Positions 1 through 64,000 of a DNA stretch of 64,000 bases are shown in pieces. The notes beneath the pieces are model-generated. The model did not search any database, had not been told where the DNA came from, and was given only the letters and a program-made list of their open reading frames with translations. Every line of letters starts with the position of its first letter. Position 1 is the first letter of the stretch. The position numbers were made by a program, and so were the translations under genes. The DNA is from Candidatus Poribacteria bacterium (lineage in GTDB: Bacteria > Poribacteria > WGA-4E > WGA-3G): positions 2,144,001-2,208,000 of the forward strand of contig OZ251518.1 in NCBI GenBank assembly GCA_965242965.1, given 5' to 3'.

Positions 1-1453
1 GCAGCGCGCGCGCCTTGTTCTGCGTCTCATGATACTCGTTTTCGGGAACGGAATCCGCGACGACACCGCCGCCCGCCTGCACATAAGCAACGCCGTCTTT
101 GATGACAGCCGTTCGGATAGTAATCGCCGTGTCCGCGCTGCCCGAAAAACTGAAGTAACCGACTGCGCCGCCGTAGGGTCCTCGCCGCGTCGGTTCTAAT
201 TCGTCAATGATTTCCATGGCGCGGATTTTCGGCGCGCCAGAGAGTGTCCCCGCCGGTAAGCACGAACGGATGACATCAAACGCCGACAGGTCTTCGCGCA
301 GCTTGCCGATGACATGCGAGACAATGTGCATCACGTGCGAGAAGCGTTCAACTATCATCAGATCCGTGACTTCCACCGTGTGATAGTTACACACCCGCCC
401 GAGGTCATTTCTACCCAGGTCAACGAGCATGACATGTTCGGCGCGTTCCTTCGGGTCCGCGAGGAGTTTCTGTTCTAATTCCCGGTCTTCCTCGGCGGTT
501 TTGCCGCGCGGGAGAGTGCCGGCAATCGGGCGCGTCTGGACAAGTCCGTCCTCCACCCGCACCATCATCTCCGGCGATGCGCCGACAATATCAAAATCGC
601 CAAACTTCAAATAATACATATAGGGCGACGGGTTGACAACGCGCAATGCCCGATAGACATCAAACCCATCAACGGAGACAGGACAACTAAATCGCTGTGA
701 AGGCACAACTTGGATGATGTCGCCCGCGGCGATGTATTCTTTGGCGCGCCGTACTGCTTCTTCATAAGTCGGCTGCGTAAAATTCGATTCAATGCGCCGG
801 TTGTGAGAGCCCTGCCCTCGTCCTATGGGCTTCGGTTCGTTTGCGAGGGGAGCGGCTTTGAGTTTTTCAACAATCGCGCCAATCCGTTCGATCGCCGTGG
901 CGTAGGCGGCATCTATATCGCCATCGATGCGCGCGTTCGCCACAACCTTAATCTGATGGTTCACGTGATCGAACACCAGCAAGGTTTCGGCAAGCATGAA
1001 AAAACAGTCGGGCAGCGCGAGTTCGTCTTCTGTCTCATCGGGGAGTTCTTCGACGAAGCGCACCATGTCGTAACTCAGATAGCCTACCGCGCCGCCGTGG
1101 AATTGCGGTAACCCGTCTACCTGCACCGGGCGGTAGCGATGCATCACGTCTTCCAATGCTTGCAACGGGTCCTCGCATGTCAGCGTGGTCTTCTCGCCTT
1201 TTGCGAGATAATCAAGCGTCACCTGATGCCCTTTGCTATGGAAAAGCAGGGATGGCTGACTTCCCAAAAAGGAGTAGCGCGCGAGGGTTTCGCCGCCCTC
1301 AACGCTCTCCAAGAGGAACGCGAAATTATCGGGCATTAATTTGTAAAAAGCGGACACCGGTGTCTCCATATCAGCCAAAATGGGGCGATATACCGGGACC
1401 GTGTTTCCGAATTTCGCCTTCTCGCGAAATTCTTCCAAGGTCGGATAATACAT
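1..1453 (-). CDS. trpE: Anthranilate synthase component I (3' end beyond window edge)
   Basis: Not in ORF track. Manual translation from ATG 1453 gives [36 protein letters not shown]; later [39 protein letters not shown] motifs. Confidence 0.93.
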
Positions 1454-1627
1454 GTTTTTGTTGTTCCTAGCGGTAGTTTGACAGTTTCTGAGGTTTTAAC
1501 GTTTTTTCCCCAGGTCGCATTGACGTTGTCAATGCTTACGTTACTGCAACTATCGCTTATTATTGAAAGGGCGGATGTCTCTATCTGCCTTGAGGCGCGC
1601 TTTGAAAGCGCGCCTACTAATCCTGCC

Positions 1628-2008
1628 CTAATACACTGATTCTGCGTCAAAAACCTTCTCGCCTACCACACGCGTGGATTCGCCATCGGGGGAGACTTCC
1701 CGAAAGAAGCAGGAGCGATAGCCGGCGTGGCACGCTGCGACTTTCTGCTCAACCTTGATAAGCAGGGCATCGCCATCGCAATCAACAGCGATAGATTTGA
1801 CGTGCTGCGTATGCCCGGAAGTCTCCCCCTTTATCCAGAGTTTCTGGCGGGAGCGGCTCCAGAAGCAGACGCGGCCCGTGTTGAAGGTCGCGGTGATTGC
1901 CTCAGCGTTCATATATCCGAGCATCAACACTTGGTTATTTGTTTCGTCCTGAATGATGGCCGCGACGAGTCCATCGCGGTCGAATTTGATTTCTGATAAG
2001 ATTTGCAT
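1628..2008 (-). CDS. hisI: Phosphoribosyl-AMP cyclohydrolase
   Basis: [35 protein letters not shown] motifs; start trimmed to MQILSE. Confidence 0.95.
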
Positions 2009-2056
2009 TTTTTTATTTCCGCGCTTAATATTGCGCGGCCTGTAGAGTAATGATAG

Positions 2057-2372
2057 CATGGCGAGGGACAAGCCCCTGCCCTACGGTGAGGAACAGCATT
2101 CTTTTTCGTAGCGCGGGGGCCTGTCCCCCGCGATCGTGGCACGGCGAGGGACAGGCCCTCGCCCTACGATAGGGACGGCTTTTTTCCTCGTAGCGCGGGG
2201 GGCCTGTCCCCTGCGATCGTGGCCCTACGGTGAGGGACGGCATTTTTTTCGTAGCGCGGGGGCCTGTCCCCCGCGATCGTGGCATGGCGAGGGACAGGCC
2301 CTCGCCCTACGGTGAGTGACGGCATTTTTTTTCGTAGCGCGGGGGCCTGTCCCCCGCGATCGTGGCCTACGG
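2057..2372. repeat. REP array of alternating GTAGGGCGAGGG-CCTGT-CCCTCGCC and GTAGCGCGGGGG-CCTGT-CCCCCGCG hairpins
   Basis: Repeated GTAG+hairpin units in alternating orientation. Confidence 0.9.
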
Positions 2373-2392
2373 GAGGAACAGCATTCTTCCAC

Positions 2393-3487
2393 TTAACGAC
2401 ACGCCAGCAATTTTACACAGACAGGCATCGGCACTTCGGTGACGTGTCCCGTCGCGTTGAGCGCGCCGGTTTCGGTATCAATCGCAAACGTGACAATCGT
2501 ATCCGTTTGTTGATTCGCGGCGAAGAGGAACGTGCCTTCCGGATTCAAACCGAAATTGCGCGGCGTTTTCCCCTGCGTCGATTCATAACCGATAGAGGTG
2601 AGCAATCCGGTCTCCTCGTCGATTCCGCAGATGGCGATGCTATCGTGTCCACGGTTCGAGCCGTAGAGGAATTTCCCGTTGGGATGCACATGCACATCGG
2701 CGCAGTGACTCGTCCCATCAAAATCCGCTGGCAGCGTGGAGAGCGTCTGAAACTCGGTCAGCGTGCCAGCCTCACCGTCGTAGGCAAACGCCGTGAAGGT
2801 AGAGTCTAACTCGTTGATTACATAGGCGAATTTGCCGTTCGGATGGAAATCGAAGTGGCGCGGTCCTGCGCCCGGATGCACGCGCACCCACGGTTGCGCA
2901 TTCGGCGTTAACGTGCCGTTTTCGGCATCAAGGCGATAAATCAAGATTTTATCCAGCCCGAGGTCTGGCGAAAAGGCGTAACGGTTGCCCGGGTCGATCA
3001 TAATCGCGTGCGCGTGCGGCTCCATCTGCCGCTGCGGATTGATGCTGGAACCTTGATGCTGAACGAAATCGGATGCCTCACCAAGTCTGCCATCGGATTC
3101 TATCGGAAAAGCGACAACGCTGCCGCCACCGTAATTCGCGATAAGCAGGAATTTCCCGGTTGCATCGACGCTCAGGTGACACGGCGCGCCGCCTCCGGTC
3201 GCGCGTTTATTGAGGAAACTAATCTCCCCGGTGTCCTGATGGATGTAAAACGCCGTGACGGAACCGCTCGGCTTGCCTTCGTATTCGTTGAGTTCGTTGA
3301 CAGCGTAGAGATACTTGCCGCTTGGGTGAATCTCCACGAACGAGGGATGTTCAACGCCGCTCGCCTTGCTGGAATACTCCAACGCGCCTGTCGCGCCATC
3401 AAGGCGATAGACGTAGATGCCCTCGCTGTCGCTGTGTGTATAAGTGCCAACATAAACGAAATAGTCTTGACTCGTTTGTTGCGCCAT
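2393..3487 (-). CDS. pgl: 6-phosphogluconolactonase / lactonase family beta-propeller
   Basis: YVGTYT, ANYGGG, PHAH, GAGPRH, SNRGHDSI, PRNF motifs. Confidence 0.88.
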   Translation of the reverse strand: MAQQTSQDYFVYVGTYTHSDSEGIYVYRLDGATGALEYSSKASGVEHPSFVEIHPSGKYLYAVNELNEYEGKPSGSVTAFYIHQDTGEISFLNKRATGGGAPCHLSVDATGKFLLIANYGGGSVVAFPIESDGRLGEASDFVQHQGSSINPQRQMEPHAHAIMIDPGNRYAFSPDLGLDKILIYRLDAENGTLTPNAQPWVRVHPGAGPRHFDFHPNGKFAYVINELDSTFTAFAYDGEAGTLTEFQTLSTLPADFDGTSHCADVHVHPNGKFLYGSNRGHDSIAICGIDEETGLLTSIGYESTQGKTPRNFGLNPEGTFLFAANQQTDTIVTFAIDTETGALNATGHVTEVPMPVCVKLLACR

Positions 3488-3633
3488 CTTTCATCTCCTT
3501 TTTCTGTATTTCGCATGCTTCGGGATATGACAATTCTTCTGTGCTTAGTGCAGCCTACCTGTAATTTAAGGATACCATAAAATTTGTGGAATGTCAAGGG
3601 AAGATTCGGATTCCAAAAACGCATAAAAACGCG

Positions 3634-3697
3634 TCCCCAATACCGTCCCTAACACCATTCCCAACACCATCTCCCATACCGTCCCCAACACCACCCC
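3634..3697. repeat. Degenerate 12-bp tandem repeat (CCCAACACCATC-like, about 5 copies)
   Basis: cccaataccgtc cctaacaccatt cccaacaccatc ... read directly. Confidence 0.6.
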
Positions 3698-3703
3698 TCA
3701 CAC

Positions 3704-4105
3704 CGTAGGGCGAGGGCCTGTCCCTCGCCAGGCACCGGTCTGAGCCGCAAACATCCGGAGTCTCTGGGCTGCGGGCGTTTTCCGTTTCGGTTGCGAGATC
3801 GCGGGGGACAGGCCCCCGCGCTACGGGTATCAAGGCGGTTTCCCCTTCACCGAAGGGCGAGGGCCTGTCCCTCGCCAGGCACCGGGCTGAGCCGCAAACA
3901 TCCGTGGGCTCTGGGCTGCGGGCGTTTTCCGTTTCGGTCGAGCGATCGCGGGGGACAGGCCCCCGCGCTACGGGTGTCAAGGCCGTTTCCCCTTCACCGA
4001 AGGGCGAGGGCCTGTCCCTCGCCATGCCTCGGAATTACAGGGGGCCTGTCCGGCAATCGTTCCCTTTCCTGATATGAACATCAAGACCGGGAGAACTCGC
4101 CTACG
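3704..4105. repeat. REP array with an internally duplicated unit of about 145 bp
   Basis: GTAG hairpins plus duplicated ctgggctgcgggcgttttccgtttcgg spacer. Confidence 0.88.
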
Positions 4106-4121
4106 GACAGCCGGTGGTTTT

Positions 4122-5729
4122 TTATACGACATCAACCGTAATCGCGCGCTCAGCACTCTCCTGATAACCGATCCGAACCGCCTTCGCGCGGACCGCCGTT
4201 TGCCCTTTCGGGATACGCAGCGGTTCTGTGTATAACCGCCAACGCGCATCGTCCCCTGAATCTGTCGTCCAAGCGATAGACGCACCGTGCGTAGCACAGT
4301 GAAGTTGCAGAAGCAACGGTGCCTCCCATTGTCCACCCGATTCGGAGACTTCGGTGCCAGGGTTCGCCGCACTGATTGGAATGAAAATCGGTGCCGCGGT
4401 TTTCGGTTGTTCGCCGTTCGGGTACCACCTCGCGAGCATCTGTTCTTCAGGGATGTCTCCCATGTCGCCGAAATCGGATTGCCATTGCGCCAGCGCGCCG
4501 CGCATCCGTTCCAGCACATCAACGTGCGCCGCATCCGATGCCAAGTTGTTGAGTTCATACCGGTCGTTCGCAACATCGTAGAGCTCCTCAGCCGGGCGCG
4601 GATATTGGAACATCACCGCCGCATCGCCTTCTAATTCTCCCGCCGCATGGAGCCGCCACATCTCCTGCATGATAGGATGCCGATTGCGATACGGAATCCA
4701 GAGCAGATACGGCTTTTCGGGGTAATAATTCCTGATGTATTTATACCGTTTATCGCGCACGGCGCGCACCATGTCGTAAGACTCATCATACCGGTCGCGG
4801 GTGGCGAAGATATACTCCCGTTCCCTCGCGTGCAGACCCAGGAAGGGTTGTCCCTGCAGATGTTGCGGTGCCTCCACGCCACACAACGATAACACCGTCG
4901 GACCCAGGTCGATGAGACTCACCAATTGTTCCCTGACGCTGTCCGGCGGCAATTCACCGGGCCAGCGCACAATCAGCGGAATCCGAATGCCGGCATCATA
5001 GGGCCACCGTTTGCCGCGCGGGAGTCCCTCACCGTGGTCACTCCAGAGAAAGACGATGGTATTCTCGGCGAGGTCATCTTCTTCCAACTGAGCCAAGAGT
5101 TCCCCGACGCGCGCATCGGCGGTGGCGAGGTTATCGTAGTGGCGCGCCAATGCCTCACGCGATTTCGGTGTATCCGGCAGATAAGGCGGCAATTGCACGT
5201 CGTCAGGATTTGTCGTCAACGGACGGCCGTTTTCGCGCTCCCACATCCCACTTTCGTGCGTGACGGTAGGGTTGAAAACCGAAAAGAACGGCTGTCCCTC
5301 TTCCCGATTCCGCCAATGCCCGGTGTTGCTACAGTCATCCCATGCTGTGCTTGGCGGCGTGAACTGATAATCGGTCTTGCTATTGTTCGTGCAATAATAG
5401 CCTGCGCCGCGGAGATATTCCGTGAACGTCTTGACATAAGGCGGCGGCACAGCGGAATACGGTGTCGGCATGTCGGGCGTATGCTGGTTCGTGTGCGCTG
5501 TCCGCATGTGATGCGTGCCGATGGAGGTCTGGTACATACCGGTGATAATCGCCGAGCGGCTGGGCGCGCAGACACCGGCGGTGGAGAACGCGTTCGGGAA
5601 TCGGCATCCGCCTGCGGCAAGCCGGTCGATATTCGGTGTCCGCGCGACCGGGTCACCGTAGCAACCGAAGCGCGGGGTTGTATCTTCTAACGAAATCCAA
5701 AGAATGTTCGGGCGATTTGGTGTGTTCAT
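4122..5729 (-). CDS. Formylglycine-type sulfatase with C-terminal FN3/chitobiase-like domain
   Basis: PNILWI, CAPSRSAIITG, SDHG motifs; C-terminal IAWTTD...LYTEPL...VRAKAVRIGY. Confidence 0.92.
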   Translation of the reverse strand: MNTPNRPNILWISLEDTTPRFGCYGDPVARTPNIDRLAAGGCRFPNAFSTAGVCAPSRSAIITGMYQTSIGTHHMRTAHTNQHTPDMPTPYSAVPPPYVKTFTEYLRGAGYYCTNNSKTDYQFTPPSTAWDDCSNTGHWRNREEGQPFFSVFNPTVTHESGMWERENGRPLTTNPDDVQLPPYLPDTPKSREALARHYDNLATADARVGELLAQLEEDDLAENTIVFLWSDHGEGLPRGKRWPYDAGIRIPLIVRWPGELPPDSVREQLVSLIDLGPTVLSLCGVEAPQHLQGQPFLGLHAREREYIFATRDRYDESYDMVRAVRDKRYKYIRNYYPEKPYLLWIPYRNRHPIMQEMWRLHAAGELEGDAAVMFQYPRPAEELYDVANDRYELNNLASDAAHVDVLERMRGALAQWQSDFGDMGDIPEEQMLARWYPNGEQPKTAAPIFIPISAANPGTEVSESGGQWEAPLLLQLHCATHGASIAWTTDSGDDARWRLYTEPLRIPKGQTAVRAKAVRIGYQESAERAITVDVV

Positions 5730-5881
5730 GGGTGCTTCCTGTTAAACATTTATGATAGTATACCCGAATTTCAAAGGAATGTCAATTTTTCTTCCAACCT
5801 AAAGTTTTGAAAAGGAAATTTACATTCCGCGCCGGCGGTTTTTTGTTTCCACTTGACAACTAACCCCACCTCACATAAAAT

Positions 5882-6259
5882 GAGGGTAGGAGAGACTTCC
5901 TGGTCTCGATGCAATACCGTAGGAGAGACCTCCTGGTCTCGATTTCCGTAAGGCGAGGGCCTGTCCCTCGCCATCGTTCGCGCGCGTAAGGATCGCGGGG
6001 GACAGGCCCCCGCGCTACGGTAACGGGACATCTTCTTTACAGAACGGCACCCCCTCTCACCGTAGGGCGAGGGCCTGTCCCTCGCCATGTCTCGGCACCC
6101 CGAACGATCGCGGGGGACAGGCCCCCGCGCTACGGTGAAAAATACGCCGCCCCTTTACGTAGGGCGAGGGCCTGTCCCTCGCCGCCGGATCTTGACCCGT
6201 TCGGGATTAGGCGAGCCCGAACTACAGAGGTGGGCCCGATGCTTTTATGAAACACTCTC
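5882..6259. mobile_element. MITE-like element carrying REPs; 9-bp target duplication ACATAAAAT
   Basis: ACATAAAAT at 5873-5881 and 6260-6268 flanks GAGGGT...TTATGAAACACTCTC; left end truncated into a GTAG REP. Confidence 0.75.
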
Positions 6260-6297
6260 ACATAAAATATCAACTGCAACACATCAGGAGAAACAGA

Positions 6298-7257
6298 ATG
6301 CCAACCCTTACCGCCGCACAACTTACCCAAATTTGCCGGAACGTCTTCAGGAAATGGGACGTGTCAGCGGCAGAAGCCGAGATCGTTACCCAATCCATGG
6401 TGGACGCAAACCGCGTCGGACACGATTCACACGGTGTTATCCATCTGCCGAAATATGTGCGAGAATTGGAAGCCGGACTCATTCAACCGGGGGCACCGAT
6501 TGAAATTGTGCAAGAATCCGCTTCAATCGCCGTGCTAGACGGGCATTGGGGATTCGGGCCTGTCATTGCGACGCGCGCCGTTGAAATCGCAATTCAGAAA
6601 GCGAAGCAAACGGATGTCAGCACCGTCGCGGTCTCGCGATGCAATGAGGTAGGTAGGTTAGGCGGATACGCCAGTCTTGCTGCGGATGCCGGGATGATCG
6701 GAGTGTTGATGGCGAATGACCACGGTGGCGGCACCTGCGTCGCACCGCACGGCGGCACCGAAGGCAGACTTTCTACTAATCCCATCGCCTGCGCTGTGCC
6801 GATTTGCGGTAAACAGCCGATTGTGCTGGATATGGCTACCAGCGTTGTCGCCTCTGGAAAGATGCGTCTCAAACAGCATCAAGGCGAGGCACTGCCGCCT
6901 GAATGGCGCGTGAATGCGGACAGCGAGGTTCTCGTGCCGTTCGGGGGTTACAAAGGTTTCGGGCTTAGCGTGATTGTGGACATTCTGGCGGGCGCGCTGA
7001 CAGGGGCAGGGTGCAGCCGCAGTGAAGCCGCACGCGTCGGCAATGGGTTGTTTGTCATGGTGCTCAACATCGCCAGTTTTCGCGGTTTTCCCGGCTTCAG
7101 TGCGGAAATAGAACGGTTTATTGCGTATCTCAAATCGGAAAAGTGCGCGGATATTCGGGTGCCGGGTGAACGTGGGTTTCAAGAACAGCGCAAACGGGAA
7201 CGGATGGGAATTCCGATAGACGCGGAAACGTGGCGGCAGATTCAGGAATTACGGTAA
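6298..7257 (+). CDS. Ldh_2 family (malate/L-lactate/ureidoglycolate-type) oxidoreductase
   Basis: GHDSHG, LDGHWGFG, STNPIA, LDMATS, GGYKGFGL, RVPGE motifs; AGGAG SD before ATG 6298. Confidence 0.9.
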   Translation: MPTLTAAQLTQICRNVFRKWDVSAAEAEIVTQSMVDANRVGHDSHGVIHLPKYVRELEAGLIQPGAPIEIVQESASIAVLDGHWGFGPVIATRAVEIAIQKAKQTDVSTVAVSRCNEVGRLGGYASLAADAGMIGVLMANDHGGGTCVAPHGGTEGRLSTNPIACAVPICGKQPIVLDMATSVVASGKMRLKQHQGEALPPEWRVNADSEVLVPFGGYKGFGLSVIVDILAGALTGAGCSRSEAARVGNGLFVMVLNIASFRGFPGFSAEIERFIAYLKSEKCADIRVPGERGFQEQRKRERMGIPIDAETWRQIQELR

Positions 7258-7276
7258 AAAAAACGCCGTCCCTTTA

Positions 7277-7440
7277 CGTAGGGCGAGGGCCTGTCCCTCG
7301 CCATTGTCCGCGTATTCCAACGAGCGCGGGGGACAGGCCCCCGCGCTCGGTAGTTCCGTCATCATCGTAGGGCGAGGGCCTGTCCCTCGCCATGCCGCGC
7401 TAAGCGGAAGATCACGGGGGACAGGCCCCCGCGCTACGGT
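7277..7440. repeat. REP array
   Basis: Two inverted pairs of GTAG hairpins. Confidence 0.88.
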
Positions 7441-7467
7441 AAGCGAGACGCGTGTGGGTGCGGCGGC

Positions 7468-8376
7468 TTAACTTTGCCCGGCCGCACCGTTCCCCGCGCC
7501 ATCGCTGGTGGCATCCAAAACCTTTTGGAAGTCGGCCACGGAATCGGCCAGGGCCGCCGCCTCAAATAACGCCTCCAGTCGTTGCGCGTTTTCAATCAAG
7601 GCCAACGCTGGCTTAAACGCACCCGCAACATCCGGCTGCAAACGCAATTCAAGCAACCTCAGGATGTCCTCGCGGCGTGTATCCCTGATGGCATGCCCCG
7701 CTAAGTGTTCAACAATCGGTGCTACGTCCATCGTTATCCTCCTTATCATCTCTAAAATCGTCGCAGTGTCGTAAATCGCACTGGCCAATGTCGCCAAGCT
7801 CCCTAACAAGTCCAACTTGTGCGGCACAGACAGCCCATCAACGGTTTCAATGCATCGCTGAAGCCACGCATCAGCAGAGACATCCGCCGCCGGCCGCATC
7901 AACGGCGTGAACGGCAACAAACCGGGCAGCTGCGCATCCAGAATCGCCTGCCCTTCCAAATCGGCCAAGCGGATAACTTCGTATTCTATCAACACCTGAT
8001 GCCCGACAATCTCCTGAGCAAAGAAACCCACATCCTGCACACCGGCATCCGGCCGAAGATAAATCACATGCGAATACACATCCATCCGATACTTTTCTAT
8101 CAACCGGATGATATACCCCGCCATTCGCAGGGCCATCGGCGGATCGAAACTATCTGTCGTCTGAATCTCAAAATGCACCAACACATCTGTCCCGCGCAGG
8201 TTGACTTTGATGAGCACATCCGCTTGGCGCATATCCACGGCGGGAAGTTCCGGGGTGATGAGTTCTACATCGGAGAACTCATCGGGGCGAATGCCTCGTA
8301 GGTTGAAGGCGAAGGCCACGAAGTCGCGTGGATGCTGCTGCATGACGCGTTTCGAGGCACTGTCAAAAGATACCAT
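7468..8376 (-). CDS. Rpn/YhgA-like PD-(D/E)xK recombination-promoting nuclease / putative transposase
   Basis: FDSASK...P.DF, ADVLI, HFEIQT, M.LRM..Y, VIYL, GLLPFTPLM motifs; AAGGAGG SD. Confidence 0.75.
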   Translation of the reverse strand: MVSFDSASKRVMQQHPRDFVAFAFNLRGIRPDEFSDVELITPELPAVDMRQADVLIKVNLRGTDVLVHFEIQTTDSFDPPMALRMAGYIIRLIEKYRMDVYSHVIYLRPDAGVQDVGFFAQEIVGHQVLIEYEVIRLADLEGQAILDAQLPGLLPFTPLMRPAADVSADAWLQRCIETVDGLSVPHKLDLLGSLATLASAIYDTATILEMIRRITMDVAPIVEHLAGHAIRDTRREDILRLLELRLQPDVAGAFKPALALIENAQRLEALFEAAALADSVADFQKVLDATSDGAGNGAAGQS

Positions 8377-8392
8377 AAACCCTCCTTGAAAA

Positions 8393-8682
8393 ATAGGGCG
8401 AGGGCCTGTCCCTCGCCACGCTGCGTTAATCGGAAGATCGCGGGGGACAGGCCCCCGCGCTACGGTGCAAAAAAACGCCGTCCCCTTCACGTAGGGCGAG
8501 GGCCTATTACCCCTGTAGGTCAGGATCGCCTGATCCTGACCCGTTCGGGAGCGGGCGCTCCCGAACTACAGAGGTGGCCCCGATGCCTGCCGGTAGGAGG
8601 GACATCCTTGTCCCGATAACCACATCAGCAAAACGCATCGAGACCAGGAGGTCTCTCCTACACGGATTTATGAAACACCCTC
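8393..8682. repeat. Mixed REP array ending in a MITE terminal repeat (ATTTATGAAACACCCTC)
   Basis: Several hairpin families in series. Confidence 0.85.
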
Positions 8683-8698
8683 AGATTAATAGCAGCGG

Positions 8699-9781
8699 CT
8701 AAATAGCGGTTAACGACTCTCCTGTCTCCGGATGAAACAGATGCGCTTTGTCCATGTTGAAATGGACATTCAGCCGCGCATCGTGCTTCGGCACAGTGAC
8801 ACCATCGGATTGCACAATAAAATGGCTATCCCCCGCACGGAGATAGAGGAGGACATGGTTACCCAGCGGCTCCACTAACTCCACCTGCGTTGTCACAACA
8901 TTCTTCGATGCGTCGCCGACCTGGATGTCCTCGGGCCGGATACCGAGCGTCACCGAATCATCTGAAAAATCTTGCAACTTTTCGCGAAGCCGGGGAGTCA
9001 ACTGCACTTCAAACCCTTCAAATTGGAGCGTTTCGCGGTGCATGCGCGTCTCAATGAAATTCATCGGCGGTGTGCCGATAAAGCCGCCCACAAACTGGTT
9101 CGCCGGGTTATGATACAGCGTGCCCGGGTCGGCAATCTGCTGGATTTTCCCCTCGTTGAGGACAACAATCTGGTCCCCCATCGTCATCGCTTCAACCTGG
9201 TCATGCGTGACATAAACGATGGTGGCGTTGAGTCTGTCGTGCAGTCGGCTAATCTCCATCCGCATTTGCACGCGCAGTTTCGCATCGAGGTTACTCAGCG
9301 GTTCATCGAATAGAAACACCTTTGGATGTCGGACTATCGCGCGGCCGACAGCGACGCGCTGCCGTTCGCCGCCGGAGAGATGCTTCGGCTTCCGTGCTAA
9401 CAGATGCGAGATGCTCAGGATATCCGCCGCCTCGCGCACTCGCTGTTCAATCTCCGCTTTCGGATACTTGCGCAGTTTCAACCCGAACGCCATGTTTTTA
9501 TACACCGTCATGTGCGGATAGAGCGCGTAATTCTGGAAGACCATGGCGATATCCCTATCCTTCGGCGGCATGTCGTTGATGCGCTCGCCATCAATATAAA
9601 TGTCGCCTGCGGTTATCTCTTCCAGCCCGGCGATCATCCGCAAAATCGTCGATTTGCCGCAGCCTGACGGGCCGACAAGCACGGTGAAGCACTCATCAGG
9701 AATTTGAAAATCTGCTTGTTCAACGGCGAGGACATCGCCATCGTAAATTTTGGTGACATCCTTTAAGGTGACGTGTGCCAT
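8699..9781 (-). CDS. MalK/UgpC-type sugar ABC transporter ATPase
   Basis: GPSGCGKST, VFQNYALYPHM, LSGGERQRVA, DEPLSNLDAKLR, TOBE-like C-terminus. Confidence 0.95.
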   Translation of the reverse strand: MAHVTLKDVTKIYDGDVLAVEQADFQIPDECFTVLVGPSGCGKSTILRMIAGLEEITAGDIYIDGERINDMPPKDRDIAMVFQNYALYPHMTVYKNMAFGLKLRKYPKAEIEQRVREAADILSISHLLARKPKHLSGGERQRVAVGRAIVRHPKVFLFDEPLSNLDAKLRVQMRMEISRLHDRLNATIVYVTHDQVEAMTMGDQIVVLNEGKIQQIADPGTLYHNPANQFVGGFIGTPPMNFIETRMHRETLQFEGFEVQLTPRLREKLQDFSDDSVTLGIRPEDIQVGDASKNVVTTQVELVEPLGNHVLLYLRAGDSHFIVQSDGVTVPKHDARLNVHFNMDKAHLFHPETGESLTAI

Positions 9782-9826
9782 CGTTTCTCCAAAAGTAGAT
9801 ATCAGCACGCCCTATAAAAGAGGACG

Positions 9827-10819
9827 TTATCGCGAAGCCGCTTCCTCTTTTTCCGCCGCCTGCTTCGCCGCGTTTTCTTTTACCAATTCGCCAACGGCAG
9901 TTTCAAGCGCGTGACCGCGGAGGTTCGATTTGCGGACAATGCCTTCGCCATCAATCAGGAAGGTTGTCGGAATCGCTCGGACGTTATACATGTTGGCGAT
10001 TCTGCCATCGGCATCCAAATATTGCGGCCAGGCAATCTCCTCTTGCGCTATATACGCCTCAAGCGGCGGCTTACCCCTGTCTAGACTGATGCCGATAATC
10101 TCAAAATCCTTGTCGCGGTATTTCGCATACGTTTTTTTCACGTGCGGCATTTCGGTGCGACAGGGCCCGCACCACGTCGCCCAAAAATCGAGCAGGACGA
10201 CTTGCCCCCGATAATCGGCTAACGAGAGCTTCTCGCCTTTCAGATTCTTTACCTCAAAATCCTTTGCCGGCTTTCCAACGAACGCGCTCGCCGGTGGGCC
10301 GAAAGGATTTGGCTCTTCGCCGTTTCGTTCGCTCTCGTCCAACGCAAGAATCTTCGCCGCAATCTTCGCTTGCGCGCGTGAGCCATACTTCGGATGGCTC
10401 ACCAACTTCTCATAAGACTCATCCGCCTTGTCGTGCTTGCCGAGTTTGTCGTAAGCCAGACCCAATTCCAGCAGACTGCGCTCAGTGTAGCGCGCCGACG
10501 GATAGTCCTTAACGAGTTCCTCAAAGACAGCGATGCCTTCCTCCGGCCGTTCTAAACGTATTAAGGCGTTGCCGAGGCGATAGTAAACCTCGTCCACCCG
10601 TTTGTATTTCGGGTGTGCCTTGATAAACGCTCGCGATTTTTCTACCAGGTTCTCAAATGCCGCGGGCTCGCTGTTGTGCGTGAGCTTTTTCGCAATCGCC
10701 TTGATTTCCTGATATTGGTAACCTGCCTTCACCGATGCGGCATCGGCGAAACTCACACAAAAGACTAGCAGCATCAGGCTGGCACACACGAGGATGCGCG
10801 TTCTGTTTTGGGAGAACAT
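9827..10819 (-). CDS. Exported TPR-containing TlpA/ResA-like thiol-disulfide oxidoreductase
   Basis: Signal peptide, TPR-like helices, LDFWATWCGPC, IPTTFLID. Confidence 0.88.
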   Translation of the reverse strand: MFSQNRTRILVCASLMLLVFCVSFADAASVKAGYQYQEIKAIAKKLTHNSEPAAFENLVEKSRAFIKAHPKYKRVDEVYYRLGNALIRLERPEEGIAVFEELVKDYPSARYTERSLLELGLAYDKLGKHDKADESYEKLVSHPKYGSRAQAKIAAKILALDESERNGEEPNPFGPPASAFVGKPAKDFEVKNLKGEKLSLADYRGQVVLLDFWATWCGPCRTEMPHVKKTYAKYRDKDFEIIGISLDRGKPPLEAYIAQEEIAWPQYLDADGRIANMYNVRAIPTTFLIDGEGIVRKSNLRGHALETAVGELVKENAAKQAAEKEEAASR

Positions 10820-10939
10820 GTCAGACCTCCTTGCACTGTTTTGTAGGCGGGACATCGCTGTCCCTATACCAACTCCATCGAAACCGGGAGGGCTCTCCTA
10901 CCGAAAACAGGAGGGCTCTCCGACTGAAAATCCGAAGGT

Positions 10940-11530
10940 TCAAACGGCATTCCGATAGGAATACGCTAATAATAGCCGCATCTCTTCCACCTGCACGCGT
11001 TGCAGGAATTCGGCGACATCGGCATCTATCGCGCTTTCGGCGGCTTGACACCAGTCAATAAACTGAGATGCGTCCCACGCCGCGTTGTCGGCGATAGTTT
11101 GCCCGATACTGGCGAGCGCGGCTGAGGGCGCGGCTGTCTCGTTGTAAAGAGCGAGAGCGCGGTTGCGGACTTCAGGGAAAATGGCGTGCGTGCCGACGCG
11201 CCCGAACCAGTATTTCGCATTGCTGTAGTCCGGTTCACGGCGGTGCATGATACCGTGCCAATAACTGCCTGTCGCATTCGCAAGCCCCTGCGAGATATCA
11301 TGCGATTCGTCTAACGCATCGTTCCAGAGGAGCAAGCCGCTTTTAATCGCATCGGCGAACGTGCTATCCTTCACATGCTGTTCCTCAAAAAGCGCGTCCG
11401 TGGATACCGCTTGGAGGGATTTGGTTAGATCCGCGCACGATTCCTGTTCCGGCACCAGCGGCGGTAGCGGGTTGCCCGTCTCTAATTTCTGAATAAAATC
11501 GGCAATCGCCGAAGTGTATGTTACACTCAT
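10940..11530 (-). CDS. Conserved hypothetical protein
   Basis: LDESHDISQ...SYWHGIMHRREPDYSNAKYWF block typical of an uncharacterised family. Confidence 0.75.
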   Translation of the reverse strand: MSVTYTSAIADFIQKLETGNPLPPLVPEQESCADLTKSLQAVSTDALFEEQHVKDSTFADAIKSGLLLWNDALDESHDISQGLANATGSYWHGIMHRREPDYSNAKYWFGRVGTHAIFPEVRNRALALYNETAAPSAALASIGQTIADNAAWDASQFIDWCQAAESAIDADVAEFLQRVQVEEMRLLLAYSYRNAV

Positions 11531-11658
11531 CAAAAACTCCTTTGCGTTCAAAATCTCTCATTGCAAAGTAGTTTACCACTTTTTTTTGAATAAATCAAGA
11601 TTTTTTGGGTTTTCTTATCCAAAAATTCAATTATTTTCGGTTAACATAAAAATAAAAT

Positions 11659-11687
11659 TTGCAATTTAACGAAAAATATGCTATAAT
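11659..11687 (+). promoter_or_regulatory. Sigma70-type promoter
   Basis: TTGCAA-17 bp-TATAAT with extended -10 TG. Confidence 0.65.
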
Positions 11688-11714
11688 TAACACATATATC
11701 TTGTGTGCTTTGCG

Positions 11715-12077
11715 ATGAAAATGCGAACAGCGTTCAAAAAAGCCATCATCGTGTTCATCGGTTTTATCGTCATCTTGGGCGGCGTGCTGCTCGGCGTTAT
11801 CCGACAATACTCACAATACGGCTCGCTGCCAGAAACCATGCAGATGGTAGATTTTTCTGGGATACTGCTAGCCGTTTTGGGTGCGTGTTTGCTGAGCCTG
11901 ATTAGCGTCGTGTTAACGTTTGTCCTCGCCCGCGCGTGGGCAAGCGAACAACCGCAGCTCGGTGAACGCATCGTCCGGCTCGCGCTCATCGTCAGCATCG
12001 CGTTCATCATCGTCTTCGGCGGATTAGCCGGCGGACTCATCGTTTTACGGACGTTGTGGACAATTGGATTTTTTTAA
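11715..12077 (+). CDS. Hypothetical membrane protein (about 3 TM helices)
   Basis: Three hydrophobic segments; downstream of promoter. Confidence 0.65.
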   Translation: MKMRTAFKKAIIVFIGFIVILGGVLLGVIRQYSQYGSLPETMQMVDFSGILLAVLGACLLSLISVVLTFVLARAWASEQPQLGERIVRLALIVSIAFIIVFGGLAGGLIVLRTLWTIGFF

Positions 12078-12078
12078 T

Positions 12079-12107
12079 TTGCATTTTCGTCACAAATGTG
12101 GTATAAT
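12079..12107 (+). promoter_or_regulatory. Sigma70-type promoter for infC operon
   Basis: TTGCAT-17 bp-TATAAT with extended -10 TG. Confidence 0.65.
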
Positions 12108-12223
12108 TAGACAATTGCGATTTCGGGCACAATCGCTGTGATAGCACGTGTCCGAACTAAAGTCTACACGCTTTGTCAATTAATCAATCAAAGCGTGCAA
12201 GCCTTAACTTGGGGGTGTGAAAA

Positions 12224-12769
12224 ATACACTACAGAGGTAGACGCAACCAGAGAACGAGAGCGCGACAGAGCCGCTCGAATTATCAGATTCGGGCACGCGA
12301 GGTTCTGCTGATCGACCAGGACAACAAGCAGGTTGGCGTGATGCCGACGCGCGATGCGATGCAGCGCGCTGAAGAAGTCGGTTTGGATTTGGTAGAAGTT
12401 TCACCGAATGCAAAGCCGCCCGTTTGCAAGATCATGGATTACGGGAAGTATCAGTATGAACGGAACAAGCGCGCGCGGGAGGCACGAAAGAAACAGACGA
12501 AAGTGGTGCTGAAAGAGATGCAGTTCCGGCCGGATACTGCCGAGCATGACTACCAATTCAAGAAACGGCACATTGAGGATTTCTTGAAGCAAGGTTGGAA
12601 GGTGCGCGCTACTGTCCGGTTTAAGGGACGCGAGATGCTTCATACCGACCTGGGGAGAAATATGCTCATGCGGCTTCGGGATGATCTCGCGGAAATCGCC
12701 GAGGTGGAACAAAACCCACGGATGGAGACGCGCGTCATGTCGATGCTCCTCACGCCGAAGTCGTCCTAG
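12224..12769 (+). CDS. infC: Translation initiation factor IF-3 (non-canonical ATA start)
   Basis: LDLVEVSPNAKPPVCKIMDYGKY; frame open upstream to ATA 12224 with GGGGGTG SD and in-frame TGA at 12218. Confidence 0.93.
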   Translation: MHYRGRRNQRTRARQSRSNYQIRAREVLLIDQDNKQVGVMPTRDAMQRAEEVGLDLVEVSPNAKPPVCKIMDYGKYQYERNKRAREARKKQTKVVLKEMQFRPDTAEHDYQFKKRHIEDFLKQGWKVRATVRFKGREMLHTDLGRNMLMRLRDDLAEIAEVEQNPRMETRVMSMLLTPKSS

Positions 12770-12878
12770 TCTGCTGTATTGGTGCCAAGCGTTCGGCAAT
12801 CGGCCAGCCGGTGCCGGACGCTGCGCGCTCATCTGAGAAGCAGGCCGAAAAGCAAGCCGAAAAGCGAAAGGATTTCTC

Positions 12879-13073
12879 ATGCCGAAAATCAAAACCCATA
12901 AAGGCGCAGCGAAGCGTTTTAAATTCACGGCGAAGGGCAAAATCCGCCGCAAACGCGCGTATGCAGGACACTTGTTCATCAACAAGTCCGCCAAGCGCAA
13001 GCGTAGATTGCGACAAGCCACGCTCGTCGACTCAAGCAACGAAAAACGCTTGAAGCGTCTTATTCATAAGTGA
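12879..13073 (+). CDS. rpmI: 50S ribosomal protein L35
   Basis: MPKIKTHKGAAKRFKFTAKGKI. Confidence 0.97.
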   Translation: MPKIKTHKGAAKRFKFTAKGKIRRKRAYAGHLFINKSAKRKRRLRQATLVDSSNEKRLKRLIHK

Positions 13074-13366
13074 GGGTGTTTCATAAATCGCCCAACGTCG
13101 CGGTGATAGGCCCCGCGCTGCGGAAAAAACGCCGCCCCTTCACGTAGGGCGAGGGCCTGTCCCTCGCCATGCGTTTGGTTGGCAGACCGCATCCTCCCTA
13201 TAGGTCAAGATCGCCTGATCTTGACCCGTTCGGGATCAGGCGATCCCGAACTACAGAGGTGGGGACAATGCCTTACGGTAGGAGGGACATCCTTGTCCCG
13301 ATACGGTGGGCATTGAGACCGGGAGGTCTCTCCTACCGGGGAGCAATCGAGATATGAAACACCCTC
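13072..13366. mobile_element. MITE-like element with REP cargo; 10-bp target duplication ATTCATAAGT
   Basis: GAGGGTGTTTCATA...TATGAAACACCCTC inverted ends; ATTCATAAGT at 13062-13071 and 13367-13376. Confidence 0.85.
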
Positions 13367-13457
13367 ATTCATAAGTAACGAGGAAAGTTAGCCCGCAGGC
13401 GCGCCGCGCGCCCGGGCAGTAACCGGCAGCCAAGCCGGTCGCGAGAGGAACCCGAAC

Positions 13458-13805
13458 ATGCCACGAGTAAAAACAGGGAGCGTTCGACGCAAACGGCGCA
13501 ACCGGATGCTGAAGCATTCCAAAGGCTATCGCGGCGGTAGAAACAACCTCAAGCGCACCGCTACCGAAGCGGTGGAGAAGGGATGGAACTACGCCTATGC
13601 ACACCGCCGTGCACGCAAGCGCGACTTCCGACGACTCTGGATCGCGCGTATCAACGCCGCCGCACGAGCACACGGACTCTCCTACAGCCGATTCATGCAC
13701 GGACTCAAAACCGCGGGAATTGAACTCGACCGGAAAGTCCTCGCTGACATCGCCGTCCACGATGAATCCGGATTTGGACAGTTAGTTGCCCTCGCAAAGG
13801 GGTAA
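13458..13805 (+). CDS. rplT: 50S ribosomal protein L20
   Basis: [33 protein letters not shown]. Confidence 0.97.
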
Positions 13806-13818
13806 AAAAAATTTGAAT

Positions 13819-14175
13819 GAAAGGCTATGAAGGGACACACGTAAGCTGCTGAGCCCTCTCAATCAGAGATGCCGCGCCATCGGCTGGAAGCACGGCTTTG
13901 AGAGCAGCCGCCGAATTTCATCCCAGAGCCGCCGAACTGAACCCCTTCTAGTAGACGCGACCTGCCGGTCGCGATAGGGCTGTAGGTTCGCGCCGGCCGT
14001 TCACCGTTACCGAACAGAAATCAAGCGGGCAAATTTCATCTTCAACACGGGTAAGCGCGCTTACCTCAGGTAATGAGGACTCTCAAAGAAATTTGCCAAG
14101 CAGGGTGGTACCGCGGAAGTCGATGCCTGTCACTTTCGTCCCTAGCGTGGGATGAAGTGACAGGCATTTCTTTTT
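13819..14175 (+). promoter_or_regulatory. T-box riboswitch leader (Phe specifier)
   Basis: AGAGA and GGCTGGAA stem-I motifs, TTC at 13917-13919, AGGGTGGTACCGCG at 14102-14115, CGTCCCT antiterminator strand. Confidence 0.88.
14123..14175 (+). terminator. Intrinsic terminator of the T-box leader
   Basis: ATGCCTGTCACTT...AAGTGACAGGCAT stem followed by TTCTTTTT. Confidence 0.85.
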
Positions 14176-14223
14176 ATGGGTAGACGCGCTTTGAAAGCGC
14201 GCCTACCGGACGAGAGGCTAACG

Positions 14224-15240
14224 ATGCAAGAAGAATTAAACCAGATCCAGCACGAAGTGCTTGCCAAACTCAAACAGGTTCAAACGCTAGATGCCCTTGA
14301 ATCGCTCCGTATTCAGTATTTCGGACGCAACGGCAAGTTGACAACGGTGATGAAAGGCATGGGCAAATTGTCCAAAGCCGAACGGCCCGTTGTCGGCAAA
14401 CTGGCGAACCAGATTCGCGCCGAATTGACGGAGGCGTTTGAGCAGACGACGCAAGAATTGCACCGTCAACAGCAGGCACAACAACTCGCAGACGAGTCGG
14501 TGGACATCACGCTCCCCGGTCGGAAGCCTGCCTACGGCAAAGCGCACCCGGTTACGCAGACTTTGGAGCAGATAACGTCGATTTTCACACAGCTGGGTTT
14601 CCAGAGCGTTACGGGCCCCGAGGTCGAGACAGATTATTACAACTTCGATGCGCTGAATACCCCGTCAGACCATCCCGCGCGCGATTTGCACGATACTTTC
14701 TACCTCACCGATGGGCATCTCTTGCGGACGCACACGTCGCCGGTGCAGATTCGTGTGATGGAGCGGCAGCAACCGCCGGTGCGTATCATTGTGCCAGGGA
14801 AGGCTTACCGCGTCGATTACGATGTATCGCACACGCCAATGTTCCATCAAGTGGAGGGGTTGCTCGTGGATACGCATGTCACCTTTAGCGAGTTGAAAGG
14901 CATCCTCGCATCGTTTGTGCGGCAGCTGTTTAGCAAGGAAACGCAAACGCGCTTTCGGCCCCACTTCTTCCCATTCACAGAACCGAGTGCCGAAGTTGAT
15001 ATTTCGTGCACAGTCTGCAGCGGCGACGGGTGTCGCAGTTGTGGCGGCACGGGGTGGATTGAAATTTTGGGGGCAGGCGCAGTAGATCCAGAAGTATTCC
15101 GTGCAGTCGGCTATGACGCGGAACAAGTTACCGGGTTTGCCTTCGGGATGGGTGTGGAACGGATTGCGAATCTCCAGTTCCGCATTCCTGATATCCGCAC
15201 ATTTTACGAAAATGACTTGCGTTTCTTGCGGCAGTTTTAA
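14224..15240 (+). CDS. pheS: Phenylalanine-tRNA ligase alpha subunit
   Basis: HPARDLHDTFY, LLRTHTSPVQ, FRPHFFPFTEPS, GFAFGMGVER. Confidence 0.97.
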   Translation: MQEELNQIQHEVLAKLKQVQTLDALESLRIQYFGRNGKLTTVMKGMGKLSKAERPVVGKLANQIRAELTEAFEQTTQELHRQQQAQQLADESVDITLPGRKPAYGKAHPVTQTLEQITSIFTQLGFQSVTGPEVETDYYNFDALNTPSDHPARDLHDTFYLTDGHLLRTHTSPVQIRVMERQQPPVRIIVPGKAYRVDYDVSHTPMFHQVEGLLVDTHVTFSELKGILASFVRQLFSKETQTRFRPHFFPFTEPSAEVDISCTVCSGDGCRSCGGTGWIEILGAGAVDPEVFRAVGYDAEQVTGFAFGMGVERIANLQFRIPDIRTFYENDLRFLRQF

Positions 15241-15269
15241 TCAGAAAGAACTGCGATACCCCTTTAGCA

Positions 15270-15572
15270 CGTAGCGCGGGGGCCTGTCCCCCGCGTATGC
15301 CGTGGTGATGCGATACCCCATCTCTGTAGTTCGGGAGCGCCTGCTCCCGAACGGGTCAGGATCAGGCGATCCTGACCTACAGGAGTGATGCAGTCTGCCA
15401 ACCAAACGCATGGCGAGGGAAACCCGCTCGCATGCGCGTGTGGCATGCGAGGGCCCAAGCCCTACGTGAAGGCGAGGCGTTTTTTCACCGCAGCGCGAGG
15501 CCTGTTACCGCGACGTTGAGCGATTTATGAAACACCCTCAATAACGTAGCGCGGGGGCCTGTCCCCCGCGTG
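15270..15572. repeat. REP array with MITE terminal repeat between pheS and pheT
   Basis: Reverse-oriented copy of modules seen at 13072 and 29653. Confidence 0.85.
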
Positions 15573-15595
15573 CATGGAAATCAAGGAAGAAAAAT

Positions 15596-18034
15596 ATGAA
15601 CGTAACCCTCAATTGGCTAAAAACCTACATCGATTTCGCGCTGTCCCCAAGCGAACTCGCCGAACGGCTGACGATGCTCGGCATTGAAGTTGACTCGCTC
15701 AAGCACCTCGGTGCCGAACTTGCAGGCATCGTCGTTGGCAAAGTGAACTCGGTGCGTCCGCATCCGAATGCCGATAAACTCGTCGTCTGTCAGGTAGATG
15801 TCGGCGCGGCGGGGGAACTCCAAATTGTCTGCGGTGCGCCGAATGTGCGGGAAGGGCTGCTGGCACCGGTTGCAACTATCGGGACGGTATTGCCGAACGG
15901 GTTGACAATCAAACGTGCTAAACTGCGCGGGACCGAATCGCACGGCATGCTCTGCTCGGAAAAAGAACTCGGGCTCTCGGAGGATGCCGCGGGACTCATG
16001 GAATTACCGGCAGAACTCGCCGCTGGCACCCCACTCGCCGAGGCGTTAGGGTTGGACGATGTCGTCATGCAGTTAGAGATTACGCCGAATCGCGCCGATT
16101 GTCTCAGTCTTATCGGCGTGGCACGCGAAATCCGCGCCGATACCGGAAATCCGTTGAAGCTGCCGAGTGCAGAGTCAAGCCCGGGCGGGTTCTCCTACGG
16201 TGAGCGGATACCAACTTCTGTTATAATTGATGCGCCCGCGCTCTGTCCGCGTTACGCGGCGCGCGTCATTCAAGGCATTCATGTGGGGCCCTCTCCCGAA
16301 TGGCTTCAGCGTCGGTTGAAATCCATCGGCGTAGGCGTTATCAACAACATCGTTGACGTGACGAATTTCGTCTTGATGGAATATGGACAACCTCTTCACG
16401 CCTTTGATTACCACAAACTCGCCGAAAACCGCATTGTTGTGCGCCGGGCGGCGGAAGGCGAACAGCTAAGGACGCTTGACGCAATTGCACGCGAACTCAC
16501 TCCCGACATGCTCGTCATCGCCGATGCCGAGAAGCCGGTAGCCCTCGCCGGCATTATGGGGGGCTACGATTCGGAAATCACGGAAGAGACATGCGATGTG
16601 TTGCTGGAGAGTGCCTATTTCAATCCCGCCAGCATCCGTGCTACCGCCAGGGCGTTGGGCATCCACACGGAGGCCTCCTACCGATTTGAGCGCGGCACCG
16701 ACCCGGGTGCAGTCATCGCTGCGCTGGAACGGGCGGCGCACCTCATCGCCGAACTCGCCGGCGGCACTATCTGTGAAGGCATCGTTGATGTCTACCCGGG
16801 CGAAACGCCGTCTTGCCAGATTCAACTCCGTCCGGCGCGCGTTAATTTCATCTTAGGCACCGCGATGGAAGCGACAGAGATGGTAAAGATTCTGACTCGG
16901 CTTGGTTTTCATGTCGCGCGTGCAAATGCGGACAGTTATCAGGTTACCGCGCCGACGTTTCGCGCGGATGTCACCCGCGAGATAGATCTGGTTGAGGAGC
17001 TCGCCCGCGTCTACGGCTACGATAATATCCCGACGACGCTGCCAAAAGGGGATATTCCGGTGCCGGAACCAGATGTCAAAACAGAAGTCTGTCAGCGCGT
17101 CAAACGTTTTCTACTCGCATCAGGGATGATGGAGGCAGTCAACTATAGTTTTTGTGACATGCGCTGCTTTGACAAAATCCGCCTGCCTGAAAACGACGCG
17201 CGGCGCGAGGCAGTGCAGTTGCGCAATCCGCTAAGCCCGGAGATGTCCGTGCTCCGCACGACACTGCTGCCGAGTCTGCTTGAAAATGCGCGGCATAACC
17301 ACAATCATCAGATTGACACCATCGCACTGTTTGAGGTTTCCACGGTGTTCCTAGGCGGGACTGCGCGATTGCAAAACGCGTCTACCAACGCATGTAGCAT
17401 TGACGAACCGGAACGCGTGGCAGGCATCCTCGCCGGTGAAATGGGCGGCGGTGTCTACGGCGATGCCTATCGCGCGCCCGATTTCTTTGACATCAAAGGC
17501 ATTGTGGAGGGGCTGCTGGAAGTGTGCGGCATCGCCGATTATTCACTCGCGCGAACCGATGAGCCGTGCTTCCATCCCGGCTGCAACGCCGCGGTGTTGT
17601 TATCCGATGAACGCGTCGGTATCTTCGGCGAAGCGCATCCGGAGGTGCTAGAAAACTACGAACTGCCCTACAAAGCATACCTCTTTGAATTTGACATGGA
17701 GGCACTCTCGGCAGCGGCGACGTTTTCCAAACGGTTTGAGCCGATTTCCATTTATCCGAAGATCCAACGTGATGTGGCTATCGTGCTAGATGCCGAGATT
17801 CCTGCTGAGGCACCAGTGGCACTCATCTATGCGGCAGGCGGTGAGTGGGTAGAATCGGTGCGCCTCTTTGATGTCTACGTCGGCGAACCGGTGCCGGCCG
17901 ACAAGAAGAGCCTTGCGTATACGATTGCGTATCACTCCGCAACCGAAACGTTGACAGATAAAGCGGTGAATCGGCTTCATGAGCGGGTGGTGGCGCGGCT
18001 CCATCGGGAATTAGGTGCAGAGTTGCGGATGTAG
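15596..18034 (+). CDS. pheT: Phenylalanine-tRNA ligase beta subunit
   Basis: HPNADKL, IVCGAPN, EITPNRADCLS, GQPLHAFD, RFERG, FDVYVG. Confidence 0.97.
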   Translation: MNVTLNWLKTYIDFALSPSELAERLTMLGIEVDSLKHLGAELAGIVVGKVNSVRPHPNADKLVVCQVDVGAAGELQIVCGAPNVREGLLAPVATIGTVLPNGLTIKRAKLRGTESHGMLCSEKELGLSEDAAGLMELPAELAAGTPLAEALGLDDVVMQLEITPNRADCLSLIGVAREIRADTGNPLKLPSAESSPGGFSYGERIPTSVIIDAPALCPRYAARVIQGIHVGPSPEWLQRRLKSIGVGVINNIVDVTNFVLMEYGQPLHAFDYHKLAENRIVVRRAAEGEQLRTLDAIARELTPDMLVIADAEKPVALAGIMGGYDSEITEETCDVLLESAYFNPASIRATARALGIHTEASYRFERGTDPGAVIAALERAAHLIAELAGGTICEGIVDVYPGETPSCQIQLRPARVNFILGTAMEATEMVKILTRLGFHVARANADSYQVTAPTFRADVTREIDLVEELARVYGYDNIPTTLPKGDIPVPEPDVKTEVCQRVKRFLLASGMMEAVNYSFCDMRCFDKIRLPENDARREAVQLRNPLSPEMSVLRTTLLPSLLENARHNHNHQIDTIALFEVSTVFLGGTARLQNASTNACSIDEPERVAGILAGEMGGGVYGDAYRAPDFFDIKGIVEGLLEVCGIADYSLARTDEPCFHPGCNAAVLLSDERVGIFGEAHPEVLENYELPYKAYLFEFDMEALSAAATFSKRFEPISIYPKIQRDVAIVLDAEIPAEAPVALIYAAGGEWVESVRLFDVYVGEPVPADKKSLAYTIAYHSATETLTDKAVNRLHERVVARLHRELGAELRM

Positions 18035-18050
18035 TTGGAAGGATTGAAAC

Positions 18051-18848
18051 ATGCACGCAAACCGAATCCAAAACCTCTTTGCTGTCATCGCGCGTCACTA
18101 CGATTTCCTCAATTCCCTCCTCAGCCTCCGGCGAGACACGATGTGGCGGCGGGAGACAGTGCGGGCAAGCCACGTCACGCCGACGAGTAAGGTGCTGGAT
18201 GTTTGCACAGGCACAGGCGAGCTCGCGCTTGCGTATGCGGCGGAGATTGCGCTTGGACAGAACGCGCCTACCGCGGTGAATGAAAGCGGCATTGTCATCG
18301 GTTCAGACTTTTGCCTTGAGATGTTAGTCGTGGGGAATCAGAAAGTGTCGCGCCGTGGGATTCGCGTGCCGTTCATTGCCGCCGATACCTTCACACTTCC
18401 GTTTCGGGACAACACCTTTGACATCGTCTCGGTAGGCTTCGGCATTCGGAACGTCGCAAATGCGGAATTCGCCCAGAACCTCCAACAAGATTCAGGTTCC
18501 CAAACCGACATTACTGCCTCGGTTATCCGAAATTTGGAGATGGGTATCCGTGAGATGACGCGCGTCGCCGTGCCGGGTGGAAGAATTGCTATTTTGGAAT
18601 TTACGCAACCCGTGAATCCGGTATTTCGGCGGCTCTACTACTTCTATTTCAAGAAGATTTTGCCGTTCATCGGCAATCTCATCTCGCGCAATAAAGACGA
18701 TGCTTACGGGTATCTCCCGCGTTCAGTGCTGCGCTTCCCGAATTGCGAGGTGCTGAAAGACGTGATGGAAAAATGCGGCCTCACGGATGTGCAATTTCAT
18801 CGGAAAACCTTCGGCATCGTCGCGATTCACGTTGGAAAGAAAGTGTAG
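18051..18848 (+). CDS. menG: UbiE/MenG demethylmenaquinone methyltransferase
   Basis: YDFLNSLLS, LDVCTGTG, GFGIRNV, ILEF, AYGYLP.SV. Confidence 0.85.
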   Translation: MHANRIQNLFAVIARHYDFLNSLLSLRRDTMWRRETVRASHVTPTSKVLDVCTGTGELALAYAAEIALGQNAPTAVNESGIVIGSDFCLEMLVVGNQKVSRRGIRVPFIAADTFTLPFRDNTFDIVSVGFGIRNVANAEFAQNLQQDSGSQTDITASVIRNLEMGIREMTRVAVPGGRIAILEFTQPVNPVFRRLYYFYFKKILPFIGNLISRNKDDAYGYLPRSVLRFPNCEVLKDVMEKCGLTDVQFHRKTFGIVAIHVGKKV

Positions 18849-18893
18849 GCGCGGTTTGAAACCGCGTCAGGCTTCTTCAGTTCGTGCCCCTTA

Positions 18894-19823
18894 CTAGGCG
18901 TTCACCAACCGTTCCACATGCGCCACGACAGACTCAGACACGCCTTCCAAACTATAGCCGCCCTCCAACGCCGAGACAACACGGCCATCAGCAAATTCAA
19001 GAACTAGCTCGGTTAGCGTCGCAAAACCTGATGGGGTTACGGCTGTTGTCGAGAGTCTGTCAAGGTAATGCGCGTCAAATCCTGCTGAGATGAGGATGAG
19101 CTCCGGCGCAAACGTCTTTAACGCCGGGATGAGTATCTTCTCAAAAACGGCGATGTAATCGCTGTCACCGCTGCCGCCGCGCATCGGCACATTTAACGTT
19201 GTGCCTTGCCCTTTTCCGTAACCGCGTTCATTCCGTGCGCCGGTGCCGGGATAGAGCGGCGATTCGTGGATAGAAAAAAAGAAGACAGAGCCATCTTCGT
19301 AAAAAATGTCTTGCGTGCCGTTGCCGTGATGGACATCCCAATCGACAATTGCCACTCTCTCTAACTTGTGTTCCTTTCGGAGGTAGCGTGCCGCGATGGC
19401 GATGTTATTGAATAGACAGAACCCCATGCTCTGATTAGTGGTAGCGTGATGTCCTGGCGGCCGCACGAGGGCGAACGCATTTTTCGCCGAACCTGTTGCG
19501 ACTGCTGCTGCCGCCTGTAGCACGCCGCCTGCCGAAAGCCGCGCGATGTCAAACGATGCCTTAACGACAGGCGTATCATAGGTAAGTGGAACTTCCTGTT
19601 CGCAGTGTCGCCGGATGTGTTCGCTATAGTTCGGCGCGTGCGCGTAGCGGAGTTGTTCAATGCTAGCGTGCGTCGGTTCGATGTGGTGGAGTTGTGTCCA
19701 CACGTCGTTCTTCTGCAGTGCAGCGAGACAAGTCCGTAGTCGACTTGGCCGTTCAGGGTGATTTGGGCCGGTGTCGTGGTTGAGGTATTCGGGGTGGTAG
19801 ATGAAGGCGGTTTTTGGGTTCAT
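18894..19823 (-). CDS. Histone deacetylase / acetylpolyamine amidohydrolase family protein
   Basis: HPERP.R, RPPGHHA, GFCLFNN, DWDVHHGNGTQ, SAGFDAH, LEGGY. Confidence 0.95.
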   Translation of the reverse strand: MNPKTAFIYHPEYLNHDTGPNHPERPSRLRTCLAALQKNDVWTQLHHIEPTHASIEQLRYAHAPNYSEHIRRHCEQEVPLTYDTPVVKASFDIARLSAGGVLQAAAAVATGSAKNAFALVRPPGHHATTNQSMGFCLFNNIAIAARYLRKEHKLERVAIVDWDVHHGNGTQDIFYEDGSVFFFSIHESPLYPGTGARNERGYGKGQGTTLNVPMRGGSGDSDYIAVFEKILIPALKTFAPELILISAGFDAHYLDRLSTTAVTPSGFATLTELVLEFADGRVVSALEGGYSLEGVSESVVAHVERLVNA

Positions 19824-19833
19824 AAGGTTCCTT

Positions 19834-21336
19834 CTATTCTCTGTAGTCTGCCAATAGAGTCAAGATTTCCTCGCAGTATGCCTCAAGGGTTTTCCGCTCA
19901 TGAGGTTGGAGAATATCGCGGTTATGCGCCAAAGGATTTCTGCACCTCACAAGCATCTGCTTCCGTTGCTCCCAGTAATTGGTGTCGCGCCCAAAGATTG
20001 ACGAAAAGTGTGTTGCCCACAATCCTTTCGCGCAGATAATCGTAAACAGCTCTGCAGGGTAGGTAAAATCAATCAAATTTTGCGAGGCTCTATCTCCAAA
20101 CGATTTTTCCTCTTTCTGCTGTGTTTTCCGGCACCTCTCAAAAATGTCCGCTAAGTTGCGCCATCCTTTCCCCAATTCTTCAATCCAACCTTCTCCATAG
20201 GCATTGGACATAGTAGTTGTGATTACGTTGCGAAGGGCTTTCTCAGTATCTCTCCAAATCGGCCATAACGCTGCATCGAATTCAGGTTTCCGTTCTAGGA
20301 GTCTCAGGTAATCTTGGAAGTGTTCGGCGTAGGCAACATAAATACCTTTTTCGCTGGCTCTGATCAGGCCGTAGTTTGCGAGTTCAGTCACATCAGGTGG
20401 CTTGATATCAACAGCCGGTCCAAAAAGAATTTGGAGCAATTTGCTCAAGGTGCCTTCCTCTTGCATTAACCGAGCCATGTCGTCGTAATGCTCAGAGACA
20501 GACTGGCTAATAGTCTTTGCAGCTTTGTCTACATCAATTTCCTGATTCTGCCGCAAACTCTCAACGATTTCGCATCCTAACATTTCAAGGAGATAGGGAT
20601 GTGCGCCGCAATAGAACAACACACGTTCCCTGAATGCATCCGATGTTGATATCCCCACAGGCGAAAATTGCGCGAAGTATGCTTCCAAGTCCTCGTCGTT
20701 AAACATGGCTAACCGTTGGACCTGGAAAATGTTATGAAATGGAGAAGAAGAACCGGCTTGACGTTCAATATCTCCAATGTTCCGACGCGCGGTGAGCACG
20801 AGAGATAGCCGGTAATCTGGATAATCAGCCAATTCGCGTAAACGCTGAAAGGCAGTCTCTCCTTTAAAAAGATTTCGCGCGGCATCAAATTCGTCAAGCA
20901 CGAAAAGAGTGCCGTATCCAGCGTCTTGGACTTTCTTAAAGAAACGTTTAATTCGGTCCCACGTGGCGTTGACTTCCAGCGCGCGGTCGGCTGCACGCTG
21001 GATCTCTGGTGTGAGCCAATCTAAGTCTTCCAATTCTTGGACAGATTCCTCCACGAGCGCACGGAAGAAATCAGACGACTCATCGTAGGAAGCAAGTCCC
21101 ATCCATATTGGCAAGATCTTCTTGGCGATGAGCGTCTCTTTCTGCTCCATAACTGTTTTGTAAGCGAGGCTGCTTTTGCCGATGCGATGCACGCCAATAA
21201 TGGCGAGGTTACCCGGATTATGGGGACAGATAATCCGGTTTTCAATATCCGTTATCAACGCTGTCCGGCCGATGAAGCGTTCTCCATGAACCATTTTACC
21301 GTAATCCGCAAATGGGTTTTCAAAATTGTAACGCAT
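19834..21336 (-). CDS. STAND/AAA-like NTPase with C-terminal Swt1-like HEPN domain
   Basis: NPF...FIGR, Walker A GVHRIGKSS, Walker B FVLDEFD, GAHPYLL; C-terminal EKALR...RNPLAH (RxxxxH). Confidence 0.8.
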   Translation of the reverse strand: MRYNFENPFADYGKMVHGERFIGRTALITDIENRIICPHNPGNLAIIGVHRIGKSSLAYKTVMEQKETLIAKKILPIWMGLASYDESSDFFRALVEESVQELEDLDWLTPEIQRAADRALEVNATWDRIKRFFKKVQDAGYGTLFVLDEFDAARNLFKGETAFQRLRELADYPDYRLSLVLTARRNIGDIERQAGSSSPFHNIFQVQRLAMFNDEDLEAYFAQFSPVGISTSDAFRERVLFYCGAHPYLLEMLGCEIVESLRQNQEIDVDKAAKTISQSVSEHYDDMARLMQEEGTLSKLLQILFGPAVDIKPPDVTELANYGLIRASEKGIYVAYAEHFQDYLRLLERKPEFDAALWPIWRDTEKALRNVITTTMSNAYGEGWIEELGKGWRNLADIFERCRKTQQKEEKSFGDRASQNLIDFTYPAELFTIICAKGLWATHFSSIFGRDTNYWEQRKQMLVRCRNPLAHNRDILQPHERKTLEAYCEEILTLLADYRE

Positions 21337-21348
21337 TTCGTTCTCCCT

Positions 21349-22944
21349 TCATCCGTTAACGATAAGCCACTCTTTGAACAGCCCTACCTTAATTTGATAA
21401 GATTGCTCGCGCCGTTCAACGACATCGCGTTTCACGAGATCATTGAGAATTGTATCAACAGGCAAATGCGTTTCGCAGACAATGGTATCACGATGACAAG
21501 GGCCCGCTTTGCTATTGTCTGCGATAACTTTCAGAACTCTTAACGCGTCTTCATCTGATATTGCATCCGCTGAGGTATCCCCCGAATTGATAAGGTTATC
21601 AAACTTATCTAAACCGAGGGCATTTACCCCACTTATCAGTTCATTTTTGACATGTTCCACATCCGCCTCTGTTACCAAAGCTGCACGCTTGCGATTCATG
21701 TATTCAACGAGCCGGTTGCAAATGATTTGAATGTAGAACGGGCTGCCCGCGGTGAGTGCTAAAATCCGTTCAATTGCTTGCTCTCGATAGCGACTTGCGC
21801 CTTGCCGCCCGCCGATGCGTATCGGTTCGTCGACAAGTCTCCGGGCATCTTCCAGTGTAAGGTAGGTAACGCGTTCATCTTGTGTTGTGCCAAATTCGTT
21901 AGGAAAGCGTTCCTTAAACTTTGGCATCACATCCTGTCCTACCAACACGGCACTGAAGTAGTTTGCCTGCAACAGAGCCTTCCAGTTTTGCATGAACGAC
22001 CCGGGAATCTTGCCTGCAACGATGCGTTCGTAGATATATTGGAACTCATCTATGAGGAGCACAGCCCGGACACCACGCCACTCCTCATGACGAGCGACTT
22101 GACGTTTCAACCTCTCAAAGGTATCTTGAAAGCATTGCAGGGGGGCCGGATGCCCATAGAATTCACTATCGTCGGGAATAAGAAGATTTAATGAACTAAA
22201 ACCTTCATCAACCCGGTCTTCAATCGCGAATTCCAGCACGGTGATGATGCGCTTAAGAATTTGGTGTAGCAGTGGGACATGGGAACTTTCGTCCTGAACA
22301 GACCCGAGATTTCCCAAATCAAGGATAAGCAGGTTCCTATCTTTCTGCAGTGACTCCTTTAAGTGATGCAAAACCGAGGATTTGCCAGACCGTTTTTGCC
22401 CGAATACTACGACACACTTGCTCCCCGAGCGAGATTCTTGGATAGCATGCGCGATGTTTTGGATAAGTTCTTCACGCCCAAAAAACATCTGGGCATCTCC
22501 AACAATCCCTCCTTCGGCATAAGCGGCATACGGATTTTCAATTTCCTCAAACTCGTCTTCAGAATATAACCGAATAGAGAGGTTCTCGACAGGCGTTTTT
22601 TCTTCCCTTTTCGCGCGAGTCCGATACCGAGCATAAACAGGTAAAGAGAAGGTTTGTGCTCTTGAAGTTTCATGAGTTAATTGCAAAGGGACTTCTAGGA
22701 TGGACAGAGCACCGCTCTGACTTGGAGTAGGTTCTGAAAAACCAGACTCATCACCCAGATTATCCAGACGCTGAACAGCAATGATGGCCTCCACCAAAAT
22801 TGTTGCTTCGCCTTTTGCTCCGTCCAAGGTGATATGATCTTGCCCGATTTCTGTGAGGATTCCTGAGACTTGATCGCCTGTTGTTAGCGTGCAACTGATT
22901 CGGCTACCAATCTGAGCCTTCTTTTGAATTAATTGTGTCCGCAT
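21349..22944 (-). CDS. STAND/AAA-like NTPase with N-terminal Sm/LSm-like domain and C-terminal winged helix
   Basis: NPY...FFGRE, Walker A GQKRSGKSS, Walker B LLIDEFQ, AGSPFYIQ; N-terminal GDQVSGILTEIGQDHITL pattern; start uncertain (22944-22959). Confidence 0.75.
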   Translation of the reverse strand: MRTQLIQKKAQIGSRISCTLTTGDQVSGILTEIGQDHITLDGAKGEATILVEAIIAVQRLDNLGDESGFSEPTPSQSGALSILEVPLQLTHETSRAQTFSLPVYARYRTRAKREEKTPVENLSIRLYSEDEFEEIENPYAAYAEGGIVGDAQMFFGREELIQNIAHAIQESRSGSKCVVVFGQKRSGKSSVLHHLKESLQKDRNLLILDLGNLGSVQDESSHVPLLHQILKRIITVLEFAIEDRVDEGFSSLNLLIPDDSEFYGHPAPLQCFQDTFERLKRQVARHEEWRGVRAVLLIDEFQYIYERIVAGKIPGSFMQNWKALLQANYFSAVLVGQDVMPKFKERFPNEFGTTQDERVTYLTLEDARRLVDEPIRIGGRQGASRYREQAIERILALTAGSPFYIQIICNRLVEYMNRKRAALVTEADVEHVKNELISGVNALGLDKFDNLINSGDTSADAISDEDALRVLKVIADNSKAGPCHRDTIVCETHLPVDTILNDLVKRDVVERREQSYQIKVGLFKEWLIVNG

Positions 22945-23493
22945 AACCATCACCTTCACAACCTATAACATTACTAGGGCATTCGGGGGCGTGGCAAGAT
23001 GCCACGCCTCTAACTCTACGGAGTTGCAGTACCGAATCTAGCCTGCAAGTTGACTACCTCCGGCTTCAAGCCTCGTAACTCACGCCAGCGAAACCTGCAC
23101 GTAAGTCTTTACTAAATTGATGCGATGCGATATTTCATGCACAACGGTGGGGGTGAGTGCCAACTATCGCCTCGGCAGAATTCCAACCCCGGGCATCTCG
23201 CGCAACGCATTTAACATAGGGATTACGCAAAATGGCTCAGGCGAGTAAAACGCGCCTAACGAAACTCGCGCAATCTTCCTCATCTTTTCCAACCCATAAC
23301 CGTAGCGAAACAGCTGATGCAACATGACAAAGTTTTTTCTGCATCCCTGGAAACGCTTTATCACTTATGCGGACACACCTCACAACCAATCATTACCGAT
23401 GTAGATAGGTTTGCCGAACACACTTTATGAGGTGGCATACTTTTAATCATACCACTTCTCAAACCCGATGTCAAATTTTTCGCGTTTGCGGCA

Positions 23494-24189
23494 TTATTGA
23501 GACATGCCAACCCGGCCATCCGCCATCTGCAACTGCTTCGCGACGATAGTTTTCAAAAGCTGCACGATGGCTTCGGCTTCAAAAATCCCGTGGTATTCGC
23601 GCGAACATTCCGCTGTGAACGTCGGTTTCTCGGTGTCAATATCCAACACGATACCGCGAACGAAATTCCAACTGCCAGAAACAGCATAGCACCCAAAAAT
23701 CTCTTGCTCGCCATTCGACGGTTCCGCGCCATTTTCCCAATTAAGACGCGAAGCAGCGAGCATTTGCCCGTAAAGTTGCACCTGCGGGTCTGGTGCATTC
23801 ACCCCGCGTTTTGCCTCGTAGACAATGAAATAAGGGTGACGAGGCTTCCCCGCGGCAGCAGGCGCGAGTGCACCATCTGCCACCCCCTCCAATTGAAAGC
23901 TCGGATAGGTGGCTCGCAACGGAACGCCTGTCCACGCGCGAATGTAAGCGTGTTCTGCAAGGACTAATAGCGGATAAATGGCACGCGCCCAAAGCGTGCT
24001 TTCATTCAAAACTACTAGGTTGAGATTCCGCAAAATGGACTTGTGATAGTCAATCTGGGCGACTTCTGCGGCAGTTAAGCCTTCTTCCTGTAAGGCATCC
24101 CAGTTGTCAGACGTATCTATCTGGATATGGAGTTCCACAAGTTCCCTGAGTATTTCTTCGGATAATTCTGAAAAACTGTAGGTTTTCAT
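23494..24189 (-). CDS. Hypothetical protein, PD-(D/E)xK nuclease-like (copy 1)
   Basis: NE..L, G.ADG, YEAKRG, QLYGQMLAA, FGCY...W.F. Confidence 0.7.
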   Translation of the reverse strand: MKTYSFSELSEEILRELVELHIQIDTSDNWDALQEEGLTAAEVAQIDYHKSILRNLNLVVLNESTLWARAIYPLLVLAEHAYIRAWTGVPLRATYPSFQLEGVADGALAPAAAGKPRHPYFIVYEAKRGVNAPDPQVQLYGQMLAASRLNWENGAEPSNGEQEIFGCYAVSGSWNFVRGIVLDIDTEKPTFTAECSREYHGIFEAEAIVQLLKTIVAKQLQMADGRVGMSQ

Positions 24190-24213
24190 GGTTTATGTCC
24201 TCCCTTTTGAGAT

Positions 24214-24326
24214 CGCGAGGGACAGGCCCTCGCGCTACGGTGAAGACGGCGATAGTTGGGTTCGCGAGGGACAGGCCCTCGCGCTACGGTGACTGAGAGC
24301 ACGCGAGGGACAGGCACACGCCCTAC
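24214..24326. repeat. Direct-repeat REP array (CGCGAGGGACAGGCCCTCGCGCTAC)
   Basis: Three units between the duplicated genes. Confidence 0.85.
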
Positions 24327-24985
24327 GGAAACTGCTTCGTGACGATAGTTTTCAGAATTTGCACGATGGCTTCAGCCTCAAAAATCCCGTTGTAGACGCG
24401 CGAAAATACAGCGGTGAACGTCGGTTTCTCGGTGTCAATGCCGCCGACGATACCGCGCACAAAAGTCCAACTTTCAGAGACAGCATAGCACCCGAAAATT
24501 TCTTGTTCCGCGGGTGGTTCTGTCATGTCTTTCCAATTGAGCCATGCGGCGGCGAGCATTTGGCCATAGAGTTGCACCTGCGGGTCTGGGGCATTTACGC
24601 CGCGCTTTGCCTCATAAACGATGAAATAAGGTTGACAGGGTTTCCCCGCGGCAGCAGGCGCGAGGGCACCATCTGCCGTCCCTTCCAATTGAAAACTCGG
24701 ATAGGTGGCTTTCAGCGGAACGCTTGTCCATGCTTGAATATCGGCGTGTTCTGCGAGGACTAACAACGGATAAATGGCGCGCGCCCAAAGCGTGCCTTCG
24801 TTCATGACGACGAAGTTCCTTTCACGCAAGATGGACTTGAGATAATCAATCTGGGAGGTTTCTGCCGGTGTTAAGTGGGGTTTCTGCATGCTTTCCCATT
24901 CGCTAGAAATGCCTCGCTGGATGTGAAGTGTTACGAGCTCCCGGAACGTTTCTTCGGATAACTCTGAAAAACTGTAGGTTTTCAC
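24323..24985 (-). CDS. Hypothetical protein, PD-(D/E)xK nuclease-like (copy 2)
   Basis: Paralogue of 23494-24189 with the same leader and N-terminus; GTG start. Confidence 0.7.
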   Translation of the reverse strand: MKTYSFSELSEETFRELVTLHIQRGISSEWESMQKPHLTPAETSQIDYLKSILRERNFVVMNEGTLWARAIYPLLVLAEHADIQAWTSVPLKATYPSFQLEGTADGALAPAAAGKPCQPYFIVYEAKRGVNAPDPQVQLYGQMLAAAWLNWKDMTEPPAEQEIFGCYAVSESWTFVRGIVGGIDTEKPTFTAVFSRVYNGIFEAEAIVQILKTIVTKQFP

Positions 24986-25008
24986 GGTTTATGTCCTCCC
25001 TTTTGAGA

Positions 25009-25270
25009 TCGCGAGGGACAGGCCCTCGCGCTACGGTGAAGGCGGCGATAGTTGGGGCCGCGAGGGACAGGCCCTCGCGCTACGGTGAAGACGGCGATAG
25101 TTGGAGTCGCGAGGGACAGGCCCTCGCGCTACGGTGACCGAGAGCACGCGAGGGACAGGCCCTCGCGCTACGGATAAGGCGATGCTAGTTGGGTTCGCGA
25201 GGGACAGGCCCTCGCGCTACGGTGAAGACGGCGATAGTTGGGTTCGCGAGGGACAGGCACACGCCCTACG
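25009..25270. repeat. Direct-repeat REP array (6 units)
   Basis: Same unit and spacers as 24214-24326. Confidence 0.85.
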
Positions 25271-25285
25271 GGTTAAAGAGGTTCC

Positions 25286-26755
25286 CTAACTATACCCCTG
25301 CGCCTGATATTGTTCCAACAACACAGTCAACCGTTGGACAATTTCCGGACGGACATCCCACAGATTGCACGTCTCACCCGGGTCATCGTAGAGATGATAG
25401 AGCTGTCCCGGCGTTCCCGGCTCCGGTCTGCCGTCACGCGGGGGAGGCCAGCCGCCTGAACCTTGCGTCCCTAAAATCAATTTCCACTCGCGATGCCGAA
25501 TGGAAAAAACACCGGTGCTAGAATGATGCACGACAGACTCCCGCAGCGGATGCGCCGTTTCTTCGCCTAATAACGCGGGCAAGATATTGCAGCTGTCCTG
25601 TCCGGCATTGTCGGGAACTTCTGTGCCGACGATAGCGGCGCACGTCGCCATCAAATCAGTGAGGCAGGTGAGCGCATCGGTTGACGTGTTCGGCGTGATG
25701 ACACCGGGCCAGCGTGCAATCAACGGTTCGCGATGCCCGCCTTCCCAAATATGCGCCTTGTAACCGCGCCAGTCTCCGCATGACTTATGCTCGTAGAGAT
25801 GATACGGCATGGGACTCGTATCGCCTCGGATTCTGTCGCCGGGGAGCGCGCCGTTATCACTCGTGACGAAAATGAGCGTGTCATCGGTTTTGCCGGTGCG
25901 TTCCAACGCCGCCATTACTTGTCCCACCATCCAATCAACGAGCCAAACCAGATCGCCGCGAGGCCCGGCACTGCTTTGTCCTCGTGCGAAGTCTGGCACG
26001 ACTGCCTCTGTGCACGGTTCATGCGGCGCGGAAGGAGTGAGATAGAGGAAGAAGGGTGCATCCGCCTCGGATTGTCCTTCAATGTATTCCACTGCCTTTT
26101 GCGCGATACTCGGGTCGGCGTTTTTATGTTCCCAACTCGGTGCCATCATGCCGGGACGACTCGTAAACTCTGGGACCTCGTGATAGACGTTGGGGATTTC
26201 CACAAACGCGTCATTCTCTATGAAGCCGTAGGGAGGCTGGCAGGTGGGGCATCCGGCGTTGCCGTAGAAATAGTCAAAGCCTAAATCAACGGGACCGCCT
26301 GTTAACGGCGCGGTGAAGTCAATATGTTCCTCTAGTTCGCGGCTGGCGTTCCCCCACGGTAGCGGCGAGTTAAAATCGTAATCGTAACCGGGCACCGTTG
26401 AAAAGCCGAGCCCTAGGTGCCATTTGCCGACGCATGCGGTGTTGTAACCAGCACTTTTCAGCAGGCTTGCTACCGTTGCGCGTTCCGGCTCAATGAGCGG
26501 CGGTTCATAGCCGTAAAGCACGCCGTGTTTGAGGCGGCTTCGCCAGCAGTATCTACCGGTGAGGACACCGTATCGGGTGGGCGTGCAGACAGCGGAGGGA
26601 GAATGCGCGTCGGTGAAGCGGATTCCCTCCCGCGCGAGTTTGTCCATATTCGGCGTTGGAATTTTCGAGTCGGAGTTATAGCATCCGACATCGCCGTATC
26701 CCATATCGTCCGCCATGATAAAAACGATGTTTGGAGGTGAAGTTTGCTTTTGCAT
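25286..26755 (-). CDS. Arylsulfatase (ArsA-like)
   Basis: PNIVFIMADDMGYGD, CTPTRYGVLTG, GKWHLG, TSDNG, EGGHR.P. Confidence 0.93.
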   Translation of the reverse strand: MQKQTSPPNIVFIMADDMGYGDVGCYNSDSKIPTPNMDKLAREGIRFTDAHSPSAVCTPTRYGVLTGRYCWRSRLKHGVLYGYEPPLIEPERATVASLLKSAGYNTACVGKWHLGLGFSTVPGYDYDFNSPLPWGNASRELEEHIDFTAPLTGGPVDLGFDYFYGNAGCPTCQPPYGFIENDAFVEIPNVYHEVPEFTSRPGMMAPSWEHKNADPSIAQKAVEYIEGQSEADAPFFLYLTPSAPHEPCTEAVVPDFARGQSSAGPRGDLVWLVDWMVGQVMAALERTGKTDDTLIFVTSDNGALPGDRIRGDTSPMPYHLYEHKSCGDWRGYKAHIWEGGHREPLIARWPGVITPNTSTDALTCLTDLMATCAAIVGTEVPDNAGQDSCNILPALLGEETAHPLRESVVHHSSTGVFSIRHREWKLILGTQGSGGWPPPRDGRPEPGTPGQLYHLYDDPGETCNLWDVRPEIVQRLTVLLEQYQAQGYS

Positions 26756-26777
26756 AGTTTGAACGAGATATCCTTCA

Positions 26778-27845
26778 TCACTTTTGGAATTTCGCCTTTA
26801 ATTCCGCCAGTTCATTCTCAATGGACGCTTCTTCGGCATAACCGGCGAATTCCCGTTCACGTTTGGCATCCGTGAAATCAACATCCGCTTCCGCCGCTGC
26901 CTTTGCCAAAGTGGATGCATCGGATACGTCCTGCTCCATCTTTTCAAGCAGTTCAAACGCTCTGTTATCCTGAACTTCTTCCAGCATCTGCCGGAGATGT
27001 TCGTGCGCATTGACGTTTGTGTGCTGCGCGATGACGACATCTCGCTTTCGCTGAGTCTCCGCCGTTTTTTGCTGGAGTGTCTCTAATAGTGCAGTGAGTT
27101 GCGCGACGATTTGTTGCTGCTCCGTCCATTGCGCTTTATATCGGCTTGCGAGTTGTCGGTATTCGTTGCGCCGTTTCAGGTCTTCGCGTGCCAGGTCTTC
27201 GCGGTCGGCTTGGATAGCGATAGTGGCGCGTTCTTCGCACCGTTCGGCTTGCGCGAGCGCGCCTTCATAAGCATCCCGCAACTGCTTTTCTATGCCAATA
27301 GATGCATCCACTTTCTGTCGCGCTTCAGTCAGTTGATTCGTCATTTCAAGAATGGCATCGTCTAGCACACTTTCTGGTTCTTCGGTTTCGGGAACTTCTA
27401 CTTCCTCCGGTTCTGGTTCCGCTTCCACAACAACCGTGCGCGCCAACTTATCCCCGAGTCTTTGCCGCTTTTGCCCGAAGGACCAGATCAGATCGAGAGG
27501 TTGGAGAACTAGGCCGGTAAAACGGCGCACGAACGCATCTTTGAAGGTGCAAGGTTCGCCATCTTTGAGTCGGACTACCCGCAGCGACAGCAGCCTTTTG
27601 CCGAAACCCTGTCCGTTTCTGAGTCCGTCCATAAAGAGTGCGCCGAATGTCCACAACGCAAAAGATGCACCCGAAAAAAGGATAGATGCCGCGTCGTCGG
27701 ACATATCGTAATGCAGCAATGCAGCTAACATAAGCAACATCATTTGGACTGCAAATAACAACGCGCCATCAATGAAGAGCGCGACGGTGCGTGCCATTCG
27801 GGAACCCAAGGTGAACTTTTTTCCGGCAATTTTGATAGTCGGCAT
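26778..27845 (-). CDS. RDD-domain / PspA(IM30) fusion protein
   Basis: R..A..ID, GKRLLSLRVV, QRLGDKLARTVVV, then P...LD..I.EM, A..A....REDLARE.L, IENELAELKA. Confidence 0.8.
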   Translation of the reverse strand: MPTIKIAGKKFTLGSRMARTVALFIDGALLFAVQMMLLMLAALLHYDMSDDAASILFSGASFALWTFGALFMDGLRNGQGFGKRLLSLRVVRLKDGEPCTFKDAFVRRFTGLVLQPLDLIWSFGQKRQRLGDKLARTVVVEAEPEPEEVEVPETEEPESVLDDAILEMTNQLTEARQKVDASIGIEKQLRDAYEGALAQAERCEERATIAIQADREDLAREDLKRRNEYRQLASRYKAQWTEQQQIVAQLTALLETLQQKTAETQRKRDVVIAQHTNVNAHEHLRQMLEEVQDNRAFELLEKMEQDVSDASTLAKAAAEADVDFTDAKREREFAGYAEEASIENELAELKAKFQK

Positions 27846-28010
27846 GAGCAATTTCCTCCGAGAGGGATGCGTGCGCTCGCGCTGCGTCGGGCGAAGGAGT
27901 TAGCGCGTTCGCTCGGGTTCAGTGTCGGCGCGGACCGGTTTCTGCTGAAATTTCGTCTTTCAATATAGAGACTCCAACCGGCAAAAAGGATAGTAACATT
28001 CTGCTTTCCC

Positions 28011-28252
28011 GGTAGGAGAGACCTCCAGGTCTCGATGCAACCTCCCCGTAGGAGAGACCTCCCGGTCTCGATTTCTGCCGCCCGCTGTCTGCAATTCAGG
28101 AGCAGGTGCTCCTGAACTACAGGCGGCGCGCACCCGAGCCCTGTAGTTCGGGTGCGCCTGCACCCGAACAGGTTAAGGTATCTCCTAGCCAGCGGGCATC
28201 GAGACCAGGAGGTCTCTCCTACTTAGAGCCATCGAGACCGGGGCGCGCCTAC
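28011..28252. repeat. REP array (GAGACC and TTCGGG hairpin families)
   Basis: GTAGGAGAGACC..GGTCTCGAT and GTAGTTCGGGTGC..GCACCCGAAC units. Confidence 0.8.
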
Positions 28253-28274
28253 CTCTCATCCTCAAGAACTTGAT

Positions 28275-28535
28275 TCACCGGAAAGAAGCATCGCTGATGT
28301 GCACATTTACCGGTGGCGGGCCGCCGAGTTCAATATCCATCAGCACAGGAATTGAGGCTGGCGGCGGAACAGCCGTTCCTTCCGCCTGTAGTGCCTCAAT
28401 GTGGAGTTGAATCGCTTCCACAATCAAGGTGCGCACCTCGTCCAAGTTCTCGCCGACAGCGACGCAGCCGGGCAAGTCTGGGAGGTAAGCACCGTAACTC
28501 TCCTCGCCTTTTTCAAAAATGACGACATATTGCAT
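28275..28535 (-). CDS. HicB-family antitoxin (no adjacent hicA)
   Basis: Y.VIFE...YGAYLPDLPGCVAVGE...EAIQLHIE.L...G..VP. Confidence 0.85.
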   Translation of the reverse strand: MQYVVIFEKGEESYGAYLPDLPGCVAVGENLDEVRTLIVEAIQLHIEALQAEGTAVPPPASIPVLMDIELGGPPPVNVHISDASFR

Positions 28536-28543
28536 GGCATTCT

Positions 28544-29602
28544 CTACAACTGCGGCACCGTCACTGCCACCTCGCGGCCGCCGTTTTCAGAGGAGTCAAT
28601 AACTCCCTGAATGATAACGTTGGTAAGCATCACGCCGTAAGGTTCAATAGGCGACGGTTTGCCCTCGCGCACGGCATCGACAAACGCTGCGTCTTCCGCC
28701 CGGAACACGTCAACCGATTCAAATTCGGTGAATTCCTCGTCGTGGATTTCGCCATCTTTATCGCCATAGACGCGCACGCCGTCTTGCGGCCCACGCACTT
28801 CGCCGATGCCGAGTCGGAGTCCCGCCTTTTTACCGAGGAAAATCGTGCCGCCGAGGGAGTCCATGTTCATGCACCAGCATGTCTTGAATACCATCCGCGC
28901 GCCGTTTTCAAACACCACCCAGCCGATGCCGAAATCCTCCACTTCTGTCTCGCGCAACGCCGGATTCCATGTGTTGTTCAAGCTGAGGTAGTTGGAGGTA
29001 ATGCCTGACACCGCGACCGGCTTGGGATGCCCCATCAGGTAAAGTGCCGTGTCCAACGCATAAACGCCGATGTCCGCTGACGCGCCAAGCCCGGCTGTCG
29101 CTTTGCGGATGAAGCTGCCGCCGGGATTGCCGCGCCGTCTATCCGCCACGGTTTCAACGTAGTAAATATCGCCGAGGGTGCCAGCGTCAACGATTTCCTT
29201 CGCTTTGATGACTTGCGCGGAATAGCGGAGTTTGAGTCCTACCATCAAGATTTTATCGTTTTCTTGTGAAGCGCGCCACATCGCGGCGGCCGCGTCCAGC
29301 GTCGCCTCCATCGGCTTTTCGCAGAAGACATGTTTGCCGGCGTTCAGCGAAGCGACGGTGGGCGCGGCATGCACACCAGTCGGCGTGCAGACGTAGACAG
29401 CCTCAATCTCGTCCATTTTGAGCATTTCGTTGTAGTCGCTAAACGTGTGTTTGATACCCCACCGTTCTTTCGCGCGTTCCAAGTTTGCAGGGACAAGATC
29501 TGCCGCGGCGATAATCTCTGCGCCATCAATGTTCGCGAGCGTTCCGCAGTGTGCCTGCGCGATGCCGCCCGCACCAATTAACCCAAGTTTGACTGTTCTC
29601 AT
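28544..29602 (-). CDS. Gfo/Idh/MocA family oxidoreductase
   Basis: LIGAGGIA, VCTP, GKHVFCEKP, DIGVY.LD. Confidence 0.92.
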   Translation of the reverse strand: MRTVKLGLIGAGGIAQAHCGTLANIDGAEIIAAADLVPANLERAKERWGIKHTFSDYNEMLKMDEIEAVYVCTPTGVHAAPTVASLNAGKHVFCEKPMEATLDAAAAMWRASQENDKILMVGLKLRYSAQVIKAKEIVDAGTLGDIYYVETVADRRRGNPGGSFIRKATAGLGASADIGVYALDTALYLMGHPKPVAVSGITSNYLSLNNTWNPALRETEVEDFGIGWVVFENGARMVFKTCWCMNMDSLGGTIFLGKKAGLRLGIGEVRGPQDGVRVYGDKDGEIHDEEFTEFESVDVFRAEDAAFVDAVREGKPSPIEPYGVMLTNVIIQGVIDSSENGGREVAVTVPQL

Positions 29603-29652
29603 TTTATCTCCTATCGGGACCTGAAGGGCCACCTATCGGTTCTATTTTATGT

Positions 29653-30043
29653 GAGAGTGTTTCATAAATCGTCCAACGTCGCGGTGATAGGCCCCGCGAT
29701 GCGGTGAAAAAAACGCCTCACCTTCACGTAGGGCGAGGGCCCTCGGATGCCACACGCGCATGCGAGAGGGTTCCCCTCGCCATCATCCGCGCAATCTAAC
29801 GATCTCGGGGGACAGGCCCCCGCGCTACGGTGAAAAAACGCCACCCCTTCACGTAGGGCGAGGGCCTGTCCCTCGCCATCGTTTTGGTGTCAGAACGCAT
29901 CACCCCTGTAGTTCAGGATCGCCTGATCCTGACCCGTTCGGGAGCGGGCGCTCCCGAACTACAGAGGTGGGCCCGATGCCTGCCGGTATGCGCCTGCCCT
30001 CCAAGGCGGGATAAATACCGAAACGGATTTATGAAACACGCTC
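29653..30043. mobile_element. MITE-like element with REP cargo
   Basis: GAGAGTGTTTCATAAATC...GATTTATGAAACACGCTC inverted ends; no clear target duplication. Confidence 0.75.
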
Positions 30044-30151
30044 ACTAAATTTTAACGCATTCTGTTTTGGAAGTCAAGAAAAATTGTTTGAAATAATTTC
30101 GCGCTTGAGGTATAGTGCAACGATACGATTACATTCGCGGAGGAAAACCTT

Positions 30152-31191
30152 GTGAAAGCGGCACAATTCTATGGCGGAAAAGACATCAGGGTAGAAACCG
30201 TCCCAGACCCGAGTCCTCAAGAAGGAGAGGTGCTCGTGCAAGTGGAAGCGGCGGGTATCTGTGGCAGTGACCTGCACGGATATCACCATTCGCCGGAAAA
30301 TCCCTTGGCCCCTCGCATCGGCGGGCACGAACTAATGGGCGAAATTCTCGATACCGGCAAAGGCACAAGCGACTCTCCCTCGCATATCAAACGAGGCAGT
30401 CGAGTTGCGATTGAACCGATTGTCCCGTGTAACTTCTGCCCGGAATGCCTCAACGGTTACTATAACATCTGCGCCAAACTGCGGCATGGCGGTGGCGGGT
30501 TTGCGGAATTCATGGTTGCCCCTGTCTCCAATGCGTATGCGTTGCCGGCTAGCGTTTCAGTTGAGGGCGGTGCGCTGGCAGAGGTTTACGCCGTCGCCGT
30601 TCACGCTGTCAACCGCGCGATGGTTTCACCGGGGAACGGGTTGCGATTATTGGCAGCGGTCCAGTCGGACTGACAATTGCGCAAGTGGCAGATGTTGCCG
30701 GTGCTACTTCTATCGCCATGTTAGGGAAGCCGGATGAGCCCCTCCAAATCGCCCACGAAGCGGTAGGTGCCGTGTCTATCAACGTCGATAAAACGGATGC
30801 CGTTGCGGCGATTCAGGAGTGGAGCGATGGCAGGGGTGCCGATGTCGTTTTTGAGGCAGTCGGCGGCACGGCAAATACGCTTGAACAGGCGACCGAGGTA
30901 GCCGCGAAACGGGGTAGAGTCTGTATGGTAGGAGGGCATCGCACACCGCTTACGTTTTCGGAACGGTTCGCGCGGAGCAGAGAGCTTACTGTCATCTGGT
31001 CCTTCTGTTATGGCAGGCGCGGCGGGAAGACAGAGTTCCAAATCGCCATCGATTTACTCGCCGCTGGGAAACTCGATCCGAGTCCGTTGGTAACGCATCG
31101 GTTTGCTCTTGATGATATTAGTGAAGCGTTCGCTGTTGCTGCTGGCCGAGATGCGCACGGTTCTGTCAAAGTGCTTGTTTTTCCTAACTAG
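30152..31191 (+). pseudogene. Zn-dependent alcohol dehydrogenase, split by a 1-bp frameshift near 30631-30634
   Basis: GICGSDLH, GHE, C..C..C; adding one G restores SPGERVAIIGSGPVG and joins the 30685-31191 frame. Confidence 0.8.
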
Positions 31192-31216
31192 ACAAGCACA
31201 CGCCACAGCCGCGGCG

Positions 31217-31460
31217 ATCGCGGGGGACAGGCCCCCGCGCTACGGTAACCGAGAACGGTTCCTTTCACCGTAGGGCGAGGGCCTGTCCCTCGCCGTGCTA
31301 TCGGGCACACGTGCGCTCAGCACCTCTGTAGGGCAGGATCGCCTGATCCTGCCCGTTCGGGATCAGGCGATCCCGAACTACAGTCGCTCTTAGGTCCTAC
31401 GGACCTGAAGAGATGTTTTTCACGGGTGTGATCGCGGGGGACAGGCCCCCGCGCTACGGT
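31217..31460. repeat. REP array
   Basis: GTAG hairpins plus a TAGGTCCTACGGACCT unit. Confidence 0.85.
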
Positions 31461-31485
31461 AACCGAGACAATGGAGTTCAAAAAC

Positions 31486-32121
31486 ATGGAATCACTTAAT
31501 CTACTCGTTTTTGTTGGAACGGAAGGCATCTACCACGAACATGCCGGCAACGGGCAATTCCTAACGAAGATGCTCAATGCCTCCGACGATATTACTGCCA
31601 CCTTTTCGCAAGACTACGATGTGCTTGCAGATGGACTCGGCGCGTATCACGTCGCGCTTTTCTACACCGATGTCGGGGAACTGACAGCGGCGCAAGAGAC
31701 AGGGTTGCTGCGCTTTATCAAATCAGGCGGCGGCTTTTTCGGATTACACACAGCGGCTGCATCCTTCCGAGAATCTGAGGGATACCACGGGATGCTCAAT
31801 GGGTTTTTCAACGGACATAGTCCTTACATGGACTTCACCGTCACCGTGAGCGACACGGCGCATCCGATTACAGAAGGGCTATCCGACTTTGATGTCACCG
31901 ATGAGCTCTACTATCTGAAGCATGATGCGAGTGCATCGCATCATCTTATGCATGCGTATGACGAGACGAAGGATGAAACGCATGTCATGGCGTTCCATCA
32001 CCTGTATGGCGAGGGGAGAGTCTTCTACTTCGCGCTGGGGCACGATCTGGCTGTGCTTGAGAATCGGAGTTTTCAGGCAGTCATTCGCCGGGGTGTGTTG
32101 TGGGCTGGCAGACGTATTTAG
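31486..32121 (+). CDS. ThuA-like domain protein
   Basis: GGGFFGLH, HPIT, DELY, GEGRVFYFALGH. Confidence 0.88.
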   Translation: MESLNLLVFVGTEGIYHEHAGNGQFLTKMLNASDDITATFSQDYDVLADGLGAYHVALFYTDVGELTAAQETGLLRFIKSGGGFFGLHTAAASFRESEGYHGMLNGFFNGHSPYMDFTVTVSDTAHPITEGLSDFDVTDELYYLKHDASASHHLMHAYDETKDETHVMAFHHLYGEGRVFYFALGHDLAVLENRSFQAVIRRGVLWAGRRI

Positions 32122-32124
32122 CAA

Positions 32125-32638
32125 GAGGGGAACAGGATTTGCAGGATTAGCAGGATTAGCAAGAGAGGAGCAGGATTTGCAGGATTGACAAGATTAGCAA
32201 GAGGGGTCCGTAGCGCGGGGGCCTGTCCCCCGCGATCGCCCGCGTGCCCCCAGAGACTGTAGTTCGGGATCGCCTGATCCCGAACGGCGCATGGCGAGGA
32301 GAATCCTTTCCTGGCCCGTAGCGCGGGGGCCTGTCCCCCGCGATCGTTCGATCCGCGCGAAAAACGAACGCCGACAAAGGCCGTTTCCCTCCCGATCGAG
32401 GCACGGCGAGGGACAGGCCCTCGCCCTACGGTGAAACGGAGACGGCCTTGCATACCGTAGCGCGGGGGCCTGTCCCCCGCGATCGTTCGATCCGCGCGAA
32501 AAACGCACGCCGACAAAATCCGTTTCCCTCCCGACCGAGGCATGGCGAGGGACAGGCCCTCGCCCTACGTGAAGAGAGGCGTTTTTTTAACCGTAGCGCG
32601 GGGGACAGGCCCCCGCGAACGATTTATGAAACCCCTTC
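32125..32638. repeat. 9-bp CAGGATT(A/T)G tandem repeats followed by a REP array and MITE-like end
   Basis: caggatttg caggattag caggattag; duplicated REP pairs. Confidence 0.85.
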
Positions 32639-32647
32639 ATTTAAATG

Positions 32648-33955
32648 TTAAATAGTGAAGAGTTCTTCAATGACATTGCCATCGTTGGCGACGCGGATGG
32701 GGCGGCCGGAACGTGAGTAGTTCTCTTCTTGCGCGTCGATGCCGAGGGCAAAACAGAGGGATGCAAACAGATCTGGCACGCCTATCGGGGCTGTGAGAAC
32801 CTTAGTGCCATCGACATCGGTGCTGCCGATAACCTGTCCGCCACGGATGCCACCGCCTGCAATTACGGCAGACCAGCCGTTTGTATGATGGTCCCGGCCT
32901 TCATTCCCGTTAATCCGCGGTGTCCGCCCGAATTCGCCGAGCCATAAGACGATAGTCTGGTCCAGCAAATCGCGTGCTTCTAAGTCTTTGAGGAGCATGG
33001 CAAACGCTGGATCTACGGCGTTGAGGAGCTCTTCGGTGCGCTGAAAGTTATTTTCGTGGGTATCCCAGCCATCAAGGCTGACTTCAACGAAACTGACACC
33101 TGTCTCAATGAGCCGCCGAGCCATTAAACAGCCTTGTCCGAATTTGTTCATGCCGTAAGCCTCGCGAATCGCGATGGGCTCTTCGGAGAGGTGGAAGGCT
33201 TGGATATTCGGAGAGTTAATGAGTTGCTCCGCTTTTTTGTAAATGGCTTGATGCGCTTCGGTGCTGCGTCCTGTCCGTTTGGCGATAAAATCCTTCTCAA
33301 TGGCATTGAGCATCTTGAGGCGTTCACGAAACCGGTGCCTGTCCATCTGTGCGGGATACCCGAGGTCTTCGACAGGTTCTATGGGGTTATTGACGAGGAA
33401 GGCATCGTGGGTTGCGCCGAGGAAACCGCTGGAATACGTGGGCGAATTGATGTTAACGCAATTTGGTAGATTGGCGGCGTTGTTCTCCAAATAGTAGGAG
33501 GTTAGCGAACTGAGGGGAGGATGGTTTACGGTGCTGTCGGGTGCATAACCGGTGTGGAGCAGGTAACGCGCGCGTTCATGGTTTCCCTCGCGGGATACCA
33601 TCGAGCGAATGATAGAGAGATGGTGTGCTTGCTCGGCGACGAGAGGCAGATGCTGAGAGACATGGATGTCTTTCACGCTCGTCGGTATTTCGGCGAACGG
33701 GCCGCCGTTTTTGCTGCCGGGTTTCGGATCGAAGGTATCTAATTGACTGGCACCGCCGCTCATAAAGAGGACGATACAGTGTTTTGCGCGCGGCACAACT
33801 TCTTCGATCTGCGCGGAACCGGTGAAACCGAAGTGTTGCATGGCGACGAGGCCGAGGATGCCGCTCACGCCGCGCTTGAAAAACCCGCGCCGTGATATCT
33901 CGGTATGCCAGAGTTCGGGCGCGTCGTATTCGGGAATCCAGACTTCTGATTTCAT
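32648..33955 (-). CDS. DUF1501 family protein with Tat-like motif
   Basis: SRRGFFK, FMSGGASQLDTFDPKP, FGQGCLMARRL, WDTH, GEFGRTP, GRDH. Confidence 0.9.
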   Translation of the reverse strand: MKSEVWIPEYDAPELWHTEISRRGFFKRGVSGILGLVAMQHFGFTGSAQIEEVVPRAKHCIVLFMSGGASQLDTFDPKPGSKNGGPFAEIPTSVKDIHVSQHLPLVAEQAHHLSIIRSMVSREGNHERARYLLHTGYAPDSTVNHPPLSSLTSYYLENNAANLPNCVNINSPTYSSGFLGATHDAFLVNNPIEPVEDLGYPAQMDRHRFRERLKMLNAIEKDFIAKRTGRSTEAHQAIYKKAEQLINSPNIQAFHLSEEPIAIREAYGMNKFGQGCLMARRLIETGVSFVEVSLDGWDTHENNFQRTEELLNAVDPAFAMLLKDLEARDLLDQTIVLWLGEFGRTPRINGNEGRDHHTNGWSAVIAGGGIRGGQVIGSTDVDGTKVLTAPIGVPDLFASLCFALGIDAQEENYSRSGRPIRVANDGNVIEELFTI

Positions 33956-34042
33956 GTTTTGCCTCCTTTGGTTTGTAGTGATAATTATGTTACCGTATTT
34001 AGGTGTTAAAATTCAAGAAAATTTTTGAATTGAGACCGCCTC

Positions 34043-34460
34043 TGTAGTTCGGGAGTGCCTGCTCCCGAACGGGTCAGGATCGGGCGATCCGATGAAGGGG
34101 ACCGTTTTTCACCGTAGCGCAAGGGAGATAGCCGACCTGTCCCCCGCGATCGCAGGCATGGCGAGGGACAGGCCCACGCCCTACGGTAAACAGGAGCCGT
34201 TCCGGTTACCGTAGCGCGGGGGCCTGTCCCCCGCGATTGTTGGGGTGTGCGAACGATGGCGAGGGACAGGCCCGCGCCCTACGGTAATACGGGGCGTTTT
34301 TTTACCGTCGACCCGTTCGGGATCAGGCGATCCCGAACTACGGTCTTTTACAAGGTCCGGGCATGGCGAGGGACAGGCCCACGCCCTACGGGACGCGAGA
34401 CGGTATGCATGACGTGCAATGGCGAGGGACAGGCCCACGCCCTACGGGACGCGGGACGGT
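34043..34460. repeat. REP array
   Basis: Multiple GTAG hairpins; duplicated unit of about 56 bp at the right end. Confidence 0.85.
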
Positions 34461-34492
34461 ATGCATGACGTGCAAATGAAGAGGCGATGTCT

Positions 34493-36364
34493 TCATCGAT
34501 GAAACCGCCGTTCCAATTCATCGCGGCCCATCTCAATAATGATAGGACGGGAATGTGGACAATTGAAGGGCAACTTCGCCTCCGATAACTCGCGGACGAG
34601 ATTCAGCATCTCTTTGGTATCTAAGGTATCACCGGCTTTTACCGCGGATTTGCAGGCGAGGGTTATCAGTGCCTTATCTAGTGCCTCCGGTAACTGCACC
34701 TCGCTGTGCGGTGCTTCGGGGAGCGCATCAAGCAAATCGGTGACGGCTTGCGCGGCGGCCCGAGTCGGCAGCGGCGCGGGAATCGCGCGGATGAGAATCG
34801 TGTTCCCGCCGAATTCCTCCAGATCGAAGCCGAGTTTTTTGAAGATGTCGCTGTGCATTTTGAGGGTTGCAAGCTGCTGCGGTGTGCTTTCTAACGTCAC
34901 CGGGAGCAATAAACCCTGCACGGGAATGCCATCTTTTTGCAGTTGATTAACGAACCGCTCATAAAGCACGCGCTCGGCGGCAACATGCTGGTCGATGAAG
35001 AAAACCTTATCTTTCGCCTCGGCGACAATATAGGTTTTAAAGAGGTTCGTTTTCAACTCAACCGCTTCAAAATCGAGCAGGGAAAGTAACTCTCCATCGG
35101 GAATCTCCTGTCGCGGCGGTTGCACGAAGGTTGGCGGTGCCTTGGGCGGCCGTTCAGGTTCCACGTCAGGTTCTACATCAGTGGGCGGCGCGGTTTCGCT
35201 CGTAGGCGGCGGTGCTTCGTTATCCGGCGTTTCGGTGCCGCTCGGTTTAGTAGGCGTAGGCGTAGGATGTTGGAGCGGCGGAATGCGTCTTCCGGGACGC
35301 GCGCCGGCGACACTACGGACACCGGTGCCTTCTGCATCCTCTGTCTCAATAGGGGTTTCGATTTTTGGAATATACTTCGCTTTCTGGATAGCGTTGCGAA
35401 TGATTCGGACAATGCCGCTGTAAACCATCCGTTCGTTCCGGAACCGCACCTCAATTTTAGCGGGGTGGACATTGACATCGACGGTGTTCGGTTCCATCGT
35501 CAGGAAGAGTAGCGCGACAGGTTGCCTATCTTTCGCCACCATTGCGCCGAGTGCCTCGGTGATAGCGGCAGTGATAATGCGGCTGCGGATGGGCCGCTGA
35601 TTCAGGAAGAAGAGTTGATAGTCCCGATTCGGCTTTGTAAAGTCTGGCTTTCCGAGGAGGCAATACATTTGCAAATCGGGCAGTTCCTCCTGAAATTCAG
35701 TGAGGTTCTCAGCGAATTCCTTGCCGTAGATGAGCCGCGTGCGTTCCAGATACGCATCGCAGGCGCGGACATCCAAGATGGTCCTGCCGTTATGTGTCAG
35801 CGAGAATTGGATATTCGGGTGGGCAAGCGCAGCCCATGTCACCTGATTCGTGATATGGTTCATCTCTGTCGTGTCCGTTTTGAGGAACTTGAGGCGCGCG
35901 GGGACATTGTAAAAGAGATTGTTGATTGACATGTGCGTGCCGGGAGAGCAACCGCTCTCTTGGACAGAACGGAATACACCGCCATCAACGTTAACTTTTG
36001 TTCCCTCCATTGCATCCGCTGCACGGGTAAGCAACTCGAACTGCGAAACAGAAGCGATACTCGCTAATGCTTCGCCGCGGAAGCCGAAGGTGTTGATTTC
36101 CTCGAGGTCTTCGATGCGGTTCACTTTGCTGGTAGCGTGGCGTTCCAAGGCGAGGAGCGCGTCCTCACGTGCCATGCCGCTACCGTTATCGGAGACGCGG
36201 ATGAGCCGTTTGCCACCGGCGCGAATTTCAACGCGGACATTGGTGCTGCCAGCATCAATGGCATTTTCGATGAGTTCTTTGACTACTGATGCCGGGCGTT
36301 CCACTACCTCACCGGCAGCGATTTTATTTGCGACATCAGCAGAGAGTATTTTGATTTTTGGCAT
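34493..36364 (-). CDS. mutL: DNA mismatch repair protein MutL
   Basis: IAAGEVVERPASVVKELIENAIDAG, GFRGEALASI, DVNVHPAK, DQHVAAER, ACKSAVK, CPHSRP; start MPKIKIL. Confidence 0.97.
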   Translation of the reverse strand: MPKIKILSADVANKIAAGEVVERPASVVKELIENAIDAGSTNVRVEIRAGGKRLIRVSDNGSGMAREDALLALERHATSKVNRIEDLEEINTFGFRGEALASIASVSQFELLTRAADAMEGTKVNVDGGVFRSVQESGCSPGTHMSINNLFYNVPARLKFLKTDTTEMNHITNQVTWAALAHPNIQFSLTHNGRTILDVRACDAYLERTRLIYGKEFAENLTEFQEELPDLQMYCLLGKPDFTKPNRDYQLFFLNQRPIRSRIITAAITEALGAMVAKDRQPVALLFLTMEPNTVDVNVHPAKIEVRFRNERMVYSGIVRIIRNAIQKAKYIPKIETPIETEDAEGTGVRSVAGARPGRRIPPLQHPTPTPTKPSGTETPDNEAPPPTSETAPPTDVEPDVEPERPPKAPPTFVQPPRQEIPDGELLSLLDFEAVELKTNLFKTYIVAEAKDKVFFIDQHVAAERVLYERFVNQLQKDGIPVQGLLLPVTLESTPQQLATLKMHSDIFKKLGFDLEEFGGNTILIRAIPAPLPTRAAAQAVTDLLDALPEAPHSEVQLPEALDKALITLACKSAVKAGDTLDTKEMLNLVRELSEAKLPFNCPHSRPIIIEMGRDELERRFHR

Positions 36365-36397
36365 TTTTTGTTGTTTCCTAATTGTTTGTATCGGGCC

Positions 36398-36590
36398 CTG
36401 TAGGCGGGACATCCCTGTCCCGATACGGTATTGCATCGAGACCGGGAGGTCTCTCCTACTGTAGGCGGGACATCCCTGTCCCGACACTCGCCGGTAGGCG
36501 GGACATCCCTGTCCCGAAATTCGCCTACCGTAGGCGGGACATCCCTGTCCCGATACGGTATTGCATCGAGACCAGGAGGACTCGCCTACT
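36398..36590. repeat. REP array: four GTAGGCGGGACATCCCTGTCCCGA units and two GAGACC-type units
   Basis: Read directly. Confidence 0.9.
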
Positions 36591-38628
36591 GGGATTCTAA
36601 CAGATAGCAATGACACGAATGCGTCTGTGTGAGATGCGTGACCCCCGGATATTTATCCTTGCAATGCGGCATCACCTCTGGACATCGTGGATGGAAATGA
36701 CATCCTGCCGGCCGGTTAATCGGCGATGGGACATCACCTTCCAGCCGAATCTTTTCCACACTGCTCGCGGTATCCATTTTTGGGACAGCAGAGAGGAGAG
36801 CACGCGTATAGGGATGCTTCGGCGAATCAAAAATCTCCTCGGTTGTCCCGCGCTCTACGATGCGCCCCAGATACATCACGGCTACTTCATCGGCGAGGTA
36901 TTCCACAACGGCAAGGTTGTGCGTGATGAACAAGTAGGTGAGTCCTAGTTCATTTTGCAAGTCTTTGAGCAGATTCAAGATTTGCGCTTGCACCGATACG
37001 TCCAACGCACTCGTCGCCTCGTCGCAAACGATGAATTCCGGATGGACGGCGAGGCATCGCGCGATGCAAATGCGCTGTCGTTGTCCGCCAGAGAATTCGT
37101 GCGGATAGCGCGTTACCATGTCCGGCGATAGCCCTACCCGTTGCATCAGAGTGGCGACGCGCTGGCGGCGTTCTGTCGCCGATGCACCGATGTTGTGCGT
37201 CCGCATCCCTTCCTGAATAATATCTCCGACGGTTAGCCTCGGATTGAGCGAAGAGTAAGGATCTTGGAAAATAATCTGCATCCGCTGCCGATAGGGATGC
37301 AGTTGCCCGCGCGTCGCCGTCGTGATGTCAACGCCATCGTAACGGATGTCGCCGGTGACAGGCACTCCCAGCCGCAAAATCGCCTTGCCGAGGGAGGTTT
37401 TGCCGGAGCCGGACTCCCCAACGAGTGCCAGCGTTTTGCCGCGCGGCATCGCGAGCTCAACGTTATCTACGGCGTAAACATAACCGGCGGCGCGCTTGAA
37501 AATCCCTTTCAAAATCGGATAGTGGACGCAGATGTTCTTTAATTCCAGCGCAAACTCCTGCGTCTCATCCGCGCGCTCCAAAATAACCTTCGTCTTCTCG
37601 GCAGCACTCGCAAGTGTGTCCGTTTCCAACGGAGCATCAAACGGCGGCGCGGGGTTATAGAGGTGACAAGCGACGTTGTGCTGTGTTTCGTCTGTGGACA
37701 GCACGGGCGCGATGCTCGCGCACCCCTCCATGACTTTCGGACATCTATCGGCGAACCGGCAACCATCTCCATCGTCACCGTATTCTGTCGCTTTTGGGAC
37801 GCGCCCGGTAATCGTCTGCAATTCGGCACCCCGTTTATGCCGCGCCGGTGTAGACTCTAGCAACTTGACGGTATAGGGATGCTTCGGTGTGTTATAGAGC
37901 TGCGTCCATGTGCCCATTTCAACGATTTTTCCGGCATACATTACTGCAACCCGGTCCGCCATATTCGCCACGACTGCCAAGTCGTGCGTAATCAACAGCA
38001 CTGCCATCTGGAATTCCTGTTGAAGGCGTTGGATGAGCTCCAGAATCTGTGCTTGGATAGTCACATCGAGTGCGGTAGTCGGTTCATCGGCGATGAGCAG
38101 GCTCGGCTGACAAGAGAGTGCCATCGCAATCATGACGCGCTGTTTCATGCCGCCGGACATCTGGTGAGGATACTCATTGTAACGCGCCGCTGGTTCCGGA
38201 ATCCCCACTCGTTCTAACATCTCAATCGCTGCGTTTCGGGCGGCAGTGCCGCGGAGGTTCTGATGCAGGCGGATGGCTTCCGAGATCTGGTTCCCGATTG
38301 TGAAAACGGGATTGAGACTCGTCATTGGTTCTTGAAAGATCATTGCGATGTCGTTGCCCTGAACCTTTCGCTTTTCGATGGCGGGGAGGCGCGTGATGTC
38401 TTGGCCTTTGTAATAAATCGCGCCACCGGCGATAAACCCTGTCGGCTGCGGCACGAGTTGGATAAGCGAGAGCGCGGTGACGCTCTTCCCGCAGCCGGAC
38501 TCACCGACAAGCGCGAAGATTTCGTTCTGCCGGAGCTCAAAGGAAACACCGTCTACTGCACGTGCCACTCCTTCCGGCGTGCGAAAATAGGTTCTGAGGT
38601 TTTGGACGCTGAGCAATGTTTCGTTCAT
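36586..38628 (-). CDS. Dipeptide/oligopeptide ABC ATPase with two fused NBDs (DppD+DppF-like)
   Basis: GESGCGKS and GESGSGKT, YPHQMSGG and YPHEFSGG, C.FHPRCP. Confidence 0.93.
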   Translation of the reverse strand: MNETLLSVQNLRTYFRTPEGVARAVDGVSFELRQNEIFALVGESGCGKSVTALSLIQLVPQPTGFIAGGAIYYKGQDITRLPAIEKRKVQGNDIAMIFQEPMTSLNPVFTIGNQISEAIRLHQNLRGTAARNAAIEMLERVGIPEPAARYNEYPHQMSGGMKQRVMIAMALSCQPSLLIADEPTTALDVTIQAQILELIQRLQQEFQMAVLLITHDLAVVANMADRVAVMYAGKIVEMGTWTQLYNTPKHPYTVKLLESTPARHKRGAELQTITGRVPKATEYGDDGDGCRFADRCPKVMEGCASIAPVLSTDETQHNVACHLYNPAPPFDAPLETDTLASAAEKTKVILERADETQEFALELKNICVHYPILKGIFKRAAGYVYAVDNVELAMPRGKTLALVGESGSGKTSLGKAILRLGVPVTGDIRYDGVDITTATRGQLHPYRQRMQIIFQDPYSSLNPRLTVGDIIQEGMRTHNIGASATERRQRVATLMQRVGLSPDMVTRYPHEFSGGQRQRICIARCLAVHPEFIVCDEATSALDVSVQAQILNLLKDLQNELGLTYLFITHNLAVVEYLADEVAVMYLGRIVERGTTEEIFDSPKHPYTRALLSAVPKMDTASSVEKIRLEGDVPSPINRPAGCHFHPRCPEVMPHCKDKYPGVTHLTQTHSCHCYLLESQ

Positions 38629-38708
38629 AACATTAATATAACATGCATGTTATAGAAAAAGCAAGGGAATTTTGTTTTTTTTTTGGAATTGCGAGGCAAG
38701 TTGACACC

Positions 38709-39220
38709 GCGCGATCGCGGGGCCCGTCCCTCGCCGCGCCCAGAGACCGTAGTTCGGGAGCGCCTGATCCCGAACGGGTCGACGGTAAAAAAACGCCCCG
38801 GATTACCGTAGGGCGAGGGCCTGTCCCTCGCCGTGCCCAGATCTTGGAAAAGACCGTAGTTCGGGAGCACCTGCTCCCGAACGGGTCGACAGTAAAAAAA
38901 CGCCCCTCGTTCTCTTCAGGTCCTTTAGGTCCTGAATGTCTATAGCAGCCGCAACGCAAAGAGCCCTAAGGTCCTTTAGGTCCTTAATAGACTTTGAGAT
39001 GCCGCGTGTTTTTTATTAAGGACCTAAAGGACCTTGCCGGGGGTTGCCTATTTTTCTATAGACATTAAGGACCTAAAGGACCTAAGAGGCCCTCTTGACG
39101 ACAGGCATCGCGGGGGACAGGCCCCCGCGATACGGTAAAAAAAACGCCCCGGGTTACCGTAGGGCGAGGGCCTGTCCCTCGCCATGCAACGATCGCGAGG
39201 GACAGGCCCCCGCGCTACGG
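38709..39220. repeat. REP array enclosing a palindromic AGGTCCTTTAGGTCC element (38912-39090)
   Basis: Inverted copy at 56347-56527. Confidence 0.85.
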
Positions 39221-39325
39221 TAACCATTCCCTACTCGCGCTGAAAAAATAACAATTGACAAAAACACGTTTTTCTGCTAATTTAACAGAAAATCTGAACA
39301 CGCTTCTGAATAGGAGAACATTTTC

Positions 39326-40363
39326 ATGTATAAAAGCGCGATGTTAGGGTGCGGCGGCCGTGCCCGAGCACATGCAGATGCATATCGCTTCGTTAACGGC
39401 GGAAAACTCGCCGCCATCTGCGATATGAACACCGAATTACTCAACAAATTCGGAGACGATTTCGGCATCTCTGCACGCTACACGGATCTAGACGAGATGC
39501 TGGAGAAGGAGAAACCGGATGTCCTCCACATCGTCACCGCACCGGTCCTCCGCGGGACAAACGAACGCATTCGTTATCCGCTGATGAAACAGGCATCCGA
39601 CCACGGTGTGCCTGCCGCTATCGTGGAAAAGCCGATTGCCGTGGAAAGCGAAGACTGGAAACAGATTGCAGGACTCGCTGAAAGCACGCAGACGAAGTTC
39701 GTTGTTAATACGCAGCTCAACTTCCATCCGCAAAACTTGGAATTGAAGCGCGATGTGGCGGCGGGGAGAATTGGCGACATCAAATTCATTGAGGCAGGGG
39801 CGCGTAGTACCCCCGTAGATCAGGCACCACATGTGTTACAGTTGGTTTCGTCTTATATTGACAATTCGCGTCCGGTGCGAGTGCTCGGGCAAATCTCTGG
39901 GGCAGGCCCGCTAGATTCAGCGCAGCCTTCGCCGCAACACGCCGCCGCACGGGTGCAGTATGCGAACGGCTTGCACGTCTCTGTCGCTTTTGGCGCGGAC
40001 ATCGCGCCGCGGGCATCCGATAGCGACAGCGTCGTCGCGCACAAACGGGTTTTTGTCGTTGGGACGAAAGGTTTCGTGCATTGGCGGTTCAGCAGTTGGG
40101 AACGCGCCACGCCGGAGGGCGGTTATGAAGGCGGCCCGCTCAACTATGGCGAACAGGATGTCGTCGCGCAGGGTAATCTCACCGAGGCTGTCTTTGACTG
40201 GCTTGACGATGAAACGAAGGTGCATCCGACGCATCTCAAGCAATCGTTGGCGGAATTCAATCTGTTACTGGGCATTTACTACAGCGGCATCACTCACGAA
40301 ATCGTTGAGCTGCCGTTTGAACCGCCCGATGGGTTAATCGATTTACTCAGGAAAACGTTGTAA
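39326..40363 (+). CDS. Gfo/Idh/MocA family oxidoreductase (copy 1)
   Basis: LGCGGRA, AICD, VEKP. Confidence 0.85.
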   Translation: MYKSAMLGCGGRARAHADAYRFVNGGKLAAICDMNTELLNKFGDDFGISARYTDLDEMLEKEKPDVLHIVTAPVLRGTNERIRYPLMKQASDHGVPAAIVEKPIAVESEDWKQIAGLAESTQTKFVVNTQLNFHPQNLELKRDVAAGRIGDIKFIEAGARSTPVDQAPHVLQLVSSYIDNSRPVRVLGQISGAGPLDSAQPSPQHAAARVQYANGLHVSVAFGADIAPRASDSDSVVAHKRVFVVGTKGFVHWRFSSWERATPEGGYEGGPLNYGEQDVVAQGNLTEAVFDWLDDETKVHPTHLKQSLAEFNLLLGIYYSGITHEIVELPFEPPDGLIDLLRKTL

Positions 40364-40431
40364 TCCCACTCTCCCTTGCAGCAAACGGGATTATGAGCGC
40401 GTGCCTATTTACGAAAGAGGAGAACATTTTC

Positions 40432-41469
40432 ATGTATAAAAGCGCGATGTTAGGGTGCGGCGGCCGTGCCCGAGCGCATGCAGACGCGTATCGCTTCGTT
40501 AACGGCGGAAAACTCGCCGCCATCTGCGATATGAACACCGAACTACTCAACAAATTCGGGGACGATTTCGGCATCTCCGCACGCTACACGGATTTAGACG
40601 AGATGCTAGAGAAGGAGAAACCGGATGTCCTTCATATCGTCACCGCACCGGTGCTACGTGGTAGCAACGAACGCATCCGTTATCCGCTGATGAAACAGGC
40701 ATCCGACCACGGTGTGCCTGCCGCTATCGTCGAAAAGCCGATTGCTGTCGAAAGTGAGGACTGGAAACAGATTTCGGGGCTCTCCAAGGAAACGAAAACG
40801 AAGTTTGTTGTCAATACGCAACTGAACTTCCACCCGCAAAACTTGGAGTTGAAACGGGACGTAGCGGAAGGCAGGATAGGCGATATCAAGTTCATTGATG
40901 CGAGCGCGCGCAGCACCCCGGTAGACCAGGGCCCGCATGTTTTGCAGTTGGTTTCGTCTTATATTGACAATTCTCGTCCGGTGCGAGTGCTCGGACAAGT
41001 CTCTGGGCGCGAGCAGTTAGATTCGGCGCAGCCTTCGCCGCAATACGCCGCCGCACGGGTGCAGTATGAAAACGGCTTGCACGTCTCGGTTGCGTTCGGC
41101 ACCGCTATCGCGCCGACTGCATCCGAAGATCCGGTGGTTTACTTCCACAAACGGGTTTTTGTCGTGGGGACGAAAGGGTTCGTGCATTGGCGGTTTAGCA
41201 GCTGGGAGCGCGCCACGCCGGAGGGCGGCTATGAAGGCGGCCCGCTCAACTATGGCGAACAGGATGTCGTCGCGCAGGGTAACCTCACTGAGGCTGTCTT
41301 TGACTGGCTTGACGATGAAGCGAAGGTGCATCCGACGCACCTTGAGCAGTCGCTGGCGGAGTTCAACCTGCTATTGGGCATCTATTACAGCGGCATCACG
41401 AACGAGGTAATTGAGCTTCCGTTTGAGCCGCCGGATGGGCTGATGGATTCGCTTCGGGCGAAATTGTAA
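40432..41469 (+). CDS. Gfo/Idh/MocA family oxidoreductase (copy 2)
   Basis: Near-identical tandem paralogue with the same GGAGAACATTTTCATG leader. Confidence 0.85.
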   Translation: MYKSAMLGCGGRARAHADAYRFVNGGKLAAICDMNTELLNKFGDDFGISARYTDLDEMLEKEKPDVLHIVTAPVLRGSNERIRYPLMKQASDHGVPAAIVEKPIAVESEDWKQISGLSKETKTKFVVNTQLNFHPQNLELKRDVAEGRIGDIKFIDASARSTPVDQGPHVLQLVSSYIDNSRPVRVLGQVSGREQLDSAQPSPQYAAARVQYENGLHVSVAFGTAIAPTASEDPVVYFHKRVFVVGTKGFVHWRFSSWERATPEGGYEGGPLNYGEQDVVAQGNLTEAVFDWLDDEAKVHPTHLEQSLAEFNLLLGIYYSGITNEVIELPFEPPDGLMDSLRAKL

Positions 41470-41511
41470 GGGGGCTGCCTTTTATTTTTAAGTGAAAGGG
41501 AGGCGTTTTTT

Positions 41512-41964
41512 ACCGTAGCGCAAGGGAGAGAGCAGACCTGTCCCACGCGAGTGTCCGGGGCCGCGGACGATGGCGAGGGACAGGCCCTCGCCCTACGGTG
41601 AGACGGCCCCCTCTGTAGGTCAAGATCGCCAGATCTTGACCCGTTCGGGATCGGGCGATCCCGAACTACGGTCTACGTTGAAGGGGTGGCGTTTTTAACC
41701 GTAGCGCGGGGGCCTGTCCCCCGCGATCGCTGCATGGCGAGGGACAGGCCCTCGCCCTACGGTGAAGGGGGGAGTTCTTTTCGCGTGCTAGATGGCGAGG
41801 GACAGACCCTCGCCCTACGGTGAAGGGGGACCTTCTGCCGCCGCTGCCCCGGGAGGCGCGCCGCCCTATTGCATCGAGACCAGGAGGTCTCTCCTACCGG
41901 GAAAACGGCATCGTTCGGAATCTCACGAAACCATTTTGACAACAACGAGTTAAGAAACACCCTC
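41512..41964. repeat. REP array ending in a MITE-like terminus
   Basis: GTAG hairpins; AAGAAACACCCTC. Confidence 0.8.
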
Positions 41965-41987
41965 ATTTATTTAAAAGGAGAATAGCA

Positions 41988-42803
41988 ATGCGAGTGCTGA
42001 TTATGTCCGATATGGAAGGTGTGAGCGGCATTGTCGTATGGGAACAGGTGAACGGCGGGGCCGCGATGTTTGAAGAAGGCAGGCGACTCTACACGGAAGA
42101 AATAAACGCCGCCGTGCGCGGGGCTAAAGCCGCCGGTGCGACAGAAATTGTTGTTGTGGATTGCCACGGTGCCGGGCAAGGTTGGACATTTAATTCGCTC
42201 ATTCCCGATAAAATTCATCCGGATTGCGAGTGGGTAGCGCACCACGGATGGGGACGCTACGATGAGATGTGGGAGGAAGGCTGCGATGCCTGCTTGCTCA
42301 TCGGGATGCACGCGCGCAACGGGACACCCGACGGTGTGCTGTGCCACACGATTTCCACCGTCAAATACCGAAACCTCTGGTTTAACGATGAACTTGTCGG
42401 TGAAACGGGTGTAAACGCCGCGCTCAACGGGCATTACGGTGTCCCGATTGCGCTCGTCACAGGCGACGCGGCAGTCTGCCGAGAAGCGAAGTCGCTCCTC
42501 GGCGAGTCACTGCCAACTGTCGCTGTGAAGAAGGGGCTAGGCCGGTATAGCGCGCGGCAGCTCCCTCCTCGCCGCGCTCGCGAACGGATTGAGGAAGCCA
42601 CCAAAAACGCGCTCACCGAACGCATCCAAACGTTGCCTTACGTGCCTGAAAAGCCGACGACAATCCGAATTGAATTGGAAAGCGTTGATAAACTCGCCGA
42701 TTTCAAAGGAAGAACGGGGGTCGAAATCACCAGTCCGCTCACCGTTGAAAGCCGCGCGAAAAATTGGCTAACCGCATGGAATCAATTCTGGCCCTATGCC
42801 TAG
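41988..42803 (+). CDS. M55 family D-aminopeptidase
   Basis: SDMEG, V.DCHG, IGMHA, LCHT, GETG.NA, VTGD. Confidence 0.92.
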   Translation: MRVLIMSDMEGVSGIVVWEQVNGGAAMFEEGRRLYTEEINAAVRGAKAAGATEIVVVDCHGAGQGWTFNSLIPDKIHPDCEWVAHHGWGRYDEMWEEGCDACLLIGMHARNGTPDGVLCHTISTVKYRNLWFNDELVGETGVNAALNGHYGVPIALVTGDAAVCREAKSLLGESLPTVAVKKGLGRYSARQLPPRRARERIEEATKNALTERIQTLPYVPEKPTTIRIELESVDKLADFKGRTGVEITSPLTVESRAKNWLTAWNQFWPYA

Positions 42804-42825
42804 TTGCATCGCGAACGCGCGCCTT

Positions 42826-43248
42826 TTAGGCATCGTCAAGGACGCTGAGCGGATCTTCGGAGGCATCTTTCCTCTCCAAGATTTCCACCTCGTATCCATC
42901 CGGGTCTGTGATGAATGCCATCTTCATGCCGCCGGAGGTAAATTGCGCGCGCCATTCGTCCGGCCAAATCTCCAAGCCGGCTTTCTCTAACCCGTCGCAA
43001 AACGCAACGATGTCTGGGACACCGATGGCGAAATGCATCAGGTCTTCCTGAACATTGAGTTCAAAATCGGGCGAGTAAGTCAACTCCAGCGTGTGCGCAT
43101 TCCCCGGAAGTTCGAGATGCACTATCTGGTTCCCTGCCGGGGACTTGTCGCTCCGGCTGAGGACTTTGAATCCTAAGTGGTTGCAATACCAATCGATCGA
43201 ATCGTCCAGGGCGCTGACGCGGACCCGGGTGTGTAAAAAAACAGCCAT
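42826..43248 (-). CDS. VOC/glyoxalase family protein
   Basis: LHTRVRV, LELTY, HFAIGV, FITDPDGYEVE. Confidence 0.9.
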   Translation of the reverse strand: MAVFLHTRVRVSALDDSIDWYCNHLGFKVLSRSDKSPAGNQIVHLELPGNAHTLELTYSPDFELNVQEDLMHFAIGVPDIVAFCDGLEKAGLEIWPDEWRAQFTSGGMKMAFITDPDGYEVEILERKDASEDPLSVLDDA

Positions 43249-43262
43249 GTTGTTCTCCTTCT

Positions 43263-43337
43263 TTTTGTTTCGATCGGGCGATCAAAACCTATTTTGAGAT
43301 TTTGTTTCGATCAGGCGATCGAAACCTATTTTGAGAT
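43263..43337. repeat. Tandem duplication of about 37 bp containing a TTTCGATC-AGGC-GATCGAAA hairpin
   Basis: Two adjacent copies. Confidence 0.75.
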
Positions 43338-43377
43338 AAAGATATAATAGCGTATTCCGTGAATTTTGTCAAGACTT

Positions 43378-43527
43378 GAGCAGGATTTACAAGATTAGGC
43401 AAGATTTTCAAGAGGACATTTCACACCGCACCCAACCTATCAGAACTGCCACAAGCAGCGGGGGCAGGGGATGCCCCCCTCATCCTGCAAAATCTTGTAA
43501 ATCTTGTAAATCTTGCAAATCCTGCTC
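43378..43527. repeat. Inverted element built of 9-bp units (GAGCAGGATTTACAAGATT...AATCTTGCAAATCCTGCTC)
   Basis: Terminal inverted repeats with tandem AATCTTGTA units. Confidence 0.75.
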
Positions 43528-43563
43528 CGATTTCATTAGCAATTCTTTGTGGGGAGACTCAAA

Positions 43564-44931
43564 ATGAGAAAAACCGATAAATCCAACATCCTCTTTATCA
43601 CGGCGGACCAGCACCGATACGATTATCTTGAATCGGTAGAGGATGCTCCCGCCGCGCTCCAGACTCCTAACCTGCGACGCATCGCAGAACAGGGTGTCTA
43701 TTTCCGGAATTGCACCACGAACGCCCCAGTCTGCGCGCCTGCACGAATCGCTTTGGCTACCGGGTTGCAACCCTCACGCGTCGGCGCGGTGGATAACGGT
43801 TGCTTCCTCCCAACTAACGTGCCAACTTACTATCAGCAACTTCGAGATAACGGATACCGCGTCGGTTGTGTCGGCAAACTGGATTTGGCGAAACCCGACG
43901 GCTATAACGGCCGCTACGGCGACAGACCTCGGGCATACAGTTGGGGTTTCACGCACCCGGAAGAATGTGAAGGTAAGATGCACGCCGGCAGCTCGCCAAC
44001 GCCAATCGGTCCTTATACCCATTACCTAGAAGAAAAGGGGCTGCTGAAGGCGTTCCACGATGATTATCGGAAACGGAGTGCCGGCGGCTGGATTAAAGAG
44101 GGCTCCTACGATTCTGTCCTCCCGGCAGAGGATTTTGAGGATACTTACATCGGCAGGCGCGCGGCGGAATTTATTCAGCAGATTCCGGCGGACTTCCCGT
44201 GGCACCTATTCGTCAGTTTCGTCGGACCGCATGATCCGTTCGATCCGCCCACGGAATACGCTGATAAGTATCGCAACGCAGCCATGCCGCCGCATATTAC
44301 AGACGACATGCACGGGAAGCCGGAATGGGTAAAGCGGCGCGTCGTGAATCTCACACCGGAGGAAATTGCTGTCACGCGCCGGCAATACTGCGCCGCAACT
44401 GAACTGATTGACGCGCAAATCGGCGAAATGCTCGCTGCGCTGGAGCAACGCGGCATGCTTGAAAATACCTATATCCTCTACTCCAGCGACCACGGTGAGA
44501 TGCTCGGGGACCACGGGCTTTACACGAAGAGTGTCGCGTATGAAGCGTCGTTGCGGGTGCCGCTGCTCATCGCGGGCCCTGGTATAACCGCCGGACAGAC
44601 TTCAGACGCGCTGGTGGAACTCATCGATGTGAACCCGACGATTTGCGAATTGGCAGGCGTTCCTGCGCTGGAAAATATCGATGCGCGCTCCATCACATCG
44701 GTGTTGCGCGGCGAGAGTGAAACGCATCGCACTGAAACCGTCAGCGCGCTCCGCAATTTCCGGTGCATCCGCACTGCCACGCATAAACTGATTGAAAACT
44801 ACAACGATGTGACAGAACTCTACGATTTGTCAACAGATGCAACAGAGTTGCATAACATCGCGCGGACAGAACGCGAACTCGCAGGCCAACTGCGAACGCG
44901 TTTAGGACGACGTTTTCGTGCAGCACTATGA
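43564..44931 (+). CDS. Sulfatase (choline-sulfatase-like)
   Basis: NILFITADQHR, CAPAR, PHDPFDPP, SDHGEMLGDHG. Confidence 0.92.
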   Translation: MRKTDKSNILFITADQHRYDYLESVEDAPAALQTPNLRRIAEQGVYFRNCTTNAPVCAPARIALATGLQPSRVGAVDNGCFLPTNVPTYYQQLRDNGYRVGCVGKLDLAKPDGYNGRYGDRPRAYSWGFTHPEECEGKMHAGSSPTPIGPYTHYLEEKGLLKAFHDDYRKRSAGGWIKEGSYDSVLPAEDFEDTYIGRRAAEFIQQIPADFPWHLFVSFVGPHDPFDPPTEYADKYRNAAMPPHITDDMHGKPEWVKRRVVNLTPEEIAVTRRQYCAATELIDAQIGEMLAALEQRGMLENTYILYSSDHGEMLGDHGLYTKSVAYEASLRVPLLIAGPGITAGQTSDALVELIDVNPTICELAGVPALENIDARSITSVLRGESETHRTETVSALRNFRCIRTATHKLIENYNDVTELYDLSTDATELHNIARTERELAGQLRTRLGRRFRAAL

Positions 44932-46082
44932 GCACTAATTTTGACGCGCGTCGGGCGTATCAGCATGTCAGGGAGATTGCCTTTCCGCGGGGCGTTGGGA
45001 GCGCGGGTGAAACGGCGGCGCGTGAGTATATCGTCCGGCATTTCAGGGACCTGGGACTGCATGTCGTGCGGGAGCCTTTCCACTTCACAAAATTCCCTGC
45101 GGAGGTGCTGCCGCGTCTCGTTTGTGCTATTTTCACACCGATTGTGTTCATGGTGCCGTGGCTCGGCGAACGGTTTCCTATCGGCATGTGCATTCTTTGC
45201 CTAGGAAGTCTCGCCGTGGCGATGGGCTTCACACGGTGGCAACCGTGGCTAGAAAAGTTGTATGATGTCGGGAAAAAGTGTCGTTCGGAGAATGTCATCG
45301 CCACGAACGACGTGCCTCCAACCACGGGTGCGCCGACACTCATTTTCGTGGCGCATTACGACTCCAAATCGCAAGTGCTTCCGATTGCTGTGCGCGCAGT
45401 CGCTTACGGCATCGCAATCGTCGGGCTCATCAGCCTAACGGGTTTCATACTCGTTCAGTTGCTGTTCCAATTCTGGCCGCCGAGCGCGGTTTTGTGGGGT
45501 ATCGCCGGCGTGAGCGGTTTCTGTCTGTTGCTTTTGCAATTCAATTTCACGCAAAACCGTTCGCCCGGCGGTTTTGATAATGCTTCCGGGATTGGCGTTC
45601 TTTTGGAGTTAGCCCGGGCTGGCATGTCTCAAAAAGCGCGATGCATTTTTCTCGCCACCGGTGCGGAAGAATACGGTATGTGCGGCGCGTTGCGCTATAT
45701 CCAACGGCACGCCGAAGAATATAACAAGCACCAAGTCTTTGTGCTCAACCTTGATGGGCTTGGCGTTGGCAATTCGGTGGATGTCATCACGCGCTATGGT
45801 ATACCGCCGCTTCGCACGGCGCGAAAACTCGCTGAGGCACTTCAAACATCGGGTGAAGCACTCGGTATAAACGTTAGGGAACGCTATTTTCCGATCGGTG
45901 TCGGATTTGACAGTATCCCGATTGCAAGCCGTGGATTTGAGGCAGTCACGCTCACGTCGGGAGATGTCGGCAAGGTAGCCTTAAAAGTCCATTCCAAACA
46001 CGACCGGGGTGAACTGCTCAACGTAGCCAGTTTACAACGCGTAGGTGAACTCATTTTGTTGTTCCTAGGCGAAAGAACGTAG
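44928..46082 (+). CDS. Membrane-bound M28 family peptidase
   Basis: PR..GS.GE, AHYDS, DNASG, GAEE.G, NLDG, HS..D with TM inserts. Confidence 0.85.
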   Translation: MSTNFDARRAYQHVREIAFPRGVGSAGETAAREYIVRHFRDLGLHVVREPFHFTKFPAEVLPRLVCAIFTPIVFMVPWLGERFPIGMCILCLGSLAVAMGFTRWQPWLEKLYDVGKKCRSENVIATNDVPPTTGAPTLIFVAHYDSKSQVLPIAVRAVAYGIAIVGLISLTGFILVQLLFQFWPPSAVLWGIAGVSGFCLLLLQFNFTQNRSPGGFDNASGIGVLLELARAGMSQKARCIFLATGAEEYGMCGALRYIQRHAEEYNKHQVFVLNLDGLGVGNSVDVITRYGIPPLRTARKLAEALQTSGEALGINVRERYFPIGVGFDSIPIASRGFEAVTLTSGDVGKVALKVHSKHDRGELLNVASLQRVGELILLFLGERT

Positions 46083-46088
46083 TTAATT

Positions 46089-46529
46089 GAGGGTGTTTCA
46101 TATTTCGATGCGTTCGGTAGGAGAGACCTCCTGGTCTCGATGCAATAGGCGGCGCGCCTACCGGAGCCGCGGCGGCAGAAGGTCCCCCTTCATCGTAGGG
46201 CGAGGGCCCGCGCAGGTTTCCACACGCGCAGGCGAGCCGGTTTCCCTCGCCAACGTTCGCTCGCCATGCCCTATAGGTCAGGCTCGCCTGATCCTGACCC
46301 GTTTGTGATCAGGCGAGCACAAACTACAGAGAGGGAAACACACATCGGGACGATGGACAACGCGGGGGACAGGCCCACGCGCTACGGGAAAATCGAGACC
46401 GGGAGGTCTCTCCTACGGGAGCATCGCTTCGGGTAGGAGGGACATCCTTGTCCCGATACGCACAGTATAAAACGCATCGAGACCAGGAGGTCTCTCCTAC
46501 GGGTGTGCATCGATTTATGAAACACCGTC
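46089..46529. mobile_element. MITE-like element with REP cargo; imperfect AGTTAAT duplication
   Basis: GAGGGTGTTTCATA...TTATGAAACACCGTC; AGTTAATT left, AGTTAATG right. Confidence 0.75.
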
Positions 46530-46583
46530 AGTTAATGACAACCTCACTGACGGATTACGTAAAGATACACACTTGCAACAACC

Positions 46584-47264
46584 ATGCATATCAAACGCAT
46601 TGCGAAAGACAGAAAACCTGTCACAGGGATTATCCTCGCGGGTGGGAAAAGCCGACGGATGGGGAAAAATAAGGCGTTGCTGCGGCTCGGCGATAAGACA
46701 CTCATCGAACACGTGATATGTCCGCTTCGCGAAGTGACAGACGAACTGCTGCTCATCACCAAGAGTCCGCAAGAATACGCGCACCTGAACCTCCCGATGC
46801 ACGATGATATTCTGCCGAATGCCGGGGCGTTAGGGGGCCTCCACGCCGGTCTGACGTATGCCTCGCACGAACTTGTGCTCTGCGTCGCGTGCGATAGCCC
46901 GTTCTTACAGCCTGCGCTGCTTACCTACCTCATTTCGGCGATGGCAACGGAGGACGATGCTGTCGTCCCTTACACCGAAGCCGAAGATGCATCGGGCAAA
47001 AAACGCCAGACAAAATACCAGACGCTGTGCGCTGTCTACTCAAAACGGTGTTTGCCGGTGATTGAGCAAATGGTGTCGGCATCGGAGTTGCGCGTGCATC
47101 AACTCTATCGGCGTATCCGCTGCAGAGAGGTGCCGCCGGCGATATGGCGAACGTTTGATGCGGAAGGCGTGTCATTTTTCAACGTGAACACCCGCGCGGA
47201 TTTCGTATTGGCACAGTCCATATTGATACGGGGCGAGGGACAGGAAACCCTCGCCCTGCGGTGA
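46584..47264 (+). CDS. mobA: Molybdenum cofactor guanylyltransferase
   Basis: IILAGGKSRRMGKNKALL, GALGGL, ACD.PF, FFNVNT. Confidence 0.9.
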   Translation: MHIKRIAKDRKPVTGIILAGGKSRRMGKNKALLRLGDKTLIEHVICPLREVTDELLLITKSPQEYAHLNLPMHDDILPNAGALGGLHAGLTYASHELVLCVACDSPFLQPALLTYLISAMATEDDAVVPYTEAEDASGKKRQTKYQTLCAVYSKRCLPVIEQMVSASELRVHQLYRRIRCREVPPAIWRTFDAEGVSFFNVNTRADFVLAQSILIRGEGQETLALR

Positions 47265-47273
47265 AAGGAGATG

Positions 47274-47999
47274 TTAATCGTCCTTGGGCCGATACTCAGT
47301 CAGGTGCGGTGGCAGAGGGAGATATTTGTATCCCTGTTTGCGCCGTTTTTCGCCTTGCGCAACTAAATACGCATAGCGTTCCTCAATCGTCTTGAACTGC
47401 GCACTGAACTCCTGTCTCATTCGGGCGCATTCTTCGAGGACCGGGTCGGTGTAAGTCTCCGGATCGAAGCCGGGGAGATAACACTTTCCAACGAATTTTT
47501 CTTTCATGACAAGTCCCTCCATTAAGATTGTCGGTGTGCAGATAGTAACAGGCTGAAACCCGGCTGCTTCGCACACACGGTAGATTTGCCGGCGTTGGTT
47601 TTCATTGACGAGATGCTTGTGGTTCCACGAGACAAGGTAATCCACACCCTGCACCGTGGCGATAGCAATGTGTTCAGCGTCTTCTCTTGATTTTGCTGGC
47701 ACGGCACGGGCGGCGAGCAGCTGCTGCACAAGGGCAAAAGCTTCCGCAGAGAAAGGTAAGCAAGGGAAGTGCACAATGGCAGCGTTCCGCTTCCTTGCTT
47801 GAGCCCGATCGCCTCTGCTGATTTCACCAATCACTGTGTCGGAAACCACAAACGCAAATTGGTTTTGAAAATTCCTCCAAAAGCGGCGGCTTTCCGCTTG
47901 CCACAAGGCAAGTTGTGAATTCTGGCTCGGGTCCGCCACGTAGTAACTGATAACCGTCGGGTCAAGATAGACTCGCGGGTTTTGTGCATAGGTGAACAT
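47274..47999 (-). CDS. PIN-domain (VapC-like) protein continuous with a small C-terminal module
   Basis: VYLDPTVIS, EI, EDAEHIAIA, LVSWNHKHL, ICTP; then DPVLEECARMRQEFSAQF. Confidence 0.8.
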   Translation of the reverse strand: MFTYAQNPRVYLDPTVISYYVADPSQNSQLALWQAESRRFWRNFQNQFAFVVSDTVIGEISRGDRAQARKRNAAIVHFPCLPFSAEAFALVQQLLAARAVPAKSREDAEHIAIATVQGVDYLVSWNHKHLVNENQRRQIYRVCEAAGFQPVTICTPTILMEGLVMKEKFVGKCYLPGFDPETYTDPVLEECARMRQEFSAQFKTIEERYAYLVAQGEKRRKQGYKYLPLPPHLTEYRPKDD

Positions 48000-48129
48000 G
48001 AAAGAATTATACCTTTATTTCCGGTAAATGTCCAGAAAATTGTGGGCAGGATTCGAGAGTGATAGGAGACACTTCTCCTCCTTTTGTCCCTCGCCGGGCA
48101 TGAAATCCCGCAAATCCCCTATTCAGACA

Positions 48130-48600
48130 TCAGACAGCCCCTTCCAACTCCGCCTGACACTCAGCACAATACCCAATAATTTCATTCCGGAAGCGGACAG
48201 ATTTAAACCCGTGCTCTTCGCACACGGCTTTTTGGAGCGCGTCGATTTTCGGTTCCCTGAATTCGACGATCTGGTTGCACCGGAGGCAGATCAGATGCGC
48301 ATGTTCACGAAGCGAATGGATGCTCTCATAACGGGTATTCTTTTGCGCGTCAATAAATTCTGTCAGCAGCCCGCTTTTGACGAGGAGCGGCAGCGTCCGG
48401 TAAATCGTCGGCCGCGAGGCGAGGTAGCCGTTCCGCCGCATCTGAACGAGTAAGTCTTCGGCTTGGAAATGCCCGTTGTAGGCGTAGACCTGCTCTAAAA
48501 TGTCCTGCCGTTTGCTGGTCAGACGGAGCCCGCAACTTTCAAGATAGTCTTTGAATTGTTTAACAAAATCGGAGGGGATTGTGTTTTCGGTGCTTTTCAT
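48130..48600 (-). CDS. Fur family transcriptional regulator
   Basis: GLRLT.KR, TIYRTL, HAHLICLRC, GYCAEC. Confidence 0.92.
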   Translation of the reverse strand: MKSTENTIPSDFVKQFKDYLESCGLRLTSKRQDILEQVYAYNGHFQAEDLLVQMRRNGYLASRPTIYRTLPLLVKSGLLTEFIDAQKNTRYESIHSLREHAHLICLRCNQIVEFREPKIDALQKAVCEEHGFKSVRFRNEIIGYCAECQAELEGAV

Positions 48601-48765
48601 GGTGATTCCTTATTTCAACGTTCGCGGGGGACAGGCCCCGCGCTACGGTATCAGAGGGCGGCACTCGCGGGGGACAGGCCCCCGCGCTACGGTATCAGAA
48701 GGTTCTCGTATCGCGGATGAGGCGGACAGGCCCCCACTACGGCACCAGAGGGTTCTCGCATCTCG

Positions 48766-49614
48766 TTATGCGAAAACTACCTTGCATCCGGGCTCTGCGA
48801 GTCGATGTTTCACGGCGAGCTCATAAAACCGCCGGAGGCCCGCGATTTCGGATTCTCCCAACCCGTAATGGATATGCTTTTGCAGGTAATCGCGGCAGAG
48901 CGGTTCGGACAAACCCAATTTGTCGGATTCAATTCGTGCGATTTTTGGGATTTGCGTTATCCCGCGCGTCTTCGCCTCGCGCAATACATTGGGGGCATCG
49001 CCGAGTTGCACGCCGGCCCGCGCTACCCAGCACGCATAGACAAACGGCAAGCCGGTGAGTTCATGCCACGCCGTCCCAAGGTCAAGGCTATATTCAGTTG
49101 CGTCCAATCGTCGAAGGGCGGCATCGCCGATGAGTAGCACGGCTTGATAGTCTGCCGTGCCCGGGTCAGTGGACGGCGCGCACGGTGTGAACGTCGGCTG
49201 AATGCCGTATTTCTCAGCCAGCAAAATTTTCAGGAGCGCGATGGACGAACGCGAACTGGTATCCAATGCGATTTGCCGAATCTCTGAAATCGGCACGCGG
49301 CTGAAAAGTTGGATGCTGAGGACACTCCCGTGCGAAGCGATTGCAATGTCAGGCAAAATGCGGCACCCGGCATCGGAGGAACGGAAGTATTCAATAATCG
49401 GAATCAAGCCGATGTCCAGTTCCTCTGCCTTTAACAGCACGGCGAGTCGGCTCGGCACCTCAACGCTGAGCGCGATATCCGTCGGAATCTCCCCGTTCAA
49501 GAGCGGATAGATAAGCGGTTTCGTGTTCAAGAACGAAACCGCCCCGACTCTTAATCGCGATTTGCCATCACCACCGCCCGATCGGTTCTCGGCTACGCCG
49601 CTTTTCTGTGCCAC
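48766..49614 (-). CDS. mqnA: Chorismate dehydratase (futalosine pathway)
   Basis: VSFLNTKPL, S.SS..L, LLIGDAAL, DLG..W..LTGLPFVYA.W. Confidence 0.9.
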   Translation of the reverse strand: MAQKSGVAENRSGGGDGKSRLRVGAVSFLNTKPLIYPLLNGEIPTDIALSVEVPSRLAVLLKAEELDIGLIPIIEYFRSSDAGCRILPDIAIASHGSVLSIQLFSRVPISEIRQIALDTSSRSSIALLKILLAEKYGIQPTFTPCAPSTDPGTADYQAVLLIGDAALRRLDATEYSLDLGTAWHELTGLPFVYACWVARAGVQLGDAPNVLREAKTRGITQIPKIARIESDKLGLSEPLCRDYLQKHIHYGLGESEIAGLRRFYELAVKHRLAEPGCKVVFA

Positions 49615-50729
49615 CGTTCTCCCTCTCGGATGATTTCGTTGTAGAGCGTGTCACGTTCAACAGGCACAAATCCTGCTTCTTCAATGAGGCGCGTGAGTGC
49701 TTGCACGGAGACTGCCTCCGGCGTATCTGCGCCAGCCATGTGCGTGATCTTCTCCTCTGTCACCGTGCCATCAATATCGTCTGCGCCAAAACGAAGCGCG
49801 ACTTGGGCGGTTTTCAACCCTGTCATAATCCAATATACCTTGATGTGCGGCAGGTTATCTAGCATCAGTCGCGCCACGGCGATGTTACGCAGGTCTGTCA
49901 CCCCGGAAGTTGAGGGGAGGTATGCCATCCGCGTGTTAGCAGGATGAAACGCCAGGGGAATGAACGTCACAAATCCGCCGGATTTATCCTGCTGTTCGCG
50001 CAAGCGAATGAGATGATCTACGCGGTCTTCGTTACTTTCAAGGTGCCCGTAGAGCATCGTCGCGTTGGTAGGAATACCGAGTCGGTGCGCAATGTCATGC
50101 ACCTCTAACCATCCCTCTGCGCTGAGTTTGCCGGGACAGATTTTCTCGCGCGTCTCTTCGGCGAACACCTCGGCACCGCCGCCGGGTAGCGAGTCTAACC
50201 CTGCATCCTTCAACTGCGTTAATACCTCCTCTATTGACATCTTAAAGATGCGCGAGAAGTGGTGAATTTCAACAGCCGTGAAGAATTTGAGGTGGACCTG
50301 GGGCATCCGTGCCTTAAGCCCACGAATGATGTCAAGGTAGTAGTCAAACGGCAGTTTGGGGTGCAGTCCGCCGACGCTATGAACCTCGGTGCATCCGTGC
50401 TCTATTGAATACATCGCCTTGTCCAAAAACTCGTCAACGCTCATCTCCCATGCGCCCTCGGTTTGCATATTTTTTCGGGCGAATGCACAGAAGTGGCAGC
50501 GCGCGTGCAGGATGCACACATTCGAGTAGTCAATGTGCTGGTTGATGTTATAGTAAGCGATGTTGCCGCTGAAACGTTCGCGGACGTGATTAGCGATGAA
50601 GCCGACACCGGTAATATCGGGGCTTTCGTAAAGCGCAACCCCGTCGTCAAAACTGAGGCGTTCCTCTGCCTTGACTTTATCGTAGATAGCCGGCAATCTG
50701 ATGTCTGTAAAGCGACTATAGTTCTCCAT
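49593..50729 (-). CDS. mqnE: Aminofutalosine synthase (radical SAM)
   Basis: VGGLHP, FTAVEI, LPGGGAE, NATMLYGH.E, FIPLAFHP, HIKVYW, GTV.EEKI.HMAGA; adjacent to mqnA. Confidence 0.88.
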   Translation of the reverse strand: MENYSRFTDIRLPAIYDKVKAEERLSFDDGVALYESPDITGVGFIANHVRERFSGNIAYYNINQHIDYSNVCILHARCHFCAFARKNMQTEGAWEMSVDEFLDKAMYSIEHGCTEVHSVGGLHPKLPFDYYLDIIRGLKARMPQVHLKFFTAVEIHHFSRIFKMSIEEVLTQLKDAGLDSLPGGGAEVFAEETREKICPGKLSAEGWLEVHDIAHRLGIPTNATMLYGHLESNEDRVDHLIRLREQQDKSGGFVTFIPLAFHPANTRMAYLPSTSGVTDLRNIAVARLMLDNLPHIKVYWIMTGLKTAQVALRFGADDIDGTVTEEKITHMAGADTPEAVSVQALTRLIEEAGFVPVERDTLYNEIIREGERWHRKAA

Positions 50730-50874
50730 TAATTTTCCTTATTTCATTAGGATAGACGCAAAACGATGCATTTGCGCCTATCCTGAAAAAATTTCTTGAC
50801 ATATATCTCACAATAAAGGTATTATAGCATAGTAATCTTAAAAATGCAAGAATTTTTGAAATCGAGATAAAATT

Positions 50875-51675
50875 ATGCCAAAATTTGGACTGATTCATTA
50901 CAACTACGCCAGCAAGTCGCTTGACGATTTCCTGAAATTTACGAGTGAGACAGGGTTCGGCTACGTTGAACTGCAGATAAGCGATGTCTGGCAGGCGGAA
51001 ACGGCAGATGCGGAGAAGAACGCCGAACTTGTGCGGCAGCAGGTGGAGTCTTACGGCTTGCAAGTATCGGCACTGGCGGCGGGGAACGATTTCGTCGTGC
51101 TGGAAGAGGCGACTATCCGCGCGCAGGTGGAACGGATGGAACGCATCGCGGGCCTCGCGAAACGCCTCGGCACTTCGGTGCTTCGGACGGAAGGCGGCGC
51201 GCCGAAGGAAGCAGTGCCGGAAAGCCGATGGGTTGAAGCGATGGCGGGATGTCTCACAAGATGCCTTGAATTCGCAGAGCGGCACGATGTCTACCTCGCT
51301 GTCGACAACCACGGTCTGGTTACCAACGACGGTGATTTGCAGGTAGAACTCTTTGAGCGCGTCGCCTCCAAACGCGTCGGCGCGAACATGGACACGATGA
51401 ACTACCGCTGGGCAGGGCACGAACTGGAAACGGTAGGCAGGTATTATGAAATCGTCGCACCGTGGACGTTGCACACGCACCTGAAGGATGGCACCGGTTC
51501 GCGAGGCGATTATCGCGGCGAGGCACTCGGTGAAGGGGAAATCGAACTCGGGAAGGCAATCCGCTGCTTAAAAGCGGCTGGTTATGAGGGTGTCTGGTGC
51601 TGCGAGTATGAGGGACGCGAAAACGACGGCACGGGCCAGCGGAAGAGTTTCGCTTGGATGCAGGCGAATCTGTAA
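50875..51675 (+). CDS. Sugar phosphate isomerase/epimerase (xylose isomerase-like TIM barrel)
   Basis: GFGYVEL, LAVDNHG, NMDTMN, HTHLKD, CEYE. Confidence 0.85.
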   Translation: MPKFGLIHYNYASKSLDDFLKFTSETGFGYVELQISDVWQAETADAEKNAELVRQQVESYGLQVSALAAGNDFVVLEEATIRAQVERMERIAGLAKRLGTSVLRTEGGAPKEAVPESRWVEAMAGCLTRCLEFAERHDVYLAVDNHGLVTNDGDLQVELFERVASKRVGANMDTMNYRWAGHELETVGRYYEIVAPWTLHTHLKDGTGSRGDYRGEALGEGEIELGKAIRCLKAAGYEGVWCCEYEGRENDGTGQRKSFAWMQANL

Positions 51676-51682
51676 CACGAAA

Positions 51683-52498
51683 ATGCCACCTCGCATTATC
51701 ACCTTAACAACTGATTTCGGCACTAGCGACGCTTACGTCGGTGTCATGAAAGGCGTAATTCTGGGCATTAACCCGAATGCGCAGATAGTCGACATCACGC
51801 ATGCGATTCCGCCGCAAGATGTCCACGAAGCGGCGTTCCTCATTCATTCGGCGCACCGCTACTTCCCGCAAGGCACGATTCATACCATCGTCGTTGACCC
51901 GGGTGTCGGCAGCAATCGCCGGGCAATCGTTTGCCAAACCGACAGCGCGTTTTTCGTTTGTCCTGACAATGGGGTGTTAAGTTATCTGGTAGGGGAGAAC
52001 TCGGGGCTTGATGTCTCGGCGGTAACCATTGAAAACCCGACGTATCTCTTACCGCATGTCAGCAATACCTTCCACGGCAGAGATATTTTCGCCCCGGTTG
52101 CGGCGCATCTCTCCCTCGATGTGCCGCTTGCCGATATCGGAACCCCGGTTCACAACCTCGTTCAACTGCCAATTCCGACGATGCACATCGCTGAAGATAC
52201 GCTGATCGGAGAGATTATCAAGGTGGATAGTTTCGGGAATCTGATAACGAATATCTCACAGTCGGATTTTGTGGCGTTCACGGGAACCGCTTCTGTCTAT
52301 ACCATTCAGGCAGGCGACGTGTGTATTAACCGTCTGAACCGTGCCTATGCCGCGTCTGATACAGGCGAACCGCTGGCGATTATTGGCAGCTTTGGGTTGC
52401 TAGAGATTGCAGTGAATTGTGGCAGTGCCGAAGAACATTTGGGATTGAAACGGGGGGATGCCGTTAGTATCAAGAAAAAACGCGCGCCCAACGAATAA
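51683..52498 (+). CDS. SAM hydroxide adenosyltransferase / chlorinase family (DUF62)
   Basis: ITLTTDFG, DITH, VVDPGVGS.RR, PDNG, TFHGRDIFAP, DSFGNLITN. Confidence 0.92.
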   Translation: MPPRIITLTTDFGTSDAYVGVMKGVILGINPNAQIVDITHAIPPQDVHEAAFLIHSAHRYFPQGTIHTIVVDPGVGSNRRAIVCQTDSAFFVCPDNGVLSYLVGENSGLDVSAVTIENPTYLLPHVSNTFHGRDIFAPVAAHLSLDVPLADIGTPVHNLVQLPIPTMHIAEDTLIGEIIKVDSFGNLITNISQSDFVAFTGTASVYTIQAGDVCINRLNRAYAASDTGEPLAIIGSFGLLEIAVNCGSAEEHLGLKRGDAVSIKKKRAPNE

Positions 52499-52514
52499 TA
52501 GCAACAAGTTATAG

Positions 52515-52780
52515 GAGGGTGTTTCATAAATCGCTCAACGTCGCGGTGCCAGACCCCGCGCTACGGTGAAAAAACGCCTCCCTTTCACGTAGGGCGAGGG
52601 CCTGTCCCTCGCCACGCGTTTGGCTGGTAGACCGCCTCACCCCTGTAGATCAGGATCGCCTGATCCTGATCCGTTCGGGATCGGGCGATCCCGAACTACA
52701 AAGGTGGGCCCGATGTCTTCTGGTATTCGCCCTCCCTCCAAGGCGGGATAAATGCCGAAACGGAGTTATGAAACTCCCTC
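52515..52780. mobile_element. MITE-like element with REP cargo
   Basis: GAGGGTGTTTCATAA...TTATGAAACTCCCTC; internal order as in 29653-30043. Confidence 0.78.
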
Positions 52781-52802
52781 AAATAAATAGGAGAAAATCG
52801 AA

Positions 52803-53804
52803 TTGAAAGAGATTGTTTTAACAGGCATCAAACCGACAGGGCAGCCGCACCTCGGCAACTACCTCGGCATGCTGAAACCCGCGCTGGAACTCGCGGAAGA
52901 CCCGGGTAAAGAGAGACTCGCACTCTACTTCATCGCCGATTACCACGCACTCACCACGGTAAAAAGCAAGAAAGAGTTGCAGGATTTGACAAACCAGGCC
53001 GCCGCGACCTGGCTGGCATTGGGACTTAACCCGGACGAGGCAATTCTCTATCGCCAATCGGATGTACCGGAGGTGTTTGAGTTAGCGTGGGTGTTGGCAT
53101 GTTTCACGGCAAAGGGGTTGCTCAACCGCGCGCACGCCTATAAAGCGATAGTTGACGATAACCTCGCCGCCGGCCGTGAGGCGGACAAAGGCATCAACGC
53201 GGGCTTGTTCACGTATCCTGTTTTGATGGCGGCGGATATCCTGCTATACGGAACGCATATCGTCCCGGTCGGCTTGGATCAGCGGCAACACCTTGAAGTA
53301 ACGCGCGATGTCGCCATCGCCTTCAATAAAAACTACGGGAACGTTTTGACGGTGCCGAAAGCCGTCATCCGGAAAGAGGTGATGACTATCCCCGGTCTTG
53401 ACGGTAGGAAGATGAGCAAAAGTTACAACAACGTCATTCCGCTGTTCGCGCCATCAACCCAGATTCGGAAGCAGGTCCGACGGATTGTAACGGATTCTAA
53501 GCGGCCGGAAGAACCGAAGGATCCGGAGGGATGCAACGTCTTCGCTATCTATCGGCATTTTGCGGATGGGGATGCGGTTGAAGCGAAACGGCAGCTCTAT
53601 CTGAACGGCGGCCTCGGCTACGGCGACATGAAGCAGGAGCTCTTCGAGTTGTTAGACGCGACCTTTTCCGCACAGCGCGATACGTATAACGCATTGATGG
53701 AAAATCGGGACGAGTTGGACACGGTGCTTCGGCACGGTGCTGAGAAAGCGCGGGACATTGCGGTGCCGATTTTGCGTAAGGTTCGGAAGGCGGTGGGGGT
53801 GTAG
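52803..53804 (+). CDS. trpS: Tryptophan-tRNA ligase
   Basis: TGIKPTG.PHLGNY, ADYHALT, YPVLMAADIL, VPVG.DQ.QH, KMSKS. Confidence 0.97.
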   Translation: MKEIVLTGIKPTGQPHLGNYLGMLKPALELAEDPGKERLALYFIADYHALTTVKSKKELQDLTNQAAATWLALGLNPDEAILYRQSDVPEVFELAWVLACFTAKGLLNRAHAYKAIVDDNLAAGREADKGINAGLFTYPVLMAADILLYGTHIVPVGLDQRQHLEVTRDVAIAFNKNYGNVLTVPKAVIRKEVMTIPGLDGRKMSKSYNNVIPLFAPSTQIRKQVRRIVTDSKRPEEPKDPEGCNVFAIYRHFADGDAVEAKRQLYLNGGLGYGDMKQELFELLDATFSAQRDTYNALMENRDELDTVLRHGAEKARDIAVPILRKVRKAVGV

Positions 53805-53820
53805 TCTCGAATTTTCCGGT

Positions 53821-54322
53821 GTAACGCATATTCCAACGTAGGGCGAGGACCACGGGGACACATCGAGACCGGGAGGTCTCTCCTACATAACGCATATTCC
53901 AACGTAGGGCGAGGGCCCTCGGATGCCACACGCGCATCCGAGCGGGTTTCCCTCGCCATGCGTTTGGTTGGCAGACCTCATCACCCTTGTAGTTCAGGAT
54001 TGTCTGAAGCTCTGGCACATTTGCCAAGCGATCCTGACCCGTTCGGGAGCGGGCGCTCCCGAACTACAGAGGTGGGCCCGATACGCGCCCCCTCGCTTTT
54101 CTATCGGTATTCGTCCTTCCCCTAAGGGGCGTAAATTTATGATACACCCTCATCTAATTTTGACCCGGGCGGGCTCAATACCCAGTAGGAGAGACCTCCC
54201 GGTCTCGATGCAATATCCCGGTAGGAGAGACCTCCCGGTCTCGATGAATCACACCCCATCGGGACAAGGATGTCCCTCCTACCCAAATAACACCAGAAGT
54301 AGGCGCGCCCTCCCAGTCTCGA
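53821..54322. repeat. REP array with MITE-like terminus
   Basis: Multiple families; duplicated TAACGCATATTCCAACGTAGGGCGAGG. Confidence 0.85.
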
Positions 54323-54331
54323 TGCCCACTC

Positions 54332-56159
54332 TCAAATCGTTTTGAGTCTGCATTGCAATGCAAGGTTCGCCGCCAGCGTATCCGTTAACGCAACATCCCG
54401 GCAGACAAACACAGAATCCTTTGACAACCCTAGACGTTCTATATCCCTCGGCACAAGTTCAGCATCCAAACAGACGTGGAACATCTGCGACTTATCAGGC
54501 GCGACAATGCGAAAAACCGTATTCGTTGCAAGGCCTGCAACGCGCGCAATTGTGCTATCAAGCGGGTATCCCTCTTTAAGCGCAACTTCATAAAGGACAT
54601 CCTCTTCGCGCCACCCTTCCCGAAGCGCATCAATGGCGTTTTCCAACTGCGCGATGTAAGTTTGCACATCCTCGGTGCGGACATCGTCTTCTGTCCGATA
54701 GTTGGACTCGGCAAGTTTGAAGACGCGGCAGCCGGCGTTTTCTCGCAAACACACGCGGCGAACCCGTTCTTTGCCAATCTCGGCAATCGTCTCAAATCCT
54801 GCCTTGCGCGCATCCGATTTTTCCGGGGTAGGTTCCGGCAGTTGCACCATGATAAATTGCCGCGCACCGGAATCTTCCCGATTGAGCTCCAACACTGCCT
54901 CTGCTGTCGTGCAGGAGCCCGCGAAGAAATCCAAAACGATGGAATCTGCGTCAGTGCTGAACTGCAGGAGGTGTTTGATTAAACCCACCGGTTTCGGAAA
55001 ATCAAAAATGAAAACATCGTCTCTCTCGAAAAGTTTACGAAGTTGCGCCGTGCCGTGGCTAGTCTGCTCCATATCTGTCAGCAGACTTCGCATGACTCTC
55101 GCGGAAGAATTCAGATAGTGCTTGTATTCTACCTGCCATTCGCCGTTGGCATTCTGCTTGAAAACGATTTTATTCTCCGCTTTCCAATGCAGAAAACGCG
55201 CCTCCGACCAGGCCCAGTATTTCACAATCTTTGAGCCATCGGGACACGCAATCGCATACCGACGACTTTCACGCTGATGCCGGAGAGGTGCTTCCAGCCG
55301 AAAAGTTTTGTAGGGACCGAGTTGTTCATAATGCGCATCTTTCCCCTGATATGCCGCTTGCTCTTTTTCGGTCAGCGGCCGCCTGAGCCTGCCTACTTCA
55401 TCTCGGCTTTTGGCATACATGAGGATATACTCATGATTCGTCGCGAGGTGCTTCATGTTATTCCCGCCGCCGCTATTTCGTTGCCAAATCAACTGTTGCA
55501 TGAAATTCTCTTCCCCGAAAATTTCGTTCATCAGCAGGCGGAGGTTATGCCCCTCGCGGTCATCGATACTGACGAAGATGAGGCCATCATCCGTGAGTAA
55601 CTGCCGCGCAAGGAAAAGGCGTGGATACATCATCGACAACCACGCCGAGTGGTAACGGCCGCTACGCTCTGGATTGCTCGTCTGCAGATTGCCGGCGGCA
55701 TCAAGCTGCCCTGACAATTGCAGGCAGGCATCCAACGGCTTCGCGTAGTTATCGGGATAGACAAAGTCGTTGCCGGTGTTGTAAGGCGGATCGATGTAAA
55801 TCGCCTTCACGCGTCCGAAATAGGGTTTGTAGAGGAGTTTCAGCACCTCCAGGTTATCACCTTCAATGAAAAGGTTTGAAGTGCTGTCAAACTGAAGTGA
55901 CTCCTCTCGGCATGGAATAAGGGTAGCCTCGGTAGGGACGTTGAGCAGGCGGATGGATTCGCGCTTGCCTGCCCAATTGAAGTGATACCTATCCTTGGCG
56001 TTTACCCCCCCCTTCACAAATCTCTAGTATATTTGCAAGTTTCTCCATGTCCACTTCGCCTTCGGTGAGGCATTCGGGGAAAAGTTGCTTGAGTTGTCGG
56101 AGCCGCTCCTCGTTTAGGGCGGGTGTCGTTTTCGGGGTTTTATCGGTTTTCATTAGCAT
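54332..56159 (-). CDS. mod: Type III R-M Mod-like adenine methyltransferase, frameshifted at a G8 tract (56005-56012)
   Basis: Upstream frame RLRQLKQLFPECLTEGEVD; downstream IEGDNLEVLK, IYIDPPYNTG, WLSMMYPRL, FPKPV, LDFFAGS. Confidence 0.85.
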
Positions 56160-56235
56160 TTTCCTTCGGCAGGCGCGGTTCGTCCTGCGTAAGTCCTCTA
56201 TGAACGGGCATTAGAAATTCCGCAACGTTCTTCCC

Positions 56236-56714
56236 CGTAGGAGAGACCTTCCGGGCTCGATGCATTCCGGTAGGAGAGACATCCTGGTCTCGATGTTCCC
56301 GCAGCGCGGGGGACAGGCCCCCGAGATCTCTGTCGTCTCAATGCGTTCTTAGGTCCTTTAGGACCTACATGTCTATAGAAAAACGTGTCGTCCCATTTTC
56401 AAGGACTTTTAGGTCCTTAATAAAAAACACGCGAGGCATGTCAAAATCTATTAAGGACCTAAAGGACCTTAGAGCCTTTTGCGTTTCGGTTGCTATAGAC
56501 ATTAAGGTCCTACGGACCTGAAGAGAAGAAGAGACGTTTTTCCGTAGCACCGACGATGGCGAGGGACAGGCCCTCGCCCTACGATGAAGGGGGATTTCTG
56601 CCGCCGAGCCCCGGGAGGCGTGCCGCCCTATCGCATCGAGACCAGGTAGTCTCTCCTACCGGCAATAGCGCGGGGGCTGTCACCGCGACATTGAGCGATT
56701 TATGAAACACCCTC
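56236..56714. repeat. REP array with AGGTCC palindromic element and MITE terminus
   Basis: Inverted copy of 38912-39090; GATTTATGAAACACCCTC. Confidence 0.85.
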
Positions 56715-56717
56715 ATA

Positions 56718-56987
56718 TTAGACCGTTACGGCAATGAGCGGCACATCGCGGACCGGCATCTGCGCGCCGAGTTCGGCCGGCATCTCTTCGCCATGTTCCA
56801 ACAAACACTCAAAGAGCAGTTTAACAGCGTCTTCAAGGTTTTCTAACGCTTCTTTCTGCGTATATCCCCAACTTGCTGCACCGCGGTGCTCCAGCGAGGG
56901 AATATAGGCACGCCAGACGGCTTTCTCGTCGGGTTCGTCGGGCCATTTGTCCTTCTCTAGGACAACCTCAAACGTGTAGGTTTTCAT
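56718..56987 (-). CDS. HicB-family antitoxin
   Basis: AYIPSL..GAASWG.T..EALENL.DAV...L.HGE.MP. Confidence 0.8.
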   Translation of the reverse strand: MKTYTFEVVLEKDKWPDEPDEKAVWRAYIPSLEHRGAASWGYTQKEALENLEDAVKLLFECLLEHGEEMPAELGAQMPVRDVPLIAVTV

Positions 56988-57232
56988 GATGTCCCTCCAT
57001 TATTTAACAAAAATTTTTCAACGTTCCTTCCGATAGTTGGCGGTGGAAGTGGTTTATTGTCGCTATGGAAAATCTCTACCCACTCGTTAACGATTTCGCA
57101 GAGTTCGCGATAGACTTCAACCTCATCGTCACCATGTGCGCAAGGTCCGATGATGCCGGGGCAATACCCGATGAAACAGTCATCTTCGTCAGACCATTCC
57201 ACGATTTTGATGTAGTTCGCGCTTTCAGTCAC
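56984..57232 (-). CDS. HicB-like protein
   Basis: VEWSDEDDCFIGYCP...HGDD.......L......W......PLP. Confidence 0.75.
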   Translation of the reverse strand: MTESANYIKIVEWSDEDDCFIGYCPGIIGPCAHGDDEVEVYRELCEIVNEWVEIFHSDNKPLPPPTIGRNVEKFLLNNGGTS

Positions 57233-57312
57233 TTCTGTGCCTCCTTAATGCCTCTTTCAACTAACTTTTCTTGGAAAGGTTTGGCATCTTTTTCAAGGCA
57301 TAAAAATCCTAT

Positions 57313-58266
57313 CTACAAATGCGTGCGCATCAGTTTTTGATACTCGGTGTGCGCCGCCTGCGCGTCGTATTCGCCATCGAGAACGCGACGGAGACACCGC
57401 ACGAAGCCGATCGGCGCGTCTTCACCGAAGATGGTGCGGCCGAACAAAATGGCACGTCCACCATTCTGGACGACACTCTGCGCGAGGGAGAACGTGCTAC
57501 GCGCATTTTGCCGCGGACCACCTAAAGCACCGATAACCAGCGTCTCATCAAACTGGCACAACTCATGCCACACCTCTGCTGTCGTATAGGCGGTTTTGAT
57601 GAAACGCGGACGCTGATGTTTGCGCAAATAACTCATCGTGCGGACGATCGAATCGGCGACATACATCCCACGTTTCTCATCGTCCATCCCCGGTAATTTG
57701 ACGTTCGGGAGGAAGACTTCCAGCAGATGGTCGAACCCCTCAATCTCGCCGACGACGTGCGCAAATTGGATATACGCCTGCAACATCCGCTCGTCGGCGA
57801 TAGGCTCGTTGTTGAGCGTGATGGAATACAGCCCCAAGCTGACCCGGCATTCCAACGCCGGTGCGATGAGTGCCTCGCAATAGCGGTGCATATCCTCTGG
57901 GAATACCGTCTGGAACGGCATCGACGGCCGCGAAGTATAGGCACCGAAACGCGGGTTCCAGATGGCTGTCTCCGAGTTCATCCGGACAATCGGCGTGATG
58001 TGCGCGTTTTCAAATAGGTTTTCTTCGAGTGCCAGCGTTTCAGCATCGGCGGGTGTCATGAGGAGTCCGTCCAACTGCCCATCAGCGACGAGTTCGCGCT
58101 GGAGCTCCAAAAACTCCGCGTGCGTGCGGTAGTGCGGCTTGGGATGCTGCACCTGCCCAAGCCCCTTGATACCTGCCGATGCAAGCGGGTCCGCGGCGAA
58201 GACCAGGATGGGACGCCGCGCAAGCAGTTCGGTGTCAGCAAGTTTGTCAAATATCCGATTGCCCAT
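57313..58266 (-). CDS. Putative class I aldolase-like TIM-barrel protein
   Basis: F.AD, DGLL, LEVF, IKT.Y, LGG, FGR.IF pattern. Confidence 0.6.
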   Translation of the reverse strand: MGNRIFDKLADTELLARRPILVFAADPLASAGIKGLGQVQHPKPHYRTHAEFLELQRELVADGQLDGLLMTPADAETLALEENLFENAHITPIVRMNSETAIWNPRFGAYTSRPSMPFQTVFPEDMHRYCEALIAPALECRVSLGLYSITLNNEPIADERMLQAYIQFAHVVGEIEGFDHLLEVFLPNVKLPGMDDEKRGMYVADSIVRTMSYLRKHQRPRFIKTAYTTAEVWHELCQFDETLVIGALGGPRQNARSTFSLAQSVVQNGGRAILFGRTIFGEDAPIGFVRCLRRVLDGEYDAQAAHTEYQKLMRTHL

Positions 58267-58325
58267 GTATGATTCCTTTTTTTCAAACTTATGTCCCTTT
58301 CGGTTAGGGACGTTTTATGTCCAAT

Positions 58326-60833
58326 TCACAAAACGCTCGTTGGAGCGATGTCTATCACCAATTCAACGGCGTTGGATTTAATGGCCGGCGGCGGTTCGGC
58401 AGTGAGTTGCTGAATGCGTAGCGAGATGGCTTCAGCCGTTTCACTGCGGAGTAAGAAGTGCCACCGAAATTTCCCTTCAATTTTGGAGAGCGGTGCGGGG
58501 GCGGGCCCCAGAATTTCCACCAAATCTCCATCAGTTTGCGAGTTCTGGAGTTGATTTACCACGGTGTGCGCCGCGTCAATCACCGATTTTTCGTCTTTGC
58601 CGCGGAGGAGAAGCCGCGCTATGTGCGAAAAAGGTGGGTAGCGCAACGCACCGCGCGCCGCTACCTCCTGTTCATAGAAACCGATATAGTCGTGCTTCTG
58701 TGCCGCTGTGATGCAGTAATGCGCCGGCATATAGGTTTGGACGATAACCTCACCCGGTATTTCGGCGCGCCCAGAACGTCCAGCGACTTGCGTCAGCAGG
58801 CTGAACGTCTGTTCGCTCGCGCGGAAATCCGGGAGATTCAAGGCAGTATCCGCCGCGATAACCCCGACGAGGGTGACGTTCGGAAAATCCAACCCTTTCG
58901 CCACCATCTGTGTGCCGATGAGGATGTCGATTTCCTGCTGCTGAAACGCCGCTAATATCTGCTGATGCGCGTTCTTCCGCGCCGTGGAATCGGCATCAAA
59001 CCTTTTGACGTTCGCGGCAGGGAACGCCTTGCGCACCTCTTGCTCAATCGCCTCTGTCCCCATACCAAAATAGCGGATGGCCGGGCTACTACACTGCGGA
59101 CATGTCGGATGCGTATCGCGCCGATGCCCGCAGTGATGACAGACGAGTTTCTTCGTCTCAAAGTGAAACGTCAAAGATATGGAACAGTTGTTGCACCGCT
59201 CAACGTAGCCGCAGGTTCGGCAGAAAACGTAAGTTGAATGTCCGCGCCGGTTCAGGAATAAGATAATTTGCTCCCGCTTCACGAGGCGTTGTTCAATAGC
59301 GTTTCGGAGAAGCGCGGAGAAGATGGTGCGGTTTCCACCTTTCAACTCGGCGCGCATATCAACGATATGCACCTCTGGCATCTCTCTATCCAACACCCGC
59401 GTCGGAAGACTGAGGAGTTGATACGTGCCGTTGCGAGCGCGGTAGAAACTTTCCAACGAAGGTGTCGCGCTGCCGAGTAGGAGCGCGCAGTTGGCGAGTT
59501 CACTCCGTTTCTGGGCAACTTCCCGGGCGTGGTAACGCGGGGCCTTGTCCGATTTATAGGAGTCCGAGTGCTCTTCGTCGATAATTATCAGCCCCAATTC
59601 TCTGACCGGGGCGAACACGGCGGACCGCGGGCCGATGACGATGGTGGCTTCTCCTTTTTGGATGCGATGCCAACTGTCATAACGTTCGCCGTCGCTAAGA
59701 CGGCTGTGTAGCACCGCGACGCGCTCGCCAAACCGGCCGATAAATCGTGAGGCAGTCTGCGGTGTCAGTGAAATCTCTGGCACTAAGACGATGACAGACT
59801 TCCCGCCCTCCAAAATCTGCGCGATTGCCTGCATGTAGACTTCGGTTTTGCCGCTCCCGGTTACGCCGTGAAGGAGCAAAATCCGTCCAATATCCATCGG
59901 CGCGCCAGCACTGTGCGAAGACAATCGCGCCAGCGCGTTCTGAACCTCGGCAAACGCCGCGGCTTGTGCCGGATTGAGCTGATAAGGTTTCGTCGCCGCA
60001 ACCGGTTGGCAGCTCAATGGGTTGCGCAACACCCGCGCCTGCGTAATCTTGATGAAGCCGCGTCTCTCAAGCGTGCGGAGCAGGGAGAGACTCGTGCCCG
60101 CCTGCTCGGCGAGCTCTGCCGTGGTTATCGGCGCGTCTTCGTTAAGTAGGATGCGCAGGATTTCCGCGTGTTTCGCGGCGGCAGGACGACGGCGGTTTCC
60201 ATCGGCACCGCGCGCTTCCGCTGTGAGGCGCGCAATCTCCGCCGCAATCTCGTTTGGTGTTAACGCCAAGGATGCCACCGTCGCAGTCTGCGCAGAGGCT
60301 TTCGGTTTGTGAGTGACGTAAACATCAACAACGCCTTTTTCACGAAGCGCGGAGATTTTCGGACGGAGATTCGTGTAACTGACACCGACGCGCCGCGCAA
60401 GTTGATTCGGTGTGAGCTCCCCTTCTGCCTCCAACAGCGCGACAATCTCCTTTTGCACGCCTCTGACACTCGGTTTATCTCCTGATTTGAGTTGCACTCG
60501 CTGCCGTTTCTCGCTTCGCACGGCGGCAGGCACCGCACAAAAGAGCGCGTTCCCCCAGGGAGAGACGTAATAGTCCGCCATCCACTTTGTCAACGCGAGC
60601 AACTCAGCAGAGAACGTTGGATATTTATCGAGACAGTCAGATATACTTTTGATTTTGTTGGGAGTCAGAGCCGTCACGTCTATCCGTTCAACGACAACGC
60701 CTTCCTGCGTGCTTCGTCGAAACGGCGCGAGCACACGGACACCCGGTTGCACAACGGCATCCAGATGCGGCGGCACGGCGTATGTGAACAGCTGATCGAT
60801 CGCGAGTGGAAAGGCGATGTTGGCGTAGCGCAT
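58326..60833 (-). CDS. priA: Primosomal protein N'
   Basis: GVTGSGKTEVY, LVPEISLTPQ, DEEH, LGSATPS, Zn-finger CxxC pairs, GTQMVAKGLDF. Confidence 0.97.
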   Translation of the reverse strand: MRYANIAFPLAIDQLFTYAVPPHLDAVVQPGVRVLAPFRRSTQEGVVVERIDVTALTPNKIKSISDCLDKYPTFSAELLALTKWMADYYVSPWGNALFCAVPAAVRSEKRQRVQLKSGDKPSVRGVQKEIVALLEAEGELTPNQLARRVGVSYTNLRPKISALREKGVVDVYVTHKPKASAQTATVASLALTPNEIAAEIARLTAEARGADGNRRRPAAAKHAEILRILLNEDAPITTAELAEQAGTSLSLLRTLERRGFIKITQARVLRNPLSCQPVAATKPYQLNPAQAAAFAEVQNALARLSSHSAGAPMDIGRILLLHGVTGSGKTEVYMQAIAQILEGGKSVIVLVPEISLTPQTASRFIGRFGERVAVLHSRLSDGERYDSWHRIQKGEATIVIGPRSAVFAPVRELGLIIIDEEHSDSYKSDKAPRYHAREVAQKRSELANCALLLGSATPSLESFYRARNGTYQLLSLPTRVLDREMPEVHIVDMRAELKGGNRTIFSALLRNAIEQRLVKREQIILFLNRRGHSTYVFCRTCGYVERCNNCSISLTFHFETKKLVCHHCGHRRDTHPTCPQCSSPAIRYFGMGTEAIEQEVRKAFPAANVKRFDADSTARKNAHQQILAAFQQQEIDILIGTQMVAKGLDFPNVTLVGVIAADTALNLPDFRASEQTFSLLTQVAGRSGRAEIPGEVIVQTYMPAHYCITAAQKHDYIGFYEQEVAARGALRYPPFSHIARLLLRGKDEKSVIDAAHTVVNQLQNSQTDGDLVEILGPAPAPLSKIEGKFRWHFLLRSETAEAISLRIQQLTAEPPPAIKSNAVELVIDIAPTSVL

Positions 60834-60916
60834 TTTTTTCGTGGACGTTTTCCTATCAGGTTCAATAGGCGCGATGACAAAGCGCGCCTACGGGAAATTA
60901 TGCAAGTTTGGTAACA

Positions 60917-62446
60917 TTAACGCCGCAGCGTGAGCTCTGTCTGCTCATCTTTAAAGTGCCGTTCCGATTTGTGCCGCGATTCTACGCGCCACGGCAACCG
61001 GATCCTTTTGTTGAGAGACTCCGGATCCGCAAAGTATCCATCATCAATCTGCCAGAATTGGAGGCACGGATAAGATACGCCGTTATGCTGGAATGTCCCC
61101 ATGCTTTCCTGTATCGCCTTCATGCCGCGGGTGATCGGCTCGACGGTGATAAAAATGCCGACCTGGGCTTTCTGTTCACGGATAGCGTGGCAGAATGCGC
61201 GCAGCGCAGATATACTGGGTTTACCTGATTTGACTTCGGCGATAATGCGCGTATTCCGATCTCGCTGGGTGCGAGGGACCCGCACTTTCACGGCACCGGT
61301 GCTATCAAATCCACCATCGCCAACATTTGCTGTCGGTTCGAGCCCAATGCGCGTCACTGCCCAATTCGCAAAATCGTGATACTTTTCCCGGTCGCGAACG
61401 AGCAGCATCACTTCCCGCATATTCGTCGGATAGCCCGCAATCTCATTATCAACGGAAGGCTCCAGTCCATGCCTATCGCGTAGCCGTTCCTGCATCGGAT
61501 CCAGCGCGACGAGCGTCACATCAATGCCTATCCACTGCCGATTTAGCGTTTCTGCCGCGTCAAGTGTCGTGCCGCAGCCGCAAAACGGATCAAGCACAAT
61601 GTCGCCGGGGTTTGATGACGCTCGGATTATCCGTTCATAGAGGGCACGCGGCTTCTGCGTCGGATAGCCGAGACGCTCCTTGGCAGTCGCCCCAATCTGA
61701 TTCATCTCACTCCCGCGCAGATAGGTGAAGACATCGTCCATCGGGGTTCCCTCATCCCAATAGAAACGCTTCCATTCGCCATGCTTATCCCTGGTCCGAT
61801 TCCTGCGATATTCTCGGCCATCCTCGTCTTGATACTTGAACATGTGTCTCGTCTTTTCAGCATACGGCATCCGTGGCTGATTGAACACGAAGGAGGGCCC
61901 TTTGACGTAGCGCAGGATAATGTCGTGCTTACGTTTGAAGTCCTGACGCGGCGCGTTGCCCGCCGAATAGTGCCAAATAATCTCATTCCTGAAGTTGCCG
62001 ACACCGAACATGGCATCCATCAAACCTTTCAGGTAATGGCTCGCCGTCGGATCGCAGTGCAAATACATGCTTCCCTTCAGGTGGAGCACGCGGTGGAGTT
62101 CAAGGATGCGGGGCCCCATGAAAGTGAGATACGCGCGCATCGCACTCGGCGCACCACTTGTTGCCTTCTGGAGCACGAAGTCATAGCCGGTGAGCGCGTT
62201 GTTGAGCGCGGCGTAACTTTCGGATGTCCGGGCGAGTTTCTCAATTTCATGACGTGCGTCCTGCGCTGCATCGTCCCATGTCCACGTATCCACGAACGCT
62301 GTCCGCTGTGATTGCGATGCTTTCAAAAACGTGTTGTAGTTGCGGCCGCTGTTGAAAGGCGGATCGGTGCAGACGAGATGGACGCATCCTGTCTCCAATT
62401 CTCGCAAGATTTCAAGGTTATCCCCGAAGTAAATTTTACGCAGCAT
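60917..62446 (-). CDS. N6/N4 DNA methyltransferase fused to a C-terminal Mrr-like endonuclease domain
   Basis: GDNL, DPPFNS, YPTQKP, LDPFCGCGTT; C-terminal DGGFD...EVKSG...GIFIT. Confidence 0.85.
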   Translation of the reverse strand: MLRKIYFGDNLEILRELETGCVHLVCTDPPFNSGRNYNTFLKASQSQRTAFVDTWTWDDAAQDARHEIEKLARTSESYAALNNALTGYDFVLQKATSGAPSAMRAYLTFMGPRILELHRVLHLKGSMYLHCDPTASHYLKGLMDAMFGVGNFRNEIIWHYSAGNAPRQDFKRKHDIILRYVKGPSFVFNQPRMPYAEKTRHMFKYQDEDGREYRRNRTRDKHGEWKRFYWDEGTPMDDVFTYLRGSEMNQIGATAKERLGYPTQKPRALYERIIRASSNPGDIVLDPFCGCGTTLDAAETLNRQWIGIDVTLVALDPMQERLRDRHGLEPSVDNEIAGYPTNMREVMLLVRDREKYHDFANWAVTRIGLEPTANVGDGGFDSTGAVKVRVPRTQRDRNTRIIAEVKSGKPSISALRAFCHAIREQKAQVGIFITVEPITRGMKAIQESMGTFQHNGVSYPCLQFWQIDDGYFADPESLNKRIRLPWRVESRHKSERHFKDEQTELTLRR

Positions 62447-62483
62447 GATGCCGATTATCCTTTTATGTTTTCCTAGTGAACGC

Positions 62484-62816
62484 TGGCGGGGGGCAGGCCC
62501 CCGCGCTACGATAAAAAACGGCACTTCATCGTAGGGTTTGGGCCCTCGGATGCCACACGCGCATCCGAGCGGGTTCCCCTCGCCAGCGTCCACGCACCAG
62601 GCCCTGTAGGTCAGGATCGCCTGATCCTGACCTGTTTGTGATCAGGCGATCACAAACTACAGAGGGGAAACACACATCGGGACGATGGAGATCGCGGGCG
62701 AAACCCGCTCGGATGCGCGTATGGCATCCGAGGGCCCCCGCGCTACGGTAATCGAGAAATCGCGGGGGACAGGCCCCCGCGCTACGGGAACATCAAGCCC
62801 CGAGGTCTCTCCTACC
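62484..62816. repeat. REP array between the methyltransferase paralogues
   Basis: GTAG hairpins, two with loop inserts. Confidence 0.85.
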
Positions 62817-62839
62817 GGGATGTATCAAGACCTGCGCGC

Positions 62840-63829
62840 CTATTGACACTTCCCTTTTTGCTCGTTTTCGTAATCGACAGACGGTTCAAGTCCATGTCTC
62901 TCGCGGAGCCGCTTCTGCACCAATTCTAACGCGAGGAGCGTCACATCGATGCCTATCCACTGCCGACTTAGCGTTTCCGCTGCGTCAAGTGTCGTGCCGC
63001 AGCCGCAAAACGGATCGAGCACGATGTCACCGGGGTTCGATGAAACTCGGATTATCCGTTCGTATAATGTCCGCGGCTTTTGTGTCGGATATCCCAGCCA
63101 CTCCTTCGTCGATTTATAGGCGGGTGCAACATCTGTCCACCAATCAAAAGGCACTTTACCTTTCACCAATTCTGCCGCCACTGCGTCATCGAAAACCTTC
63201 GGATTTCCTCTGCGCCATCCTTCTTGCACCGTGCGCTTATCGATTCGCGCGTGTGGGATGAGAATATCCTCTGGATTGAAAGTGTTGTCCTCGCCTTTAG
63301 CATAAAACAAGAGGATGTCGTGTTTGCGAGGAAAATGCCGCTTTGGCCGTCCCGGCGAACCATATCCCCAAATAATCTGATTCCTGAAGTTCGCCACGCC
63401 GAACACGGCATCCATCAACCCTTTTAGATAGTGACTCGCCGTTGCGTCACAGTGGAGATACATGCTACCTGCTGGATGCAGGACACGATGACACTCCACG
63501 ATACGTGGCCCCATGAAGGCGAGATAGGCACGCATGGCACTCGGCGCGCCGTTCGTCGCTTGCTGTAACACAAAGTCATAGCCGATGAGCGCGTTGTTGA
63601 GCGCGGCGTAACTTGGAGAAGTCGGTGCGCGGCTGTCAATTTCACGCCGTGCGTCTTGCGCTGCATCGTCCCATGTCCACGTGTCCACAAACGCTGTTTT
63701 CTGTGACTGCGAGTCGGTGTAGTTGCGGCCGCTGTTGAACGGCGGATCGGCGCAGACGAGCTGAACGCACCCTGTCTCCAATTCTCGTAAAATTCCAAGG
63801 TTATCCCCGAAGTAAATTTTACGCAGCAT
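62840..63829 (-). CDS. N6/N4 DNA methyltransferase (paralogue without the nuclease domain)
   Basis: GDNL, DPPFNS, YPTQKP, LDPFCGCGTT. Confidence 0.87.
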   Translation of the reverse strand: MLRKIYFGDNLGILRELETGCVQLVCADPPFNSGRNYTDSQSQKTAFVDTWTWDDAAQDARREIDSRAPTSPSYAALNNALIGYDFVLQQATNGAPSAMRAYLAFMGPRIVECHRVLHPAGSMYLHCDATASHYLKGLMDAVFGVANFRNQIIWGYGSPGRPKRHFPRKHDILLFYAKGEDNTFNPEDILIPHARIDKRTVQEGWRRGNPKVFDDAVAAELVKGKVPFDWWTDVAPAYKSTKEWLGYPTQKPRTLYERIIRVSSNPGDIVLDPFCGCGTTLDAAETLSRQWIGIDVTLLALELVQKRLRERHGLEPSVDYENEQKGKCQ

Positions 63830-64000
63830 GATGCCGGGTATCCTTTGCAAAAGCGTGATGAGAAAAACGCTGCTATTCGGCTAAACGTTTTATCACCTTT
63901 TGGATATCCTCCCACACTTCGCGCTTCGCGCTTGGATTGCGGAGGAGATATGCGGGGTGATACGTCGGCATTATCACCGGCGCGTTGTCCCGTTGTCCCG

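What the first reader, a model, noticed from the sequence alone, without database searches (positions are those of the whole stretch)
19834..22944. Two-gene STAND-NTPase module (Sm-like+NTPase, then NTPase+HEPN): candidate undescribed defence system
Seen: two co-oriented genes 12 bp apart, more AT-rich by eye than their neighbours and with no REP array between them. Both have Walker A/B (GQKRSGKSS/LLIDEFQ; GVHRIGKSS/FVLDEFD) and a GxP motif. The downstream gene ends in RNPLAH (RxxxxH). Known: STAND NTPases with effector domains (e.g. Avs) act in antiphage defence, and RxxxxH marks HEPN RNases. Inference: the first ~60 aa of the upstream gene follow an Sm/LSm pattern and no TPR sensor is present, suggesting an RNA-binding NTPase that activates an NTPase-RNase partner. 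The short junction after the Sm-like part could instead be an internal deletion of a larger protein.
Basis: partly seen in the sequence, partly recalled or inferred. Interest (0 to 1): 0.8.

Follow-up and report, generated by a model that had tools for sequence, protein, structure and literature searches.

The report
Sensor-less variant of two-ATPase RNase module
Two adjacent genes in a sponge-symbiont genome form a widespread but unnamed pair of related switch-type ATPases, one carrying a probable RNA-cutting domain, and this copy has lost in frame the roughly 1,000-residue repeat region that most relatives carry.

Summary
Two co-oriented minus-strand genes lie 12 bp apart in a low-GC islet (0.47 against 0.55-0.56 in the flanks), and all the cited motifs are present.

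P1 (21349-22944/22959) has a predicted Sm-like N-terminal barrel and an ORC/Cdc6-like STAND ATPase with a winged helix. It scores above the Pfam nSTAND1 cut-off. P2 (19834-21336) is a paralogous ATPase with a Swt1/AbiF-like HEPN domain and an invariant RNPLAH.

The pair is close to obligate:
- P1 lies directly upstream of P2 in 52 of 54 testable P2-anchored loci.
- P2 lies directly downstream of P1 in 71 of 71 testable P1-anchored loci.
- It occurs in at least 11 bacterial and 2 archaeal phyla.

The usual P1 is about 1,500-1,670 aa: Sm-like cap, then about 1,000 aa of TPR/helical region, then the ATPase. The window copy lacks long-form residues about 70-1098. It is not a decayed remnant:
- dN/dS is 0.12-0.14, the same range as long forms.
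- The motifs are intact.
- Short forms recur with different junctions and also spread by recombination.

A complex model supports P1-P2 binding (0.68; best control 0.00), and natural P1-P2 fusions exist.

No named system matched. The closest description is the computationally predicted two-STAND HEPN/GT4 operon of Kaur et al. 2021. A defence function is inferred, not shown.

The parts
21349..22959 (-). P1 gene (536 aa from GTG 22959; more likely 531 aa from ATG 22944): short form of the Sm-capped STAND/ORC-like ATPase
   Evidence: ORF. Start-codon context. Pfam AAA_16, AAA_22 and nSTAND1 above their cut-offs. AlphaFold model with mean pLDDT 85.4.
22762..22944 (-). Sm-like small beta-barrel cap (MRTQ...VQRLD)
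   Evidence: AlphaFold predicts helix 2-14 and strands 20-25, 30-38, 42-47, 50-55 and 59-64 at pLDDT 82-88. Pfam DUF2642 scores 20.5 bits, below the 22.7 cut-off; Hfq_1 is weak. An HMM of this domain hits the N-terminus of 37 of 37 long forms.
22699..22761 (-). Disordered linker containing the deletion junction (about residue 82, nt about 22713)
   Evidence: pLDDT is below 50 for residues 67-87. BLASTP to the L022 long form aligns P1 residues 5-67 with long-form 7-69, and P1 83-536 with long-form 1099-1554. Contigs of 4 runs bridge this stretch.
22552..22698 (-). Remnant of the beta-rich domain that precedes the ATPase in long forms
   Evidence: Aligns to long-form residues about 1099-1150. 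Modelled as short strands at pLDDT 63-70. Other short forms keep less or more of this segment.
21352..22551 (-). ATPase, helical and winged-helix module of P1, beginning at the ENPY motif. Walker A 22375-22401, Walker B 22045-22062, GxP 21736-21750.
21337..21348 (-). 12-nt spacer with an AGGGAG ribosome-binding site between P1 and P2
   Evidence: Read directly from the sequence.
19834..21336 (-). P2 gene (500 aa): paralogous ATPase with winged helix and C-terminal HEPN. Walker A 21169-21195, Walker B 20884-20907, GxP 20593-20607.
19837..20286 (-). Swt1/AbiF-like HEPN domain, with the RNPLAH motif at 19924-19941
23446..23474 (-). Promoter-like site (TTGACA, 17 nt, TG-TATGAT; 11 of 12 consensus positions), about 500 nt upstream of P1
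   Evidence: Consensus scan. The region gave 7 sites against 4.9 expected from shuffles, so this is only a candidate.

Best explanation
This is a horizontally mobile two-gene NTPase-RNase conflict module, most likely for antiviral or abortive-infection defence. It belongs to an unnamed but widespread family.

**Components**
- P1 is the sensing and switching subunit. It has an Sm-like cap and an nSTAND1-type ORC/Cdc6-like ATPase with a winged helix.
- P2 is a paralogous ATPase that carries the effector, a Swt1/AbiF-type HEPN RNase.

**Proposed mechanism (inferred)**
1. The two ATPase modules assemble side by side, with a conserved P2 segment packing on the P1 P-loop.
2. A signal received by the N-terminal part of P1 drives nucleotide-dependent oligomerisation.
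3. Oligomerisation brings P2 HEPN domains together into an active RNase.
4. The RNase cuts RNA and arrests the cell or the invader.

**What is particular to this copy**
In the canonical form, the region between the cap and the ATPase is about 1,000 aa of TPR/helical repeats, sometimes with a cold-shock domain. The window copy is a minority short allele in which that region was removed in frame. The Sm-like cap, the ATPase and P2 remain intact and under selection.

**Shown:** anatomy, pairing, the deletion, purifying selection, mosaic evolution, and a predicted interface.
**Inferred:** defence role, RNase activity, the nature of the signal, and whether the short allele still senses anything.
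For: **Pairing**
- The P1 core lies directly upstream of P2 in 52 of 54 P2-anchored genome loci that have upstream DNA. The search found 58 loci; 4 are cut by contig ends.
- P2 begins 5-275 nt after P1 in 71 of 71 P1-anchored metagenome loci with at least 300 nt downstream. The search kept 80 loci; 9 have no room.
- Pairwise identities of the core and of P2 co-vary (Spearman 0.76).
- P0298 (2,026 aa) and P0301 (2,180 aa) fuse a P1-like protein to a P2-like ATPase. P0298 residues 1461-1787 match P2 residues 7-328 at 30% identity, E 6e-47. Both carry SLFN_AlbA_2 in place of HEPN.

**Predicted complex**
- P1 residues 131-536 with P2 scored 0.68 (runs 0.68, 0.72, 0.66). The best of 3 controls scored 0.00.
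- In the tool's calibration, 116 of 157 solved complexes and 2 of 215 mismatched pairs reached the mark.
- The runs agree in at least 84% of contacts, and the partner pLDDT is at least 81.
- The interface joins P1 141-152, 189-198 and 214-251 to P2 123-134, 158-174 and 198-210.
- ORC/Cdc6 heteromers are solved, so part of this score may reflect likeness to them.

**Folds and motifs:**

**Deletion:** window P1 equals L022 long-form residues 7-69 plus 1099-1554.

**Selection**
- Window against L001, both short: core dN/dS 0.122 and P2 0.139.
- Seven long-long pairs: core 0.040-0.186 and P2 0.090-0.265.
- P2 keeps Walker A, Walker B and RNPLAHNR in the 6 short-form loci where a P2 ORF of over 400 aligned residues was recovered: window, L001, L002, L015, L020, L038.

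**Mobility and accessory status**
- GC is 0.47 against 0.55-0.56.
- The module is present in 5 of 40 related genomes. It was not found in same-genus G002 (94% complete), where synteny stops at window 19829.
- It occurs in at least 11 bacterial and 2 archaeal phyla at 40-84% identity.

**Theme typical of conflict systems**
- The N-terminal module is shuffled relative to the core. L004 and L030: cap 100% identical, core 57%. L008 and L009: cap 37%, core 95%.
- The effector is exchangeable (HEPN or SLFN_AlbA_2).
Against: - No experiment exists, and no model in PADLOC v2 or NCBIfam names the pair.
- The genomic neighbourhood is only weakly defence-like. Among 137 flanking ORFs of 21 loci, few hit PADLOC at E<=1e-5: a TIR protein (L020), HEC-09 (L030), a BrxH/DruE-like helicase (L034), NERD+UvrD (L039), PDC-M56B (L013), and PD_DExK plus a TnpB-like protein (L007). 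The 'mad2' hits are ordinary methyltransferases. Most neighbours are housekeeping genes.
- Only 1 distant relative (31% identity) was found on viral contigs.
- The window copy lacks the presumed sensor, so this particular copy may not work as described.
- The P2 model is of middling quality (pLDDT 71, P-loop region below 50).
Confidence: 0.6

Rival explanations
1. The short allele is a disarmed remnant kept by addiction. Loss of the TPR region abolishes sensing. The P1 ATPase core must nevertheless stay expressed, because it holds the P2 HEPN toxin in check. Only in-frame deletions that keep the native start and the whole ATPase would then survive.
For: - Every short form keeps the complete ATPase from the ENPY motif onward. 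The retained C-terminal part is 394-534 aa, and N-side breakpoints all fall in the disordered linker after the cap.
- Forms with a disrupted or truncated N-terminal region but an intact core and P2 also occur. Examples are L036, L052, L056, L089 and L094.
- Some short forms evolve faster than their long sisters. L015 has 49 unique changes against 10, P0015 has 22 against 8, and P0010 has 13 against 4.
- The predicted P1-P2 interface is consistent with one protein restraining the other.
Against: - The relative-rate excess is absent in 7 of 10 triplets.
- The Sm-like cap is itself conserved in short forms, and a short N-terminal cassette is passed between loci by recombination. The L002 cap is 92% identical to that of P0083, while the cores are 55% identical. 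A useless stub would not be expected to spread in this way.
- At least one P2 next to a short form is broken (L053). Addiction is therefore not absolute.
Confidence: 0.22
2. The short form is a functional minimal system. In it the Sm-like cap is the sensor, for example of an RNA, or the oligomerisation platform. The TPR region is then a dispensable regulatory or autoinhibitory insert.
For: - The cap is the one N-terminal feature present in all architectures. It is found in 37 of 37 long genome forms, 50 of 51 long metagenome forms and all short forms.
- dN/dS is as low as in long forms.
- Short forms occur in several phyla with at least 8 different C-side junction positions.
- Nucleic-acid-binding domains occur elsewhere in the family. 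CSD scores 35 bits in P0250, above the cut-off of 27.
- As an analogy, an Sm-like WYL accessory protein stimulates the HEPN RNase Cas13d (abstract of PMC6547453, seen in the listing).
Against: - Short forms are rare. Complete short forms are 3 of the best 150 cluster representatives, 3 of 80 metagenome loci and 6 of 52 genome loci.
- RNA binding by the cap is untested.
- The window and its same-genus relative L001 may have spent most of their divergence (dS about 0.5) as long forms.
Confidence: 0.2
3. The module is not an immune system. It is a cellular RNA-surveillance or stress-response device, or a plain toxin-antitoxin-like selfish pair.
For: - The flanks are mostly housekeeping genes, and the module sits at conserved chromosomal sites within lineages. 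GFO_IDH_MocA lies upstream in L007, L010, L013, L017 and L037; PhyH lies downstream in L002, L004, L006 and L030.
- Few defence neighbours were found, and the module is almost absent from viral contigs.
Against: - The distribution is patchy even within a genus.
- GC is atypical for the genome.
- The module spreads across phyla, including archaea, at high identity.
- Domains are shuffled and the effector is swapped. These are hallmarks of conflict systems rather than of housekeeping pathways.
Confidence: 0.12

Closest known systems
Two-gene 'nSTAND2' operon predicted by Kaur, Iyer, Burroughs & Aravind 2021 (eLife 10:e70394, PMC8195603; passages read)
   Same: - A mobile two-gene operon in which both products have a STAND-type NTPase core.
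- The authors predict that the two form a hetero-multimer.
- The second protein carries a variable effector, commonly a HEPN RNase.
- Here, the second ATPase of the fused relative P0298 gives a weak nSTAND2 hit (19.9 bits, cut-off 24).
   Different: - In that system one STAND has eroded NTP-binding motifs. Here both Walker A and Walker B are intact and invariant.
- Neither window protein matches the Pfam nSTAND2 model. P1 matches nSTAND1 instead.
- The passages read do not mention an Sm-like cap or a TPR block N-terminal to the NTPase. The figure itself was not seen, and the supplementary alignments were only glimpsed.
Avs (antiviral STAND) proteins and bacterial NLR-like receptors (for example Avs3, PDB 8dgc; survey in Nature 2026, PMC13581612, passages read)
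   Same: - A STAND NTPase combined with a TPR-type repeat region and a nuclease-type effector.
- Sensor regions are variable and shuffled.
   Different: - Avs is one polypeptide ordered effector, NTPase, C-terminal sensor. Here the repeat region is N-terminal to the NTPase, and the effector sits on a second, paralogous NTPase.
- No Avs model in PADLOC matched.
Swt1-like / Abi2-AbiF HEPN clade (Anantharaman et al. 2013, PMC3710099, Table 1 passages read; PbAbiF structure 8vz6)
   Same: - An Rx4H HEPN domain of the Swt1 type.
- Table 1 of that paper lists bacterial Swt1-like HEPN domains fused to 'STAND-ATPase, TPR, S1'. These may include relatives of this family.
   Different: - AbiF is a small HEPN protein regulated by an ncRNA and has no ATPase.
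- I could not check whether the listed examples (Npun_F6454 and others) belong to this family.
Archaeal Arch_ATPase proteins PAB2304 / SSO1545 (PDB 2qen, 2fna) and Orc1/Cdc6
   Different: - They are stand-alone ATPase plus winged-helix proteins or replication initiators.
- They have no Sm-like cap, no TPR region, no HEPN domain and no paired paralogue.
PADLOC candidate PDC-M34 (protein B)
   Same: The P2 HEPN part (residues 365-487) matches PDC-M34B at E 3.5e-9.
   Different: - The match covers only the HEPN domain (profile positions 69-182 of 192).
- The ATPase parts of P1 and P2 match nothing in that system, so this is not a member.
WYL1-Cas13d (PMC6547453; abstract only, from the listing)
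   Same: A protein with an Sm-like beta-barrel modulates a HEPN RNase. It is a functional analogy for cap-to-HEPN signalling.
   Different: It is an unrelated system with no NTPase. The likeness is an analogy only.

Membership tests
STAND / ORC-Cdc6-like P-loop NTPases (Pfam nSTAND1 for P1) | Walker A GxxxxGK[ST] and Walker B hhhhDE | tested here: met
   P1 has GQKRSGKSS and VLLIDE; P2 has GVHRIGKSS and LFVLDEFD. These residues are invariant in the alignments.
STAND / ORC-Cdc6-like P-loop NTPases (Pfam nSTAND1 for P1) | Score at or above the curated Pfam cut-off | tested here: met
   P1 scores 35.3 bits on nSTAND1 (cut-off 27.1) and 40.3 bits on AAA_16 (cut-off 32.6). P2 hits no nSTAND model. 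Its AAA_22 score is 26.6 (cut-off 27) and its NACHT E-value is 0.032. The sequence-model test is therefore met for P1 only.
STAND / ORC-Cdc6-like P-loop NTPases (Pfam nSTAND1 for P1) | Helical domain with a GxP motif, followed by a winged helix after the NTPase | tested here: met
   AGSPF in P1 and GAHPY in P2. The models align end to end with the ATPase plus winged-helix proteins 2qen and 2fna.
nSTAND2 two-gene operon (Kaur et al. 2021) | Two adjacent STAND NTPase genes, the second carrying a HEPN or GT4 effector | tested here: met
.
nSTAND2 two-gene operon (Kaur et al. 2021) | The effector-bearing STAND has eroded NTP-binding motifs | tested here: not met
   The Walker A and B motifs of P2 are intact and invariant in 18 sequences. 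All three motifs (Walker A, Walker B, RxxxxHNR) were found in 42 of 51 P2 ORFs with a strict pattern; the misses are mostly truncated or offset ORFs.
nSTAND2 two-gene operon (Kaur et al. 2021) | Match to the Pfam nSTAND2 model (PF20702) | tested here: not met
   P1 and P2 gave no hit even at E<=10. Only the fused relative P0298 gives 19.9 bits, below the cut-off of 24.
Avs (antiviral STAND) | A single protein ordered N-terminal effector, STAND, C-terminal TPR-type sensor | tested here: not met
   In long forms the TPR region precedes the NTPase. The effector is on a separate protein. No Avs model in PADLOC matched.
HEPN RNases (Swt1-like) | Rx4-6H motif in an all-helical domain, with a Pfam score at or above the cut-off | tested here: met
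   RNPLAH with R466 and H471 invariant. HEPN_Swt1 scores 29.3 bits against a cut-off of 27.5. Helices span residues 358-499.
HEPN RNases (Swt1-like) | Fold likeness to a solved HEPN structure | tested here: inconclusive
HEPN RNases (Swt1-like) | RNase activity | not testable with these tools
   Needs biochemistry.
Sm / LSm / Hfq-like fold | An N-terminal helix followed by five bent beta-strands forming a small barrel | tested here: met
   AlphaFold predicts H2-14, E20-25, E30-38, E42-47, E50-55 and E59-64 at pLDDT 82-88. This is predicted topology only.
Sm / LSm / Hfq-like fold | Score at or above the cut-off of an Sm-type Pfam family | tested here: not met
   - The window cap scores 20.5 bits on DUF2642 (cut-off 22.7) and 12.6 on Hfq_1.
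- Across 25 caps, only sub-threshold hits were found, to DUF2642, RimP SH3, DUF5608, LSM, SM-ATX and Hfq.
- One family member, P0271, passes DUF2642 at 24.7 bits.
- That DUF2642 belongs to the Sm clan is my recollection, not a result of any call.
Sm / LSm / Hfq-like fold | Fold search of the isolated domain, ring oligomer, RNA binding | not tested
In whole-model searches the ATPase fills the hit list. The Atlas search gave leads only, with scores of 0.85-0.88 to DUF6897, DUF2642 and Hfq_1.

The most novel reading that the evidence does not exclude
The family would be a distinct, phylum-spanning immune architecture: a heteromeric pair of active ORC/Cdc6-like STAND ATPases. The universal Sm-like cap would be an RNA-sensing or ring-forming trigger. 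The roughly 1,000-aa TPR block would be a removable regulatory layer.

On this reading, sensor-less alleles such as the window's are functional, and they arise again and again by in-frame deletion and then spread by recombination because losing the block is adaptive. Possible advantages are escape from phage inhibitors that target the TPR region, or a switch from protein sensing to RNA sensing.
Probability: 0.18. Interest if true: 0.8.

Novelty: new variant of a known kind. Interest (0 to 1): 0.6.

Why it matters
**Size and conservation of the family**
- A search of 1.84 billion cluster representatives gave 627 hits at E<=1e-30.
- Identity is 50-77% across at least 13 phyla.
- No entry for the pair was found in PADLOC v2, NCBIfam or the Protein Data Bank.
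- No experimental study turned up in the full-text searches.

**What is unusual about the architecture**
- It departs from the Avs/NLR scheme. Two active paralogous NTPases are likely to work as a heteromer.
- The repeat region lies N-terminal to the NTPase.
- An Sm-like cap is present throughout the family.
- The RNA-directed effector is exchangeable (HEPN or Schlafen-type AlbA_2).

**What the short alleles offer**
They are natural sensor-deletion mutants. They allow a direct test of what the repeat region does (autoinhibition or sensing) and of whether the Sm-like cap alone can trigger a STAND switch.

**Consequence for genome annotation**
The roughly 530-aa gene should be read as an in-frame-deleted allele of a roughly 1,550-aa gene. 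It is not a separate small protein family.

Tried and rejected
- **Sequence search of the PDB.** Single proteins and the profiles A1 and A2 gave no meaningful relatives; the best E-values were 0.03-0.7.
- **PADLOC and NCBIfam.** Only P-loop-level or HEPN-only hits were returned.
- **A simple 'single origin of short forms'.** Rejected. The short label needs at least 11 changes on the core tree (66 rows) and 11 on the cap tree (6 forced by well-supported branches). Recombination between cap and core confounds both trees, so I rely on the differing junctions and on the L002/L004 DNA comparison.
- **Accelerated evolution of short forms.** The relative-rate tests are mixed. Totals are 194 against 120 unique changes, driven by L015; 7 of 10 triplets are not significant. 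I do not use this as evidence of decay.
- **A conserved third gene.** None found. The recurrent roughly 290-aa downstream ORF in Latescibacterota is a PhyH dioxygenase, and the PADLOC 'mad2' hits are generic methyltransferases. The HDAC-like gene 10 bp downstream of P2 in the window is a core gene, also present in G002, which lacks the module.
- **Viral origin.** One distant hit was found among IMG/VR contigs.
- **Expression.** No RNA holder is listed among the 18 runs, so nothing can be said about expression.
- **Own-genome paralogues.** No long-form copy was found. The only other match is a weak one to an unrelated ATPase.
- **Earlier notes of this scan.** No look-alike was found by sequence.
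- **Fold test of the Sm-like cap alone.** In the whole-model VIA and Foldseek searches the ATPase fills the lists.
- **Supplements of PMC8195603.** Searched only for keywords. Figure 6 and its source data were not examined in detail and could contain members of this family.

Full report
**1. The observation**

One search lists two minus-strand ORFs, P1 (21349..22959) and P2 (19834..21336).
- P1 is 536 aa if it starts at the GTG.
- The ATG at 22944 is the likelier start. It has an AAGGTG 7 nt upstream, and the closest homologues begin MRTQLIQ.
- P2 is 500 aa.
- The P1 stop is followed by 12 nt holding an AGGGAG ribosome-binding site, then the P2 ATG.

The pair has GC 0.473, against 0.558 and 0.551 in the flanks. 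Contigs from four public runs of three studies bridge the unusual junction in P1, so it is not an assembly artefact.

Earlier notes of this scan and the names of close homologues put the genome in Poribacteria, which are sponge symbionts.

**2. What the two proteins are**

*P1*
- It scores above the Pfam cut-offs for AAA_16, AAA_22 and nSTAND1 (35.3 bits, cut-off 27.1) at residues 155-394.
- Its AlphaFold model has mean pLDDT 85.4.
- The first 66 residues are modelled as one helix plus five strands at pLDDT 82-88, which is the Sm topology.
- Residues 67-87 are disordered, and residues 88-136 form a poorly modelled beta remnant.
- At sequence level the cap gives only sub-threshold hits, and these fall mainly on small-barrel families: DUF2642, RimP SH3, DUF5608, LSM, SM-ATX, Hfq. 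One relative passes the DUF2642 cut-off (P0271).
- I therefore call it 'Sm-like' with moderate confidence. The isolated domain was not fold-searched.

*P2*
- R466, H471, N472 and R473 are invariant.

**3. The pair is an obligate two-gene module**

- *Anchored on P2.* The search found 58 genome loci. Four are cut just upstream of P2. Of the other 54, 52 have the P1 core immediately upstream. The exceptions are L031, where P2 is orphaned beside an aminotransferase, and L055, where the partner is a different AAA_35-type ATPase.
- *Anchored on P1.* The search kept 80 metagenome loci. All 71 with at least 300 nt downstream have P2 starting 5-275 nt after P1.
- *No third gene.* Flanks are mostly housekeeping genes, with occasional transposases and a few defence genes.
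- *Phyletic spread.* Hosts include Poribacteria, Latescibacterota, Chloroflexota, Cyanobacteriota, Nitrospirota, Bacteroidota, Thermodesulfobacteriota, Pseudomonadota, Spirochaetota, Bacillota and Vulcanimicrobiota, plus two archaeal phyla.
- *Patchy among relatives.* The module is in 5 of 40 genomes related to the window's. One of two same-genus genomes has it, at the same site. It was not found in the other, G002, where synteny ends exactly at the downstream HDAC-like gene.
- *Single copy here.* The window's own genome has only this one copy.

**4. The window copy is an in-frame deletion allele**

In most loci the cap lies about 3.3 kb upstream of the core, within the same ORF. Upstream ORFs in the 52 genome loci fall into these classes:

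| Class | Loci |
|---|---|
| Long, 1,445-1,668 aa | 37 |
| Short, in frame | 6 |
| Partly deleted (L003) | 1 |
| Broken or otherwise truncated | 4 |
| Cut by a contig end | 4 |

- The middle of long forms holds TPR repeats (TPR_19 and others, around residues 540-650 of L022). Some also carry a cold-shock domain (P0250 at 35 bits; weaker in P0258 and L004).
- Window P1 aligns to L022 residues 7-69 (70% identity) and 1099-1554 (72%). About 1,030 residues are missing.
- Among 64 metagenome loci with complete 5' ends, 51 are long and 2 are short; one further short form runs off its contig.
- Among the best 150 of 4,356 cluster representatives, 112 are at least 1,200 aa. Only P0002 (the window's cluster), P0074 and P0368 are complete short forms.
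- The cap HMM hits the N-terminus of all 37 long genome forms, three of them weakly, and 50 of 51 long metagenome forms.

**5. How short forms arise and persist**

*Different junctions*
- The retained C-terminal part ranges from 394 to 534 aa, and the retained N-terminal part from about 60 to 134 aa.
- The window and its closest relatives L001 and P0003 differ in their junctions, although they are in the same genus and at the same site. The window keeps long-form residues about 1099-1130, which L001/P0003 lack. L001/P0003 keep a segment like long-form residues about 190-225, which the window lacks.
- Neither can therefore derive from the other by simple deletion.
- All junctions leave the cap whole and the ATPase whole from its ENPY motif onward.

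*Recombination*
- L002 (short) and L004 (long) sit at the same chromosomal site. They are 92% identical in DNA in the upstream flank and 97% identical from the core onward.
- L002 has 75 nt where L004 has 3,282 nt.
- The L002 cap is only about 52% identical in protein to that of L004, but 92% identical to the cap of P0083. The core of P0083 is 55% identical to that of L002.
- Short N-terminal cassettes therefore move between loci.
- More generally, cap and core have discordant histories. L004 and L030: cap 100%, core 57%. L008 and L009: cap 37%, core 95%. Spearman correlation is 0.40. Core and P2 travel together (Spearman 0.76).
- Because of this, the tree-based count of at least 11 changes is an upper-leaning estimate. 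I rest the claim of recurrence on the junctions.

*Selection*

| Comparison | Core dN/dS | P2 dN/dS |
|---|---|---|
| Window against L001 (both short) | 0.122 | 0.139 |
| Seven long-long pairs | 0.040-0.186 | 0.090-0.265 |

- The N-terminal part of P1, including the linker, gives 0.38.
- Relative-rate tests are mixed: 3 of 10 triplets show a faster short form.
- Walker and HEPN motifs are intact in the 6 short-form loci where a full-length P2 ORF was recovered.
- One caveat applies. The deletions cannot be dated, so part of this constraint may predate them.

**6. Do P1 and P2 work together physically?**

- A complex prediction of P1 131-536 with P2 scored 0.68 (runs 0.68, 0.72, 0.66). The best of three controls scored 0.00.
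- In the tool's calibration, 116 of 157 solved complexes and 2 of 215 mismatched pairs reached the mark.
- The runs agree in at least 84% of contacts, and the partner pLDDT is at least 81.
- The interface places the invariant P2 segment 158-174 and residues 123-134 against the P1 P-loop helix (189-198), the ENPY segment (141-152) and residues 214-251. This is an AAA+-style side-by-side contact.
- ORC/Cdc6 heteromers are solved, so part of the score may be likeness to them.
- Independent support comes from natural fusions. P0298 and P0301 join a long P1-like protein to a P2-like ATPase (30% identity to P2 residues 7-328, E 6e-47). Both end in a Schlafen-type AlbA_2 domain instead of HEPN. This also marks the P2 C-terminus as an exchangeable effector slot.

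**7. Mechanism**

The best-supported reading is a mobile NTPase-RNase conflict module.
- P1 senses through its N-terminal region: cap, repeats and sometimes a cold-shock domain.
- The two ATPase modules co-assemble.
- Nucleotide-dependent oligomerisation brings the HEPN domains together to cut RNA.

Only the anatomy, pairing, evolution and predicted interface are shown. The trigger, the RNase activity and the defence role are inferred from what is established for STAND receptors and HEPN effectors. These points rest on general knowledge of Avs/NLR proteins and HEPN dimers and on the passages read.

For this copy, three states remain open:
- a functional minimal system that senses through the cap;
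- a disarmed allele retained because the P1 core restrains P2;
- a recently deleted allele not yet decayed.

**8. Comparison with what is known**

- *Closest description.* This is the computational prediction by Kaur et al. 2021 of a mobile two-gene operon of two STAND NTPases ('nSTAND2'), in which one has eroded motifs and is fused to GT4 or HEPN. Here both NTPases are intact, P1 is of nSTAND1 type, and the window proteins do not match the nSTAND2 model. It is therefore a related design but not a member.
- *A possible earlier sighting.* Anantharaman et al. 2013 list Swt1-like HEPN domains fused to 'STAND-ATPase, TPR, S1'. These may include relatives, but I could not verify this.
- *Avs.* Avs proteins share the parts but differ in their order and in being a single chain.
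- *Databases.* PADLOC v2 (2023) and NCBIfam (2026) have no model for the pair. The PDB has no sequence relatives.
- *Literature.* Five full-text searches found no paper on this family. That library omits much of the subscription literature. DefenseFinder could not be run.

**9. Verdict**

The finding is a real, unnamed variant of STAND-HEPN conflict systems. It is also a natural sensor-deletion allele of that variant. I rate interest at 0.6. The family is large, conserved, architecturally unusual and untested. The kind of system has already been anticipated computationally, and this particular copy may be functionally reduced.

Noticed in passing
window 18894-19823 (minus strand): A histone-deacetylase-family gene (Pfam Hist_deacetyl, E 1.7e-98) starts 10 bp after the P2 stop on the same strand. 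It is a core gene: it is also present in G002, which lacks the module, and synteny breaks exactly at its start (window 19829). The module is therefore inserted directly upstream of it and may read through into it.
   Followed up: partly
window 23494-24189 and 24323-24985 (minus strand): Two tandem paralogues (231 and 220 aa) with weak PADLOC PD_DExK ('CRISPR-associated') hits at E 1.5e-5 and 6.5e-6. The same-genus genome G001 has only one copy here. Stronger members of the same family (E 1e-43 to 1e-46) lie near the module in L007, beside a TnpB/Cas12f-like gene.
   Followed up: partly
window 22607-22715: In contigs of runs X1, X2 and X5, a minority form joins 22606 to 22716 with other sequence in between, replacing P1 residues about 82-118. 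In X5 its depth is about 171, against about 3,000-4,400 for the main form. It may be the L001/P0003-type allele, or a long form, from a co-occurring relative. One such contig is 3,174 nt long.
   Followed up: no
P0298 (2,026 aa) and P0301 (2,180 aa): These are natural single-chain fusions of a long P1-like protein with a P2-like ATPase. They end in a Schlafen-type AlbA_2 domain in place of HEPN. The second ATPase gives a weak hit to Pfam nSTAND2.
   Followed up: partly
L055:2230-3822: In a Caldilinea MAG, the gene upstream of P2 is a 530-aa AAA_35-type ATPase unrelated to P1 (BLASTP E 0.25). This is a possible partner swap.
   Followed up: partly
P0250 residues 346-411; L004:2223-6986 residues 384-449; P0252 residues 9-54: Some long forms carry a cold-shock (CSD) domain within the middle region. 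One representative has an HTH_17 domain at the N-terminus in place of the Sm-like cap. The N-terminal region is thus a variable set of nucleic-acid-binding modules.
   Followed up: partly
L022:8991-10147; L011:8639-9913: DDE transposase genes (DDE_3, DDE_Tnp_1) lie directly downstream of the module in some Poribacteria loci.
   Followed up: no
L089 and L094 (metagenome loci): These are long-form P1 genes whose frame is interrupted between cap and core. The cap lies about 3.4 kb upstream, but the ORFs containing the core are only 869 and 738 aa. P2 is intact in both. The cause could be pseudogenisation of the sensor region or sequencing error.
   Followed up: no
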